Shown here: in pieces, positions 1 through 64,000 of the stretch
How positions within the stretch are numbered: position 1 is the first letter of the stretch
Layout: every line of letters starts with the position of its first letter
IMG/VR virus record: IMGVR_UViG_3300027816_000067
Coordinates: 8,322 to 72,321 of that record
Reading direction: 5' to 3' (one strand)
Source: a virus
Taxonomy: Duplodnaviria; Heunggongvirae; Uroviricota; Caudoviricetes; Crassvirales
DNA length: 64,000 nt
The notes under the pieces: model-generated
Databases searched by the model: none
Told to the model about the DNA's origin: nothing
What the model saw: the letters and a program-made list of their open reading frames with translations, nothing else
Translations under genes and position numbers: made by a program

Positions 1-1353
1 AAGATTTACATCCCATACGTTATATGTTCCTGAACCAACAATAGTATCTACGTCTATAACTAATTGACCAGTAACAGGATCGTAGCTTCTAACATAACCT
101 TCCATTCTGTTATCTTCATCATTATCTCTAGCAGCAACTACACGTTGTCCAGTTGAATATGATAAATTTAACCCTATAACAAAGTTCTTAATACCTGTTC
201 CAATAGTTACAGAAGTTACAGAAGTTGTCGCCCATCTATCTCCATCACCACCATATTTCTTCCAAAGACCATTAAAATCTGCTTGAACTTGTGTTAATCC
301 TGCAACATCTACTAATATTGCAATATAGTCTTTATTCTGATTAAAAGTCTGTGTAAAACCATTACCATTTAAATCATCTGCCCAAGCTATATAAGGAGTA
401 TAAGATACTCCATCTAATCCATTGATTCCATCAGAGCCATCTGTTCCAGTAGGACCAATTATTGAAACACCAGCTGGCCATAAACCATTAGCTTTAGGAG
501 CATAAATAATCCAATTTGTGGTGTCTATATATGCATCACCATCATTACCTAGTAAGTTACTAGGACCGCCTGCTCCATAATGAAGTGTTCTTCCATCAGT
601 ACCATCAGCACCATCAGCACCATCATCACCAATATATTTAGTCCAAGTTGTAAAATTACCAACACCTGGAGTTGGTCCAAGATCAGTAGTACTAAATAAA
701 AATGATATATATTTTCTTGTAGGAGTAGGAGTAGCTGAAAAATCAGTTCCTATATTATCTGTAGCATATCTTACATACGGATATACAGATTGACCAGCAG
801 CACCATTAGTACCATTGGTACCATTTAATCCAAAATAATTAACCCATCTACCTGTAAATGTTGCAGGAATAATGGGTATGAGAGAAGTTGATGTAACAAA
901 AGCTACAAAAGGTAAACTAGGACTAGGAGTTAAAGATAAACCAGTACCACTAGTATCTGATGCAAAAGCTACGACAGTGTAAGCACTAATACCATTAATA
1001 CCTGGAGGTCCAGGAGAACCAGCACCTACTGTTATTTGAGATATATTTCTACTTGGAAGAAAAGGAGCAACAGGATAGTCATAAATTTGACTTATCTCTT
1101 TTAAACAAGATAATAACTTGTTCATTTCTAATACAGAAATGTTAATAATCCGGTAGACCTGATTATTAACTACTTCTGTATGGTTGGCAATTTCATCTAA
1201 GTAAAGATAAATTGCTATTGCTTTATTGTAAAGACTTTTTTGCTTTGCAGTATCGTCTAAACCTAGTTTAGCGTTAGTAGCTATTTCATAAGCTAAATCG
1301 CCTAATTTTAAATAGCTTTGATATATAATACTGTTTATATTTCTATCTAACAT
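1..1353 (-). CDS. Tail fibre-like protein, partial (C-terminal part in window; ORF continues beyond window start)
   Basis: Open minus-strand frame from ATG at 1353-1351 to the window edge, absent from the ORF track because no stop lies in the window. The translation contains collagen-like Gly-X-Y runs (GAGSPGPPGINGISAY, GDDGADGADGTDGR, GPTGTDGSDGINGLDGVSY) and a YIAWADDLNGNGF motif typical of phage fibre proteins. Confidence 0.6.
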   Translation of the reverse strand, partial: MLDRNINSIIYQSYLKLGDLAYEIATNAKLGLDDTAKQKSLYNKAIAIYLYLDEIANHTEVVNNQVYRIINISVLEMNKLLSCLKEISQIYDYPVAPFLPSRNISQITVGAGSPGPPGINGISAYTVVAFASDTSGTGLSLTPSPSLPFVAFVTSTSLIPIIPATFTGRWVNYFGLNGTNGTNGAAGQSVYPYVRYATDNIGTDFSATPTPTRKYISFLFSTTDLGPTPGVGNFTTWTKYIGDDGADGADGTDGRTLHYGAGGPSNLLGNDGDAYIDTTNWIIYAPKANGLWPAGVSIIGPTGTDGSDGINGLDGVSYTPYIAWADDLNGNGFTQTFNQNKDYIAILVDVAGLTQVQADFNGLWKKYGGDGDRWATTSVTSVTIGTGIKNFVIGLNLSYSTGQRVVAARDNDEDNRMEGYVRSYDPVTGQLVIDVDTIVGSGTYNVWDVNL

Positions 1354-2048
1354 GAACAGAGATCAGACAATGTTCTAATTATAGTTTCTGCTTTTTCAGG
1401 TTGAGCATCATCATTCTTTGCTCTAGCACCTGCTAACAAAACTGCTCGTTTCAGGTAAGGTAGATAATTCTTTAATTCGTTGCAATTAGGGTCTACACAA
1501 GCTACTTTATATAATTCATTCTTAGTACAAACTGTACTTCTACAATCATGAATAGTATCAAATGCACCTACTTCTAAATTAGTATTTGCTCGAAGTTCTA
1601 TATCTGTAAAGTTTGTAATTTCTACCCAATCTGTTTGCCATCCTACAGTAACACCAGGTTGAATATTTAAAGAAGGATCAATAGCTTTATAAAATTTACC
1701 AGTAGTAGGGTTATAAACTACACTGGCGTAAGTTGTAATAATATTATTACCGTCACGTACTTCTTTCACATAACTAGTAGTACCACTCCATAATTGAAAA
1801 CGTAAAAATTCAATACGATAGTGTCCATCTACTGAATTAGTTACAGAATATTCTGTTTTTGTTAAATAAGGTGTACTATCTAATGTTAAAAACTCTTCAA
1901 CACCTTTTTCTGTTACATGAGCAACAATAAGTACTTCTGCTGCTTGATTTCTATCTTGATTAGGGGCACCGTAAACTGTCGTATTTCTAATAGTAAAAAC
2001 ATTACAATCGTTAGTTTTTACTAATTCATGCTTCCATACTAAAGGCAT
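1347..2048 (-). CDS. Hypothetical structural (tail-associated?) protein
   Basis: 233-aa ORF tiled directly downstream of the fibre gene, with a 4-nt overlap; Cys-containing C-terminus. Confidence 0.5.
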   Translation of the reverse strand: MPLVWKHELVKTNDCNVFTIRNTTVYGAPNQDRNQAAEVLIVAHVTEKGVEEFLTLDSTPYLTKTEYSVTNSVDGHYRIEFLRFQLWSGTTSYVKEVRDGNNIITTYASVVYNPTTGKFYKAIDPSLNIQPGVTVGWQTDWVEITNFTDIELRANTNLEVGAFDTIHDCRSTVCTKNELYKVACVDPNCNELKNYLPYLKRAVLLAGARAKNDDAQPEKAETIIRTLSDLCSC

Positions 2049-2121
2049 ATAGTTATTGTTTAATTAAGTCAAAAATAAGGGGGGTACACGACCCCCCTAT
2101 TAACCACTAAAACTCCCACTA

Positions 2122-3429
2122 CTATGCAGAAATAGAAGGGAATAACGAACCAAATAAAGCAGAGGTCTGCATTATGTCTTCAAAATCAGATTGATTTTTG
2201 TTTGCAGTATCTGCAATACCTTCCGGGAAAGCAACGATTAATACACTCTTTAAATCAAATACTGATCCTTGATCTCCACCTGCTTGATTTGCATTTTTTA
2301 CTTCAAGGAAGTATAAATCATAACCCACAGGAGCACCTACCTGAGAATATACAGTATCCAAAGGCATATAGCGAGTAATTTGATCTTCACTACCTTTTTT
2401 ACCAAGAGCTTCTTTTTCAAGATCAACTACTTGTGCTTTACTTCCACCAGAACCTACAGTTGCAGGAATTTGATACGTAATAGTAGTATTACGTCCAAGA
2501 GTATCTTGAACTGCTAGTTTTACGTTTAATAAATCACGACCGTCCAGAAAAGCAAGACCCCACTGAGTAGGAGCACCAGTAATATCTAATGTGTTAGCAT
2601 TAGCAATAGTTCCAGTTGGTCCTTGAAAAGGACGATCTAAAACTAAAGTAGTACCAGTAGTACCAGCTACAGATACATATAAATCACCGTCTAAACTTAC
2701 TAAATCACCAGCAGTTACACCGTGAGCAGCAGAAGTTGTAAGCGAAGTTGCACCATGAACAGCAGAAACAGTAGCAGACATTGCAAATGCTGCACCTGTA
2801 CCATTATGGCGAATTTTAATACTATTCTTAGCAATAAAAATATCATCGGTACGTAAGTTAACAGCTGCAACCCAACGACTTAGCAAAGAATAGGCACTTT
2901 CATTAACAGTTCTAGCCTGAATAGAAAGCTGTGTTTTTTGATAAGGTTGACGTTGACCTGTAACACGGTCTGCCTGATTAATTAAGTTAATGGTAAAGTT
3001 ATCACCGCGAGCAATACTTGCAGGTAAATTTAAAGAACTACCAGCAGTACCGTTAAAACCTACTCGATATTCACCACGTACAGGGGCAATATATTTAGCA
3101 CCAGCAGCTCTTTTAATACCACCTACACCAACTGCACCAATTTGAACTGGAGCAGATACTTCAGAAGGTCCACTAAGTTTACCGATAGCAATAAATACTT
3201 CCCGTCCTACAAATGATGCAGCAGGTACAGCACCAGCAACTTCAGAGCCACCATCTGTAATAAGCACAAGCTTATTTAAGTTAGTAGAGCCAGCTTCGTG
3301 AATACCATATATACCAATAGAAGCAGCGGCTAAATCTGCGGGATTAAGTGCTGTATTCTGTGTTGCACTCGACTTTGAGGCAGCATAGTTTACGTCTAAA
3401 TTCGATACTAAAACTTTTCTTGCGTGCAT
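2122..3429 (-). CDS. Hypothetical virion protein (Gly/Ala/Thr/Ser-rich)
   Basis: 435-aa ORF in the structural block; composition resembles beta-rich structural proteins. Confidence 0.5.
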   Translation of the reverse strand: MHARKVLVSNLDVNYAASKSSATQNTALNPADLAAASIGIYGIHEAGSTNLNKLVLITDGGSEVAGAVPAASFVGREVFIAIGKLSGPSEVSAPVQIGAVGVGGIKRAAGAKYIAPVRGEYRVGFNGTAGSSLNLPASIARGDNFTINLINQADRVTGQRQPYQKTQLSIQARTVNESAYSLLSRWVAAVNLRTDDIFIAKNSIKIRHNGTGAAFAMSATVSAVHGATSLTTSAAHGVTAGDLVSLDGDLYVSVAGTTGTTLVLDRPFQGPTGTIANANTLDITGAPTQWGLAFLDGRDLLNVKLAVQDTLGRNTTITYQIPATVGSGGSKAQVVDLEKEALGKKGSEDQITRYMPLDTVYSQVGAPVGYDLYFLEVKNANQAGGDQGSVFDLKSVLIVAFPEGIADTANKNQSDFEDIMQTSALFGSLFPSISA

Positions 3430-3440
3430 TGTTTATTTAT

Positions 3441-4172
3441 TTAATTTTCCAAATTTACTATTTTTTGTTGTGGAGTTTCTATAATCTTTGCTATCTTAAT
3501 TGCAGTCATTTTAACTATAGTGTAATGTACTGAATCAGGTAAATCACAGTTAAAAGAACCAGTAGGAGTAAATGCTCCATTTATATCTTTATTATATAAA
3601 ACTTTTACAGGTCTTTTTATATAATCTAGACTTGCTCCAGTAACTGTAAATCCGTTTTCATATATATAAACACTATCACCTACTATTTCTCCTAACGGAG
3701 ACTCTTTCATAGATTTATAAAAAGAACTTCTTTTCATTGTATCTATATCTTGAGTATTGCCAATTCTTAAAGCTGGTTTTGGTGTAACAGTTTTTGTTAC
3801 ATTTTGTCCATTTTCAATACATTGATAAGTTACAGTAAGTTTTGTTTTTATATGATGTAAATAAGTTGCAGGAAGATCAAATTTTTGACCTTCTCCACTA
3901 ACAACGGTTAAAGGTCTATTTTCTTCTCTTACATGAATAGTTCTTAAACTGTCAAGACTAACTTGATCTGCTTGAAAACCTTCAGCAACACCAACTTTTG
4001 GTTTTTGTCCTTTATAAACAGCAACAACGGCTTCAATAAATTCGTAAATTTGGTTATTAATCTGCAAATCTATTTCCTCTGATTCAAGATCATCATAGGC
4101 AAAGAAGCCCATTTTCTGGACTTCTTGCTCTATAAGCCTATGCATATCTTGAATTGTCAGTAAATTAGCCAT
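3441..4172 (-). CDS. Hypothetical structural protein
   Basis: 243-aa ORF tightly packed in the structural operon. Confidence 0.5.
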   Translation of the reverse strand: MANLLTIQDMHRLIEQEVQKMGFFAYDDLESEEIDLQINNQIYEFIEAVVAVYKGQKPKVGVAEGFQADQVSLDSLRTIHVREENRPLTVVSGEGQKFDLPATYLHHIKTKLTVTYQCIENGQNVTKTVTPKPALRIGNTQDIDTMKRSSFYKSMKESPLGEIVGDSVYIYENGFTVTGASLDYIKRPVKVLYNKDINGAFTPTGSFNCDLPDSVHYTIVKMTAIKIAKIIETPQQKIVNLEN

Positions 4173-5217
4173 TACCTCTTATTGCTTTTAATCGTTCAAT
4201 AACTAAAAACTTATCTTTTTGATTAGCTGGATTAGTTAAATAGCCTATTGCTTGTTGTAAAGTACTACCTATAACTTTATTATCCAAGAAATAACTATTA
4301 CCATCTTGAATTAGTTGTCCATAAGACACTGCCTTACGAATAAGTGCTTTAGTTTCTAAATGAACATCTTCTACAATTTCAATAAATCGAGAAGGACTTA
4401 AATCTTTTGTAGCTTCTAACTCCATTTGTTTTTGAGTAGAAGTTAAACCTTCAATATTAATTCCTTTTCCTTCTTTACCACCAACTGTTTCAAGAATCCA
4501 ATCTATTTTATTTTGATCTTTACTATCTTTTGAATCAATAAGTCTATTAAACAACTTATTTGCTCTAGAACGAATAGTAAATGCTTGTTCTTTTTTCTCA
4601 GCTTCAATACCTTCATCTATCATTTGAAATGTATAGATAAACATATTATCTAGCTGTTCTGGTGAACTTGCAACATCTTTATGTTGTAAAGCATGATTAT
4701 ATTTTAAATAATCATCAATATTAATTGGTTTTGTATTAGTTAGCTTGCCTTTAAATTCAAAAGGTTCAACTTCTTTAAAACCAATTTCTAAAATAATTCC
4801 TGTCTCATCGTTAGGTATTTCAATATTAAAGTTAGCCCAAAATTCTCTAGACTTACCATTCCATTGTTCGCTATCTACTCGAATACCCATTAGATCAGGT
4901 AGATAATAAGATTCTTCTACACCTTCAATAGCACGAAGAATATCGCGAGTTCCTCTTTTCCATGTTGAACCAATTTTCTTGGTAACTTCATCACGGATAA
5001 ATTTAGCAGCAGGTTCAGAAGGTAAAATAGAAAACTTAGGAACAAGTTTAATATTTACTTTTCTACTTCCTACTTTAACTGGTTTACCAAAATGAAAATA
5101 TTCTTTTTCTTTTTCATTTGGTTCATCCATAATAATATCAGCAGCTGTAGGAGCAGCAAGAATTGCTCCTTGCTGTCCTCCGGCTACCTTTTCTACTTTC
5201 TGCAATTCATTAGACAT
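4165..5217 (-). CDS. Hypothetical structural protein
   Basis: 350-aa ORF whose end overlaps the start of the downstream gene (translational coupling). Confidence 0.5.
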   Translation of the reverse strand: MSNELQKVEKVAGGQQGAILAAPTAADIIMDEPNEKEKEYFHFGKPVKVGSRKVNIKLVPKFSILPSEPAAKFIRDEVTKKIGSTWKRGTRDILRAIEGVEESYYLPDLMGIRVDSEQWNGKSREFWANFNIEIPNDETGIILEIGFKEVEPFEFKGKLTNTKPINIDDYLKYNHALQHKDVASSPEQLDNMFIYTFQMIDEGIEAEKKEQAFTIRSRANKLFNRLIDSKDSKDQNKIDWILETVGGKEGKGINIEGLTSTQKQMELEATKDLSPSRFIEIVEDVHLETKALIRKAVSYGQLIQDGNSYFLDNKVIGSTLQQAIGYLTNPANQKDKFLVIERLKAIRGNG

Positions 5218-5246
5218 ATATATAGTGGTTTTATTAGTTTAAAAAA

Positions 5247-6704
5247 TTAACTAATTCCGTTAAATAATTTAAAGCAGTTAGTCGGCTTCATAACTTGAAC
5301 ACCTTGTGTTTTCATCCATTCAACGCTAGTAGCATCAATATCAGATGAAGCAAACAAAGTTTCATTATAACCATCTGGCGGTGCTGCCATACCAGGTACA
5401 ACACGATTTACTTCTTCACGTCCAGCTTCAGATACATACTGAATATTACGCTGACCTTCATAAGTTGAATTATCAATGCAATACATATTATATGATTCCA
5501 AAGGAAGACCTGTAATCGGATGCGGGTCAGAAACATCTGCCATTACACCACGATCCATTAAAGGGAGCTTTTTAAATGTTACCTTATGTCCATCAATATG
5601 ACGATATTGATTAAAATAAGCGCCAAACATCATTGAATTACCTTCGCCTGTCACTTGCTTAGTATCTACTAAAGTAAATGCAGCAGAAGCAAGTTTCATA
5701 GCACTATCTGCTTCTTCCATACCACCTGTTCCAGAGTAAATATCTACATCTACTACATCTGAATCAGAAGCATTAAAGAAAATATCACGAATAAGATTTT
5801 GAATCTTACCAGTAGTTAAGAAAGAGTAGCTGTCTTGATTAGGAATTTGCTGAAGCATACCTGCACCTGAAGGAACTACTTCTCCTGAATCTTCGTCAAT
5901 AACGTGAGTAACACCATTAGTGTCTTTGTTATATTCAGAATACCACAGATCAGATTCACATTTTTCTTTAAACTCTAATTGACGTAAGTACATTTCCCAT
6001 TGAGTCCAGAACTTAAATCGCTTACCATCTGCCTTAATCTCTAACACCATTACTTTATTTTTTACATTACCAGCTAACTTGTAAGTATCACGAGTAAGAG
6101 CAATTTGGTTAGTAGTTACAAACGGAGTATGGCTACGAGATTCTACACCACGAGAACGCTCTTTACCAACTTTAGCTACAGTACGTGCCCACACTTTACC
6201 CGGCTGTAAATCAGCGACAGGAATAAAAGCATCAGCAGAAGGGTTCATTAAAACCAATTCATATTCCCATCCACCACTGACTTGACGAGGATCGCTTTGA
6301 ATACGACACTCTAAACGTGAAGGAGAGAATACAGACAATGATTTGTGGAACCAACGATCTGCAAAAATTATTTTAAATTTAGTATGTCCACGACCAGGAC
6401 GATCAGTAGCAGAATAAGTTGCTATAGCTACAGTTGAAGTTTTCTTAGGACGACCAATTACACCGATCTTATAAGATAAGTCAGTTGAGGAAATTTTATT
6501 AACATTACCCATACCTTCAGTTACGAAAGATAAAGGAAAGTTACGACTTCCATAGTTTGCGCTTGTACCATAAGCATGAGTAACAAAAGGAGCCAACCAC
6601 TCACTTTGAGTAAGCAATGCTTTGCTCAAGTGATTTGTTGAACTAAATTCCTTATCGTTAAACTGTGCAGGATAAAGCTCTAAAATAGGATTATAAGCTG
6701 CCAT
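5247..6704 (-). CDS. Putative major capsid protein
   Basis: 485-aa ORF immediately downstream of a scaffold-like gene, with putative portal and large terminase upstream: the canonical portal-scaffold-capsid order. Called from size and position only. Confidence 0.4.
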   Translation of the reverse strand: MAAYNPILELYPAQFNDKEFSSTNHLSKALLTQSEWLAPFVTHAYGTSANYGSRNFPLSFVTEGMGNVNKISSTDLSYKIGVIGRPKKTSTVAIATYSATDRPGRGHTKFKIIFADRWFHKSLSVFSPSRLECRIQSDPRQVSGGWEYELVLMNPSADAFIPVADLQPGKVWARTVAKVGKERSRGVESRSHTPFVTTNQIALTRDTYKLAGNVKNKVMVLEIKADGKRFKFWTQWEMYLRQLEFKEKCESDLWYSEYNKDTNGVTHVIDEDSGEVVPSGAGMLQQIPNQDSYSFLTTGKIQNLIRDIFFNASDSDVVDVDIYSGTGGMEEADSAMKLASAAFTLVDTKQVTGEGNSMMFGAYFNQYRHIDGHKVTFKKLPLMDRGVMADVSDPHPITGLPLESYNMYCIDNSTYEGQRNIQYVSEAGREEVNRVVPGMAAPPDGYNETLFASSDIDATSVEWMKTQGVQVMKPTNCFKLFNGIS

Positions 6705-6713
6705 TGTTTATTT

Positions 6714-7922
6714 TTATTTAGTTACTAATTTACTGAAATCAAATTTACTAACATCAAAGTCTGGTTGTGAGTTTCTTGACCCTCCACTTGTTCCTGAAAC
6801 TTTAGAACCACCTCTGTTATTATTTTCTTTATTAGCCCAACTCCAGGTTTTTATAGGAGCCTTTGTTGCGCTACTAATATTTTTAAAGTCTTTAAAAACG
6901 ATATAATCTAAAAATAAACGTTGTGCTAAAGATAATTTATTACGTTTATACTCTACTAAACTATATCCTTTTTGATCTGTTTCAAATAAAGCTTTTTCAA
7001 AAGCTGGAATATCTGTTGCAGGAATACTTAATCCACCAAAGTCATTCTTTTTAACGATAGACTTAGCTTCATTAACAATTTTAGCAACTTCTTCTTGTTC
7101 TGCTGTAATTCTTGCTTCTTCTGCTTTTAATTGAGCATCAATAGCTTCCTTATGTTTTGCAGTTAGTTCTGTTTTTGCTTCTTTAGCTTTATTATATAAT
7201 TCTCCTTTAGCTTTATATAAATCTACAAATATTGCGGTATCTGCTTCTGAAATTCCTTTATTCTTGAAATTAAGTTCAATCAAAGATTTATACGCTGCAT
7301 TTTTCTTATCTTTTATTTCATCAGTATCAGTTTCAACAACTTCTTCTAATGCAATAGTTTCAAATACAGGTTTTGTGTTCTTAGCTAAAAATGATTCAAT
7401 ACTCTTTTGAGAAGCGATGTGCTTATAGAAATCTTCCATATAAGGAACCGTTTTTAGTGATTCCATAAACATCATTTCTGCAAGCTTAGGTACTAAATCA
7501 TTTGTTAACTTCTTTAAACCTTCAGGACTATTATCATACTTCTCTTCTAGTTTAATACCATAATTTTGTTCATATTCGGCTTTTAAACTAGTAATTTCAT
7601 CTAATTCAGGTGAAGTATATTTTTGAAGAAACTCCTTTTCTTCATCTGTAATATCTTTTTCTTCTTTTTTACTAAGTTCATCTAACTTAGCTTGTACTTC
7701 TTCTTCTGTAGGTTCTGCAGGTTCATTTTGACCTTCACTACCTTTTGAAGGAGCAGCCGCAGCCGTTGCTTCTTTAGCCTTACGGTCTGCAATTTCTTTT
7801 TCTGCAAGAGCCAGTTTTTCTGCTTCTGATAGATTACCATCATTAGACTTAACTGGTTCTGCATTTCCAGCACCAGGCATTTTTGCTACTAGTGCTGCTA
7901 AATCTCCTATTCCTTCTGCCAT
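6714..7922 (-). CDS. Scaffold-like acidic coiled-coil protein
   Basis: 402 aa, very rich in E/K/A with coiled-coil-type low complexity; sits between the putative portal and capsid genes. Confidence 0.4.
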   Translation of the reverse strand: MAEGIGDLAALVAKMPGAGNAEPVKSNDGNLSEAEKLALAEKEIADRKAKEATAAAAPSKGSEGQNEPAEPTEEEVQAKLDELSKKEEKDITDEEKEFLQKYTSPELDEITSLKAEYEQNYGIKLEEKYDNSPEGLKKLTNDLVPKLAEMMFMESLKTVPYMEDFYKHIASQKSIESFLAKNTKPVFETIALEEVVETDTDEIKDKKNAAYKSLIELNFKNKGISEADTAIFVDLYKAKGELYNKAKEAKTELTAKHKEAIDAQLKAEEARITAEQEEVAKIVNEAKSIVKKNDFGGLSIPATDIPAFEKALFETDQKGYSLVEYKRNKLSLAQRLFLDYIVFKDFKNISSATKAPIKTWSWANKENNNRGGSKVSGTSGGSRNSQPDFDVSKFDFSKLVTK

Positions 7923-8021
7923 TTGTGTTAAAATTAGTGGTTATATTTTATTATTTAAAATCCGAAAAGTCTATATATAATAGACTTTTCAATCATGGAG
8001 AAAATGCTATATCACTATATC

Positions 8022-10352
8022 TTATTCCCCTGATGTTTTATTCTTTAGTTTTGTTTCATTATCTAGTTTATTCATACGTTCTTTTGAAGCAATTTCTCTT
8101 AACTTAGTTGCGTTCTTCATCATTTCAATCGCATTTTTTTCTAACTCTATTTTTGTCATATCAATTTTTTCTTTATCAGCATTTGGATCAGCTTCTAAAG
8201 AAGAAAGATTCTCCGCGATTTTCATTCCTTGTTGAATAAGAGCAACTTGAGTATCTGTAAGTGCCTTTAAATCTGCATCATAATATTGAAAATCTAATTG
8301 ATCTTGTTTTGTCTTAGCTTCCATATCAGTCATATACTTCTGTAACTGATCTTGTCTTGCTTGACGTTGTTCTAACTTTACATCCATCTCATCCATTATT
8401 TCATGAATAGCTGCAAAATTATTACTGTCAATTAATTTAGCAATAGATTTAGCATCACCACCATTCTGTACTAGTGGATGTATTTGTTCTTTCATTAAAT
8501 TAAGTTTCTCTAATTCTTCTCCTCCGTTACGTACAAATACTCCAAAATCTGTATTTACGTAAGTAGAAGGATTAAGTAAATCTAAAATTGCTTTAGCGCC
8601 ATCTGGACGCATATACTGTGCATAAATACCATCACTAAAAGCAAATTTAGATAGTTCAATTAATCCGGTATATGCTCTCTGTTCCAGTTCTTCAAATTGT
8701 AAGAACAGTTCTTCACTAACTACATAACCTGTTTGTAGAGCAAATTGACTTGTGGCTTTTCCGTCACTAGCCATAAAGTTTCCCTTACGTTGACGATTAA
8801 TACCACATAACTCATCGTACTCTGCTTTAATTGCTGCAACTAGCTCAAAAGAACGAGTAATATGCTCACTCATACTAAGGTCGAGTTCCTTTAAAGCTTG
8901 AACCATTGCAGAAGCGTTTGATCTTGTATCATCAAAAAACAAGAAACTAAATGCTCTTACATAATACATTAACTTATCTTCATCCCATCCTTCTTTTTTA
9001 GGAATTAAACCAAGAGGAAAAAGAATAATCTTATCAAGAGACTTTAACAAACTTTCTTCTGCACGATATTTTACAATATTAACAGATTTTTGAAACGCAT
9101 CTCCTTTAGTTACTATTGATCTAGGACGTGTGTGACGTGAAAAGAAATTACGTCCATTGTATAATAACTTAGCTTTACCAGGATTATTATATTCTCCGCG
9201 TTGAATTGGAATAGGACGTCCTCCTATATAATAATTATCTCCAATACAATATACTTCACAAATTTCATCTACCCAACGCCACTCGATTTCAAACTCTCCT
9301 CTATCTTTAAATGTTTCATCTACGTAAATATAATCAACATTACCAAAAATATCAGTAGTTGTAATTTTACCTACTTTAATAGAACTACGCCATAAGATAT
9401 GATCTACTTCTATACCATCACTATATTGTTCTTCCGGAAGAGTACCAAATACATTTCTGTATAATTGAGACTGTTGTGCAAAGACATCACTAGAAGCATA
9501 ATAATAACTATCACTTCTTCCAACGTTTTGTCCTCCAGATTGACGTTCTAGAAAATCTTGTAGTTCTTGTTTATTAAAACCTTCTACTCCTTGAAAGCGA
9601 TCATAAATTTCGCTTACACTTAATTTATGAGTACATTTAACTGATTCACCGTCTTCAATAAAGTCATGATGAGGACTGCATAAATAATTAATATTAACTG
9701 GACTTACAATTTCAAAATGTGTCCTATTATTAATAACGTCATTATAATAATAGGTCATTGCATTTACAATAAAATCATAAAATCCTTTTCTAAAATGTCT
9801 AAACAAATCATTATAGTCCATTATAAACTCTAACGCTGCTTGACCTTGTTTAGTTACTTCATCAGGAAGGTTCTTTACTTTTCTAGCAATTTCATCAAAT
9901 TTATATACAATTTCTTCTTCTTCCAATGGAACACCCATTGCAACAGAATTATTTACAAACATCTGTTGAAGATGTTCAGTCATTAGTTGTTTATAATATC
10001 TTGCTTGATCGCTAGTGTAATTATGATTTCTAGCATAAACAATAGGTGTAAATCTACGTTTAGATTTTTCACCCATTAATGTGTTGACATTAGGACTTAT
10101 AATATCATAATTACGCATTTTAGCTGGATAGCCTTGTAATTCCCAGCGTTTAGAGTTAATAGGATTAGTTACATATAAATAATCCTTTTCGTCTAATTCT
10201 CCATTAGCTAATCTGTAATTCTTTAATGCTTCTGCTTCATCTATTGCAGGTTGACAAGCATCACGATAATACTTACCATTTTCTTCATACCAATCAGCTG
10301 TTTTTTCTGATTTAGGTACACGTTGTTTTGGTCTACTATGAACTCTAATCAT
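8022..10352 (-). CDS. Putative portal protein
   Basis: 776-aa ORF directly downstream of the large terminase, with a charged coiled-coil C-terminal tail. Called from position and size. Confidence 0.45.
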   Translation of the reverse strand: MIRVHSRPKQRVPKSEKTADWYEENGKYYRDACQPAIDEAEALKNYRLANGELDEKDYLYVTNPINSKRWELQGYPAKMRNYDIISPNVNTLMGEKSKRRFTPIVYARNHNYTSDQARYYKQLMTEHLQQMFVNNSVAMGVPLEEEEIVYKFDEIARKVKNLPDEVTKQGQAALEFIMDYNDLFRHFRKGFYDFIVNAMTYYYNDVINNRTHFEIVSPVNINYLCSPHHDFIEDGESVKCTHKLSVSEIYDRFQGVEGFNKQELQDFLERQSGGQNVGRSDSYYYASSDVFAQQSQLYRNVFGTLPEEQYSDGIEVDHILWRSSIKVGKITTTDIFGNVDYIYVDETFKDRGEFEIEWRWVDEICEVYCIGDNYYIGGRPIPIQRGEYNNPGKAKLLYNGRNFFSRHTRPRSIVTKGDAFQKSVNIVKYRAEESLLKSLDKIILFPLGLIPKKEGWDEDKLMYYVRAFSFLFFDDTRSNASAMVQALKELDLSMSEHITRSFELVAAIKAEYDELCGINRQRKGNFMASDGKATSQFALQTGYVVSEELFLQFEELEQRAYTGLIELSKFAFSDGIYAQYMRPDGAKAILDLLNPSTYVNTDFGVFVRNGGEELEKLNLMKEQIHPLVQNGGDAKSIAKLIDSNNFAAIHEIMDEMDVKLEQRQARQDQLQKYMTDMEAKTKQDQLDFQYYDADLKALTDTQVALIQQGMKIAENLSSLEADPNADKEKIDMTKIELEKNAIEMMKNATKLREIASKERMNKLDNETKLKNKTSGE

Positions 10353-10354
10353 AA

Positions 10355-12391
10355 TTATCTAAAATGCCGTCTATTAAAGAAGTTAGAAGGTTCTTGTGAA
10401 TTATGAGAACTAGGACTTATATCTTTATAAGCCAGTTCTTTCTGATAATAGGCCAAAATACGGAGTGCAGAAATTCGGTCAAAGTTACCACCCTCTACAC
10501 GATATTGATGTATTTCTTGTAAAGTAGATGGACATCTTATGGTATGAATGTTTAAAATTGAATTACCGTTTTCATCAGCACCTCTTGGAGTAATTAACCA
10601 GTCATTGAGATATTTATTACCTTTATGCATACGTAGGTTTTCTTTACCACTACCAATATGCATACCAAACTGACGTCTCACTTTGCTTCTTGGAATGTCA
10701 GCATCGAAAGCTAACTCAAATTCATCAGATAGCCAATCCAATAGTTTAAACCTCTTTGCGTATCCAATAACATCACCACGATCATTTTCAAATCCTATTT
10801 TAGCATTATAATATCTAGCTAAGTCAAATAATACTTTATTGTAATCATCTGTTGTTTTTGGTCTACCAAAATAAGTAGCAACAATTCTATCTCCAGGTGG
10901 TATTAATTTATTAGGTTGCATATAAACATAAGCAGCACCAATAGACTCACTATCTGTACTACTATCAAAGGCGTATGGATCATGTGCAATAATATAAAGA
11001 TCATCAGGAACTCTACCATTTACTTTAAAAGGAGCAGTATATTGAACAACACAACCATCAAGATTTTCTTTAATATTATGAGGATACTTATCTATAGGTT
11101 TTACTTTATCACTATAACTAAACTCGTATTTCCCATTAACATTTGTAATAATTCCTGGTACTCCTAGTTTATGTAAACCAAGATTAATTACACGATGGTA
11201 CCATTCTAATGCTTCGTTTGCAGGTAAAACAGTATGAGTATTTTTTAGAATAGCTTCTTGTGGTACGTATGGATGTTCTGATTTAATTTGAATTAATGCA
11301 TTACCGTCAGGTGATTTAGAAGCAGATTCTCTTTCTTTATCAAAGTGTTGTTTAGCTTCTTTTTCTAAACTGTTACCGTTAAGATCTTTAAACTCTACAT
11401 TTCTATAAGCAGGAGTAAAATAAGCACAGGTAGTTCCTTTTAAACCTTCATCATAATCATTATTATAAGCTCTAACATTATACGCTTCAGGAGCATAAAA
11501 CATTTTCTCCATAGCACCAAATTTAGCAGAATTAGAACCACCAGTACCAAATGCCCAGATAAGACCATAAGTAACACCACCCTGTTCCATAGAAGAGCGC
11601 ATTACATTAAATACTGTATCTGCTTGAGGAGCAGCACCATATTCTTCAAAAAGAACTAATCTACCTCGTTTACCACGAACCTTATCAATATCATCTTTAT
11701 AACTTACTCCCATTACTTCACTCATATACCCTCTTTCCTCACTATCTACATTAGTGGAGGCTCTAAAGTGCATATCATTAATATCTTTTTTATAGTCAGA
11801 AGGCTTACCAAACGCAGTTAAATATCTACGCTCATCTGGGTGCTGACTATTAATAAAGCTTCTATAAGACAGAAACTTAGTAAATAAACCATCACCTAGT
11901 AAAAATTCAGTAGTATAAGCTACCATATAAGATTTACTACTAGGATATAAAAAGAAATTTTTTGCAGCTTTACTTGCTCCTTTAAATGAAGCACCAACAC
12001 CGCGAGGTTTCAACCATATAAAATGTTGACCATTAATTTCTGCTAACTCTATTTCATTCCAAACATTATAATCTTCATCCCAAAAATCAGGAAATCCTGC
12101 GAGACGTTCACCACGAACTCTATTACTTTTAACTTTATCTTTAAAGATAGTTCCATAAGTAGCTTCTAAATCTACTTTCTGGACTTTCATAATAGGACTA
12201 TAATTTAAATACCAGTAATGATCTCCAGTAATTCGCATACCAGAAACCTCATAACCATTTAGTACTCTTTCTCTTTCTCTATCCCAGTATTCATGATATT
12301 CATAACTATCATAAACACCATCAGAGTATCTTTTATACTTTTCGTAATAAAGAGCAGCTTCTCTAAAATATTGTGTATTTACACTAATCAT
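10355..12391 (-). CDS. terL: Terminase large subunit (ATPase + nuclease)
   Basis: 678 aa. N-terminal P-loop-like LKPRGVGASFKGAS with a downstream hydrophobic-DE (VLFEEYG) Walker-B-like segment. C-terminal YIIAHDPY acidic motif consistent with an RNaseH-fold terminase nuclease. Sits at the head of the packaging/structural operon. Confidence 0.6.
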   Translation of the reverse strand: MISVNTQYFREAALYYEKYKRYSDGVYDSYEYHEYWDRERERVLNGYEVSGMRITGDHYWYLNYSPIMKVQKVDLEATYGTIFKDKVKSNRVRGERLAGFPDFWDEDYNVWNEIELAEINGQHFIWLKPRGVGASFKGASKAAKNFFLYPSSKSYMVAYTTEFLLGDGLFTKFLSYRSFINSQHPDERRYLTAFGKPSDYKKDINDMHFRASTNVDSEERGYMSEVMGVSYKDDIDKVRGKRGRLVLFEEYGAAPQADTVFNVMRSSMEQGGVTYGLIWAFGTGGSNSAKFGAMEKMFYAPEAYNVRAYNNDYDEGLKGTTCAYFTPAYRNVEFKDLNGNSLEKEAKQHFDKERESASKSPDGNALIQIKSEHPYVPQEAILKNTHTVLPANEALEWYHRVINLGLHKLGVPGIITNVNGKYEFSYSDKVKPIDKYPHNIKENLDGCVVQYTAPFKVNGRVPDDLYIIAHDPYAFDSSTDSESIGAAYVYMQPNKLIPPGDRIVATYFGRPKTTDDYNKVLFDLARYYNAKIGFENDRGDVIGYAKRFKLLDWLSDEFELAFDADIPRSKVRRQFGMHIGSGKENLRMHKGNKYLNDWLITPRGADENGNSILNIHTIRCPSTLQEIHQYRVEGGNFDRISALRILAYYQKELAYKDISPSSHNSQEPSNFFNRRHFR

Positions 12392-12945
12392 TAATTAGGC
12401 ATTTCAAATTTATTGAGACCTCTTCCTTTACGTCCTTTAGCTAAAGCTTCTTGTTCTCTTTCTAAAGTAGCCTCAGCTTTCTTTAAATTATCAATAGTTT
12501 TAGGTATTCTATCTAAAACATCAAGAAATTCATTAATATCTCTTGCTTGACCTAAAACAGCACTACGCATTTGTGTATTAGCTTGTTTTATATATTCATT
12601 AAGTCCTGCAATACTTTCTTTAATAAGTTTAACTGTCTCAACAGCAGGAGTCCACTGTGTTTGATAATAAGCTTCTACACAATCTAATACAACTTGATCT
12701 GGTTGCCAATCTTCTGGTAAACCAATAAGCTTTTTATACTTATCTTCATCTTCTTTTGTTGTAATAAACTTTGCTTTATAATAAACATAAGCAAGTTCTC
12801 TTAAATTAAAAACTTTTTCTCTACCATCAGAATCTCCTTCAATCTTTCTTAATCTCCTCATCAATTCTCTATAAGGATTAAGCGCAAGAAGTTCCGGATT
12901 AGCTTTAACTAATCTAGTTTTTTCATCCTGAATAAATAATTCCAT
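12391..12945 (-). CDS. Hypothetical protein (possible small terminase subunit by position)
   Basis: 184-aa ORF whose stop overlaps the terL start; no motif support. Confidence 0.35.
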   Translation of the reverse strand: MELFIQDEKTRLVKANPELLALNPYRELMRRLRKIEGDSDGREKVFNLRELAYVYYKAKFITTKEDEDKYKKLIGLPEDWQPDQVVLDCVEAYYQTQWTPAVETVKLIKESIAGLNEYIKQANTQMRSAVLGQARDINEFLDVLDRIPKTIDNLKKAEATLEREQEALAKGRKGRGLNKFEMPN

Positions 12946-13163
12946 TATTCTAAATTAAGAGCTTCCCTTCGTTCTTTTAATGCATTATTATAACTTAATT
13001 TACCAAAAAGATCCATCTTAATAGATGCAGGAGATTTCTCTTCAATAATAATATTAACAGCTTTATAATAAGCTGTCATTATATCAATTACTGTGTTCTT
13101 GTTTACTCCTGTTTCTTTTTCTGTATTAAGTATTACTTCTGCTATAGTGTTATCTATTATCAT
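12945..13163 (-). CDS. Hypothetical small protein
   Basis: 72-aa ORF coupled by ATGA overlap to the downstream gene. Confidence 0.35.
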   Translation of the reverse strand: MIIDNTIAEVILNTEKETGVNKNTVIDIMTAYYKAVNIIIEEKSPASIKMDLFGKLSYNNALKERREALNLE

Positions 13164-13342
13164 AGATTTGAATTACTATTCTGTAAGAGTCTAGTGATTG
13201 ATTAAAACAAATAATGGTATTAAAATCTACATTATTCTCCCGTAGTTCTTTCTCTGCATGATCTAGGAACCAAAGGACTTCAGTATATGTTCTGCGATAC
13301 TTATTAATAGTAGTCATACCATTTAGTTTCGCGCAATGAAAT

Positions 13343-13369
13343 AAAAAAAGGTAGCCTTTTCAAGCTACC
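13343..13369 (-). terminator. Intrinsic terminator (minus strand)
   Basis: On the minus strand, hairpin GGTAGC..GCTACC followed by a T7 run, immediately after the stop of gene 13398..13865. Confidence 0.5.
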
Positions 13370-13397
13370 TTAATTATTAACAGTAAATAAAATAAAA

Positions 13398-13865
13398 CTA
13401 CTGATTATCTCTAATTCTACCTAATTCAAAACCTAACCAAATCTTAGCTTCTGTAGCATATTGAAAAGCACTAGTAGTATAGATATTACCATACTTACTC
13501 CATGAATAGCTTTCCTTTATATGAACAATATGTTGAATAAGTCTTTGTAGAGTAATATCTATTGATTCAATATTATTGATACTTTTACGTATTCCATCAT
13601 TTTGATTAGGAGTAGGTTCACCTAGTTCTCCAATGACTGCCCACATTGTTTTTTCTAAATAAGCTTTACACAAACCTAACGCATTTACTGCATTAAGTAC
13701 TTCCAAACTACTAAATTCTTGGTAATCTTTAACTTTTTTATGATCTGCGTCAATATTAATAGTTTTTAATGCTTGTTTTAACTGATATGTTAATTCAGAT
13801 AGATTCTTTAAAAAATTTAAAGCTTCTTCTTTTGTGTACTTTACTTGTTCTGCATTTGTTGTCAT
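13398..13865 (-). CDS. Hypothetical protein
   Basis: 155-aa ORF. Confidence 0.5.
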   Translation of the reverse strand: MTTNAEQVKYTKEEALNFLKNLSELTYQLKQALKTINIDADHKKVKDYQEFSSLEVLNAVNALGLCKAYLEKTMWAVIGELGEPTPNQNDGIRKSINNIESIDITLQRLIQHIVHIKESYSWSKYGNIYTTSAFQYATEAKIWLGFELGRIRDNQ

Positions 13866-13867
13866 AA

Positions 13868-14176
13868 CTATTTTAATTTAATTAATTTATCTTTCTTACA
13901 ATTTAAACACCTTAATTTGGTTTCTTTACTATTCATTACGTGAGTATAAACATCATCACAATGCTCACACCATTGTGAAACCTGTCTATATCCAGCAGTA
14001 CCTTCTTTATAACCTGGTTCAATTTTATGTAATTCATCTTTTAAAGCTTTTGCTTCACTAACAGTTAATTTCTTAGGAATTACATCTAATTGAATTTTTT
14101 TATTAATAGAGATAGAAACCTGTTTTTTAACAGGTTCCTTTTCTTCACTAATTACCAAACTACTAAAGTTTATCAT
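13868..14176 (-). CDS. Zinc-ribbon small protein
   Basis: 102 aa with CxxC...CxxC (CEHC...CLNC). Confidence 0.5.
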   Translation of the reverse strand: MINFSSLVISEEKEPVKKQVSISINKKIQLDVIPKKLTVSEAKALKDELHKIEPGYKEGTAGYRQVSQWCEHCDDVYTHVMNSKETKLRCLNCKKDKLIKLK

Positions 14177-14763
14177 TTTGATCTTTGTATATATTCTTCT
14201 CGATCAATATAAACTCCAAGAATACTTTCCATAGTAATTTCATGAAACTTAATACCATTAAATACTCTTTCTACGTGAGGAGGAAGAGCATTATGATCTA
14301 TTCCACCATATTGACCTCTGGATGTAGGTCTTAGTTGAACAACATCACCTTTTTTTAAATCCGTTACATACGAGCCAGGAACAATTACAATAGCTTTTCT
14401 TCCAAGTGCTGTATTATCTGGTACAAGAATATTACCAATTTTTTGTTCCTCGTAAATAATTTTTACTAGCAACAGTGTTCCAAAAGGGGTATAACCTACT
14501 TTAAAATTTTTAATGCTTTCTGCATCATTAATATCAAAACCAAGTTCTCGTTCTTTATCAGCTAGTTCTATTAATGTTTTACTAGCTCCTTCAAATGCAG
14601 TTTCTGCTGTTTTAATCATATCTTCTTCATCTTTAAATGGTTTTATTGCACCTTGTTTACTATGTAATGCTTTGCGATCAGCTAAATGATTAGCACTTTG
14701 CTTCTTTAAATTAAACTGTAAGTCATTAATCCTTTCTCCTTTTGAATCTAATAAATCACTCAT
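14173..14763 (-). CDS. Hypothetical protein
   Basis: 196-aa ORF overlapping its neighbours by 4 nt. Confidence 0.5.
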   Translation of the reverse strand: MSDLLDSKGERINDLQFNLKKQSANHLADRKALHSKQGAIKPFKDEEDMIKTAETAFEGASKTLIELADKERELGFDINDAESIKNFKVGYTPFGTLLLVKIIYEEQKIGNILVPDNTALGRKAIVIVPGSYVTDLKKGDVVQLRPTSRGQYGGIDHNALPPHVERVFNGIKFHEITMESILGVYIDREEYIQRSK

Positions 14764-14764
14764 A

Positions 14765-15184
14765 TTATTTTGGTATTTTAGTTAAATAATTTTCTTTAAT
14801 TGCTTCTTTATAATAACAAACACCAGTTTTAGGATTTATCCAGCGTTTCTTATTACAATCACACTCACTACATTTTCCTTTTGTTTCTTCTAAACTCTTA
14901 TCTTTAACAATCAAATAACTATTTTGATTACCTAATTCTTTATCTGACTGTTTATCTAAATTATAAAGAACAAAACTCCTATAATTCTGTGCATAATTAT
15001 CTAATGCCCCTTCTATTTCAATACTCTTTAATGCCCAATAATCTGAAAGTATCTTTCTAAATCTACTAGGCGGTACAAGACAATAGAAATAACCTTCTTT
15101 ATTCTCCTTATTGTGGATCAATATACTCTTTAAATCCGCCAGATTGACTTCTAATCTGTTCGACACTCCTAGCTCGTCCATCAT
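14765..15184 (-). CDS. Cys-rich hypothetical protein
   Basis: 139 aa; CSECDC...C near the C-terminus. Confidence 0.45.
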   Translation of the reverse strand: MMDELGVSNRLEVNLADLKSILIHNKENKEGYFYCLVPPSRFRKILSDYWALKSIEIEGALDNYAQNYRSFVLYNLDKQSDKELGNQNSYLIVKDKSLEETKGKCSECDCNKKRWINPKTGVCYYKEAIKENYLTKIPK

Positions 15185-15452
15185 TGTTTATAAATTTATG
15201 AGATACTTTAAAATCACTTTTTAAAAAACTTTTTGTTACAAAATCAACAAACCAATTAAAATCTCTTTTAGTAACTATTTTTAATGTAGTTCGTTGATGT
15301 ATTTTATCATACACATGAAATACATTTATATTAGCTGATTTACTTTTATTTCTGATATCAAAAGGATCGTAACCAATTATAAAGTTTTGTTTAACAATAG
15401 AACCAACCTCTATTGGACTATCTATTATCGTTAATTCATTGAAGTTTATCAT
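15108..15452 (-). CDS. Hypothetical protein
   Basis: 114-aa ORF; partly overlaps the previous ORF, so its real start may be internal. Confidence 0.4.
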   Translation of the reverse strand: MINFNELTIIDSPIEVGSIVKQNFIIGYDPFDIRNKSKSANINVFHVYDKIHQRTTLKIVTKRDFNWFVDFVTKSFLKSDFKVSHKFINNDGRARSVEQIRSQSGGFKEYIDPQ

Positions 15453-15952
15453 ATGTTATCACCTGCGTGTTTAATATATTCATCCAAATCAGTATCATGT
15501 AAAAAATCCTCAATATCGTAGTAAGTACCAATATATACTTCTTTCGCAAAATCAGAATCTACTTTACTACAACCAATCATAATACTTCTGCGTAGAGAAA
15601 GGTATAATTCCATAGCAATATAATAAGCCATACCAGGATAAGGCTTTCTATTATAACTCTCTAATTGAGTACAGTAAGCAAAATTAACACTACATCCTAA
15701 ATACTGTTCCATTTCCTGTTCAATATTCTTCATACGAGCAGAAAGAATAGTTTCTAATACATTACCTGTACTAACACCAGCTTGATTACTTACAACACAA
15801 GGAATATATCCCGCATCAACTAATACCTTTAATTTAGGTAAAAAACCTCCTATAAACTCCCAATCGTTTGCATCTTTAAAATACTGTTCACCACTTTTGG
15901 TTTTAACAACAGTATTATCTAGATTCATAAAAACTGCTTTATTTAACTGCAT
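15449..15952 (-). CDS. HAD-superfamily phosphatase (HAD-IIIA / GmhB- or polynucleotide 3'-phosphatase-like)
   Basis: 167 aa. N-terminal FMNLDNTVV matches HAD motif I (hhhDxDxT); VVSNQAG matches motif II. Confidence 0.55.
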   Translation of the reverse strand: MQLNKAVFMNLDNTVVKTKSGEQYFKDANDWEFIGGFLPKLKVLVDAGYIPCVVSNQAGVSTGNVLETILSARMKNIEQEMEQYLGCSVNFAYCTQLESYNRKPYPGMAYYIAMELYLSLRRSIMIGCSKVDSDFAKEVYIGTYYDIEDFLHDTDLDEYIKHAGDNI

Positions 15953-15953
15953 A

Positions 15954-16298
15954 TTAACTAAATTTTAGTTCGGTTATTAATCCACATTTCTTACACTTTT
16001 TCTTTGTTACAATTTTGTTGACTATATGATCTATACCTTTTCCACATTTCTCACAATCATCTATAATATCTCCGTCATTAGGCCATAGAACAACTTTATT
16101 TCTCAGTCTCCATCCCTCAGCCATATCATCCCAATCGAATATAACAGCTTTATCTTCATCACCCTCTAATAATACAATATGTGTATCACTTTTAGTTTCT
16201 GCATTTACCTTTTCTTTACTAGGTAGATATAAGTACGCTCTTTGTAAATCTTCTATCTCAATCACTGGACAAAGATTCTTCATATAATTCTCTATCAT
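15954..16298 (-). CDS. Zinc-ribbon small protein
   Basis: 114 aa; CEKCGK...CKKCG. Confidence 0.5.
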   Translation of the reverse strand: MIENYMKNLCPVIEIEDLQRAYLYLPSKEKVNAETKSDTHIVLLEGDEDKAVIFDWDDMAEGWRLRNKVVLWPNDGDIIDDCEKCGKGIDHIVNKIVTKKKCKKCGLITELKFS

Positions 16299-16401
16299 AA
16301 TCTTTGCTTATCTAAGAGATTAATTTGATGTGTTCTATTTTTTAAATTATTTAAATTATCTTCTCTTTCTACAAATTTATCTATTAGTCTTATTTTACAT
16401 C

Positions 16402-16683
16402 TCATATACGTACTTTATTAACTAACTTAAAATCAAAAGGACTTCGTATATTCATATCTCTTAAAAATAATTTAAACATATAATCTTGATGTATTTTTAA
16501 AACAATAATACTATCTTCTTTAAATAAATGACTATAATTTGGAATTGCACTACCATAAAAACTAAGACCTTGAAACTTATTATAAATTAAATCTAGTAGT
16601 TTATCATCATATTCAAAAAATCTTTTTGAAAAATATGCTTTTACAACATTATATTGTTCAAAATTAATTGTTTTAACTTCCAT
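16402..16683 (-). CDS. Hypothetical protein
   Basis: 93-aa ORF. Confidence 0.4.
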   Translation of the reverse strand: MEVKTINFEQYNVVKAYFSKRFFEYDDKLLDLIYNKFQGLSFYGSAIPNYSHLFKEDSIIVLKIHQDYMFKLFLRDMNIRSPFDFKLVNKVRI

Positions 16684-16685
16684 AA

Positions 16686-17042
16686 TTAATTATCCATTAA
16701 ATCAATACTCATTTGAGTACCAAATTTACCCATACAATGAATACAAACCTTCTTGTTTCCTACATTAGTAATTTCATGCATACAATTATTAATATTTTGT
16801 GCATGACGATTATTAATTCTTTCTTCTATATTAAAAGCATACTTACGAATAGTTTCACCATATAAAACAGCACCAATATAATCATCAATACTTAATTCAA
16901 GATTAGCATACAATTCCAAATCATCAGTATCTCTCTTACTAATATAAACCATAATTCCACCCTTCTTAGTAAGGCTTTCACCAATGTAAAATCCTCTTTG
17001 ATAGGCTTCTGCTTTTAATGTTAATATTGAAACTTTGTTCAT
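16686..17042 (-). CDS. Hypothetical protein (Cys/His cluster)
   Basis: 118 aa; CMHE...CIHCMGK. Confidence 0.45.
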   Translation of the reverse strand: MNKVSILTLKAEAYQRGFYIGESLTKKGGIMVYISKRDTDDLELYANLELSIDDYIGAVLYGETIRKYAFNIEERINNRHAQNINNCMHEITNVGNKKVCIHCMGKFGTQMSIDLMDN

Positions 17043-17554
17043 AATCGAGTATCTCTAAATTTTCTATAAATCTCATCTCTATTACCAATACATATATAAC
17101 ATAGATTAATCCAGTACATATGATTAACATCACTCTTAAATAACCATTCCTTTTCCAACAATTCCTTTTTACCCAAACTAATACTTGTATCACTTAATCC
17201 TGTATCTTTAAGCAAACTATGATTATACACATATACAAAATCTTCATTATATTTCATTGTCTTAATAATACTACACAACACTTTTTGCGCACTACTACTA
17301 AGATCAATAAATTCATTTAAAGCATCACTATCTAAAAATACCTTAATAAATTTACTATCATCTTGATATACATACTCTCTATCATCAGTAGCTATTTTAG
17401 TCAACTTACCTTCAATCTTACCAATACGAACCTTATTAGTTCTTATAGTCCTTTTAGTTTCTTTAAGTAAATGACCAACTAGTTCTACACTAGGATTATA
17501 TTTGTACTCCCTATCCTTTATACTACTGACCTTTGTTTCTCTAATCATCTCCAT
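17039..17554 (-). CDS. Hypothetical protein (first gene of the minus-strand small-gene operon)
   Basis: 171 aa; adjoins the divergent non-coding hub. Confidence 0.5.
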   Translation of the reverse strand: MEMIRETKVSSIKDREYKYNPSVELVGHLLKETKRTIRTNKVRIGKIEGKLTKIATDDREYVYQDDSKFIKVFLDSDALNEFIDLSSSAQKVLCSIIKTMKYNEDFVYVYNHSLLKDTGLSDTSISLGKKELLEKEWLFKSDVNHMYWINLCYICIGNRDEIYRKFRDTRL

Positions 17555-17978
17555 ATTAAAACCTTATATTCAGCAAATTTAAAAAATCCATTCAGCTTTT
17601 ACAAACAAAATCGCTGAAATCTCCAAAAATCCCTATGGGGTTATATCTACTTCTCTGCTCGATCATTTTTCTTTTTTACTACATACTGTTTTATACACTA
17701 CTACTGTATAAGCTTATAAAAGAAAGATAGTGTTATTGGATTGGAACTACCCACCTGCTCTTTCACAAACTAGTAATACTCCCCCCCCCTACAACAAAAC
17801 ATAGTGTAATAGGAGCAATATGTATGGTAAACTATGTGCGTGGGTACTAGTAGAGCAAATTTTACTATAGATAAAATTATAAAACCACTATGTGCGCGGG
17901 TACCTGCTACCTCAACCACCCGTCAAATACTTGGGGGAAACAGTATCCCCCTATTGTTCAACTTAAACACATAATAAC

Positions 17979-18242
17979 GTGAAAGCATCTGTAATTAAAA
18001 GCACACAAAGCAGCAATGGTGGTTTTGTAACTACTCTTGCAGTAAGCAAATCTGTTCCTGGTCTTGGTACAGTACAGACAAGACGCTACATTAAGACATC
18101 AGAAGCAGCCTTAATTGGTGCTGAATTTGATCTTGATCCTTCAATGTTCCAAGAGATCACGCGCACTGTTGAGCTTGCTGATGAAAATGGTGAAGTTCGT
18201 CAACAGGACATGACTTGGTTGAGTTTGAGAGTAGGTGCGTAA
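17979..18242 (+). CDS. Small hypothetical protein, compositionally atypical (GC-richer than surroundings)
   Basis: 87-aa ORF. Its nucleotide composition is visibly less AT-rich than flanking phage DNA. C-terminus is ...LSLRVGA. Confidence 0.45.
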   Translation: MKASVIKSTQSSNGGFVTTLAVSKSVPGLGTVQTRRYIKTSEAALIGAEFDLDPSMFQEITRTVELADENGEVRQQDMTWLSLRVGA

Positions 18243-19224
18243 GCACCTCTCTTCTCTGTTTCTCATCATGACATAGCATACTATTCATATATAGCATATG
18301 ACACAGCTAACACAAAACCAGATCAAAGAGCAAGTACAACTCAACATTAATAAGATAGAAGCAATGCTACGCGCACCATATTATAATGTAAATGAGCTGT
18401 TGAAACTGCGGAATATGACGAAGATACTTCAAAAACAACTACTGTAATGAAGCATCTTCGCATACTCTTATCCATTAGTGTTATCAGAATTGCTAATTTT
18501 GATATACTAATCATGGATTTACTCATGTTGGTACCTGATACCACAGTTACTTTCACATTTCTTTTCTAACTTACCATTGTTTCACTTTCTAATAATATAA
18601 CCTTATGACTAAATCTTCCGAATATCATTTACCTTCTGATGCATACTGGGTATGCTCTGATAAGTACAACGGATTATCTTCCAAAAGTAAGTATGTAGGC
18701 GCAACGAACCGCGTTTTATCTCGCAACACACAAGTTAGTGTTTTACGAGATAAGTCATCATGTAGTAAAGAATACATACAACGTACTGGTCGTCACAATC
18801 GCGGAAAATGAAAAAACCAGCACGTATTACTAAACAACTAGCTGTATGATACTAGCTATTGCACTTATTGCTACTGTATCAGTACTTATTAATTATCTTT
18901 TTCTTGTAAATACACCTACTGGTAAAGATACAGAAGCGGGTAGTGCTATGTTTCATACATTATTTTTGATTGTTGTATCTACAATAGCTTGGTGGTATAT
19001 TAGTATTGCTATGGGTATTGTATGGTTGTGTTGTTCTTTTCTTATTCTTTTTGCTTATATTATTTACTATACAAGGAAATAATATTAGTTAGTGTTTTTC
19101 ATTAACTAAGACAGATTCTGAATCCTGTCTTGATTGCTGCTCATAGTGAACCATCTATGGCTTTTCTGAAGAGTTACATTGGAGGAATTATCAAAGTGGT
19201 GACAGCTTGGAAAGACAAGCAAAT

Positions 19225-19373
19225 AGTCAGGTGGCGGAATTGGTACGCCATTGTAATATAAATGAGAACAGATTAGGGCCTACTCAAACCAGACCACGCT
19301 ACAGAAATGTAGGTTAGAAATAACAGTCGTGAGACCCTTTATTACAAAACAGGTTCGAATCCTGTCCTGACTA
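19225..19373 (+). ncRNA. tRNA-like element A: Leu-type acceptor/D/T arms with an ~85-nt insertion in the anticodon-arm region
   Basis: 5' AGTCAGG-TG-GCGGAATTGGTACGCC (acceptor + D-arm). 3' ACAGG-TTCGAAT-CCTGT-CCTGACT-A (T-arm plus a perfectly complementary acceptor strand and discriminator A). The intervening segment is closed by a 7-bp helix TTGTAAT/ATTACAA and contains two GAAA-tetraloop hairpins. Total length 149 nt. Confidence 0.55.
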
Positions 19374-19434
19374 CAATGAAGACTGTTACTAATTCATAGG
19401 ACAAGACAAGTAGTAAGCGTAGAATTAGATTTTT

Positions 19435-19583
19435 AGTCAGGTGGCGGAATTGGTAGACGCACTTATAGAAGAATCAGGGATTGACTCCTGATACCTTAAC
19501 CATAAGGTAAAGCATTGTTGAATGATGCAACTATAAGATTTAAGTATATACATTAAATACAGGTTCAAATCCTGTTCTGACTA
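19435..19583 (+). ncRNA. tRNA-like element B: type-II architecture with a ~65-nt insertion in the anticodon-arm region
   Basis: 5' AGTCAGG-TG-GCGGAATTGGTAGACGC, identical to a bacterial tRNA-Leu D-arm. A 7-bp helix CTTATAG/CTATAAG encloses three hairpins. A variable-arm hairpin ATTTAA..TTAAAT follows. T-arm ACAGG-TTCAAAT-CCTGT, then acceptor TCTGACT-A. Also 149 nt. Confidence 0.55.
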
Positions 19584-19602
19584 CAAATAAAAAACAAATA
19601 AG

Positions 19603-20733
19603 ATGAAAAACATACACGTATTACTAACGGACAAACCAAGTACGTTGTGGGTTAATAATTTAAGAAGAAGAATAGAATTAGATAAGGATGTTTTAATTGG
19701 TAGCAATACTGCCCAACACATCTACATCACTTCTGATGATAAAATCACATCAAGCCAAGATTGGTTTATAGACATTAAGGATAATCGCAATCATTTACAC
19801 CAAGTAGGCTATGATTTAGAAAGTGTTGAATGGAATGACCAATACAATCCATTGTATTTTAAAAAAATCATCCTAACAACAGACCAAGGATTAATCAAAT
19901 ATGGTGTACAAGCTATTGATGATGAGTTTTTAGAATGGTTTGTTAAGAATCCAAGTTGTGAGGAGGTTGAGGTTTATAGAGAAGGTTATAAAAAGAATGG
20001 GATGATTGATGAAGCAACTTCTTATCAGTACAAAATAATCATTCCAAAAGAAGAACCTAAAGATATAAATGCTCACACAGGATTTGATGAAGAAGGTCAT
20101 TCTTTAAATTATCAAGGAAATATTTTACCTTTAAATAATATTGATCCTGTAAGATTTGAAAGACAACAAAAATCATTTAATTTGTGGAGATCAAACAAAG
20201 CACGAGGAGGAATAGAAGCTGTAACAGGATTTGGTAAAACTTTTATAGCTATAAAAGAGTCTAAACAAGAAACTACGATTCCAAAAGAAGAACCTAAAAA
20301 AGAATATATTAAATGTGGTGACTGTAATAAATATTATTTATGTACTACTTGTGGTGCTCAATGTGGTAGTGAAGGACATTTTATTGAGATTACTAAACAA
20401 GAGTCACTTGAAGAAGCTGCTAAAAGAATAATTTCTGATATGGGATGGGTTTGGGGAAATATAGAATCAGCAGCAAGAAGGGTAGCAGAATATTGTGCTA
20501 AATGGCAACAAGAACATTATGGTTTAATGGAAATAGAATTAAGACACACTAAAACACTTTTGGCAAGTTGTGAAAAAGCATTGGAAGAAAGAGATAAGCA
20601 ACAAGAAAGAATGTATAGTGAGAAAGAAGTTCTCAATCTTTTATATGAAAGAGAATCTGAATTAAACACACATAATTCTATTTTTAATTATCAAGATGCT
20701 AAAGAATGGTTTGAACAATTTAAAAAGAAATAA
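19603..20733 (+). CDS. Mosaic hypothetical protein (helicase motif-I fragment + PKEEPK repeats + zinc ribbon)
   Basis: 376 aa. The segment NLWRSNKARGGIEAVTGFGKTFIAI is near-identical to the Walker-A region of the SF2 helicase at 37835 (NWFKHNGIGVLEAVTGFGKTMVAI) but has no DEAH motif or motif VI. It also has an internal repeat IIIPKEEPKD / TTIPKEEPKKE and CGDCNKYYLCTTCGAQCG. Confidence 0.5.
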   Translation: MKNIHVLLTDKPSTLWVNNLRRRIELDKDVLIGSNTAQHIYITSDDKITSSQDWFIDIKDNRNHLHQVGYDLESVEWNDQYNPLYFKKIILTTDQGLIKYGVQAIDDEFLEWFVKNPSCEEVEVYREGYKKNGMIDEATSYQYKIIIPKEEPKDINAHTGFDEEGHSLNYQGNILPLNNIDPVRFERQQKSFNLWRSNKARGGIEAVTGFGKTFIAIKESKQETTIPKEEPKKEYIKCGDCNKYYLCTTCGAQCGSEGHFIEITKQESLEEAAKRIISDMGWVWGNIESAARRVAEYCAKWQQEHYGLMEIELRHTKTLLASCEKALEERDKQQERMYSEKEVLNLLYERESELNTHNSIFNYQDAKEWFEQFKKK

Positions 20734-20762
20734 CACAGTCAGGTGGCTGAATTGGAATAAGG

Positions 20763-21269
20763 TTGCCTCCCGCTAATGACGGAACAGAGTATGTAGAAGC
20801 ACATTACCAATTCTTTTTACTAAACATTAAATTAAAACAAATGAACAGATTTCAAGATTTTATGACTAATCCAGCAAATATGGATATAGTCAAAGGTGTA
20901 ATTGCTATTTTTCATCCTGATATTAATCTTGATAAGCGTAAAATAACAATTTACATCAAGCATGATTGGGTGATTATACACACAGAAGGGATAGATATTG
21001 GTGTTGAAGTACTTCCTAATGAGTTTTGTGCTTATAATGGCTTTATGGAACCAGGTTATACAGCACAATCATTTCAAAAGTCTTTGGATAATGGTACTTG
21101 TATTTATAAAGCTTGGAGATTTGTTGATGATTCTAAGTATGCTGAAACAGAAACAGAAGAGTATATAAAACCTGAAAAGCTTGTGCATGAATACCTGAAA
21201 GATAAAAATGTTCCAATACCTACTGCACAGGAAATGTATAAGTACTATTATAGAAGTAATAGTGATTAA
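20763..21269 (+). CDS. Hypothetical protein (annotated start is a TTG overlapping a tRNA-like fragment; the real start is likely the internal ATG near 20841)
   Basis: 168-aa ORF. Confidence 0.45.
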   Translation: MPPANDGTEYVEAHYQFFLLNIKLKQMNRFQDFMTNPANMDIVKGVIAIFHPDINLDKRKITIYIKHDWVIIHTEGIDIGVEVLPNEFCAYNGFMEPGYTAQSFQKSLDNGTCIYKAWRFVDDSKYAETETEEYIKPEKLVHEYLKDKNVPIPTAQEMYKYYYRSNSD

Positions 21270-21394
21270 ACTTACAATAACTTGTAAAATCACTTATAGC
21301 TGTTTGATGCGTTGCTTAATTGTGCATAACGAACAAGAATATAACCAGTGCCGATTATTAAGAGATGAACTATATTTGAAATACAAACTGAAAA

Positions 21395-21608
21395 TATTAA
21401 AAAAGATGGCGGGAAAACCAGTGGCCGAGCAGTGTAGTTCTGGTACAGACACCAATCAAATGAGATTGGCAGAACAATGGCCGACAAGTGGAAGTGTTGG
21501 TGATGAGAGGCAACACAGGGCAAGTAGTAATACGTTTGTAGCCTACCATGTAACACGCTGCCCCCTCCCGTGTGGTGCTGGCTGTAATCGGGGTTAGCCA
21601 TCTTTTTT
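21395..21608 (+). ncRNA. Candidate structured ncRNA (GC-rich) ending in an intrinsic terminator
   Basis: A GC-rich island inside AT-rich DNA. Internal hairpins (CCAATC aaatga GATTGG) and direct repeat TGGCCGA. Ends with TGGCT..AGCCA hairpin + T6 at 21579-21608. The two overlapping ORFs here (21208..21597 + and 21290..21601 -) look like non-coding sequence. Confidence 0.35.
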
Positions 21609-23454
21609 AATATTTTTTATTCACTAAACTATCCTATGAAACGCTCATACAAACATTCTTGCCCAGAAGGATGCTCTAAGGTTGTAAAGAGTGCGTAGCT
21701 CATAACGGTGAAAGACCTAAAATATGAAATACATAACTAAGCTTAAACTTGCAGCAGTACACCAATTATGTGATCATGAAGATAAGTCTACTGAATATAT
21801 GTATCAACTAATGCAAGATACTTGTAAAGTTGATATAGATACAGTAAATAATTACATGATTAATGAAAATCATAGTAAGTTATTTAAAGAACTGAATGAA
21901 TTAATTGATGTATTTGAAAAAATATAAAAACGGACTTTAACAGATAGTGGCCGGAAATAGCACGAACTTGATTAGAATGATGAAATAAGGTTTTAAAATT
22001 TAAAAACGACTAACAGATAAACCGTCCTACGAAGAGTAGAAATAAATTGGTTTGATAAAATGAGTTCTGTTTGCGTTGCGATAATGGGTGAAGATGACTT
22101 CATAACAAAAGTTAGGATTTCAAAAGACACTATTAAATACTTCTGGTTTAGAGAGGAAGAAGCATTTGAAGCAGACCACATTTGGTGTCAAGGATAAATT
22201 ATATTGTATGAAAAGTATGTCGTGTTATCATAGAGCTTTTTGTAGTAAGTGTTATTTTGAGAACAAGGTTGGTAGAGAAAGAGTAGCTGGTGATATAGCG
22301 AGACGTTAAACGACTCTAACACACTACCAACTTTAAAAACTGATTGAGATAATTATGAAATAAAACTATGAAAAAGACATAATGATCTACAGGTAGATTT
22401 AGAACTAAAGATAGAAGTCATTCTTCTAATGGAGAGCTAGGTAAATTAGAGTATCTAATCCTACGACAAATGTCTGCTGAATTGTAGTAACCAACTTATA
22501 AACTGTTCTTTATCTTCCTTAAATCTGGTAAAATAAAAATAATCTAGATAATAGGCTAAACATTGATCCTTTGTGAATAGGTTTGTGTAGCAATGCAACG
22601 TCAATAAGTCAAAAAGCTTAATTCACATAAAGATACTAATCCTGAATTAATAGGATGTTAATAGAGCATCGTAAAACCGATATCTATTAATGCTGTAAAG
22701 CTAGATGTGTTGTTCCCTTGAGAAAGGATAGTAAAGGAAACTTCCCAAAAGGAAGAACATACCCAACACAAATGAGTTCTCAGCAAGTAGTTAAATAGCA
22801 GATTGTCTCGTCCATACAATCAACTACATGACCCTACTTAATATATTAGCTACGTTAAATTGTGCCTAGTAATTAAAGGGTGCTAACATACTTAAAATAT
22901 GTTGACGATAAAGATAGATACCAATAACAACAATGGAAGTATGTATCAAACTTTTAGTAATGGTATTACTTGGAGATTGATATAAAGATTTAACTCTTCT
23001 GCTTGAAGACAAACAACTATATATCTCCAAAACAAAAACTATCGGAGATTTGGCGTAAGTACCGAGTTATAGTTCTGTTCCAGCAGTTAATGTTTGTTGT
23101 AGAGATAGTAAGTTCTGAACGTTCTACTTGAATTGACAAGTAATGTAGGTATTAAATTACCATGCTATGTAAGAATAAACTATTCCAACTAGAAAATTGG
23201 ACAGAAGAGTTATTAACATTAAAACTACTAACAAGAATAGAATAACAAGATATATGTCGCATACGAATGTATATTGTATATTGTTGCTCTATAAGGTCTG
23301 TATTAGTTAGTAGTTTTATTTTAAACATTAAAGATTTAAGAGTAGTAGAGTGAATGTATATAGAGGAAATTGTAGTGTTTAGCTACGTACTAAAACTCAA
23401 AGCTAGTAGTCAACTTATTAGTACTATTCTTATTAATTTTAAACATTAAAGATT

Positions 23455-23808
23455 ATGGGAGATATGGCAGATTATTATAGAGTACAACAAATGGGGGATG
23501 AGTTTCTTGAAAACTTTCCACCTAAAGTTCTAAAACCATTATTACATAAATGTAAAGATGGTAAAATTATAGATATTAGAGGTGTATCAAAAGATTATCC
23601 TAAAATGGATGATAATCATCTTATTAATACTATTAAATATATTCAGAAAAGAGCTAAAGAAGGAATTAGAATTAGAAAAGGTGGGGGTTCTGATGCTGAT
23701 AGTTTTTGGTATGAAGAAGATTTTTTAATAGGTAAAAAAGCATTAAAGCATTTACACTATAAAAAATATGTTAAAGAAGCAATAAGAAGAAATTTAAGAA
23801 TACCTTAA
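23455..23808 (+). CDS. Hypothetical protein
   Basis: 117 aa; first ORF after the ~1.5 kb ORF-free region. Confidence 0.5.
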   Translation: MGDMADYYRVQQMGDEFLENFPPKVLKPLLHKCKDGKIIDIRGVSKDYPKMDDNHLINTIKYIQKRAKEGIRIRKGGGSDADSFWYEEDFLIGKKALKHLHYKKYVKEAIRRNLRIP

Positions 23809-24033
23809 TTACTGTTTTAAAGCAGAGAAATCTCTTTTCAAAAAAAAGTTAAAATTAAATTAAAATCTTAGACTATAAAAAGTTGAAACCTCTTGTAATA
23901 GTCATAGATAACCTTTCAAGTCTGAGATTAGAACAGATAGATTGTTGAATTAGGCTGGGCTATTATTACAAGTTTTACATTGAGAAAATCTAGTGTGTAA
24001 AACTGTCATTATTTAACTTAAACATCTATAACC

Positions 24034-24858
24034 ATGTCAAAAAGTAATGTTGAGAAATTGATGGCTAAGTCGGTAGTGTGCTCCTTCTCAAAAGAAAGTA
24101 TTAGCAATAAAGCTACTCAAGCTGCATTGCAAAAGCTTGAAGAAAAGATAGCTGCTGAATTAGAAAAACAAATCATTATATTACCTAAAAAGATGACTAT
24201 GAAAACATTTCAGAATTTACTTAAAGACTTTCGTGCTTGTCAAGAAGCACAAAAATGGGCATCTACTTTTACTATTGAAGAAACAATAGCTAAAGTAGAA
24301 CGTGGTGACTGGTTATTATGGTTAGCTAAAAAATTAGACTTACCTATTAAACCTCTAACGTTAGCTAAAGCTAGATGTGCTAAAACAGTAATTCATTTAA
24401 TGAAAGATCAAAGAAGTATTGATGCGGTTAATGCAGCAGAGAGATTTGGTCTGGTAGAGGAAATGACATTAGAAGACTTAGTACCTTTTGCAAGATCTAC
24501 TTATGATGCTGCTTCTGCTGCTGCTTATGGTGCTTATGCTGCTTATGCTGCTTATGTTGCTGCTAATGTTGATGATCCTCCTGCTTATGTTGCTAGTGAT
24601 CCTGCTGCTTATGCTGCTTATGCTGTTGCTACTGCTGCTGCTTATACTGCTGATGCTGCTGCTAATGTTGATGATACTGCTGCTGCTACTTATGCTGCTG
24701 ATACTGCTTATGCTGCTGCTTATGCTAATGTTAATGATCCTCCTGCTGCTTATGCTGCTGCTTATAAAAATAATCAAAAACAAACAGCAGATATTTGCAG
24801 AGAAATACTTGGTCAACTGATAATTGATAAAGTAAATTTAATGTTAAAATATACCTAA
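24034..24858 (+). CDS. Hypothetical protein with C-terminal Ala/Tyr tandem-repeat region
   Basis: 274 aa. Residues after ~150 are AAYAAY / ANVDDPPAY repeats encoded by tandem gct-gct-tat codon repeats (24490-24770). Confidence 0.55.
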   Translation: MSKSNVEKLMAKSVVCSFSKESISNKATQAALQKLEEKIAAELEKQIIILPKKMTMKTFQNLLKDFRACQEAQKWASTFTIEETIAKVERGDWLLWLAKKLDLPIKPLTLAKARCAKTVIHLMKDQRSIDAVNAAERFGLVEEMTLEDLVPFARSTYDAASAAAYGAYAAYAAYVAANVDDPPAYVASDPAAYAAYAVATAAAYTADAAANVDDTAAATYAADTAYAAAYANVNDPPAAYAAAYKNNQKQTADICREILGQLIIDKVNLMLKYT

Positions 24859-25006
24859 TTGGTGCTAAACAAAAATATTAATTCTTTAAACAAACATTTT
24901 ATGAAAAAATCATTTGCAAGTAGTGTAAATCAATTTGTAGTTATCTTTTTAATTGTTATGTTATTGTTTTTTGGTGCTATGATACATCATTTTTACTTTT
25001 AATTAT

Positions 25007-25207
25007 ATGTGGCAAATAATATTAGTTACTTTGTCACTATATTTAATTGGTGTTCTTTTAGCAGTTTCTCTTCTTTGTTATCTTAGATATATGCATACAC
25101 ATAAATTAACAGAACAAGAATTTTATCAATCTGTTAAATATAGTGTATTCTCTTGGGCAATGTTAGTAGCACTATTATTTGTTATTATAAATCAAAATGA
25201 TGAATAA
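25007..25207 (+). CDS. Small hydrophobic (membrane) protein
   Basis: 66 aa, two hydrophobic helices. Confidence 0.4.
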   Translation: MWQIILVTLSLYLIGVLLAVSLLCYLRYMHTHKLTEQEFYQSVKYSVFSWAMLVALLFVIINQNDE

Positions 25208-25415
25208 AAATCCTACCTTATATGATCTCGTTGAATTTAGACGAGATCATATAAGAGGTACATTTGTAAAAGTTGCTACACATAAGACAAATGTTTCTAA
25301 AGCTATTGCATATAGTGAAAAGAAAAAAATTGAATTTCTTAGACCTACTACATTATATACTAGGTTTAAGATTGTTAAAAATGGAAGTTATCAATATAAA
25401 AACAATTTTAAATGA
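25197..25415 (+). CDS. Hypothetical small protein
   Basis: 72-aa ORF overlapping the upstream gene's end by 11 nt. Confidence 0.4.
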   Translation: MMNKNPTLYDLVEFRRDHIRGTFVKVATHKTNVSKAIAYSEKKKIEFLRPTTLYTRFKIVKNGSYQYKNNFK

Positions 25416-25648
25416 ATAATGAAAAAGTTGTAAAGCTTGTTTTTGGAGTAATGCTTACCACATTTTTTTTAGCATTAACTGATATATTAATAAAAGATAA
25501 TAGTACATATTATGATATGACTATTGTTGGAAAGATAGGATTTATTATATTCGTAATATGTCTTGCTTATCTTTTTATTATTGGTTTTGTTATACCAATG
25601 GGATATAGATTGTATTTAGAAATTAAAAAACTAACGAGTGGTGATTAA
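25412..25648 (+). CDS. Small membrane protein
   Basis: 78 aa, hydrophobic. Confidence 0.4.
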   Translation: MNNEKVVKLVFGVMLTTFFLALTDILIKDNSTYYDMTIVGKIGFIIFVICLAYLFIIGFVIPMGYRLYLEIKKLTSGD

Positions 25649-25702
25649 CCACCTTTATTATAGATTACTAAAATAATTGTTAATTAAGCAAATCAAAAAA
25701 CA

Positions 25703-25933
25703 ATGGCTAAAAAAGCTGCAAAAAAAGCTGCTCCTAAAAAGAAAACAGCAAAAAAAGTATCTAAAAAGACAGCAAAAAAGAAAGTTGCTGCTAAGAAAAT
25801 AGTAAAAAAGAAAGCTACTGCAAAGAAAATTGCTCCTGTTGTTGTAGCTGCTCCGGTTGTTCCAGTTGCTAAAAATGTAAGTAATAATATTCTTGGAAGT
25901 TTTGCTCCTGAACCACCAATTAATAAAATTTAA
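25703..25933 (+). CDS. Histone H1-like lysine/alanine-rich DNA-binding protein
   Basis: 76 aa made of AKK/KKA repeats (MAKKAAKKAAPKKKTAKKVSKK...), like bacterial histone-H1/Hc1-like proteins. Confidence 0.5.
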   Translation: MAKKAAKKAAPKKKTAKKVSKKTAKKKVAAKKIVKKKATAKKIAPVVVAAPVVPVAKNVSNNILGSFAPEPPINKI

Positions 25934-25976
25934 TTATTAACTAATGGTGTGAGAAATAAAACTCACACCATTTTTT

Positions 25977-26789
25977 ATGTCTAAATTAACATATGTTCAA
26001 GAACAGGTAATTAATACTATTTTACATGAGCCTAGTAAAATTAGGCGATTACTTGCTAATAGTAATAATCCTGGATATATTATTTCATTTCTTAAAACTG
26101 TTTGGCCTACTCGTGTTGGTGTAGAAATTGATACTGCGTTTACATCGGGTAAAGTTGCTTCTTTAAACTTATTTCAAGCTAACATAAATACTAAATACGA
26201 AAAGATACTACGATTTAAACCAATTGTATTAGATAAGTGTACAAAAAACGATGTAAGTTATGCACAACAAGCGGAAATAAGAGTAAGTGTGCGTGGATTT
26301 TATCATATTCATATTCTTAAAGAATTTACTGGTATACTTAATAAAGAAGAAAATATTTGGCCTGATTTAACTTATGGTGGTCTACATATTCATATTGATA
26401 TGACAGATACTAAAAAGTGTAGAGGTATTAATGAAGATACAGACACTCGTGATCTTAGAGTTAGGAATTTAGTATGTTTTAATCATTGTAAAAAAATTTA
26501 TAAGTATAATAAATATATTTATAAACAAATTGAGAAAAACAATACAAAATATAAATTTTGTAGAGATAAAAGGAGTCAGGCTCTTTTTATTGGTGTTTCT
26601 TCTAATACTGAAATTATAGTAGCTAGACATTTACCCACTACTGAATGGAGATTATTTGAACCTACATTTCATTATCCTACGTTAATTAAGCATATTATTA
26701 TGTGTCATATGTTTACTGACACTATAAAAAAATTAAATAAATCCTTTAATCGTTCTTTATTTGAAAGAATAGAGAAAGTAATTGGTTAA
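25977..26789 (+). CDS. Hypothetical protein
   Basis: 270-aa ORF. Confidence 0.5.
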   Translation: MSKLTYVQEQVINTILHEPSKIRRLLANSNNPGYIISFLKTVWPTRVGVEIDTAFTSGKVASLNLFQANINTKYEKILRFKPIVLDKCTKNDVSYAQQAEIRVSVRGFYHIHILKEFTGILNKEENIWPDLTYGGLHIHIDMTDTKKCRGINEDTDTRDLRVRNLVCFNHCKKIYKYNKYIYKQIEKNNTKYKFCRDKRSQALFIGVSSNTEIIVARHLPTTEWRLFEPTFHYPTLIKHIIMCHMFTDTIKKLNKSFNRSLFERIEKVIG

Positions 26790-27168
26790 TTTAATCAGGA
26801 GTAAGCTGTTATATTTTATACAATGGTAAGTGTAAGATAAAATAAAGTTAGATTATTAGTTCTTGTATTGAGACTATGGACAATCTCTGGCCCGAGATTA
26901 TGTGATACTCTGCATATTCATACTTTTAACAAACCTTTATTTGAGATAGCAACATCTATTGTAAAAAATAGTCTTAGTCAAACTATGATAAGAAAAATCT
27001 ATATAGATTTTTCTCTTATAGTTTGTTGGACTTAAAATTATTCTTAATTCAATAGCTATTTACCTAAAAATAAACTAAGTTTATAGCTATTTATTTATCA
27101 ATAATTTGTACTACAACGAGTCGTATATTTGTTGTAAAATCTTAGTGATCTTACTCACATTAAGAGTT

Positions 27169-27204
27169 AACTACTAGAGGTGTAATAACCTCTAGTAGTT
27201 TTAT
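27169..27204 (+). terminator. Intrinsic terminator
   Basis: Perfect 11-bp stem AACTACTAGAGG..CCTCTAGTAGTT + T run, ~380 nt downstream of the last ORF. Implies an untranslated transcript spanning roughly 26800-27204. Confidence 0.5.
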
Positions 27205-27217
27205 TAAATTAATTTTT

Positions 27218-27409
27218 ATGAATGGATATTCATTGGAATCAAATAGCATTATTTATTATAATTTTCATTCAGACAGTACTACATATAGAAATAATTTGAT
27301 TTATCGTTCATGTAATATACTCGATGGGGTATATATTAAATATCTTTGTGGTACTATGCGCTTTATTAGAAATTCTTGGTATGAAGATATTAATACAGAT
27401 GAATTATGA
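27218..27409 (+). CDS. Hypothetical small protein
   Basis: 63-aa ORF. Confidence 0.35.
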   Translation: MNGYSLESNSIIYYNFHSDSTTYRNNLIYRSCNILDGVYIKYLCGTMRFIRNSWYEDINTDEL

Positions 27410-27666
27410 TTGTTGTATGTATTAATGATAATTGGAGAGTTCTTGACGGTAAAAAAACAGATTTTAGTCTTATACCTAAAAAAGATTGTTATTATACTGT
27501 GTTAGAGAAAAAAACTTTTAGTAATGAAAATACTTCAAGAGATTTTTATAACTTAGAAGAAGGTAGACCCATTGATTACTATGCTACTGATCATTTTGCA
27601 CCAGTAGTAGAACAAGATATTACAGAATTAACAGAAATATTAGAACATGAACATATTTGTGTCTGA
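27406..27666 (+). CDS. Hypothetical protein
   Basis: 86-aa ORF with 4-nt overlap coupling. Confidence 0.45.
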   Translation: MIVVCINDNWRVLDGKKTDFSLIPKKDCYYTVLEKKTFSNENTSRDFYNLEEGRPIDYYATDHFAPVVEQDITELTEILEHEHICV

Positions 27667-28231
27667 TTCTGATCCTGTAATTAGTGCTAGGAATCTTGAT
27701 GATAAAAGAGTTAAACATATGCCGAAAGAGTGTTTTGAAATGCTTTCTATGGCGTATTTTAAAAGAACAAATTTATGTATTGCTCCTTTTATAATATGGG
27801 ATGTAGAGCGTAGAGGTCAAAATAGAGAAAAGTTTAATGAGTTACTCTATCATAAGTGTACTAATTGGGTAGCTTCTAAAAGAGAGAACTTTGTTTGGCT
27901 TTGGAATCATGCTATTGCATTACTTAATGAACATGAATATAGAACAGGCCACACTCACTACCTTTATTCTCTTTTTACAAGCTTAATACAATATATTCCT
28001 GATTGTAATATATTACCTAAATCTTTTGTAAAAGCTACATCTTTTGGTGATGATAATAATGTATTTAATGCATATAAAGAAGCACTTAATTATAAATGGT
28101 TTGTTACCGATGAAATAAAGCCTGTAGTTTGGACAAAAAGAGGTAAACCTTCTTGGGCGAGACAACCTATTTATATAACTCAAGGAGATTTATTTATAAA
28201 TAATGATATTGAAGAAAATTTACCTTTTTAA
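27647..28231 (+). CDS. Hypothetical protein
   Basis: 194-aa ORF. Confidence 0.5.
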   Translation: MNIFVSDSDPVISARNLDDKRVKHMPKECFEMLSMAYFKRTNLCIAPFIIWDVERRGQNREKFNELLYHKCTNWVASKRENFVWLWNHAIALLNEHEYRTGHTHYLYSLFTSLIQYIPDCNILPKSFVKATSFGDDNNVFNAYKEALNYKWFVTDEIKPVVWTKRGKPSWARQPIYITQGDLFINNDIEENLPF

Positions 28232-28234
28232 TAT

Positions 28235-28486
28235 ATGAGTGATAATGTTAAAAGATGTTTAGCAGATCTTGCTATTCGTCAAAATAAATTAAGTAAACAG
28301 AATTATAGATTAGGTTATGTAACTGCATTAAATGATATAGTAGATTATTTAACCCAACAGTTAGATACAAAAGAAAAAGAAGAAATTAGTATTACAGAAG
28401 CTGCTGTTAGAATAAAAAATATGGACGATTCCTTGCAGCTGACTAGATATTTAACGAAATTAGCAGAAGAAATTAATAAACAATGA
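28235..28486 (+). CDS. Hypothetical protein
   Basis: 83-aa ORF. Confidence 0.45.
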   Translation: MSDNVKRCLADLAIRQNKLSKQNYRLGYVTALNDIVDYLTQQLDTKEKEEISITEAAVRIKNMDDSLQLTRYLTKLAEEINKQ

Positions 28487-29007
28487 GTAAACGACTAAAT
28501 ATAGAGTTCGTAATTAAGGTTTTAAGTCAAAAAAGAGTAAAATTTGACCGTAGTAATAACGTACTTGATATATCAAAAGCAGAAGATTTAGGTTCTAAGT
28601 CTTGGGGTTATATAGATTTTCTATCAAAGCAAGAATTTGTATTAGTTGGTAAATTTGATTATTTAAAACAGTTTAATAAGAAAGAAAAGTCTTCTAAAAT
28701 ATCTGTTGTAAAAGAATCTATTCCTGTAAAGAAAGAAGCTAAATGGCACTCTTATTCAGATATAAAACAATTTTACGATTATAAAGGTAATACATTTGCT
28801 TCTTCTGAATTTAGACATTTAGAAACTATTAATCATTTACAAGATAAGTTTAATAGAGATGTATTTAAGAAAACAGAAGAAGAAAAACTAAAATTGTTTG
28901 AGATTAAAGATAAAATCAAGAATAATATTAATGCTAGACCATTTTATAATGAAAAAATATGGTCTAGTGAGTATGAAACTGTAGAACAAATTCCTACTAA
29001 TAAATAA
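28483..29007 (+). CDS. Hypothetical protein
   Basis: 174-aa ORF. Confidence 0.5.
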   Translation: MSKRLNIEFVIKVLSQKRVKFDRSNNVLDISKAEDLGSKSWGYIDFLSKQEFVLVGKFDYLKQFNKKEKSSKISVVKESIPVKKEAKWHSYSDIKQFYDYKGNTFASSEFRHLETINHLQDKFNRDVFKKTEEEKLKLFEIKDKIKNNINARPFYNEKIWSSEYETVEQIPTNK

Positions 29008-29642
29008 TGGAAAATCAATCAAATGTACTTGCTAATGAAGCAGGTATCATGGCAAATATATATTTAGGTAAGGCTTTTTCTAAAGATAAAAAGCTTAATA
29101 AAACTGCAAAACAACTTGCTAAAAAGTATTTTATAGAATTAGTTAGACAAGATGTTGCTCGTAAAAAAGAAGAAAATAAGTTTATTCAAGATAACTTAAA
29201 TGAGCTTCAAAGTAGGAGTGTTTATATTCCTCGTGTTGTAAATATTAAATATAAAACATCTGATGGAAAAGAACGTATTAAAATAGAAAATCCTATTCCT
29301 TATAGTAAATTAGAGCATAATATTATGAAAGATATGCAACGATTGTCATATCAGATTAATAAAGGGTTACCTAATTCTGAAAATTTATCTGCACGTAAAC
29401 ATCCTAGATTAACAAATAATTCTAAGAAATATACGCGTAGACATAGGAATAATATCTTTAGTTATGTATTAGCTAAACCTCTTCATGTTAAAAGACTAAA
29501 TAAACAAGCAATACAATTAATTAAAAACGGAGCAACTGTTGCTTCTTTAAGAAATACGTTTGGTAGAATTGATAAACGTTATACTAAAACTGTATTAATT
29601 TATCCTAAGCAAATTAGTGATAAAAAATATGGATTAAAGTAA
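29007..29642 (+). CDS. Hypothetical basic protein
   Basis: 211 aa, K/R-rich. Confidence 0.5.
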   Translation: MENQSNVLANEAGIMANIYLGKAFSKDKKLNKTAKQLAKKYFIELVRQDVARKKEENKFIQDNLNELQSRSVYIPRVVNIKYKTSDGKERIKIENPIPYSKLEHNIMKDMQRLSYQINKGLPNSENLSARKHPRLTNNSKKYTRRHRNNIFSYVLAKPLHVKRLNKQAIQLIKNGATVASLRNTFGRIDKRYTKTVLIYPKQISDKKYGLK

Positions 29643-29820
29643 AATTTTAAAAGAGAGATAGTGTATGGAAGATGCACGTAATATTATTAATAATAGTATA
29701 CATAGAAATATGTCATATATTACAGTAAAATGCAATTTACTAAATATAGATTGGAGTACTATTAAATATTAAAGATTCGGTTAAAGACCTGAACTCTCTT
29801 TTACTTAAATTAATAACAAA

Positions 29821-30024
29821 ATGATAGCATTTTATATTTTTATTGGATTTATTCTTTGTTCTATTTTATACGCAGTTTGTTTTTTATATCTTCATAAAAA
29901 AAATTATCGTATTATTCAAAAGTCTGATGCTATAAAGCTGTGGGAACTAGGCGATGCTTATGGTGATCCTGTTTCTTTTAATAATGCAGCAGAAGCATTT
30001 GAAAAAGAGTGGAGTAAATTATAA
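29821..30024 (+). CDS. Small membrane protein
   Basis: 67 aa with an N-terminal hydrophobic helix. Confidence 0.4.
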   Translation: MIAFYIFIGFILCSILYAVCFLYLHKKNYRIIQKSDAIKLWELGDAYGDPVSFNNAAEAFEKEWSKL

Positions 30025-30034
30025 TGTAGTATTT

Positions 30035-30370
30035 GGGGCAGATTGGTTTTGACATGAATAGTTATATTATATAATCAAGCGTAGGGAAGTATGTTGTACC
30101 TACTGAAAATGCGCATACAACAACGATTGCTAAAGAAGCAAAAGTAGTGCCTATGTTTCCTCAAGGAGTAAATGTAGGACAAAGTGAAGGTGTTCAGCTA
30201 CGTGTAGCTGCTTAAAGAACACTTAGTTTAAGTTGAACAGGTTTAATTCTATATAATGTACCTTAAACAAATATAGATGGTGGAAGGTGTTCCTATCGGG
30301 AAGCCCCAAAGCTTGTATAAATTGTATAATGTAGTATTTATGGACAGGGGTTCGATTCCCCTCTGCTCCA
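30035..30370 (+). ncRNA. ssrA: tmRNA (ssrA), standard one-piece form
   Basis: 5' GGGGCAGATTGGTTTTGACATG resembles the tmRNA 5' consensus GGGGCUGAUUCUGGAUUCGACGGG. 3' GGACAGGGGTTCGATTCCCCTCTGCTCCA resembles GGACGGGGGUUCAAAUCCCCCCGGCUCCA. The acceptor stem GGGGCAG/CTGCTCC carries the G3-U70 wobble needed for alanylation, with discriminator A and no encoded CCA. An internal reading frame ends ...GVQLRVAA-TAA at 30213-30215, a typical tag ending. Confidence 0.75.
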
Positions 30371-30389
30371 CTAATAAGTTGAACACTGG

Positions 30390-30474
30390 GCCATTGTGTT
30401 GGAACTGGTAGACAAGACAGACTTAAAATCTGTTGTTCGTTAAGAACGTGGAGGTTCGATTCCTCTCAATGGTA
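30390..30474 (+). tRNA. tRNA-Leu (anticodon UAA), type II
   Basis: Acceptor GCCATTG/CAATGGT with G1-U72 wobble. Anticodon stem ACAGA/TCTGT with loop CTTAAAA. Long variable-arm hairpin GTTCGTTAAGAAC. T-arm GGAGG-TTCGATT-CCTCT. Discriminator A. Confidence 0.7.
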
Positions 30475-30572
30475 CGACTAGTTAGAGATTTTGCTATTTC
30501 TCTTTAATCAGATAGCGGGTGTACGGAACTACCAAGTGATCCTTTTTATTTAATTTTCTAAAGTACATTTTT

Positions 30573-31184
30573 ATGTCAAAAATCGTAAGTATCCGTAAAG
30601 TAGCTAATGGTTCATTTCAAGCAGAAATGACAGGTTTAGTTGAGCGTCCTGGTGCAGTTAACGTTCTCGCTCATCTTAATAAAGGTGATGCTCGTTTTCG
30701 TTCTGGTTCTGAGCGTAGAGTATGGTTTCCTGTAACTCTTGCAACACTTCAAGAAGATTTTAATTTGCCTGAATCAACAATCAGTAATATTATGAATCTT
30801 GAACAAGGAGAACGTTTTGAATTGGCTATTGAAAATCCCACTCTTCAAGGTGAGAAACTAGCTATTCAGGTTAGAGAAACTACTATTCCTGATGCATGGC
30901 AAAAACAAAATATTGCCAAGTCTGCAAAGCAATTAATGATAACTGATAAGGTTGCTTCTAGTAAAATCAAAACTGAGTATGATCTTACTAAATATGTAGG
31001 TCAAAATGGTTATTTCTTGGATGAGGAAGGACATTTTATCTTCTCTCGTACAAGTGTAAACATTGCTTCTCAAATTAACCATGTATTTGTTGAAGGTACT
31101 TTTGTACCAGAAAGCGAATTACCTAGTTATGGAGAGACTTTAGCAAGTGCTAAAGTAGGTGATGCAGCAATGCAAGAAGCTTAA
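30573..31184 (+). CDS. Hypothetical protein
   Basis: 203-aa ORF followed by a strong terminator. Confidence 0.55.
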   Translation: MSKIVSIRKVANGSFQAEMTGLVERPGAVNVLAHLNKGDARFRSGSERRVWFPVTLATLQEDFNLPESTISNIMNLEQGERFELAIENPTLQGEKLAIQVRETTIPDAWQKQNIAKSAKQLMITDKVASSKIKTEYDLTKYVGQNGYFLDEEGHFIFSRTSVNIASQINHVFVEGTFVPESELPSYGETLASAKVGDAAMQEA

Positions 31185-31196
31185 TTTGTAATTTAT

Positions 31197-31230
31197 GAGC
31201 AAGAGGAGAAATCCTCTTGCTCTTTTTTGT
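31197..31230 (+). terminator. Intrinsic terminator
   Basis: Perfect 11-bp stem GAGCAAGAGGA gaaa TCCTCTTGCTC + T6. Confidence 0.7.
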
Positions 31231-31248
31231 TTAACTAAATAAATAAAT

Positions 31249-31767
31249 ATGAAAACTATTCTTACAGCATTTTTGTTATGTGTTTGTTTTAACTCAAAAG
31301 AGCAAATAACAGAAATCAACTATAAGGATGAAACATTAGATGTTACTCCGTTATCAAAAGAAGATAGTATTAAGTTGGTATTATTTAGATATGATTTAGA
31401 TACTAATATTGTAAAATTATTAGTAGCACAAGCTAAACATGAATCAGGCAATTTTAAAAATAAACTTACTAAATATAATAATGTATTTGCCAGACATTAT
31501 AGTAAGTTTGATACTTTAGCATTAGGTCCAGGAGCGGAAGCAGAAGGTCACAATAATTTTGCTAAGTATAAGAGTATTGAAGATGCAACTATAAGTCAGT
31601 ATCTTTATTTAAAAAGAAAAAAGTATAGCTTTAAATGGGAAACACCATATCAATATGCTGTTGAATTAAAGTCTAAAAAATACTATACTGCATCTATAAA
31701 AGAGTATTCAACTAGTTTAACTAAATATTATAATATAACTAATGGATTTTTTAGTACAACTCCTTGA
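31249..31767 (+). CDS. Putative lipoprotein (signal peptide with lipobox-like Cys)
   Basis: 172 aa; N-terminus MKTILTAFLLCVCFNSKEQ. Confidence 0.5.
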   Translation: MKTILTAFLLCVCFNSKEQITEINYKDETLDVTPLSKEDSIKLVLFRYDLDTNIVKLLVAQAKHESGNFKNKLTKYNNVFARHYSKFDTLALGPGAEAEGHNNFAKYKSIEDATISQYLYLKRKKYSFKWETPYQYAVELKSKKYYTASIKEYSTSLTKYYNITNGFFSTTP

Positions 31768-32266
31768 AGTAATTAAAGATTTTTGGGAATCTATATGGCC
31801 TTTTTGTGTTATTGATGAATATGAAAGAGGTTTAATACTTCGATGGGGAAAGTATCATAAGGTAGTTGGACCCGGTTTAAAGATAAAAAGACCTATATCC
31901 GATAAGTTATATACAGTACCAATAGCAACTGAAACTATATCTACTAAACCTCAATCATTAACTACGAAAGATGGTAAAACAATTACTACAGCTTTAGTAA
32001 TTAAATATAAAGTAGATGATACAGAAGAGAGTATAAAAAAGTACTTACTTGATGTAAGAGATGTTACTGATGCTATTGATGATATAGCTATGGCTAAAAC
32101 AAAAGAGTTAATTATGTCTAGAACTTGGGAAGAGTGTAAATTAAATACACTTGATAATGAGATTAGTAAAGATACTAGACGTGAAGCAAAGAAATGGGGA
32201 ATTTATATTGATTACGTTGTAATTGTTCAACTAGCCGAATTTAGAAATATACGGTTAGTACAATAG
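31742..32266 (+). CDS. SPFH / band-7 domain protein
   Basis: 174 aa. GLILRWGKYHKVVGPGLKIKRPISDKLYTVPIATETISTKPQSLTTKDGKTITTALVIKYKV matches the SPFH (stomatin/prohibitin/HflK) fold signature. Confidence 0.55.
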   Translation: MDFLVQLLEVIKDFWESIWPFCVIDEYERGLILRWGKYHKVVGPGLKIKRPISDKLYTVPIATETISTKPQSLTTKDGKTITTALVIKYKVDDTEESIKKYLLDVRDVTDAIDDIAMAKTKELIMSRTWEECKLNTLDNEISKDTRREAKKWGIYIDYVVIVQLAEFRNIRLVQ

Positions 32267-32486
32267 TATTTAGTGTAGGATTTCATAACGTTTACTATCC
32301 TACACTAATACTACTCCTGCTTTATGAAGGGCCAGAGCGCGTTTAATTTGCTCTAAAGCGGTTTTCTTTGAAACAGTCCTACGACCACGCTTAGACCCGA
32401 TATTTATTACTGTAAGGCTCATATTTTCTTTGTTTAATAACGACACAAAATTAAGAAAGGTTTCGATAAAAACAAATTTTTAATCT

Positions 32487-34772
32487 ATGTATTACTTCAT
32501 TACTGCTAAAGCTCAAAGTTGGAACCACCCTGAAATAGAAATTGTGGGAAATTTAGCTAAAATGAAGGAAGCAATTACAAATAGTACTTTATTAGGATGT
32601 GATACAGAAAATAATAGCATTAATCCTATAAATGCTACACCATTATTGTTTCAAATTTCTGACGGTAAAGACAGTTTTGTTGTAGATATTACAACAATAG
32701 GTACTGAATTTTTAAAAGATATTAATTTTACAGGTAAAAAACTAATTTTTCATAACGCACAATATGATTGGAAGATTTTAAATCAGCAATATGGAGTATC
32801 TTTAGATATTGATAATATTATAGATACTATGATACATGAACAAATTCTAGGAAGAGGTAGTGGACGATCTGCATCTTTAGAAGAAACTCATTTTAGACGT
32901 CTTAATGCGTTTATGCCAATGAGTAAATCTACTAGAGATGATTTTATTAAAATGAAATATAATCCTAAATTTCAATGGGAGCATATTTATTATTCTGCAT
33001 ACGATCCTATTTGTTTATTTCCTATTTTAGAAAAACAAAAACCACTGATTAGTCAGTATAAATTAGAGAGAAGAGTATATGAAATAGGTGATCCTTTAGT
33101 TCCAATACTAGGGGAAATGTGCGTTAATGGATTTACTTTAGATAGTAATAAGTGGTTGGAGGTTTTAAATGAAAATAAAAGTAAAAAGTTTCAAATTGAA
33201 TTAAAATTAGATGAAGAAATTGTAAAATTTTCTAAAGATCATCCTAAATTAAAAGGTGGTTTATGGACTAATAAAAGAAAAAAAGTAGAATTAGAACAGT
33301 TATCTTTTTTTGGTCAGTCTGTAAGTATATCTAATGAAAATAAAAGAAATGTTTCTTATTCTTCAACTAAACAATTAGTTAAATTATTTACTATTTTAGG
33401 AGAACCAATTCCTCAAAAACAAGATAGAGAAGGTAAAGAAGAAGATTTTAAAGCAAAAAAGAATTCATTTGCAGAAGAAGCACTTGAACAATATAAGATA
33501 GAATATCCTAGTTCTAAGGTTTTACCATTTATTAATAAATTATTAGAGTATAGAAAATATGAAAAAGCTATTAATTCTTTTGGAGAAATATTTCTTAAAG
33601 AGTTAATACGTAAGCCAGGTTCAAAAAAATCTAAAATTGGTTATTATAATAGTAAAACTGGAAAAGTTCATACTATATATAAACAAGAATTTACTAAAAA
33701 TGGTCGTTTATCTTCTGGTGATGTTAAAAATGGTTTTTATAATAGCCAACAAATTATAAAAGATAATAAATATAGAAACTGTTTTACTTTAACACAAGAA
33801 GAAATAGCTAATGGTTGGTATGTTTCTACTTATGATTTGAGTAGTGCAGAATTAGTTATTCTTGCTAGTAATAGTAGAGATAAAACTTTGATTAAGCTTT
33901 TAAAAGAGAAAGCGGATCTTCATTGTTATCTTGCTAGTGCTATCTATACTAAAATTATTTCTTATATTAAAAATACAATGTCTTCTAATAGAGCATATGA
34001 TGAAATTGCTCAATTATTAGTTGTAAATAGATTACAGCAAGACTATGAGCATGAATATGAGGAAAATGGTGTTAAAAAGAAGAGAAAATTTACTTATTTA
34101 GAGTTATCTCAAATTCATAATGAACGTATAGAATTAGCATTAAGTCAAAAGGAGTTTAAAATAGATAAGAAAAAATATCCTGATATTAGAAATCCTGTTA
34201 AAAATATCGTATATGGTATTAATTATGGTGCAGGAGAAGAGAAAGTTGCTGAAACACTAAATATTGCACCTTATTATGCCAAGCTTGCTTTAGAAGCTAT
34301 GAGAGAATCCTTACCTGAAGCTTTTGCGTATCTAGATAGAATATCAAATTTTGGTGTTAAGAATGGTTATTTAATATTTAATGAAAGAACTAATTCTAGA
34401 CATTGGTTTGAAACTTGGTTAGACGCACAAAGAAAAGGTATTGAGTTATCTCAAAAAGATAAGTCTGCTATTAAGCGTGCTTGTAAAAATTATGGTATTA
34501 GTGGCACTCAAGCCGATATGATTAAAGAGTCTATGGTTAATATTCATAGATTTGTGAATAATCAATTTGGATCAAATAGACGGGATAATTTTAGGTGGTT
34601 ATTACAAGTACATGATGAAATTGTATTTGCACATAAAGCTAATAATTTACAAGAAGCAGAAAAATTTGCAAAACAAATTGGTCAGGTAGTTACTAATACT
34701 TGTAACTTATATTTAAATGAAATAGAAATGGAAGTTTCAGGACATACTGGACATTGTTGGCATAAAGATTAA
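32487..34772 (+). CDS. polA: DNA polymerase, family A, with 3'-5' proofreading exonuclease
   Basis: 761 aa. Exo I GCDTEN, Exo II FHNAQYDW, Exo III YSAYD. Polymerase motif A YDLSSAELVILA, motif B RNPVKNIVYGINYG, motif C QVHDEIVF. Confidence 0.85.
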   Translation: MYYFITAKAQSWNHPEIEIVGNLAKMKEAITNSTLLGCDTENNSINPINATPLLFQISDGKDSFVVDITTIGTEFLKDINFTGKKLIFHNAQYDWKILNQQYGVSLDIDNIIDTMIHEQILGRGSGRSASLEETHFRRLNAFMPMSKSTRDDFIKMKYNPKFQWEHIYYSAYDPICLFPILEKQKPLISQYKLERRVYEIGDPLVPILGEMCVNGFTLDSNKWLEVLNENKSKKFQIELKLDEEIVKFSKDHPKLKGGLWTNKRKKVELEQLSFFGQSVSISNENKRNVSYSSTKQLVKLFTILGEPIPQKQDREGKEEDFKAKKNSFAEEALEQYKIEYPSSKVLPFINKLLEYRKYEKAINSFGEIFLKELIRKPGSKKSKIGYYNSKTGKVHTIYKQEFTKNGRLSSGDVKNGFYNSQQIIKDNKYRNCFTLTQEEIANGWYVSTYDLSSAELVILASNSRDKTLIKLLKEKADLHCYLASAIYTKIISYIKNTMSSNRAYDEIAQLLVVNRLQQDYEHEYEENGVKKKRKFTYLELSQIHNERIELALSQKEFKIDKKKYPDIRNPVKNIVYGINYGAGEEKVAETLNIAPYYAKLALEAMRESLPEAFAYLDRISNFGVKNGYLIFNERTNSRHWFETWLDAQRKGIELSQKDKSAIKRACKNYGISGTQADMIKESMVNIHRFVNNQFGSNRRDNFRWLLQVHDEIVFAHKANNLQEAEKFAKQIGQVVTNTCNLYLNEIEMEVSGHTGHCWHKD

Positions 34773-34951
34773 TTAATGATTAACGTATATCATAATGGAG
34801 AGTTGGTAGCGCAAGCTAAAACTATAACTGTTGTTAATAACTATTTTAGATTTAAACACTCTCATAATTTAAGAAAAGAAAATAAAATTAATCGTAGTTT
34901 ATTTTCTAAAAAATTTAATATAACCGTTGTACTTATAGAAGAAGATATTAT

Positions 34952-35272
34952 ATGGCAAAAAAACCAGAGCATAGTTTTTTTAAAAAAGTTAGAGCCGAAA
35001 GAATAGCAAATTGTGGAGATTGTGGTGGTAATCCACCTACTGATAAATTTAATCTACAAGGAATGTTTGGTCTTTATTGTACTAAATGTATGGAAGTTGT
35101 TAATTGGCGACCTACACAAGACACTACACCTAAAATTCCTGTCGTAGTCTCTATTGATGAAACAGGTAAAGATCATTATGATCCTATGAACTCTAGAGTA
35201 GTAACTCTAGAATTAAGAGAAAATGTTCCTGTAGATAAAAAAATTAAATTTGAAGAATTAAAAATTGAATAA
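34952..35272 (+). CDS. Zinc-ribbon hypothetical protein
   Basis: 106 aa; CGDCGG...CTKC. Confidence 0.45.
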   Translation: MAKKPEHSFFKKVRAERIANCGDCGGNPPTDKFNLQGMFGLYCTKCMEVVNWRPTQDTTPKIPVVVSIDETGKDHYDPMNSRVVTLELRENVPVDKKIKFEELKIE

Positions 35273-36551
35273 TATGGCTGATGTAGTAGCAAATGTATTA
35301 CCTACTTTATACACATTAGATTCTTTTAATAAAGTTAGAATATTTAAAGCTAGTGTTGTAGCTAGTTCAACAGAAGATGGATATGCTATTAAAACTGAAA
35401 CAGGTTTAATAGATGGTAAACTTACTCCTAAGATGGAATTAGTTAAAAAAGGTAAACAAAAAAGAAATGTTTATGAGCAGGCTATATTTCAGTTAAACGC
35501 TTTGTGGAGACAAAAATTAGATGAAGGATATAAATCTCTAGATGACCTTGTTAAAAGATTATTGGAGTTTAATATAATTCAAGTAAATTACAATATCACA
35601 GAACAAGAAATATTAGCAAAAGCTATTAACTATATACCTAATTTTGCTTATACAAATAGTAACTGGGATGAATTACCAATGCTTGCACATAAGATAAAAG
35701 ATGTAAAGGTATTAAATTTTCCTTACATTATTCAACCTAAGTTAGATGGTGTTAGATGTTTAGTAAAAAAAAAAAACCTAGATGCTGTTTTAATTAGTAG
35801 AGGTGGTCAATATTATCAAATACCTCATTTAATAAACGATCTTACTATATTTTTAAAACGTTTAGGAAATGCTGGTTATAGTTCTTTATTATTAGATGGT
35901 GAAATTTACAAACATGGGATTCCTCTTCAAGAAATTTCTGGAGCAGCTAGAAAAGAAGAAAATGGAATGTTTGCTTCTAATAGTTGGTTAGAATATCATA
36001 TTTATGATGTTATTTCATTGATTGATAGTAAAGCATCACAAAGAGAACGTGATTTATTATTAACCATTAATCAAAAATATTCTTTTGATTTACTTTCTAT
36101 TAAATTTGTAGAAAGTAAAAAAATCTACAGTAAAGAAGAAGCTGAAATGGTGCATAATTATTATGTATCACAAGGATATGAAGGTGCCATTCTAAGAAAT
36201 CCTATGGGTATTTATGAATTTAATACTAGATCATATTCATTGATTAAAATAAAAGAATATCAAGACGAAGAATTTGAAATTATTGCTTGTGGTAATGATG
36301 AAAATAAATCTATTGGTGAGTCTTTTTATTTTGTATTAAAGAACAATATTAATGATTTAATATTTAAATCTAGACCTACTGGAACAGAAAAGCAAAAAGA
36401 GTATTGGTTCTATAATATAGATAAGTTTAAAGGTAAGAAAGCTACTGTTAGATTTTTTACAAGAAGTAATGATGGATTGCCTACTCAGGGTGTTGTAAGA
36501 CATAAAGATACTGAAATATTAGTTAAACATATTAGATCAGATGGAGAATAA
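35265..36551 (+). CDS. ATP-dependent DNA ligase
   Basis: 428 aa. Motif I KLDGVR (IIQPKLDGVRCLV), motif IV-like YEGAILR, motif V-like LIKIK. Contains an A12 homopolymer at 35765-35776. Confidence 0.7.
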   Translation: MNNMADVVANVLPTLYTLDSFNKVRIFKASVVASSTEDGYAIKTETGLIDGKLTPKMELVKKGKQKRNVYEQAIFQLNALWRQKLDEGYKSLDDLVKRLLEFNIIQVNYNITEQEILAKAINYIPNFAYTNSNWDELPMLAHKIKDVKVLNFPYIIQPKLDGVRCLVKKKNLDAVLISRGGQYYQIPHLINDLTIFLKRLGNAGYSSLLLDGEIYKHGIPLQEISGAARKEENGMFASNSWLEYHIYDVISLIDSKASQRERDLLLTINQKYSFDLLSIKFVESKKIYSKEEAEMVHNYYVSQGYEGAILRNPMGIYEFNTRSYSLIKIKEYQDEEFEIIACGNDENKSIGESFYFVLKNNINDLIFKSRPTGTEKQKEYWFYNIDKFKGKKATVRFFTRSNDGLPTQGVVRHKDTEILVKHIRSDGE

Positions 36552-36663
36552 TGAACAACAAAAAGAACAATTTGAAAAAGAGTATCAGTTAGAACAAGAT
36601 AGAATTTTAAGGATATATTAAGATAATGATTCTAAATCTCCTGATAATTGGGAAGATACTGAT

Positions 36664-37245
36664 ATGTTTCTTGTATATGACCACAGACAATTCACTGTAA
36701 AAAGAAAAGGATTTGCACCAGAGGATATTGCTGAATGGTATGGAACTTCTTTTAGAACATTAGATTATGAAGGATATTATGTTTTTCCTGTTGCTGCTTA
36801 TATTCATAGTGATATTGTATTAAATCTTACTGATTCTTTACAAAGACAAGGTTGGGATACTAGTGTTACTGGTTTTATTTTAGTTCATAAAGACAGCGTA
36901 TTTATTACAGAAAAGGATAAAAGTAAGACTAAAGAACAAATTGCTAAAGAATATGCAGAAGGTTTAATTGAAACTTGGAATCAGTATTTATCTGGTGATG
37001 TTTGGGGTTTTAAAGTATTTAAGAAAGTTAAATATTATAATATTTCAGAGGATAAAGTAAATAAAATAATTGATAATTCTTGTAAGAACCAAGAATGTAT
37101 ATGGTTAGAAGATTTTAGAGAGAAATCCGAAGAAACTGTTAAACTAAAAGAAGAAGATTCTTGTTGGGGATTTTATGGTTCTGATATTAAAACTAATGGA
37201 ATATTAGATTATATTGGTTATAAATTAGTTGAAAATGAAAAATGA
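36664..37245 (+). CDS. Hypothetical protein
   Basis: 193-aa ORF. Confidence 0.5.
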   Translation: MFLVYDHRQFTVKRKGFAPEDIAEWYGTSFRTLDYEGYYVFPVAAYIHSDIVLNLTDSLQRQGWDTSVTGFILVHKDSVFITEKDKSKTKEQIAKEYAEGLIETWNQYLSGDVWGFKVFKKVKYYNISEDKVNKIIDNSCKNQECIWLEDFREKSEETVKLKEEDSCWGFYGSDIKTNGILDYIGYKLVENEK

Positions 37246-37621
37246 AGGAATTAATATTACTTATGAAGAAGCATTAGATATATTATTACAGATACCAGAA
37301 GATAAATTTATAACTGGTGCATATGAGCAAGAAAAAGATAATTGTTGTAGTATAGGTCATTTATCTAAGATACTTTTTAATAATTCTAGTCCTAGAGCTA
37401 ATATTAGTAACATAAATAATGTATTTTTACATGAACAAGAAATTTATATTAGACAAAGTGCACCTGGTGAATCTTTAATATCTCAAATAAATGATGGGAG
37501 AGCAGTGGATTATTTTCATTGGAAATATAATCAAAATACAGCTAAGCAAAGAGTATTAGCTTATTTATTAGATGTTGTAAGAGTTGGTAAAGGAAATGTA
37601 ATATTATTTACATATGATTAA
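37229..37621 (+). CDS. Hypothetical protein
   Basis: 130-aa ORF. Confidence 0.45.
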   Translation: MKMKNEGINITYEEALDILLQIPEDKFITGAYEQEKDNCCSIGHLSKILFNNSSPRANISNINNVFLHEQEIYIRQSAPGESLISQINDGRAVDYFHWKYNQNTAKQRVLAYLLDVVRVGKGNVILFTYD

Positions 37622-37832
37622 CTACTATAAAAAAGAAGATACTCTAACTAAATATTACGCTAAAGTAGATACAGAAACTAAAAAATCTGTATCTATTTAC
37701 CGTAATAAAGACGGCTCTCGTTTTGGTATTAATATTTTTAATTGTTATCCATCTATTTATAATGATTGGGTTATGTCTACACCAGAAGAGTTTATTGCTA
37801 AATTAGATTTTATTAAAAATGCAATAGTATAG
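37614..37832 (+). CDS. Hypothetical small protein
   Basis: 72-aa ORF. Confidence 0.4.
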   Translation: MINYYKKEDTLTKYYAKVDTETKKSVSIYRNKDGSRFGINIFNCYPSIYNDWVMSTPEEFIAKLDFIKNAIV

Positions 37833-37834
37833 AT

Positions 37835-39331
37835 ATGGATCAGTATTTAGAATTAGTTCTTAATTGGTTTAAACAATTAGGTATTATTAAAGTACATGAA
37901 GATAAATTAAAACGTCAACTATCTATAATAACTAATTGGTTTAAGCATAATGGAATAGGAGTTCTAGAAGCTGTAACTGGTTTTGGAAAAACGATGGTTG
38001 CAATTATTACAATTTATCGTTTAAATTTAAAATATCCTGATGCTAAAATCAATATTGTTGTTCCATCTATTAAATTATTAAAAGATTGGGAAGATAATGT
38101 TGAAACTTTTAAATTAAAAAATGTATCTGTTTATGTTGTAAATACTTATGTATTACAATATCAATCTCGTCAAACAAATTGGGAATGTGATTTATTAGTA
38201 TGTGATGAAGTTCATAATTATCTTTCTGATGATGCTTTAATGTTTAACCAAACAATTAAGTGTACTAAATTTAAAATGTTTTTAGGTTTATCAGCTACTT
38301 TAGATGATAAAGAGAAAAATGTTCTAGAAAGATTACAAATACCAATTATTGATAAAGTAACATTAAGTGAAGCGAAAAGATTTAATTATATTTCTGATTA
38401 TATTGTATATAATATAGGTATAGAATTAAATCCAGAAGAGTCTGAAAAATATGCTAGGCTTAATGATATTCATAACTCTAATTACTCTAAATTTAATTTT
38501 CATAATAACGGAGAACATAATTGGGAATTAGCTCAAGCTTGTTCTGTTGGTGCAAGTAATTATGCAAAAGTTAATGGAGTTTGGAAAACAGGTGCAGAAT
38601 GGAGAAGCTGGTATGCTCAAGAACAAGGTTGGAATAAAGAAGCAGATCATCCGTGGAGTCCACAAAATATTGCTAAATATGCAAATCAGTGGTCTTGGGC
38701 AATGAGAAATAGAAAAGATTTCTTATATAAACATAATAGTAAAATTGATAAAGCTATTGAAATTATTAATTTACTTAATGTATCAACTATTACATTTGCA
38801 GAAACAACGGAATTTGCAGATGAATTAGCCACTAGGTTAGGAGATAAGGCCAGAGCATATCATACTAATTTAAAACCAGGATTTGAAAAAGAAGAAGTAA
38901 TTGTTTATCGTAAACAATTAACAGCAGCTAAAAAACTTGCTCTTCAATATAATGGTAAGATAGGTAATTTTGAAGAAATAAAAGGTTATCCTATTAAATA
39001 TTATAAAGAAAAGAAGATCAGTGCTATTAAATTACGTAAAATAGCTTTATCTCTTTTTGAGAATAAGGAAATTACTACTTTATGTACCGCAAAAGCTTTA
39101 GATGAAGGACTTAATATTGAAGGTATTGAATGTGCGATTATATGCAGCGCTTCTAGCAAAAAGAGACAATATGTTCAACGAATGGGGCGCGGTCTTCGTT
39201 TTATAGAAGGTAAAGTTGCTAAAATTGTAAATCTTTATATTAAAAATACTCAAGATGAAGCTTGGTTAAAGAAGCGTCAAAAAGGAGATATTAATGTTCG
39301 TTGGATTGAGAATTTAACCGATATATTATGA
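37835..39331 (+). CDS. SF2 (DEAH-type) helicase
   Basis: 498 aa. Motif I AVTGFGKT, motif II LLVCDEVHNY, motif VI QRMGRGLR. Confidence 0.75.
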   Translation: MDQYLELVLNWFKQLGIIKVHEDKLKRQLSIITNWFKHNGIGVLEAVTGFGKTMVAIITIYRLNLKYPDAKINIVVPSIKLLKDWEDNVETFKLKNVSVYVVNTYVLQYQSRQTNWECDLLVCDEVHNYLSDDALMFNQTIKCTKFKMFLGLSATLDDKEKNVLERLQIPIIDKVTLSEAKRFNYISDYIVYNIGIELNPEESEKYARLNDIHNSNYSKFNFHNNGEHNWELAQACSVGASNYAKVNGVWKTGAEWRSWYAQEQGWNKEADHPWSPQNIAKYANQWSWAMRNRKDFLYKHNSKIDKAIEIINLLNVSTITFAETTEFADELATRLGDKARAYHTNLKPGFEKEEVIVYRKQLTAAKKLALQYNGKIGNFEEIKGYPIKYYKEKKISAIKLRKIALSLFENKEITTLCTAKALDEGLNIEGIECAIICSASSKKRQYVQRMGRGLRFIEGKVAKIVNLYIKNTQDEAWLKKRQKGDINVRWIENLTDIL

Positions 39332-39561
39332 ATATAAATAAAGAATTACTTACTACAAGATTATCTATTTTAATGGGTAGAGAATCTTTAAATTTTCTAA
39401 CTCCAACTTCTATTTATAAGCAAAAACTTCAAGAATATTTTAATACATCTTATACTAATAAAGATATTATAGATGGATTACATGAAATAGAAGAAGCTTA
39501 TATTGTAGAAGAGCATAAAAAAGAAATATTTAGTGCAGAAATAGAAGAAGATTTTGTATGA
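39328..39561 (+). CDS. Hypothetical small protein
   Basis: 77-aa ORF. Confidence 0.4.
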   Translation: MNINKELLTTRLSILMGRESLNFLTPTSIYKQKLQEYFNTSYTNKDIIDGLHEIEEAYIVEEHKKEIFSAEIEEDFV

Positions 39562-40121
39562 TAGCAGACATTAATAAATATGTTAATTTTCTTACAGAAA
39601 ATCATTTGAGTGAGAATCATTTTCTTATTCTTTGGTTAGTTTATACAAAAGATGTTGAAAATATTAAAAAGTATAAACAAACTTTTGGTGATTTTGACGT
39701 TAATGCAATTCAGTATTTAATAGATTATGGATGGCTTGATGATTTTGGGATAGCTTCTCAAAATAGAGATTATATGATAACTGATTTTCTTGTATCAGAT
39801 AGATTTATTAAGCGAATAGTTATTGATGAAGAAGATAGTTATGAAGAATTGTGTCAAGTCTATCCAAAATGGTTACTTATAAATGGTTCTAAGGTTCCTG
39901 CAATAACTGGTGATCCAGTTAAAATAGCTAAAGATTATTTAAAATGTCATAAAAAGAATAGAATTGCCCATGAGAGAGTAATTAATATTACTAAAAATTG
40001 GTTTAAGTCTAAGCCTTATGCACAAGAAAAAATAGAGAACTATATTTTAAATAGAAGATGGAATCTTTATGAAGAAGAATTAACTAAAGGTTCTAAAGAA
40101 AATATATTCCAAACATTATGA
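39558..40121 (+). CDS. Hypothetical protein
   Basis: 187-aa ORF. Confidence 0.5.
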   Translation: MIADINKYVNFLTENHLSENHFLILWLVYTKDVENIKKYKQTFGDFDVNAIQYLIDYGWLDDFGIASQNRDYMITDFLVSDRFIKRIVIDEEDSYEELCQVYPKWLLINGSKVPAITGDPVKIAKDYLKCHKKNRIAHERVINITKNWFKSKPYAQEKIENYILNRRWNLYEEELTKGSKENIFQTL

Positions 40122-41230
40122 ATTATTTCGATGGTTTTCTTCAAGATGTTGAAGATGGTTTAGCTGGTAGAAACTATGGTTTAAGTACAGGTAGTGCTAA
40201 ATTAGATGGTTTAATAGGAGGTGTTCAAAGAGGTACTTATTATCTTATTGGTGGAAATACTGGAACAGGTAAAACTGCTTTTGCGGATTTTGCTTTCGTT
40301 TTATCACCATATAAAAATTATTTACATAATGTAATATCTTCTAATTATAGAGAAGGTCCACTTATTAAATATCGAGTATTTTATTATTCACAAGAAATTG
40401 CTGCTAAAAGAAAAATAGCTAAATGGGTATGTTTATTAATGTTTGAGAGACATCAAATAATCATAGATATTAATGAAGTTTATTCTCGTAGAAGTCAATT
40501 AAGTGAAGAAAAATACGAGATGATAAAAATGTGTAGAGATTACATAGAAAAAATGATGGACTGGGTTCATATTTTTGATAGACCTATAAATCCTTATGGT
40601 ATTTATAAAGAAGTATCAGAATATATGGAACGTAATGGTACTACTAAAGAAATCATCAAAAATGTAAGAGGTCAAGATTTAAAATTTAAAACTTATATTC
40701 CAAATGATTCTTACGAAATTGTTGTTGTAATAGTAGATCATATTGGCCTATTACGTCCTGAAACTATTAGAAATGATAAAGGTGAAATAACTGCTAGTTA
40801 TCGAAACAAAAAAGAAATTATAGATCATGATTCAGAAAATGCAATTACACTTCGTAATTTATATGGTGTTAGTCGTGTATCAATATCTCAATTTAATAGA
40901 GATTTAGCAGATATGGATAGGCGTAGATTTACAGAACTTACGCCTCAACTTGAAGATTTTAAAAATACAGGTAACGCATCTGAAGACGCAGAAGTTGTAA
41001 TGACTTTATTTAATCCTTTACGCTATGGTGAAACAACTTATGCAGGATTAAATGTAGTTAGTTTACAAGGAAGATATAGACCTCTTTCTATCTTAAAAAG
41101 TCGAGATACTAGTGATATGAAAACACTAAATCTTAATTTTTTAGGTGAATGTGGTCATTTTAGAGATTTTCCTAATACTATGTCAGAACATAATTATAGA
41201 GAAGCAAGAGAGTATACTAGATTTACTTAA
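40118..41230 (+). CDS. DnaB-like replicative helicase (RecA-fold C-terminal domain type)
   Basis: 370 aa. Walker A GGNTGTGKTAF, Walker B VVVIVDHIGLL, and SQFNRD matching the DnaB H4 motif SQLNR. Confidence 0.65.
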   Translation: MNYFDGFLQDVEDGLAGRNYGLSTGSAKLDGLIGGVQRGTYYLIGGNTGTGKTAFADFAFVLSPYKNYLHNVISSNYREGPLIKYRVFYYSQEIAAKRKIAKWVCLLMFERHQIIIDINEVYSRRSQLSEEKYEMIKMCRDYIEKMMDWVHIFDRPINPYGIYKEVSEYMERNGTTKEIIKNVRGQDLKFKTYIPNDSYEIVVVIVDHIGLLRPETIRNDKGEITASYRNKKEIIDHDSENAITLRNLYGVSRVSISQFNRDLADMDRRRFTELTPQLEDFKNTGNASEDAEVVMTLFNPLRYGETTYAGLNVVSLQGRYRPLSILKSRDTSDMKTLNLNFLGECGHFRDFPNTMSEHNYREAREYTRFT

Positions 41231-41240
41231 AATAATACAA

Positions 41241-41942
41241 ATGAGTTATAGTTCAGAACTAATAGCAGTAGTTGGACCGACAGGCGGTGGTAAAAGTACT
41301 TCAACAGAAAATTTAAATCCATCTGAGACTTTTTATATTAATTTATCTAATAAACCTTTACCCTTTAGAGGTTGGATGAATAAATATAAACCTTATAGTA
41401 GTAAAACAGAAGAAGGAAAGAAAGGTAACTATTATAACAGTAATATATCTGATGTTATAGTAGCTCTTCTTCAAAATATTAGTGATAATATGCCTCATAT
41501 AAAGTATATTATTATTGATGACTACCAATATCTAATGGCAGATGAATTTATGCGTAGAGCATATGAAAAAGGTTGGGATAAGTATACTGAACTTGCTCGT
41601 CATGCTTACGATATATTAGATAAAAGTAGGAATTTAAGAGCAGATATAAAAGTTTTTGTATTAACACATGATGAAGTTGTAAAGGAAGGTGTTAATCAAA
41701 GACGTAAAATTAAAACTATTGGTAATCTGCTGGACGATAAAATAAGTCTGGAAGGTATGTTTACTTATGTTTTATTTACACACACAGAGAAAGTAGCGGG
41801 TAAAGACGAGCCGGAGTATTATTTTATTACAAATACTGACGGCTATACGACTGCAAAATCTCCCAAAGGTTGCCTTCCTTATAAAATGCCCAACGATTTA
41901 GCAAAAGTGGCGAAAGCTATTGATGCCTATAAGGTAGGGTAA
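41241..41942 (+). CDS. P-loop ATPase, AAA_24/Sak4-like (possible ssDNA-annealing ATPase)
   Basis: Internal ATG at 41241 directly after the previous stop; the track ORF 41145..41942 overlaps upstream in frame. Walker A LIAVVGPTGGGKST. About 230 aa, lying between a DnaB-like gene and an SSB-like gene. Confidence 0.45.
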   Translation: MSYSSELIAVVGPTGGGKSTSTENLNPSETFYINLSNKPLPFRGWMNKYKPYSSKTEEGKKGNYYNSNISDVIVALLQNISDNMPHIKYIIIDDYQYLMADEFMRRAYEKGWDKYTELARHAYDILDKSRNLRADIKVFVLTHDEVVKEGVNQRRKIKTIGNLLDDKISLEGMFTYVLFTHTEKVAGKDEPEYYFITNTDGYTTAKSPKGCLPYKMPNDLAKVAKAIDAYKVG

Positions 41943-42059
41943 AAATAAATTTCATCTTTTACTTGACATAGACAGGTGAAAGAGTGTACCTTTGGTCAAT
42001 AATTTGGACTAAATAAGTCAAAATAAATTTAAACGTTTAATTACTAAAACAAACACAGT

Positions 42060-42635
42060 ATGATTAAGTTTGGAGATTTAGAAGTAGTAGAAAAAACCTT
42101 TACACGTGAAGGTGGTGCAGTAAGAACTCAAGCTTACACAGGTATTAAGTTTCGTAGGTATGAATCAGAGAAAGGTAAGAAAGCAGCCCAAGAAGAAGGA
42201 AAAGAGTTTGTTCCTTTTATGGAAGAGCAATTTGTTATTTCTAACAAAGCTTGGGAACAACTTGGTTTAGAAGAAAATGCGCTTTTACAAACTAAAAAAG
42301 GTAATCAGGTGATTCTGTTATCATTAGCAGATAGTGATAATGTAAAGCCTGCTCCTAAATTCTTGCGTAGGTCTTTTGCTAAAGTAGATGGCGCTCCTCA
42401 AAAGAAAGGTAAAATGTTTTCTAATGAGTTTTTAACTGCTGATTTAGTATCTGCTGGTGTTATTGATGCCACTAAACTTGGTAATCAATACATCGCATTG
42501 CAAGACGTAACTTCTCAAGTTGCTGATCTTCCTTCACACGTAAAAGGTGCTTATATGTTAGTAGTAGATGAGTCTATTGACGCTGCTGCTGCTGAAGAAG
42601 AAGCATCTGCTGATGCAAACAGCAATGAGTTCTAA
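42060..42635 (+). CDS. Putative single-stranded DNA-binding protein (acidic C-terminal tail)
   Basis: 191 aa with C-terminus ...AAAAEEEASADANSNEF, an acidic tail ending in Phe as in T7 gp2.5 and E. coli SSB. Located in the replication module and followed by a terminator. Confidence 0.4.
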   Translation: MIKFGDLEVVEKTFTREGGAVRTQAYTGIKFRRYESEKGKKAAQEEGKEFVPFMEEQFVISNKAWEQLGLEENALLQTKKGNQVILLSLADSDNVKPAPKFLRRSFAKVDGAPQKKGKMFSNEFLTADLVSAGVIDATKLGNQYIALQDVTSQVADLPSHVKGAYMLVVDESIDAAAAEEEASADANSNEF

Positions 42636-42663
42636 GAATTTCTAATTAACCACTAAAACAAAA

Positions 42664-42700
42664 GGGAGAGAGTGATAAATTTCACTCCTCTCTTTTTTAT
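42664..42700 (+). terminator. Intrinsic terminator
   Basis: GGGAGAGAGTGA..TCACTCCTCTC hairpin + T6. Confidence 0.6.
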
Positions 42701-42724
42701 TCTAATTAATTTAAACATAATAAA

Positions 42725-43492
42725 ATGCCGGTAGGTGGTAATAGTTCCGAAAAACAAGTAGTTGGTGGTGTATATACAGGTGTTACTAGCGTAAAAGTAT
42801 CTGTAATTAATCCAACTAAAGAGACACTTATTAGTATGGGTATTAATGCTCAAAAAGAGCCACAGTATTTGACAGAAGAAAATGGTATTAAAAAATTGCG
42901 ATTAGATTTTTATCTATCTCATACAACCACGAATTTAAGTCGAGTTACAAAAGCTTCTTTTTGGTTAGAAAATAAACCTCGTACTAATAAAGATGCAACT
43001 AAAGTTCAATGGGTAAACAAATTTGGTACGTTTGCATGGTCTACTAATGAAACAGATGCACCAAATTATGAATGGTTTAGTAAAGAAGGTGCTCGTCCTG
43101 CATTTGTAGGTGAAGAAGCATTAGTAGGCTTTATTAAAGCATGGGCTAACGTAGAACAAAGTAGTCAAGCAATTCTTGATAATATGGCTGCGTTATTTGA
43201 AGGTAATATTAAAGAATTAACTGATACACATAATGCTCTTAAAAATAATACAGTTCGTGCATTATTAGGAGCACAAGATGGTAAGTATCAAGCTGTTTAT
43301 ACTAAATTCTTTCAACGTTCTTATCAATTAAGCCTTGATCCTTGGAAAAAAGCATTAGAAGCTGATTATGGAGATTTTAAAGCAGATTATCAAAATGATC
43401 TCGCATTTAAACCATATGTAGGTTCTACTGCTGTAGCAGGTGATAAACCCGCAGATTTGAGTGTTCCAGCAGGAGCAAATATAGAGTTTTAA
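42725..43492 (+). CDS. Hypothetical protein, transcriptionally insulated (terminators on both sides)
   Basis: 255-aa ORF; also ends in ...ANIEF. Confidence 0.55.
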   Translation: MPVGGNSSEKQVVGGVYTGVTSVKVSVINPTKETLISMGINAQKEPQYLTEENGIKKLRLDFYLSHTTTNLSRVTKASFWLENKPRTNKDATKVQWVNKFGTFAWSTNETDAPNYEWFSKEGARPAFVGEEALVGFIKAWANVEQSSQAILDNMAALFEGNIKELTDTHNALKNNTVRALLGAQDGKYQAVYTKFFQRSYQLSLDPWKKALEADYGDFKADYQNDLAFKPYVGSTAVAGDKPADLSVPAGANIEF

Positions 43493-43509
43493 TTACTTCT
43501 AAATCTAAA

Positions 43510-43540
43510 GGGAGAGCAGCAATGTTCTCCCTTTTTTATT
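43510..43540 (+). terminator. Intrinsic terminator
   Basis: GGGAGAGCAGCAATGTTCTCCC hairpin + T6. Confidence 0.6.
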
Positions 43541-43640
43541 TTTATGATACTAAGGAATAAGCTAGAAAAAATATTACAAAAACATAATACAAGATCGTCT
43601 GATCCTGAAAATCTTCGTAAAGATATAATTAAACTTATAT

Positions 43641-44684
43641 ATGCCCATCGAACCAGGAATACCTCTAAGAAGAGACGAGATTTTAAAACGGATAACAGAA
43701 GAACAGATATTTGAAAAATATCTTGGTATGCCAGTAGACGATAGTGTTACTTACATAAATCCTCTGCGATTAGATAAACGTGCAGGTTGTAGATTTTATA
43801 GAGCAAGTAATAATAGAATCTATTTTAAAGATTTTAGTAAAAAATATCACTGGGATTGTTTTAATGTTGTTCAGTTTATTAATAATAATTGCTCTTTTAC
43901 AGATGCAATGCGTATTATTATTAAGGATTTTAAACTTAATACAATAAATGCTCAATACGATATTACTCCACAAGAGTTTAAAAAGTTTAGATCGAGAATA
44001 CAAATTGCAACTAGAAGTTGGGATTTACAAGATGTTCAATATTGGAATCAATATAGTTTAGATATTTCTAGGCTTACAGATTATAGAGTTTATCCATGTA
44101 AAGCTATTTGGCTTAATGGAGATTATTACAGATGTAAACCAAATGATCCTTGTTATGCTTATTATTTTGGTAAAATTGATGGTATTGATATAATTAAACT
44201 TTATTTTCCTTTTAGAAAAGAAAATAGATTTTTTCAAAATTCTATTAAAGATGATAATCTTTTACAAGGTGAAAGCTACTTAAAGTATCAATCTAATACT
44301 TTAGTTCTTACTAAAAGCTATAAAGATGTTATGTGTTTTGATTTATTTAATCTAGATAGTGTTGCTCCTACTAGTGAATATCAAATACTTACACAAAGTC
44401 AAGTAGATTATTTTAAAACTAAATACCGGAATATTGTTTGTGTTGCAGATCATGATGATACTGGAAGACAATTTGCTTTAGAACATTGGAGAAAATATAA
44501 TATTCCTTATTATGTGTTTCCTTGGACTATGGGTAAAGATTTATCTGATAATATAAAGCTATATAAAATTGATAAAGTTAAACAAATTATAAATGAAACC
44601 AATGGAATCAAATTTTTATTAAACTTTTTGCGCGATGGAAAAACTAACAGTAGAAGACTTACAAGGGATTGCAACATTCCTTGA
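43641..44684 (+). CDS. DNA primase (zinc-finger + TOPRIM)
   Basis: 347 aa. N-terminal Cys/His cluster (RAGCRFY...HWDC). TOPRIM-like acidic motif CVADHDDTGRQFA (DxDxxG). Confidence 0.55.
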   Translation: MPIEPGIPLRRDEILKRITEEQIFEKYLGMPVDDSVTYINPLRLDKRAGCRFYRASNNRIYFKDFSKKYHWDCFNVVQFINNNCSFTDAMRIIIKDFKLNTINAQYDITPQEFKKFRSRIQIATRSWDLQDVQYWNQYSLDISRLTDYRVYPCKAIWLNGDYYRCKPNDPCYAYYFGKIDGIDIIKLYFPFRKENRFFQNSIKDDNLLQGESYLKYQSNTLVLTKSYKDVMCFDLFNLDSVAPTSEYQILTQSQVDYFKTKYRNIVCVADHDDTGRQFALEHWRKYNIPYYVFPWTMGKDLSDNIKLYKIDKVKQIINETNGIKFLLNFLRDGKTNSRRLTRDCNIP

Positions 44685-44940
44685 AGTAAAGGCAGGAATT
44701 AAAATAATGGTAATGCCTAATGAATTTATGAAAGAAGGTGTTGCTTTCTTATTGATGAACTCAAAAGATGTTGAAAATATGAAGGAGATTTTTGAAGCCG
44801 TGAAACCACTCAAGTTAGTTGAGTGCGTTGGCAAGTATTACCGTGGCAGGTGGGCGGGTTTTTGGTGTATAGATAGATCAGACCCACAATGCTCAAAACA
44901 ATGTGGGTACTGCCAAGATAATGACCCCAACTGTGCGTAG
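44635..44940 (+). CDS. Cys-rich hypothetical protein
   Basis: 101 aa; C-terminus CIDRSDPQCSKQCGYCQDNDPNCA. Confidence 0.4.
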   Translation: MEKLTVEDLQGIATFLEVKAGIKIMVMPNEFMKEGVAFLLMNSKDVENMKEIFEAVKPLKLVECVGKYYRGRWAGFWCIDRSDPQCSKQCGYCQDNDPNCA

Positions 44941-45009
44941 GCTTCCATGCCAGACCAGAAAATATGGTATTAGACAATAATTAATGTATATACTACTAAC
45001 TAATCATGT

Positions 45010-45735
45010 ATGGAGAGTGCAGGCAATAATGTAATTAAACCTTTTGTTCCTAATGTAAGATTAATTTATAGTGTTACTATTCCTAATTATATTAGAAAAG
45101 TAAAACTTTCGGATGCTAGACGTGCAAAGTATTATACTTTTCCAAAAGATGAAAGTGTTAAAACTACAAAGAAAAAGTTTAATAGTAATAGGTATCAATG
45201 GAGAGAATATACTTCTTCTACAAAAAAGAAAGAAATAAGATTATTTGATACTGCAACTAATGAGTTTGTAGTTAAGAATACAAGAACAGCAGGTACAGAA
45301 AAATGGGAAGTAATTAATGCAGAAAAAGTTTATAATAGAGCATATCACCCTAGTGTTCAAGCTAAAATAGTAAGAGAGATAGGTCAATTCCTTCTCTCTT
45401 TTCTAAAAGCTATGCCAGTAATTAGTCAATTTCCTTTATATGTTCAATGCGAGATACACGATTATAATAACGATAAAATATCTGGTAATATATGGGATGT
45501 AATTAATAGAGGTTATTTATATTGTAAAGTATTTGAAGATATTTTAAAACCTAAAACTGATAAAAATCCTTTAGGTCTAGGGGTTATTCCAGATGATTCA
45601 TATAAATATATAATGTGTCCTGCTCATCCTATATTTTATTCTTTAGGAGAAAAAAGAAAAGTGTTTACAGAAGAAATGGATTCTTTTCTTGATCCTGAAC
45701 CTAAATTAGTATTTAATATTTATGTATGCCAATAG
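45010..45735 (+). CDS. Hypothetical protein
   Basis: 241-aa ORF. Confidence 0.5.
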   Translation: MESAGNNVIKPFVPNVRLIYSVTIPNYIRKVKLSDARRAKYYTFPKDESVKTTKKKFNSNRYQWREYTSSTKKKEIRLFDTATNEFVVKNTRTAGTEKWEVINAEKVYNRAYHPSVQAKIVREIGQFLLSFLKAMPVISQFPLYVQCEIHDYNNDKISGNIWDVINRGYLYCKVFEDILKPKTDKNPLGLGVIPDDSYKYIMCPAHPIFYSLGEKRKVFTEEMDSFLDPEPKLVFNIYVCQ

Positions 45736-45971
45736 CAGGTAGACCCACAGACTTAACATATGAAGCTAAAATTGAACGTGTTTTAAATGTAATAAATAAG
45801 CTTCATAGTGAATCAGATAGACATTTTATAAGAACCTTTATTTTTGATTTAGGTTATCAATATATAGTAAAGTCCAAAGAGTTAGATAAGTTTGTTAGGC
45901 CAGAAATAGAAGCATTAGATAGAAGAGCGATAACAAATATATTAAGAGATTTAGGTTATGATGGATTTTAG
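45726..45971 (+). CDS. Hypothetical small protein
   Basis: 81-aa ORF. Confidence 0.4.
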   Translation: MPIAGRPTDLTYEAKIERVLNVINKLHSESDRHFIRTFIFDLGYQYIVKSKELDKFVRPEIEALDRRAITNILRDLGYDGF

Positions 45972-46225
45972 ATATTTGATAATAGATAAAAACACAGGTA
46001 ATGTAGTTAGATATAATATAGTTCCAGGTTATCTTAATTATAATATCTATAAAGGTATACTTATTCTAATTGATTTAGAAAATTATACTGAATTTGATCC
46101 TAGTACAGAAACATGGAACCAAATTGATCGAGAAGAAAAATAATTTTAAAAATTTTTTATTTTTTAAAATTATTTTTCCAATCAATTTTCATAAATTTAC
46201 ATATTAAAAATTATAAGAAAATATT

Positions 46226-47323
46226 ATGCCTATTGGATATTTAGTTAATAATGGTGATCTTAGTAATCCTATTGTTAGTCAATCTGCTCTTAATCAATTA
46301 GACCCTAATATGGGTGGACACCCTAAAAAGTTTGCTAATTATATAATGCAGTTTGAACCAATAAAGAAAACACCATCTTTAGAAAGAGGGGATTTACTTC
46401 ATAGTTGGATTGAGCATCCTGATGATTTTGTTTTTTCAGAAGTTAATAAACCTGCTGAGAAATTAGCCGATTTTAGTGAATCTTTCTATAAATTATATTG
46501 TAATAAATTATATGAAATTACAGAAGAATTTGCTGAATTTTGTCAAGGCGATATGCAACTTGAAGCAGAGGATTATTTTATTGTAAATGATCTATTTAAA
46601 GATTTAAATCAACGATCTCCTGAAAAAGATGAAGTAAAATTATTAGTTTATAGTATATTTTATGCTCGTAAGCAAGCAGAATATGATAAAAGATTAGTAC
46701 CCTCAACAGTAATTAAAAAATTTAAAGAATGTTTACCATATATTAAGTTTTTAGTATCTGCTACAGGAAAGATTGCTGTTACAGGAGAGACAAAAAAGAT
46801 TCTTATAAATTGTTATGAGTCTTTACGACAACATCCAACTGCAAAGATGATGTTATTTGATAATCTTCTTAATACTACAAGAAGAAAAGAGTTAGAATTA
46901 TTCTGGGATGAAAGAACAGAAGTAGAAGAAAATCTATATATTGATATTAAAAGAAAAGCAAAATTAGACAATATTCTAAAAACTGAAAATACTATTATAA
47001 TTAGTGATTTAAAAACTACGTCACATAATGTTGGAGACTTCAAAGAAGGAGCTTTTAAAGAATGGAATCTGGGTCGGCAGTTGATAAGTTATGGTGTTGG
47101 TTACAATGCAGTTACTCAAAATCAAAAACAAATAATTTATCGTAACATAGTAGTTGAAACAAAAGAACCTTATACAACTGCTATTTATCAAATGAGTTTT
47201 GATAGTATATTAAGCGCTAAGAGAAGTTATAATGAAATTATGAAAAGATTAGCACATCATATTTACTTTCAAAATTGGAATCTTACTAAAGAAGAGTATA
47301 ATGTTGGTTATATTGAATTATGA
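46226..47323 (+). CDS. Hypothetical protein (possible PD-(D/E)xK-type nuclease, weak)
   Basis: 365 aa. IIISDLKTT resembles the hhhDxK core motif, with an acidic residue in LYIDIKRK upstream. Motif-level only. Confidence 0.45.
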   Translation: MPIGYLVNNGDLSNPIVSQSALNQLDPNMGGHPKKFANYIMQFEPIKKTPSLERGDLLHSWIEHPDDFVFSEVNKPAEKLADFSESFYKLYCNKLYEITEEFAEFCQGDMQLEAEDYFIVNDLFKDLNQRSPEKDEVKLLVYSIFYARKQAEYDKRLVPSTVIKKFKECLPYIKFLVSATGKIAVTGETKKILINCYESLRQHPTAKMMLFDNLLNTTRRKELELFWDERTEVEENLYIDIKRKAKLDNILKTENTIIISDLKTTSHNVGDFKEGAFKEWNLGRQLISYGVGYNAVTQNQKQIIYRNIVVETKEPYTTAIYQMSFDSILSAKRSYNEIMKRLAHHIYFQNWNLTKEEYNVGYIEL

Positions 47324-47706
47324 AGTTAAAATCTGAAGAAATTAAAAAAGTTAAGTATTCTAAAGATGAATTAGTTAAACTTTTTTGTAAAGAATTTAGT
47401 TATTTTAATGTTAACTCTAATATTATAAGAGGTGTTAAATTTAATTCTGCTAATGGATTTTACGATTTTGTTAAGAAAAAAACTTTTACTTTAGAAGAGT
47501 TAAATTATTATAGATCACTTTTAGATTTTCATTATCGTTTGAATATTCCTATTACTGCTGTAGCAAAGGTTCATAATCATATTGAAAAAATTAGTTGGCG
47601 ACTAGTACAGCTTACTGAAAAAAAAATATTTGATAGTATGAGAAGTTGTGATTATACAGAAGAACAAATTAATAAAATAAAAAAATATGTCACAAATAAA
47701 GATTGA
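47320..47706 (+). CDS. Hypothetical protein
   Basis: 128-aa ORF. Confidence 0.45.
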   Translation: MKLKSEEIKKVKYSKDELVKLFCKEFSYFNVNSNIIRGVKFNSANGFYDFVKKKTFTLEELNYYRSLLDFHYRLNIPITAVAKVHNHIEKISWRLVQLTEKKIFDSMRSCDYTEEQINKIKKYVTNKD

Positions 47707-48046
47707 AGCAAATAATATTCAAATTGTATCTCCTGATAATAAAGTATTTTTTAGTACTTTATATGATTTAGGATTGTTTCTTCCGTATATACGCTCTAAA
47801 ACAGTTGATGTAACTAAATCATTTATAGAAACGCAAACTGGAAAAGTTTTAATAGATCGTAGAGAGCAAAAATTTAATAAAAAGGATCATAGTGAATACG
47901 TAAATGCAAAAGTAACTATTAAAGAAATTGCATTAGGAAATTCAGATGGTTTAGATAAGATTGCTGAAAATCTTGAAAATGGTAAAACTGTTACTATTAA
48001 TGATTGGAAATTAAAAGTAGTACAATATGATAGGATTAAAAGATAA
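47687..48046 (+). CDS. Hypothetical protein
   Basis: 119-aa ORF. Confidence 0.45.
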   Translation: MSQIKIEANNIQIVSPDNKVFFSTLYDLGLFLPYIRSKTVDVTKSFIETQTGKVLIDRREQKFNKKDHSEYVNAKVTIKEIALGNSDGLDKIAENLENGKTVTINDWKLKVVQYDRIKR

Positions 48047-48290
48047 AGTTACATTATTTGTAACTGCTTTTGTTCAAGTAACTTTTGTAGCTATGAGTTC
48101 TGTCAGTATTATTAACAACAGTCTTATTATGATTGGTGTTACTGGATTTATGATTTCATTTATTTGGACACTCAATGTTAAAAAAGTTGCTTTTGGTAAT
48201 ACAAGAGATAGGTTTATTTACGCAATAGGTGCTATGTTAGGCACCTATTGCGGTTATTTTTTAAGTAAATATTTAATCACAATTATATGA
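48027..48290 (+). CDS. Small membrane protein
   Basis: 87 aa, two hydrophobic helices. Confidence 0.4.
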   Translation: MIGLKDKVTLFVTAFVQVTFVAMSSVSIINNSLIMIGVTGFMISFIWTLNVKKVAFGNTRDRFIYAIGAMLGTYCGYFLSKYLITII

Positions 48291-49378
48291 TATTAGCAAA
48301 AGTAGTAGCAGACAGTAAAAACGAATTTGGTGATCGTATTACTACAATGATAGTTACATTTCCACGTATTATTTTAGCAGAATTTAATACTCATAGAATG
48401 TTTAGTAGAAACTCTGCAAGTAGTAGAGCTATACCATTTGAGAAGATGGTTAAATCTATTAAAGAAAATCCCTTTGTGCCTATAGCATGGATGAAAGATC
48501 ATAGAGGTATGCAAGGAACTGAATTTTTTACTAATGAAGATGAGATTAGAGAATTAAAAAGTCAGTATTTATTTGCTAGAGATTATGCAGTACAACAAGC
48601 AGAAACATTAAACGGTAAAGGACTTACTAAACAAATTGTTAATAGAGGTTTAGAAGCTTATATGTGGCATACAGTAATTGTAACTGCTACAGAATGGGAG
48701 AATTTCTTTGCATTGAGGTGTCCACAATATAGTATTAATGAACCTAATAAAGAAGTTAGTGGTAAATTATTTAGAAGTTGGAAAGATGTAATCAAAGCTA
48801 TTACTTCTTATGATCTTCGTAATCATGATTATGATTTCTATTCTAAGTTTGATAATACTAAAAAACTTAAACATAATAAAGGTCAAGCTGAAATTCACAT
48901 GATGGCTTTAGCAGAAGCAATGTGGGATGCTTATAATGAATCCACTCCTAAAGAATTAAAGGCTGGTGAGTGGCATATACCATTTGGGGATAATCTCGAT
49001 GAGTTTCAAGTTTATAAACAATTTAGCTTAGGCACTATTAACGAATGGGGCATTAAGAGTTTTAGAACTGAATTAGATATTTTGAAGATCAAAATAGCAA
49101 CTGCTCGTTGTGCAAGAGTATCTTATACAGTAGTTGGTGAAGAAGGTAAAGAACCTAATTATGAAAATGATGTAAAACTTCATGATAGATTAGCTGAAAG
49201 TGGTCATTGGAGTCCATTTGAGCATTGTGCTAAAGCTATGAATTTTGGTGAATTTGATAATTCATTTCATAAAGGAAATAGTGGAGATGGACCTGAATTT
49301 TATAGTAATGGATGGAGCGGTAATTTTAGAGGCTTTGTTCAATATCGTAAGATGTTTAATAATGAAAACATAAGTTAA
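48287..49378 (+). CDS. thyX: Flavin-dependent thymidylate synthase (ThyX), long form
   Basis: 363 aa. ILAEFNTHRMFSRNSASSRAI matches the ThyX signature (R)HRxxSxNxxSxR. Confidence 0.65.
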   Translation: MILAKVVADSKNEFGDRITTMIVTFPRIILAEFNTHRMFSRNSASSRAIPFEKMVKSIKENPFVPIAWMKDHRGMQGTEFFTNEDEIRELKSQYLFARDYAVQQAETLNGKGLTKQIVNRGLEAYMWHTVIVTATEWENFFALRCPQYSINEPNKEVSGKLFRSWKDVIKAITSYDLRNHDYDFYSKFDNTKKLKHNKGQAEIHMMALAEAMWDAYNESTPKELKAGEWHIPFGDNLDEFQVYKQFSLGTINEWGIKSFRTELDILKIKIATARCARVSYTVVGEEGKEPNYENDVKLHDRLAESGHWSPFEHCAKAMNFGEFDNSFHKGNSGDGPEFYSNGWSGNFRGFVQYRKMFNNENIS

Positions 49379-49432
49379 CAATCTAATTAGTAGTAAGATT
49401 TATCTTACTACTAATTTTAAACTAAAAATATT

Positions 49433-50329
49433 ATGATTATAGGAATAAGTGGTAAAATTGGTAGTGGTAAAGATACTGTGGGTAAAATTATACAGTATTT
49501 AACTATTAAATCTGATAATAAAATTGTAGAAGCATTACATGAAACTAAAGAAATTGATATTATTAAATTTTTAGATAAATGGAATGGTAATCAATCAGAT
49601 TGGCAAATTAAAAAGTTTGCAGGTAAACTTAAACAAATTGTATCTATACTGACTGGAATATCTGTTGAAGATTTAGAGAAACAAGAAGTTAAAGATAGAT
49701 TATTAGGAGAAGATTGGACTAGATACGGTTATGCTGATGGTTTTAGTGATGTCTATAAAGACGGTGTCAAAGTTGTTACTATGATGAACAAAGAATGTTC
49801 TAAAGAAAGATATGAAGATGAACTAAGAGTTAATTGGCAAACAGCTTATAAAGTAAAATACAATCCTAGACTATTAATGCAGTATATTGGTACTGATTTA
49901 TTTAGAGATAAACTACTTAACAACATTTGGGTTAATGCTTTGTTTGCTGATTACAAAAGTAAATTTGCTGGTGAAGATGGATTTACTACTCATACTTATG
50001 ATAAAATAAAAGATTCTCAAGGAAATTATACAAAAATAACTATAAAAATAAAAGACCATCCATTATTTGAGCCTTCACATTTTCCTAATTGGATTATTAC
50101 TGATATGCGGTTTCCTAATGAGCTACAAGCTATTAAAGATAGAGGAGGTATTTGTGTTAGAGTTAATAGATTGCTAAGTGAAGGAAATAGAGCTTACACA
50201 GAAATTCATCCTTCTGAAACAGCTTTAGATAATGCTACTTTTGATTATACAATTAATAACAATGAAACAATCGAACAACTGGTGGGTAAGGTTAAAGAGA
50301 TTCTTATTTGTGAGAGAATTATTTCTTAG
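49433..50329 (+). CDS. P-loop nucleotide kinase (dNMP kinase-like)
   Basis: 298 aa. N-terminal Walker A IIGISGKIGSGKDTVG (the GxxxSGKDT pattern of phage dNMP kinases). Confidence 0.5.
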   Translation: MIIGISGKIGSGKDTVGKIIQYLTIKSDNKIVEALHETKEIDIIKFLDKWNGNQSDWQIKKFAGKLKQIVSILTGISVEDLEKQEVKDRLLGEDWTRYGYADGFSDVYKDGVKVVTMMNKECSKERYEDELRVNWQTAYKVKYNPRLLMQYIGTDLFRDKLLNNIWVNALFADYKSKFAGEDGFTTHTYDKIKDSQGNYTKITIKIKDHPLFEPSHFPNWIITDMRFPNELQAIKDRGGICVRVNRLLSEGNRAYTEIHPSETALDNATFDYTINNNETIEQLVGKVKEILICERIIS

Positions 50330-50520
50330 TAATAGAATTTTTTATACAAGTAGTATCATTCAAAAAGGTGATGGATATTATTATAGAAATTATAAATTTT
50401 TATTTTATAGTCTAGAAGCAAGTATTTTTGCAGGATATAAGAAACACGCTCTTAATTCTGATAAAACTACTTTTGAGCATTTTCAAAATTTGCATAATAT
50501 TACATTAGAAATTAATATAA

Positions 50521-50763
50521 ATGACAACACAAAAACACAAAACCTTAGTAACCAAGAATGGTGAATGGGCAGCTTATTTATCAGATGGACAAATTGGAAT
50601 TAGTGAAATTCCTCGCATTTTAGCAAAAGAAGCTACTATAGAAGGTTTAAGAGATTATATGATAAATGTTGAGGGTATTCCACAAGAACTAGCAAATGAA
50701 ACTTTAAATAAGTTAGAAATAATTGAAGTTGAAATAAGTTACGCTAAAACATGGCTAAATTAA
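50521..50763 (+). CDS. Hypothetical small protein
   Basis: 80-aa ORF. Confidence 0.4.
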   Translation: MTTQKHKTLVTKNGEWAAYLSDGQIGISEIPRILAKEATIEGLRDYMINVEGIPQELANETLNKLEIIEVEISYAKTWLN

Positions 50764-50969
50764 TTCTTGAATTTGATCTAGATAATCACGAAGATGAGAT
50801 TAGTTCTAGAAAAGCAGTACACGGCTATAAATTGTTTAACGCTTTATTTCAAATATCAGAGGAGTTACGTACAGATATTAAATATAAAGAATTACCGTTA
50901 GAAGATTTTCACCGTAAATTTAATGAAATTTTAGAAGATAATCATATATATTTAAATGAATATCAGTAA
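50751..50969 (+). CDS. Hypothetical small protein
   Basis: 72-aa ORF. Confidence 0.4.
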   Translation: MAKLILEFDLDNHEDEISSRKAVHGYKLFNALFQISEELRTDIKYKELPLEDFHRKFNEILEDNHIYLNEYQ

Positions 50970-51289
50970 TGGACAGTTTATTACAAACGTTATACTATGC
51001 TTATGTTTTTATAGGTGGCTTTTGTAGTGTAGAAAATGTTCAGTATCAAAATACTAAACATTTTGTATACATTAATACTGAAGAGTACCAAGTAAGATTA
51101 ATAAAATCTCACAAAATCAATGATACGACATATGCTTGTTTAGATGAAGAAGGATATGCCTGGTTATTTACTTATGAAAGAAGTAAGAAAGGATATAAAA
51201 TAATATTTCTTACTGATGAAGATGCAGAAGAACTTGAATTTTTTACAATAACTATTTCTAATTTAGATATTTGTGAGCAGCGAGAATAA
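50969..51289 (+). CDS. Hypothetical protein
   Basis: 106-aa ORF. Confidence 0.4.
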   Translation: MDSLLQTLYYAYVFIGGFCSVENVQYQNTKHFVYINTEEYQVRLIKSHKINDTTYACLDEEGYAWLFTYERSKKGYKIIFLTDEDAEELEFFTITISNLDICEQRE

Positions 51290-51539
51290 ATATACGTTTT
51301 GGTTATACTTTCTTAGAAATAACTATGAAGATGTAAATAAAAGAGAGTGGGTTGTTGTTATAAAACAAAACAATCGTTTAAAAGGATTAAAATTTATTGT
51401 TAATAAAATAAATATTGACGTACCTACTTGGGTAGTTAATAGAGGTTTAAGAAAACATCCTTGTGGTGTCATTAGTGGAGAGTTTAGTCAATTTATTGTT
51501 TGGGAAGATAAAGGAATAAAATATATTTTAATAGAATGA
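51273..51539 (+). CDS. Hypothetical protein
   Basis: 88-aa ORF. Confidence 0.4.
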   Translation: MSSENKYTFWLYFLRNNYEDVNKREWVVVIKQNNRLKGLKFIVNKINIDVPTWVVNRGLRKHPCGVISGEFSQFIVWEDKGIKYILIE

Positions 51540-52327
51540 ATTTAGCAGATAAAATAGGTGAAAGATGGGTTCCTATTCTTGGACAAGAATTTGAAAAAGA
51601 ATATCTTCAAAAACTTGGTGCTTGGATTACATATACAAGACAAAGTAAAACAATTTATCCTGAAAGTCAAGATATATTTAAAGCTTTAAAGCTATGTCCA
51701 TATGGTCAGGTTAAAGTTGTTATTATTGGTCAAGATCCTTATTATGATGGCACTGCGGATGGTTTAGCTTTTTCCTATAAAGATGGATTAAAGTTTCCAA
51801 AAGGTAAAAAATCTCTTGATATTATACTAGAAGAAATAGAAAGAGATTGTTACGATGGATTCAATTTAAATAAAGACTATCAATTAGATTATCTTGCTAA
51901 ACAAGGTGTTCTTTTGCTTAATAGTATATTAACTGTGTTTAAGGGAAAACCTGCAAGTCATAAAGATTTAGGTTGGGAAAACTTTACAGATGCTGTTATT
52001 ATTAGTCAAATAATGGAACCCTCTCGCAAAGTATTTATGTTATGGGGTAATGAAGCTAAGGCAGCATTTAATAGAGTTAAATCCAAAATTGATTATTTTT
52101 TCTATGATGTTCATTTAGTTTTAGAAGCAAAACATCCTGCATCTGACTTATATAATTCAGATAGTTTTGGAAATATTACACCAAATTACCCTAATACATT
52201 TAGCGGTTGTAAACATTTTAGTCAAGCTAATCAATTTTTATTAGATACACATACTACTTGTATTGATTGGTTACCTGTAACAGAACCACATTTTAATCTT
52301 AAATTGAGCGATACTGCTCCTTTTTAA
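51536..52327 (+). CDS. ung: Uracil-DNA glycosylase, family 1 (UNG)
   Basis: 263 aa. VVIIGQDPYYDGTADGLAFS matches the UNG water-activating loop GQDPYH...GLAFS. GVLLLNSILTV matches the UNG motif VLLLNAVLTV. Confidence 0.75.
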   Translation: MNLADKIGERWVPILGQEFEKEYLQKLGAWITYTRQSKTIYPESQDIFKALKLCPYGQVKVVIIGQDPYYDGTADGLAFSYKDGLKFPKGKKSLDIILEEIERDCYDGFNLNKDYQLDYLAKQGVLLLNSILTVFKGKPASHKDLGWENFTDAVIISQIMEPSRKVFMLWGNEAKAAFNRVKSKIDYFFYDVHLVLEAKHPASDLYNSDSFGNITPNYPNTFSGCKHFSQANQFLLDTHTTCIDWLPVTEPHFNLKLSDTAPF

Positions 52328-52432
52328 TTATGAAAGAAATATTAGATGAAATAGAAAGTAAATTTATAGAAAGATGTAAAGCTCAAGATATTAAATTTAA
52401 AAGTAAAAAATTTTATATAGTTAAATATTAAT

Positions 52433-52681
52433 ATGAAAACAATAGAAATTTATGAAGTAGGTGACGAAGTTTATTTTTTAAGTAATACAGAAGGATTTGT
52501 AAAAGGTTGGATTAAGTCTATTGAAACCAACAAAAACAATATTTTTTATCGAGTTAATTGTGACGGCTATAATAGGGAGTATCTAGGTGATTTAAAATCT
52601 TTTGAATTATTATTTAGAGATGTTAAAACAATGTTAAATTATTATTCTAAAAACATAAAATTTACGAATAACAGCATTTAA
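52433..52681 (+). CDS. Hypothetical small protein
   Basis: 82-aa ORF. Confidence 0.4.
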   Translation: MKTIEIYEVGDEVYFLSNTEGFVKGWIKSIETNKNNIFYRVNCDGYNREYLGDLKSFELLFRDVKTMLNYYSKNIKFTNNSI

Positions 52682-52686
52682 AATAT

Positions 52687-52959
52687 ATGGAAAATTTATT
52701 TGAATTTAAAATTGAAGATGTTGAAGTAAAAGGTCGTGGTGCTCGTAAAGAAAAAGAAAAAGAAAGTATTTTACGAGTTTTACCAAACCTTAAAGCAGGT
52801 CAGTCTATTTTTATAGAAGCTACTATGTTAAGTACAGTAACAGTACGGGAAATAATTAAAAATCTAAATGAAACTAGTAGTGATCGAAGATATGTATTAA
52901 GTATTAAAGATAAACCAGTTAAGGGTACTAGGATTGGAGTTAAATTTTATCGTAATTAA
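52687..52959 (+). CDS. Hypothetical small protein
   Basis: 90-aa ORF. Confidence 0.4.
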   Translation: MENLFEFKIEDVEVKGRGARKEKEKESILRVLPNLKAGQSIFIEATMLSTVTVREIIKNLNETSSDRRYVLSIKDKPVKGTRIGVKFYRN

Positions 52960-52961
52960 TT

Positions 52962-53705
52962 ATGGATGTAAGTTTAGATCAAGTATTAAATAGTAAGGTT
53001 TATGTAAAGGAAGACTCTCTTATTAGTTTTGGAAGTCCTCGTCAATATATTGAACCTTTTGTTGAAAAGTTACAAGGAATTACTAATAATTTTAGAGTTT
53101 CTGTATCTGATCGCGTTGCTAATAAAGAAGAATCAGGTAGTATTAATGAAGCGTATGGGCGTGTTTTAATTGAAGCAAAACTTCCTAATGAGTTTTGTGC
53201 TTATGACCATGATTCTGTAATTGGTATGGTCTATGCGCTAGACACTCAAAAACCTACGATGCGAGTATATTCAGGTGAAAATGCTTGGGCGTGTACTAAT
53301 CTTTCTATTTTTGGTGCTCGCTATATTCATCAGGTAGAATTACTACAAGGCAACTCTTCTATATATGAAAAAGCATATGAGTATGTAGATAGTGTTACAG
53401 AACAACTTCATAGGTTCCGAGAAATTTATGAAAGAATGAATGAAAAAGTATATGAAGGAGATGATATTAATCGAGTAGTGGGTTACCTTTTAAGAGAAGG
53501 TAGCAGAAATAAGCAGATTGGTACTAGTGCTATTCTTTCTGCAGTTAAAGATCTTGACGATAATAAATCAAGATATGCTATTCGAGAAAATAAAGTGTCT
53601 CAATGGAATGTTTATTCAGCTGTTACTCAATATATTACCGATAAAGTTGATATTGTAGATAAAGCTAGTAAAACAGTAGTGGTGTCAAATCTTTTTATAA
53701 ATTAA
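52962..53705 (+). CDS. Hypothetical protein
   Basis: 247-aa ORF. Confidence 0.5.
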   Translation: MDVSLDQVLNSKVYVKEDSLISFGSPRQYIEPFVEKLQGITNNFRVSVSDRVANKEESGSINEAYGRVLIEAKLPNEFCAYDHDSVIGMVYALDTQKPTMRVYSGENAWACTNLSIFGARYIHQVELLQGNSSIYEKAYEYVDSVTEQLHRFREIYERMNEKVYEGDDINRVVGYLLREGSRNKQIGTSAILSAVKDLDDNKSRYAIRENKVSQWNVYSAVTQYITDKVDIVDKASKTVVVSNLFIN

Positions 53706-53706
53706 C

Positions 53707-54300
53707 ATGAACAATCTTATTTATTGTAAAAATACTAAAAGAACTCTTCCTGATTTAGGTCTTGATAAAGAGCAAATTAATCGTCTTATTCCTGTGGAAA
53801 TAGGACATAAATTAAACTTGGCTCACATGGCTTTAGGACTTAGTACAGAGTTAGGTGAATTAGTAAATTGTATTGGTACCGAGTTAAAAGTTAGAGTAGA
53901 TCGAGTTAATTTAGGAGAAGAAATTGGTGATTTGTATTGGTATATTGCTAATTATTGTAACTTACAAGACATTGCTCCTCCTGATGAATTAACTATTAAT
54001 AGCTTACCTGATTATAAAGCTATGGAATTACTTATTTCTAGTATTGCAGATTTAAATGATCTAGTTAAGAAATTTGTAGCTTACAATAGACCTATTGAAA
54101 AATCAGTAGAATTAGAAGCTATTTACGATATTTATTCTTCTTTAAATTTACTTGAAGAAGTTTATAAATTAAATGGAGCAGAATTAAGAGCAGCTAATAT
54201 TGAAAAACTGCGTGTTCGTTATCCTCATAAGTTTACAGAAGAAGCAGCTATCAATAGAGATATTGACAAAGAACGACAAACACTAGAAAATAAGTTATAA
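53707..54300 (+). CDS. MazG-like nucleoside triphosphate pyrophosphohydrolase
   Basis: 197 aa. LSTELGELVNCIGTELKVRVDR...GEEIGDLYWYI matches the E-x2-E...E-x2-D pattern of MazG/dimeric dUTPase-type all-alpha NTP pyrophosphatases. Confidence 0.45.
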   Translation: MNNLIYCKNTKRTLPDLGLDKEQINRLIPVEIGHKLNLAHMALGLSTELGELVNCIGTELKVRVDRVNLGEEIGDLYWYIANYCNLQDIAPPDELTINSLPDYKAMELLISSIADLNDLVKKFVAYNRPIEKSVELEAIYDIYSSLNLLEEVYKLNGAELRAANIEKLRVRYPHKFTEEAAINRDIDKERQTLENKL

Positions 54301-54302
54301 AT

Positions 54303-54512
54303 ATGTATTATCAAAATGAACAGGAAATTCGTTTTCCTAAATACCAACTTGATGTAAGCTTTAGTTTCTTTAATTGGTCTTTTTATATTACTAAAGGTAG
54401 TTATACACGAGCTTTAGATAATAAACCACTTGAAGAGGTTACACGTTATTGGAGTTTTTTATTTTTGAGTTTTGAACTACGTCATATTCAAGATAAAACC
54501 AGTAAATCCTAA
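54303..54512 (+). CDS. Hypothetical small protein
   Basis: 69 aa; last plus-strand ORF before the convergent terminator. Confidence 0.35.
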   Translation: MYYQNEQEIRFPKYQLDVSFSFFNWSFYITKGSYTRALDNKPLEEVTRYWSFLFLSFELRHIQDKTSKS

Positions 54513-54532
54513 TAAATAAAATGGTCTTGCAA

Positions 54533-54600
54533 CACAAATTGCAAGACCATTTTCTTTTAATCGTCTGTATCTTTATACAGATCGGTTGTTTTTATTGCAT
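54533..54600. terminator. Bidirectional intrinsic terminator pair between convergent gene blocks
   Basis: Perfect 10-bp stem GGTCTTGCAA cacaaa TTGCAAGACC flanked by T/A runs on both sides, plus a second hairpin GTCTGTAT ctt ATACAGAT. Lies between the plus block (ending 54512) and the minus block (ending 54604). Confidence 0.7.
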
Positions 54601-54603
54601 CTA

Positions 54604-55941
54604 TTAGCGACTCAGCGCAAAATCAAAATGATGCACATTATTTCTACTAGAATTAGCCACAAATATAGAAAATCCTGGTGAACAACTGTAACCATTTTCC
54701 TCTGCCCATCTGTTTCCTGTAACGATAGGAGCCACAGTTACAGCCCTATATTTGTTTGTGTCACTAAGTATTGTATTCTTTTCCTGAAAAATTTTTGTAC
54801 TTTTACGTATATGTAAATGCGCGGTCAAGAATACATTGTACTTACTTTGATCTCCATATTCAAAAACTACTTTACCTAAATCTTGTTTTGCTATTTTATG
54901 ATCTCCATGATTTAGAATATAGCAGATATTATCAATTTCAGTATTAATGATAAAAGGATGCCAAGTTGTAGGTACTGTTTTGCTTAACATATAAGCTACA
55001 ATTTGTGCTGCTCCACCATCTTTATCCATAGGTTTTTCTGGAGTTAGTCTATCATGATTACCACTAACCATATAGACGTGTTTTAAATTATTTATAGAAG
55101 ACAACATCTTATGCAGTAATTCATATGCTGCAATAATAAGATTTCCGCCTGTCATTCCAAACTCCATTTCTTTAAGAGTCTCTATTTTATTATAGCCAGT
55201 TACAGACTCTACCAAATCTCCCAATATTACAACGTGTACTTCTTTAAATCCGAGTTGATTTGTTTTAGTAACTATTTCTGTAAGATATTCTGTTAATTTA
55301 CGAACATTGTATTCTTGTGTATGTTTAGTAAATTTCTCTATTTTTAGTCCAGCATGAATATCAGCTAAAGCAACAACTCCCGCATTAAAATTTTCTGTCT
55401 TAACAATATTTATCTTATCATTTTTAACAAATTGATTCACAATTTTATATATCTTTTGATAATCAATCTCGTTTTCTTTCTTTACAAGCTGAACATTTAC
55501 TAAATAGTTAGTCTTTTTTACGGGAGTGTGTACTATTTTACCATCTTTTATTTTTTCTATTTTCATTGAAGTATCCCAAGACTTACAATTCCAGGATACT
55601 ACTTTCCAAATTTTAGTATCTACTTCAAAGTAATCTAAAGCTTCTTTTAAAGAAGTAATAGGTTTTTCTGTCTTAGCTTTAAGTTCTCTAGTATTCTCAT
55701 TTTCAAAAATTTCTCTTCCATTTTCACCCAAAGTAATTTGAGGTGCTGTATTACGTGTTTTTATTACACTTTTGGTTTTTAAATACTTTTTATATAAAGA
55801 AATAGTAAATGTTTGATTACCTTCTTCTTTTTCTTTAATTATAAAAGCTTTAATACAATCATTATCTGTTTCAAATTCTCCTCTAACTTCATCGTAAAAA
55901 TCATAAAATTTAGTTCGTAATTTAACATTAATTTGAGACAT
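54604..55941 (-). CDS. Calcineurin-like metallophosphoesterase
   Basis: 445 aa. Motif ADIHAG (D-x-H), GDLVE (GDxxD/E), GNHD. Immediately downstream of the giant protein gene, with the stop/start separated by 1 nt. Confidence 0.75.
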   Translation of the reverse strand: MSQINVKLRTKFYDFYDEVRGEFETDNDCIKAFIIKEKEEGNQTFTISLYKKYLKTKSVIKTRNTAPQITLGENGREIFENENTRELKAKTEKPITSLKEALDYFEVDTKIWKVVSWNCKSWDTSMKIEKIKDGKIVHTPVKKTNYLVNVQLVKKENEIDYQKIYKIVNQFVKNDKINIVKTENFNAGVVALADIHAGLKIEKFTKHTQEYNVRKLTEYLTEIVTKTNQLGFKEVHVVILGDLVESVTGYNKIETLKEMEFGMTGGNLIIAAYELLHKMLSSINNLKHVYMVSGNHDRLTPEKPMDKDGGAAQIVAYMLSKTVPTTWHPFIINTEIDNICYILNHGDHKIAKQDLGKVVFEYGDQSKYNVFLTAHLHIRKSTKIFQEKNTILSDTNKYRAVTVAPIVTGNRWAEENGYSCSPGFSIFVANSSRNNVHHFDFALSR

Positions 55942-55942
55942 A

Positions 55943-58900
55943 TTATTCTATTATAGTGTTAGTTAACGACACAAGTACTGGAGGATTATTACTAAAAAAC
56001 TTTAATTGCTCTTCAGGAGTTCTAGCATTGTAGTAAGTACCAGCAAAAGGTACTAATTCAATACCTATAATCTCATAATTCTTTAATCCCTTGTACTTTC
56101 CTTTCTCCATTTCATCGTTCCAATTCCAAACTTCTATTAATCTTTGTAACTTTTCAATTTGACGAATTGCAGGAAGAGGACTACGTGCAAGACGTATAGC
56201 TTCTTGAGGGTTACTATAAAACTGCAATTCAGAATGTATTCTCAATGCTTCGTAAGCAATAAATGCTGCTACCCAATTATCTTCATCATCTGCATATGCA
56301 GTAGCTAAAGAAGCTATTGCTGCTGTAGCAAGCATAAAACTAAATTCTGTGGCAACACGGATTAAATTAGCTTTTTCTACTGCTTTTATAGTTTCGTCAG
56401 TAGTTCCTAAAGTATCTTTAAGTTCTGTCAATTCTAGAATAGAACGTTTTAACACTCTCCACAGTGTTGTGTAATATCCTTCTGTATAAATTTCCCCTTC
56501 CTCATTATAAGTAAGTTTTTCAAATCGTCTGTTCCACCCTGGTTTCATCCATTTTCTAAATAATAAACCCATTCGTCCTATAGCATATCTATGAACTGCT
56601 GCTTTATCTATATCATTATAGATACCATGTAATCTCTTATTTAAGAAGTTTTGTCTGTTAATAAATCTATTAACATCTTTTTGAGTCAATGGCTTACCGT
56701 TTTCTTCTTTCTTAAATAAATCAGTTGCTTTTTCTCCTCCTACCTTTGTCAATCCTTCTTTTAATTTAAGTCTATAAGATGGATTTTCCTCTGTTCCCAC
56801 ATTTACAACATCATAAGCTTCCCAAAGAGTCATTATATTTCCTTCAGTATCTTTTACTTTTATTCTTTGAGCAAGTGCTAAAGAAGATTTAAGCTGCATA
56901 TAATGTTCACCACTTCTATTCATAAAGTATAAACTAGATTGAGTAAACATTCTAGAGAACCAATTTGTTCTACCAGTATTTGCGTCTCTTAATTCTCTAT
57001 TGTAGTCTTGCAGTGTATTATGATATTCACTCCATAAGCTTAATTTATTAGATACATTTCTAGCACCAATATCTTTTAAAGTACTAGGTAATTCACTTAA
57101 ATAAATTTTATCTGCTTCTAATAAATCTTTATTAGTAATAAGTTCTCCAGCAAATGCTTCCATTCTAGTCATTATATTACCATAAGCTAAGTTAGCAACA
57201 CCTGCATAAACGTTCAAAGCAAGAGAAGATAAAGATGTATATTTATTTAAAGTATCTGCAAGCTTTGCAAATTTTTCATCTTTCTTTTCATTACCATAAA
57301 TTACCATTTCCATATAATCTTGATAACGTGCAAATGCTTTACTATTTTCACCTTTAATAGTAATTTGTTTACCTTTTTCTCCTTCTTTTTTAAAGTAAGT
57401 AATAGGATCAAAAGTACCTGTTAATATTTCTCTTTCAATAAGAATATCTTTAGATAGTTCCACCATATCTACTACTTTACTAATAGCCTGATAGTTATAA
57501 GCTGAGTTAACTAAAGCAATTAATGAAGAACTTGCATCAGTAGATAATTGTGTAGGATCAATAGGTCTAGTATAGAACATAGGTACAAAATTTACAGGAT
57601 TACCTTTTTCATCTGTAAGTTTTGTTAATCCAAACTCTATATCATCACCAGCTTGCTTTTTAAAAGCTTCCAGTATAGTTTCCTTACCTTCGTTTAAATA
57701 ATCTTTAGGAGATTTAAGAGTTCTTTCTCCATTTTTATCTACAAAAGCTAATCTTTCAAAGAAATCTTTTCTTACTTGTGGCATATAACCAAATAGTTTA
57801 TATGCTTCAGGTAATTGAGATTCTACTTCTTTTAATAAATTAGTATATTTATCATAATAAGCTTTAAGTGCTGGATTATTTTCAATCTCTGCAAATTGAC
57901 GGCTTAAATACTTATCAGAAGGAACAGCAAGTTCTTTAATATATCTAAGTTCACGCTCTCCACTTTCAGGATTATATATTTCTGTACTATTTTTAGCAAC
58001 CCAGGCATTATACTCCCTTATACCAATACGTTGACCATATCGTGTAATAAATTCCTTTTTCTTATTTTCTAAAACTTCTTTATAATTAGGATTTACTTGA
58101 GTATTAATACTAAACCACTCTGCTACTTTTCTATTCCACTCTCTTTGTTTAAATGCATCTTCTGGTTTTGGTCCAATAGACTTAAAAAAGGCAGATTTTG
58201 CTTTATTATATTCAGCAACATTCCACTTACTAATCATTCTACCTGAAAGATTGCCTGCAAAATCTCTTTCATACATCCAATTAGTAGATTTAATACCAGC
58301 TTTTTCTAATTCCTGCTGCATATCTACTATAGATTTTGCTTTTTCTAGTAATGGTACTCTATAATTATTTAATGAGTCTTTAACAATAATATCAATAATT
58401 TTTAAAATAGGATCACCGGATTCAGCTAAAGCATCTAAACCTCGTTGAGTAAAAGAAATATCTTTTTCTAATACTTCTAGTGCTTTTTCCATATCCTGTT
58501 TTAATTTAGGATTAGATGAAAAAGACTTAAATATATCAGCAAGAAGTGTTTTACCTAATTTTAAATAATTATTTTTTAAAGCTTGAGTAGTCACATAGGT
58601 ATCACTAGCTTTAACATTAATACTATTATTCGTAAAAGGTTTATCTGTTGCTAATTTTTCTAATGTACTTTCAAAACCTAAAACATAATTTTGTGCAGAA
58701 CGAAGAGTATTAATTAATTCTCTTTTTTCTTCTAAAGTTTCAGGTATTCCATTTTTAATAATTTCACCGATTTGATTATATCGTTTTGCAACTGTATCCA
58801 ATTCAATTCGTGCATTAGCTAAATATCTTAATAAACCTAACTCATATTTCTCTTTATTAAGATCTTTTATTAATTTGTCAAAAATGTCTTTTTCTCTTTG

Positions 58901-61900
58901 TAAGTAGGTACTACCAGCTTTTCTTTCATATAAAGATAATTTCTTAAAAATAGAATCAATACCAAGTTTAAGAGTTTCTATATTATCGTTAATGTCTTTT
59001 TCAGAACTTAACTTATAAAATACCTCTCCAATTTTAATATTTCTGTTAGTAAATATATTGGTATTACCAGCTAATATTTGTTCTGCAATATATTCTGTAA
59101 TACTATTTACTTCTTTATTAAAATCAGCTATATCTACTTTTCTAAAAATACCAATAAATCTGTTCCATAAAGCTTCTAAGAATTGAAGTACTACGTTATT
59201 AGTGTTTTTTCTAGTTTCATTATACCGCTTAACAATAGCTTTTCCTATAAGTTTACCAATCGTTTCTCTTTTTAAAGTAGTTATATCTCCAGCATAAATC
59301 TCTCCATATTCATTTACTACTTCTTTATACTCGGCAGTATTTTGAACTAAACCCATTAAACTATCGTGAAAAGATGTTCCTCTAGTAAATGCTTCTGCAA
59401 AGTGTCCAATTTCTTCAGGAAGAGTATTTACATTTTCTTTATTTTGTGAAATAAGAATAAGTTTATTGTAAATATCCGCAGCACCAGCAGCATCTATACC
59501 TAATCTAGATTTAAGATTTTCGTGTGCTTCTACTTTAATTCCTAAAGAACTAGCAAATGTTTTTAATATATTATTAAGATTTTCATCTGCTTTCTTAACG
59601 TTTTGTTGAGAATTTTCTAAAGAATATAAAGTTGTATAATCATAATCTACATCGAAGTAGCTGTCAGCATTAATAGATTTGATTTTGTTAGAAGGTATAT
59701 TTGTTTCAGCAGGATTTAATTTATCAAACTCTACAATATGGTTTTCATATCCTAGATTTTCCTGAATATTAAATACAGTTTCATTATTTTTAGTAGTTCC
59801 ACTATATTTAAAAGTATAGGTGATACCGTTACTATTTTCGTATAAAAACCGATTACGTATTACTTTCCCTTCTTCATCATAAATACCTAAACTTCTACTT
59901 TTAGCTTCGTCAAATTTCATACTAGTAACAAAACCACCTTTATTCTTTTTTGTTACAGTTACATCTTCTTTTTTCAAAGTTTGAAGTAAAGTATTATAAG
60001 TACTTTTATGTCTATATATTTGATCTAAATAATTTGCAATTAAATGCGTACTATCTTTTTCATTTTGTAATCTATATACAAAATCTCGATAAGAAACATC
60101 CTCTTTATTTCTTAGGTTTTCTAAGAAATTAATAGGAGTTAGATGAGAAAATCCAGTATATTTAAATCCTAAATATGTAGTAAAAAAAGCATAGTTTAAT
60201 AAATCATTGGCCATTCCTTTAATCTCTACATTATCAGAACCTAACATAGATTCCCAAGCATCTTGTAATCGCTCTATCTGCTCATTACTAATAGTAGCAG
60301 CAGAAGTAAACTCAATTCTTTGTAGGTTATTAAACGAACTCTTACTTTTAACAGCAAGATATTTAATCAATTCTAATTCAGGATATTTTTTCTTTAATGC
60401 TACAAATTTAGCAGGGTATTCATTTATATAATATAATTTTTTAGTCTCATCAAAGAAACTAAAATCACTTATATAAAAATGAATAAAGTTATTAAATACA
60501 TAATTTATTTCATCTGCTGTTAATTCTTGACCTTTATTATTTTCTAAAACATTAACTAATGTCTTAAATAGTTTTCCATTATAAGGAAAATATCTAGATA
60601 GTATCTCCTCTTGTGGTTTTTTAACACCGTATTCAATAGATATATCAATTAAAGGAATATTTAAAACTGAATCAATTCCAGTTAAAGATTTTAGTTTACT
60701 TACATTACCAACACTTTCTAAAAAATGAGTATTTTCTGCAAGAGTTTTACCTACACCATTAGTATCTGCTTTTGAAGCTTTAATTAAAGCAGATAATTGT
60801 TTGCCTGTTTTTCTTAATTCTAAGAAAGTTTCTAAAACTTTAGCTTGTAATAGTGCTGCTTTACGTTTTGCAGTAGGATCAGGAATATTAGCAAGACTCA
60901 CAAAAGATTTTCCTAATTCTTTTGTACTTAAATCATACATTTTAGATTTAGGATAATCTCCAATAATTTTTGTAAGTTGTTGCCGTAAATCTGTTACAAT
61001 CTTATCAACTTTTGCTTCTGACTTATTTTGATTATTATATTGATTAACTAGATTTTTTAAGATAGATTGATTAATAAAATACATCGCTGTTTTTAAACTA
61101 AATCCAGCACGTATAATTAAAGCAACACTATCAAAAGTAAATAAGTTAAGATTTAAACCAGTTGCTACGGGGTCTTTTGCTGTATCTACAAACGCACCTA
61201 AAAATTCTGCTAAGTTTTGACCTACTGATCTTCCTTGCTCTGTTGTTTCCGTAGTATGTAAAGAAGATCTTCTTTCTCCGTCAAAACTAATTGATTGTGT
61301 TAAACCAAGTTTAGAATATTGAGTAAGAGCATGACTACTATTGTGATTAGCAGCAAGACCAATTAAATTCCCACCATTACTATTGATATCAAAATATTTA
61401 CTTTCTGTTCTTGGTAATATAATATTATCTTGACGTATCAACGCTCCATAAGAATCTCTTATTTCATTATGTAGAGTTTTTAAAGTATCAAATCCACCTG
61501 GAGTTAATACTTTACTCGACATATCAGGATGAGAATATATACTGTTTATAATATCTAATAATGCATTATCTCTCTGAACTTTAGATAAAGTTTCAGGTTT
61601 ATCTAAATTATATTTTACTTTTCTTAACTTCCAATTTACTTCTTCTAGAGTAGGAAGAATAGTGTAAATTTTATCAATATCGAAGTCTTCACCAGCAATA
61701 GTAGTAATATCATAAGGTAGTAAAGCAACACTACCCATAATATCGGGAGTAAATCCTACAATTTTCATTTTTTTAATAGAGTACCATCCTTCTGTGGGAA
61801 TACGATAGCCTATTAATTCTAATACTTCTGGAGATTCTTTTTGAAGCTGTTCAATATCTACTTCACCTTTCTTATCTTTTAATTCAAAAAACTTACGAGT

Positions 61901-64000
61901 ATAAGCAGGAAGCATTACTTCCATATACTCTACTCCACCTTCTTTATTTTTTACTATTTTTAATTTCTTATCTAATCCCCAACTAGAAACCAAAGTAAGA
62001 GAAGCACCAGCAATTTTTTGTTTTGTAACATTATTACGAATAACAGCATTTAAAATATTTTGTGTTCTTCTACCATGAATAGGATCAAATAGAGGAATAT
62101 TAAATATTTTATTACCTTCTTGATCAATTACAATTTTTAAAGCTTCGGCATAAGACTCACTTAGACCACGATCTCTAACTTGTTCTAATAGCAATTTTTG
62201 AACACTTTCAATGGTCTGAAATTCACCAGATAGAGTATTATAAGATTCTATAATATTATCTGTTAATAGTTTTTGATAGGTTTTGAATAATTCTTGTTTA
62301 TTCATACCCATAATTTCAATATTATCAGGAATTTCAGATAAAGCTAATTTCTTAAACTGAGTTCCAAGTAATACTTCAATATCTAAATGTTTAGCTGGTA
62401 CTCTTTGCTGAATACCATAATCCTTATTATTTAAGATGTGAATAACTGGTTTTGCACCTTTTAAAAATTCTTCTACTGTTACTGCACCGTATTCTCCTAC
62501 TTTAACAGCAGAGTCTGCAAATTGAATTTCATCAATATTATTAGCATCCATGTAATCCAGTAATTTTTTTAATACTGGATTTTCTTTAGCCATAGCTGGC
62601 GTAAGTAATGCTTGGCTGTTTTTATGCTGTACTGGTATAATTATATCAGTACCATCTATATTTTCGTGTGTAAATGCAAAAGGCTTTATAGAAGATGGTA
62701 GAAAATTAGAAAATCCTGTACTCCATGCTCCTTTCTGTGCTTTTTGATAAGTAGATTCGTGTTGATCTGTCCATTTACCAATACCAATCATTATGTTTTT
62801 ATATCTATTTAAACGAATAAATGATTGAGCATCTGTAACATTTACATTTTTAAATAGTTCTGTATCTTCTTTAACATCTTTTAAATAAATACTTTTATAA
62901 TATTGTCCAACACCAGTACCATCTTTCCAAACAGCAGTAGTATCTAGTCTATCTGTTAATTTATAAATTTGACCATTACGTTTTTGAAATGTAATAGAAT
63001 CTTTATAGAAAGATAGATCAATAGATGTTAATTGAATAATATTAACATTAGCGTGAACTTTATTATAAAAATAATCTTTTAAATTATCTACTAAATTACC
63101 ATTACTAGTTACAAAAAACGAAGTTTGATCTCCTTTTATTACTTCTAATGTAGTTAAACGATCTAGTTCTATTTTAAATTCTTCATTTAACCAATTAGTA
63201 ATAGCTTCTTTAGCAGCTTTTATATTATTAATATCTATATTAGGATCGTTAAAGATAGTTAAAAACTGATATTCTTTACCTCTAGTTTCCCAATGTTTAA
63301 TACCTAATTCTTTATAAGTATCTACTTTTTCAATTCTTTCTTTTTCTGCTAAAGCTACTTGATATAAGTTATCTACTATTTCTTGCTTAGTATATTTTTT
63401 AAATCTAATAGTAGGTGAAGTAGGACTATCAGAAAGAATTGGTACTCTGTAATATGCAAATTTTCCAGAATTAAACAAAGCAATATCTGATATTGCTAAA
63501 TCTTTTTCTGTCATTTTACTAAATGCCGTACCTTTATTAGTGTCAAATAAATTAATTCCATTAAGAATAGCTAGACTAAAATTCTCTCTTAATTCATAAT
63601 TTTCTTCTTTATCTAAATCATTTAAAAAAGCATTAGATTTAAACCACCAGTTTTCTAGTAATTGTTTTCTATTATTATTTTTCTTTAAATCAGTAATTAA
63701 ATTAGATAAGAAAGTAGGAAGTGCGTAACTATATACTTGTTCACCTTCAATGTTAATTACAGAATCTAAATGTAATTGAAGACTATTTGAAGCAACAGTT
63801 GTAGATACGCTTATAAGAGAAGATGATTCGGCTGTGTCTCCTTCATAAGGATTAATACTTGCTGTAATAGAAGTTAAAATAGTAGTTAAAGAACGAGGTC
63901 CGCCTATAAAATTATATAAATTTTCAACAGCTGTAAGTCCTTCAGTACTATAATAAGTGGGTCTTTCTATAAACTCATTTATAAATACTTTAGGAGAGAT
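55943..64000 (-). CDS. Giant protein (at least 2685 aa; N-terminus beyond the window), candidate virion-associated/ejected protein with an RNA-polymerase-like DFDID motif
   Basis: The ORF track starts it at 63514 (2523 aa), but the same frame stays open with no stop through 63515-64000. That is a further 162 codons, which I translated by eye (...NWWFKSNAFLNDLDKEENYELRENFSLAILNGINLFDTNKGTAFSK-MTEKDL), so the gene continues past the window. Residues ~606-614 (track numbering) read IAGEDFDIDKIY, a hydrophobic strand followed by an Asp triad. Confidence 0.85.
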   Translation of the reverse strand: MSPKVFINEFIERPTYYSTEGLTAVENLYNFIGGPRSLTTILTSITASINPYEGDTAESSSLISVSTTVASNSLQLHLDSVINIEGEQVYSYALPTFLSNLITDLKKNNNRKQLLENWWFKSNAFLNDLDKEENYELRENFSLAILNGINLFDTNKGTAFSKMTEKDLAISDIALFNSGKFAYYRVPILSDSPTSPTIRFKKYTKQEIVDNLYQVALAEKERIEKVDTYKELGIKHWETRGKEYQFLTIFNDPNIDINNIKAAKEAITNWLNEEFKIELDRLTTLEVIKGDQTSFFVTSNGNLVDNLKDYFYNKVHANVNIIQLTSIDLSFYKDSITFQKRNGQIYKLTDRLDTTAVWKDGTGVGQYYKSIYLKDVKEDTELFKNVNVTDAQSFIRLNRYKNIMIGIGKWTDQHESTYQKAQKGAWSTGFSNFLPSSIKPFAFTHENIDGTDIIIPVQHKNSQALLTPAMAKENPVLKKLLDYMDANNIDEIQFADSAVKVGEYGAVTVEEFLKGAKPVIHILNNKDYGIQQRVPAKHLDIEVLLGTQFKKLALSEIPDNIEIMGMNKQELFKTYQKLLTDNIIESYNTLSGEFQTIESVQKLLLEQVRDRGLSESYAEALKIVIDQEGNKIFNIPLFDPIHGRRTQNILNAVIRNNVTKQKIAGASLTLVSSWGLDKKLKIVKNKEGGVEYMEVMLPAYTRKFFELKDKKGEVDIEQLQKESPEVLELIGYRIPTEGWYSIKKMKIVGFTPDIMGSVALLPYDITTIAGEDFDIDKIYTILPTLEEVNWKLRKVKYNLDKPETLSKVQRDNALLDIINSIYSHPDMSSKVLTPGGFDTLKTLHNEIRDSYGALIRQDNIILPRTESKYFDINSNGGNLIGLAANHNSSHALTQYSKLGLTQSISFDGERRSSLHTTETTEQGRSVGQNLAEFLGAFVDTAKDPVATGLNLNLFTFDSVALIIRAGFSLKTAMYFINQSILKNLVNQYNNQNKSEAKVDKIVTDLRQQLTKIIGDYPKSKMYDLSTKELGKSFVSLANIPDPTAKRKAALLQAKVLETFLELRKTGKQLSALIKASKADTNGVGKTLAENTHFLESVGNVSKLKSLTGIDSVLNIPLIDISIEYGVKKPQEEILSRYFPYNGKLFKTLVNVLENNKGQELTADEINYVFNNFIHFYISDFSFFDETKKLYYINEYPAKFVALKKKYPELELIKYLAVKSKSSFNNLQRIEFTSAATISNEQIERLQDAWESMLGSDNVEIKGMANDLLNYAFFTTYLGFKYTGFSHLTPINFLENLRNKEDVSYRDFVYRLQNEKDSTHLIANYLDQIYRHKSTYNTLLQTLKKEDVTVTKKNKGGFVTSMKFDEAKSRSLGIYDEEGKVIRNRFLYENSNGITYTFKYSGTTKNNETVFNIQENLGYENHIVEFDKLNPAETNIPSNKIKSINADSYFDVDYDYTTLYSLENSQQNVKKADENLNNILKTFASSLGIKVEAHENLKSRLGIDAAGAADIYNKLILISQNKENVNTLPEEIGHFAEAFTRGTSFHDSLMGLVQNTAEYKEVVNEYGEIYAGDITTLKRETIGKLIGKAIVKRYNETRKNTNNVVLQFLEALWNRFIGIFRKVDIADFNKEVNSITEYIAEQILAGNTNIFTNRNIKIGEVFYKLSSEKDINDNIETLKLGIDSIFKKLSLYERKAGSTYLQREKDIFDKLIKDLNKEKYELGLLRYLANARIELDTVAKRYNQIGEIIKNGIPETLEEKRELINTLRSAQNYVLGFESTLEKLATDKPFTNNSINVKASDTYVTTQALKNNYLKLGKTLLADIFKSFSSNPKLKQDMEKALEVLEKDISFTQRGLDALAESGDPILKIIDIIVKDSLNNYRVPLLEKAKSIVDMQQELEKAGIKSTNWMYERDFAGNLSGRMISKWNVAEYNKAKSAFFKSIGPKPEDAFKQREWNRKVAEWFSINTQVNPNYKEVLENKKKEFITRYGQRIGIREYNAWVAKNSTEIYNPESGERELRYIKELAVPSDKYLSRQFAEIENNPALKAYYDKYTNLLKEVESQLPEAYKLFGYMPQVRKDFFERLAFVDKNGERTLKSPKDYLNEGKETILEAFKKQAGDDIEFGLTKLTDEKGNPVNFVPMFYTRPIDPTQLSTDASSSLIALVNSAYNYQAISKVVDMVELSKDILIEREILTGTFDPITYFKKEGEKGKQITIKGENSKAFARYQDYMEMVIYGNEKKDEKFAKLADTLNKYTSLSSLALNVYAGVANLAYGNIMTRMEAFAGELITNKDLLEADKIYLSELPSTLKDIGARNVSNKLSLWSEYHNTLQDYNRELRDANTGRTNWFSRMFTQSSLYFMNRSGEHYMQLKSSLALAQRIKVKDTEGNIMTLWEAYDVVNVGTEENPSYRLKLKEGLTKVGGEKATDLFKKEENGKPLTQKDVNRFINRQNFLNKRLHGIYNDIDKAAVHRYAIGRMGLLFRKWMKPGWNRRFEKLTYNEEGEIYTEGYYTTLWRVLKRSILELTELKDTLGTTDETIKAVEKANLIRVATEFSFMLATAAIASLATAYADDEDNWVAAFIAYEALRIHSELQFYSNPQEAIRLARSPLPAIRQIEKLQRLIEVWNWNDEMEKGKYKGLKNYEIIGIELVPFAGTYYNARTPEEQLKFFSNNPPVLVSLTNTIIE

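Follow-up and report, generated by a model that had tools for sequence, protein, structure and literature searches.

A probable virion RNA polymerase polyprotein gene of an uncultivated crassvirus, with an in-frame gp49-like part and a downstream metallophosphoesterase gene

In an uncultivated crAss-like phage (crassvirus), a giant minus-strand gene at one end of the window (the whole stretch of 64,000 nucleotides analyzed here) encodes, with a probability of roughly 88%, the virion RNA polymerase polyprotein. Its C-terminal 2685 codons plus the stop codon occupy positions 55943-64000, as judged from the open frame and from the gene call in a second locus, L001. Despite its divergence, the gene is a typical member of the crAss-like virion two-barrel RNA polymerase (RNAP) family, in a polyprotein form that has already been described. 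The result is a correct annotation rather than a discovery, in which the giant open reading frame (ORF) would be an injected early-transcription enzyme in fused form, and its value is comparative, the sequence having diverged with every catalytic landmark conserved.

The frame contains no stop for 2685 codons, from position 64000 to 55946 on the minus strand, and runs off the window edge; the 5' end of the gene is outside the window. Over the identical DNA in L001, the two remaining frames of the same strand hold 309 and 555 stops in ~3330 codons. Because stops crowd these two frames and the G+C content around the open frame is only 27-30%, an 8-kb open frame is non-random. L001 (the 122-kb metagenome contig ERZ27247984 k141_1465020 or, at JGI, 3300008105 Ga0114338_1000146), which differs from the window at 1 base in 19,397, has the whole giant gene called at 4895 amino acids (aa). 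The ATG at 63514 (residue 163; residues of the giant protein are counted from the window edge unless stated) is not the gene start, because residues 1-162 align to the homologue P0001 (49% identity overall, with the alignment beginning at residue 1), because residues 78-209, which lie before and past this ATG, align to PhiCrAss001 gp50, and because of the 4895-aa call. The first-pass annotation had already stated that the ORF does not start at 63514 and stays open to the edge, which agrees with all of these observations.

Residues 78-1331 (60008-63769, minus strand) form a catalytic RNAP subunit homologous to residues 583-2203 of PhiCrAss001 gp50 (blastp E = 9e-120) and to phi14:2 gp66 (phmmer E = 1.4e-27). 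The gp66 structure 6VR4, entitled 'DNA-dependent RNA polymerase', was the one significant phmmer match in the PDB and is collinear with the query in three stretches (query 33-1090 against chain 495-1771), while tblastn matches fell in genes annotated as putative RNA polymerase or RNA-polymerase subunit in PhiCrAss001 and its relatives. Query AGEDFDIDKIYTILP aligns to gp66 TGSDFDIDKMYVMLP, published as the catalytic 1361-DFDID-1365, and the phmmer alignment pairs AGEDFDIDKIY with gp66 TGSDFDIDKMY. By this alignment, the query DFDID (residues 772-776; 61673-61687, minus strand) occupies the place of the catalytic Mg2+-binding loop and is the predicted aspartate triad with which the beta-prime-like barrel binds Mg2+. 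G770, D772, F773, D774, D776, and K777 are invariant in an alignment of 19 diverse homologues, and the motif was found in 120 of the 120 listed homologues. A crAss-type virion RNAP had been proposed earlier from DFDID alone, and the hypothesis is now supported by the 6VR4 sequence match and the crassvirus context. The motif itself is real; its earlier placement at about residues 606-614 of an in-window numbering is really a count from the ATG at 63514, in which GEDFDIDKIY spans 608-617, against 770-779 from the window edge.

The polymerase core was modelled over residues 280-1120 (60641-63163, minus strand), and the model contains both domains of the double-psi beta-barrel (DPBB) type, the connector, a bridge helix, and the trigger-loop region, i.e., two barrels and a connector predicted in one chain with an overall fold like that of 6VR4. 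The first-pass annotation had named two DPBB domains as the feature to look for, and a non-DPBB context of the motif or an alignment to tail-needle giants as contrary outcomes; both barrels are in the model, and neither contrary outcome was seen. The first (beta-like) barrel carries the blocks VNVTDAQ (386-392) and PVQHKNS (456-462), which span 62615-62845 on the minus strand and align to gp66 VNQTDAQ and PTYLKYSQ, with the lysine and serine conserved in the second pair. N387, D390, Q392, K439, Q458, and K460 are invariant in the 19 homologues. The predicted equivalent of the gp66 bridge helix (residues 858-893; 61322-61429, minus strand) is modelled as one 31-residue helix over residues 863-893, and residues 858-888 align to native residues 1529-1559 of gp66, as counted on the alignment. 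Residues 925-963 (61112-61228, minus strand) align to the gp66 trigger loop (native 1598-1636) and include an invariant AFVDxAKDP block, in which A936, V938, D939, K942, and D943 are unchanged across the 19-homologue alignment. Equivalents of the bridge helix and the trigger loop are thus present by alignment and model, not by function; the limits of these elements in gp66, the numbering of its 1361-DFDID-1365 motif, and the functions of gp66 are taken from a preprint (10.1101/2020.03.07.982082).

Behind the polymerase core, the sequence reads on in frame into a part homologous to the cargo protein gp49. Residues 1438-2669 (55994-59689, minus strand) match PhiCrAss001 gp49 157-1347 with 29% identity (blastp E = 1.6e-143), the similarity being collinear and full-length, and also match a 1369-aa ORF of bajarodcaudo virus (blastp E = 6e-153). 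gp49 is a cargo protein of the virion, associated with the RNAP, and was detected in virions (PMC10172136), and the gp50-gp49 fusion is collinear with the PhiCrAss001 gene order. The N-terminal part of relatives carries the conserved zincin motif HEAFH (at 1311 in P0001 and at 1274 in P0275), and the N terminus of P0001 matches the p-crAssphage 'RNAP associated protein fused to zincin protease'. At least two of the gp50/gp49/gp47-type proteins, and probably all three, are contained in one ORF here. The 2685 residues in the window hold no HExxH; the L001 flank extends the in-window protein by 647 residues upstream, and the first ~1560 residues of the 4895 aa lie outside the sequence read.

Just upstream of the window, the giant protein contains an extremely conserved, uncharacterized module of ~190 aa, which also occurs in giant proteins of the polyvalent type that carry Zeta-toxin or ADP-ribosyltransferase domains; its profile gave nothing significant against the PDB and Pfam. 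From a local alignment to P0001, the zincin HExxH could be read as lost and replaced by this module. We rejected that reading as unproven, because in P0275, which is more closely related, HEAFH comes ~600 residues upstream of the equivalent point, a place that in this phage falls in the unread stretch. Strains differ by in-frame and frame-breaking deletions in the giant gene, which makes them a natural experiment on the need for the fusion. In the L003 strain, a 130-nt deletion splits the gene into products of 1551 and 3110 aa, so either the fusion is not essential or the L003 contig has an assembly error. A 90-nt deletion is seen in L002.

The window is part of an uncultivated crassvirus with ~29% G+C, for which the relatives suggest a host among the Bacteroidota. 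On the same strand as the giant gene, it encodes a Crass_capsid major capsid protein (PF23898, E = 2e-62), a portal, and a large terminase (TerL). The giant gene lies at the end of this structural (late) strand, convergent with the replication block, which is the location of the crassvirus transcription block. At 54518-54553, where the late block (minus) and the replication block (plus) converge, we found a bidirectional intrinsic-terminator-like hairpin with a 15-16 bp stem and T-runs on both strands, as the first-pass claim of a convergent terminator would have it; the terminator scan gave 2 sites against 0.4 expected. In the relative L068, whose giant protein is 49% identical, the muzzle protein crAss_MUZ (PF25731) and two ~650-aa proteins are followed by the giant gene and then by a 445-aa Metallophos gene.

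The giant-protein family comprises 3354 cluster representatives at E <= 1e-3. Half of the best 144 new representatives (72/144) are at least 3000 aa long, and many database relatives measure 3000-5200 aa, with the core 2000-3000 residues from the N terminus. The nearest cluster representative is P0275, with 69% identity in the core and about 62% over the full alignment. A megablast search of deposited phage genomes with the 8 kb gave no match, and an IMG/VR search for the gene itself returned relatives only. The identical protein is indexed in 198 blocks of a public assembly collection, in which a number of copies carry a bacterial MAG contig label.

Directly downstream, as had been claimed from its motifs, lies a gene for a calcineurin-like metallophosphoesterase of 445 aa with an extra N-terminal domain of ~170 aa (54604-55941, minus strand). 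The protein shows the motifs ADIHAG, GDLVE, GNHD, NHGDH, and AHLH, matches Pfam Metallophos PF00149 (22.9 bits against a cut-off of 21.5) and phrog_284 (E = 1.3e-18), and has D194, H196, D242, N295, H296, H345, H375, and H377 invariant in 25 homologues. Its AF2 model matched Mre11, GpdQ, and LpxH in Foldseek with a probability of 1.00 and E values of about 1e-6 to 1e-4. By these motifs and the predicted alpha/beta sandwich fold, it belongs to the calcineurin-like metallophosphoesterase superfamily. Assignment to the SbcD/Mre11 family (TIGR00619) was rejected at 15.8 bits against a cut-off of 77.65, the only support being the 'exonuclease' label of the PHROG, and so was assignment to PdeM (21 bits against 150). 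Relatives in Bacillus phages are annotated as exonuclease or metallophosphatase. The protein most likely acts in nucleic-acid metabolism, as a nuclease or a phosphodiesterase; it is a separate enzyme, probably translationally coupled and encoded by the last gene of the same operon.

The first-pass annotation described the two genes as paired. A functional partnership, in which the metallophosphoesterase would be a co-packaged cargo enzyme or an RNA/DNA end-processing factor for early transcription, appears unlikely to us. Such a partnership would fit the gap of 1 nt between the giant gene's stop codon and the metallophosphoesterase ATG, the same gene order in L068, where the two genes overlap by 8 nt though the giant proteins are only 49% identical, and the conservation of the enzyme, whose metal ligands are all invariant across 25 homologues. 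However, adjacency is the sole link. The nearest phage relatives of the enzyme belong to Tenacibaculum, Olleya, and Cellulophaga phages, which are not crAss-like by name and record size (35-43 kb), and to Bacillus phages; the PHROG class is DNA/RNA metabolism, and the fold matches are generic. Moreover, neither of the characterized crassviruses compared (PhiCrAss001 and bajarodcaudo virus) has a metallophosphoesterase at this place beside the RNAP. The pairing therefore stands as adjacency that recurs in a 49%-identical relative, and the functional link, for which conserved adjacency is the one argument, is unsupported. It is tempting to speculate further that a protease-like part, a variable cassette, the polymerase, and the gp49-like part are made, and perhaps delivered, as one ~4900-aa chain, that the translationally coupled metallophosphoesterase is a clade-specific injected component, e.g., acting on nucleic-acid ends in early transcription, and that the site just upstream of the window is a swap site for effector-like modules, but we regard this combination as decidedly doubtful.

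As a virion RNAP polyprotein, the giant protein would, by comparison with characterized relatives, be made late, packed in the capsid as cargo, and sent out through the tail into the host, either before the DNA or together with it. It may then be processed into separate parts in the host, since relatives carry the zincin-type HEAFH protease motif N-terminally. The polymerase would transcribe the phage early genes independently of the rifampicin-sensitive host RNA polymerase, and the middle and late genes would be left to the host enzyme. Identity to the characterized proteins is about 23-29%, and at this distance we infer packaging, ejection, cleavage, template preference, and timing by homology.

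We consider it very improbable that this two-barrel RNAP is instead a non-virion enzyme, made after infection for middle or late transcription and left unpackaged, like YonO or the non-virion RNAPs of phiKZ and AR9. Its by far closest relatives, gp66 and gp50/gp49, are found in virions. The gene ends the structural (late) strand and in L068 comes after the muzzle and cargo-like genes, and fusion to a gp49-like and, in relatives, a gp47-like cargo protein is typical of the packaged set. Hardly credible is a mainly structural ejectosome or channel protein with a vestigial, inactive polymerase-like domain. About two thirds of the 4895 aa are without a recognizable enzymatic domain, as such a protein would have it, and searches of Pfam, PHROGs, and NCBIfam with the giant protein and its relatives returned sub-threshold noise alone (OGG_N, DUF2400, INTS4_8HBD); these curated libraries do not cover the family. 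In contrast, the aspartate triad with its flanks, the first-barrel lysines, and the trigger-loop-aligned block are invariant despite ~30-50% overall identity, indicating purifying selection on catalysis, and gp66 has RNAP activity. Within the window, a hydropathy scan of the giant protein gave a single borderline stretch (residues 945-963; score 1.51, threshold 1.5), and because it sits in the polymerase core, we see no sign of a membrane-channel part. An N4-type virion RNAP with a right-hand, T7-like fold was rejected, as no T7- or N4-like polymerase is among the listed fold and sequence matches, in which the RNA polymerases are all two-barrel enzymes. The searches brought up no YonO structure or sequence either, and the first-pass mention of YonO is a general analogy.

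Among known systems, phi14:2 gp66 is a virion protein and a solved, biochemically characterized, active RNAP, and rifampicin-resistant DNA-dependent RNA synthesis and early-gene transcription have been shown for gp66 only (10.1101/2020.03.07.982082). gp66 is a separate protein of 2180 aa, encoded between the separate genes g065 and g067, with 1360 residues ahead of the motif, whereas the polymerase described here is embedded in a 4895-aa frame in which ~2980 residues precede DFDID and a gp49-like part of ~1250 aa is fused behind it. The N-terminal cleft-blocking (self-inhibiting) domain of gp66 (residues 196-233; 10.1101/2020.03.07.982082) was not recognized in our alignment, which begins at gp66 chain residue 495; an equivalent would fall upstream of the window. 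In PhiCrAss001, mass spectrometry of virions detected gp47, gp49, and gp50 (PMC10172136), and gp50 and gp49 (together with gp47) are described as 'RNA polymerase-associated' cargo proteins (Shkoporov 2018; Bayfield 2023). The gp50-like and gp49-like parts of the giant protein follow the order of these adjacent genes, and gp47-type sequence occurs in the N-terminal part of its relatives. In contrast, PhiCrAss001 encodes these proteins in three genes, of which gp47 is on the opposite strand; identity to the giant protein is only about 29%, and PhiCrAss001 lacks a metallophosphoesterase gene after gp49.

The metallophosphoesterase shares the canonical metal motifs DxH, GD, GNH[D/E], H, and GHxH and the predicted fold with Mre11/SbcD, GpdQ, and LpxH-type enzymes, but differs from the SbcD and PdeM families, whose cut-offs it falls far below, and in its extra N-terminal domain. 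For the polymerase, the resemblance to the eukaryotic RNAi polymerases QDE-1 and RDR2 and to other two-barrel RNAPs, at ~11% identity and with no detectable sequence similarity, is one of fold class, not of family membership. The same kind of protein has been described from environmental crAss-like phages as fused RNAP 'polyproteins' (Yutin et al., 2018, cited through the gp66 paper); according to that account, a single very large ORF joins a protein that contains a protease, the RNAP, and the third cargo protein.

Translated from the window edge inward, the minus strand gave 2685 stop-free codons between positions 64000 and 55946, ending at a stop codon at 55945-55943, in agreement with the giant gene (55943-64000) described in the first-pass annotation. 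In the identical DNA of the public contig L001, the other two frames of the same strand contained 309 and 555 stops in ~3330 codons and, with a G+C content of 27-30% around the gene, an open frame of this length is far beyond chance. A mechanical ORF listing had placed the start at the ATG at 63514, which falls at residue 163 within the open frame (residues are numbered from the window edge). Residues 1-162 align to P0001, a 49%-identical giant relative of 4494 aa, and residues 78-209 align to gp50 of phage PhiCrAss001, which supports the earlier view that the frame runs on to the window edge and shows that the true start is not at 63514. A lookup of the exact 445-aa protein encoded just downstream in public assemblies returned three contigs with an identical copy, which show 1-2 base differences to the window across 19.4 kb. 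In the longest of them, L001 (ENA ERZ27247984 k141_1465020, 122 kb), the giant gene has a called length of 4895 aa, therefore the window holds its C-terminal 55%. Two antisense TTG-start ORFs within the gene (59950-60132 and 60207-60431, plus strand; 60 and 74 aa) are most likely spurious.

The motif GEDFDIDKIY, from which a crAss-type virion RNA polymerase had been guessed, is present at residues 770-779, with DFDID at 772-776 (window 61673-61687); its original in-window position of 606-614 corresponds to a count from the ATG at 63514. We compared the giant protein with all PDB chains using phmmer and obtained a single significant match (E = 1.4e-27), to 6VR4, which is gp66, the DNA-dependent RNA polymerase that the crAss-like Cellulophaga phage phi14:2 packages in its virion. 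Three collinear stretches join query residues 33-1090 to chain residues 495-1771, and the segment ...TTIAGEDFDIDKIYTILP pairs with ...TKTGSDFDIDKMYVMLP of gp66. The crystallised chain has 2194 residues and native gp66 has 2180, lengths from which an offset of 14 was inferred. By manual count on this alignment, residues 858-888 pair with native 1529-1559 of gp66, its bridge helix, and residues 925-963 with 1598-1636, its trigger loop; the limits of both elements follow the gp66 preprint (10.1101/2020.03.07.982082). G-x-DFD[IV]DK occurs in 120 of the 120 best database homologues. In a core alignment of 19 diverse homologues, 29-52% identical to the core, invariant residues are found in the catalytic block (G770, D772, F773, D774, D776 and K777), in the first barrel (N387, D390, Q392, K439, Q458 and K460) and in the trigger-loop region (A936, V938, D939, K942 and D943), and the set of catalytic landmarks is intact.

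To test the fold, as the first-pass annotation had proposed, we built a template-free AlphaFold2 model of residues 280-1120 on the 19-sequence alignment (mean pLDDT 79, pTM 0.78). In a Foldseek search of the PDB, 6vr4_A was the only match below 1e-3 (E = 6.5e-31, TM 0.76 normalised by query), and the weaker matches were mostly the largest subunits of multisubunit RNA polymerases, which places DFDID in a double-psi beta-barrel of a two-barrel polymerase core and not in a tail fibre or lysin domain. One 31-residue helix (residues 863-893) is predicted where the gp66 bridge helix aligns. Altogether, the 6VR4 match, the invariant catalytic residues and the predicted two-barrel fold corroborate the polymerase assignment.

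Against the annotated PhiCrAss001 genes, blastp matched residues 78-1331 to gp50 583-2203 (E = 9e-120) and residues 1438-2669 to gp49 157-1347 (E = 1.6e-143). In PhiCrAss001 gp50 and gp49 are separate adjacent genes, whereas the matching parts lie in identical order inside the giant ORF, which is thus a gp50-gp49 fusion. Together with gp47, these are the three 'RNA polymerase-associated' cargo proteins found in PhiCrAss001 virions (PMC10172136). The N-terminal part of P0001 matches p-crAssphage gp45, annotated as 'putative RNAP associated protein fused to zincin protease', as well as 'putative RNA-polymerase subunit' genes of PhiCrAss001-like phages, which lie just beyond gp49 on the strand opposite gp50/gp49 and, by position, are gp47. 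A HEAFH motif is conserved in P0001, P0002, P0003, P0006, P0008, P0009 and the nearest cluster representative, P0275. An exhaustive HMMER search with the core matched 3354 cluster representatives at E<=1e-3, 1120 of them also at E<=1e-30. The 144 best new representatives include 72 proteins of 3000 aa or more, of which 20 reach at least 4000 aa, and in the longer proteins 2000-3000 residues typically separate the core from the N-terminus; the fused arrangement is common.

A search of deposited phage genomes found none near-identical to ours, and the best tblastn identities of the giant protein to deposited phages were ~29%. In the best-matching one, bajarodcaudo virus 1 (PQ006092.1, 4240-12423), the polymerase gene is broken directly after the DFD of the catalytic motif: a 1498-aa ORF stops at query residue 774, a 243-aa 'endonuclease' ORF comes next, and the ORF after it takes up the polymerase from query residue 792. 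The arrangement resembles an insertion of an intron or homing endonuclease, as reported for crAss-like RNA polymerase genes (PMC7886860).

Beyond the window edge, ~1.35-1.94 kb past position 64000, the same giant gene carries an extremely conserved module of ~190 aa (L001:1-600), in which two near-invariant halves, ..FLQLLNKDNNWVTFFIKSIIQDSAKKGYEKVLFPSGNTASKVEGHTTLEEFKKQKEDRI.. and ..EINQLKQELERVEKEGFGALKPIYNFYENTVxNILKKQGYNP..ITDEYGNTW.., surround a variable insert. In most of 62 IMG/VR loci and in >100 proteins the module shows 50-68% identity; it lies in giant ORFs that also have a DFDxD motif, or else in separate ORFs (~1200-2800 aa), and some copies co-occur with Zeta_toxin/AAA_33, ART-PolyVal or PDDEXK domains. 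The module profile had no significant match in the PDB, and Pfam scans of the carrier proteins matched other domains only; P0001 and P0275 lack the module at the matching position. The otherwise near-identical contigs L001, L002 and L003 differ, within their first ~900 nt, by indels inside the giant gene (a 90-nt in-frame deletion in L002 and a 130-nt frame-breaking deletion in L003, which leaves the gene in two parts of 1551 and 3110 aa) and in a further variable stretch at the start of the module. The differences may reflect genuine variation between strains or errors of assembly.

The window belongs to a crassvirus. Within 1.3-12.9 kb the minus strand encodes a Crass_capsid major capsid protein (PF23898, E 2e-62; phrog_11589), a portal protein (phrog_6547) and a large terminase subunit (phrog_6681), and a plus-strand replication block at 19.6-54.5 kb has genes for a family-A DNA polymerase, ligase, helicases, primase and ThyX, with UDG also seen among the called genes of the public contigs. 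This block contains a full-length tmRNA gene (30035-30475, plus strand; Rfam RF00023, 102.6 bits where the gathering threshold is 47, E 5.6e-39, all 374 model positions covered) with the ARAGORN tag peptide VGQSEGVQLRVAA*, followed after 16 nt by tRNA-Leu(TAA); it is a complete phage-borne gene, not an att-site fragment. The giant gene and the phosphoesterase gene end the late strand and, as first proposed, meet the convergent replication genes at a bidirectional hairpin terminator (54518-54553). The 92.7-kb contig of P0001 has the order muzzle protein (PF25731 crAss_MUZ), 649-aa gene, 645-aa gene, 4494-aa giant, 445-aa Metallophos gene and convergent replication genes; a second Metallophos/Metallophos_2 gene lies in its replication block (L068 24975-25485).

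The 445-aa protein (54604-55941, minus strand) contains ADIHAG, GDLVE, GNHD, NHGDH and AHLH, its metal ligands are invariant in 25 homologues, and it passes the Pfam Metallophos cut-off narrowly, so that its identification as a calcineurin-like phosphoesterase holds. It also matches phrog_284 'exonuclease' (E 1.3e-18), and its AlphaFold2 model (pLDDT 78) matches Mre11, GpdQ and LpxH (Foldseek E 1e-6 to 1e-4); an extra N-terminal domain spans ~170 aa. Membership of SbcD or PdeM was rejected, the scores being below both family thresholds. The closest phage homologues found are from phages of Tenacibaculum, Olleya and Cellulophaga (genomes of 35-43 kb), and next come those of Bacillus and Brevibacillus phages; no characterised crassvirus is among them. 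The identical protein is recorded as 'MAG: metallophosphoesterase [Planctomycetota bacterium]' at NCBI and as 'LpxH' at JGI, and 104 contigs, up to 125 kb long, carry it; bacterial MAGs evidently include contigs of this phage, and the protein is misnamed. Its pairing with the giant gene stands as gene order (a 1-nt spacer in the window, an 8-nt overlap in the P0001 contig), whereas a functional tie to transcription is without support.

In the giant gene, which occupies a crassvirus late-strand location, the polymerase core is fused to a gp49-like part. By analogy with phi14:2 and PhiCrAss001, the protein would be synthesized late, stored as capsid cargo and passed through the tail partly unfolded; it would then refold, possibly matured by proteolysis, and transcribe early genes in a rifampicin-resistant manner from a template that is probably locally single-stranded, before host RNA polymerase takes over the middle and late genes. 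Gene order and domain comparisons might also evoke an uncleaved single-chain machine, a phosphoesterase partner specific to the clade and, just upstream of the window, a site where modules are swapped, a picture that we consider improbable. To P0275 (5057 aa) the identity is 69% in the core and ~62% over 3150 residues. The kind is already known, fused form included, and the present sequence is a new, diverged member.
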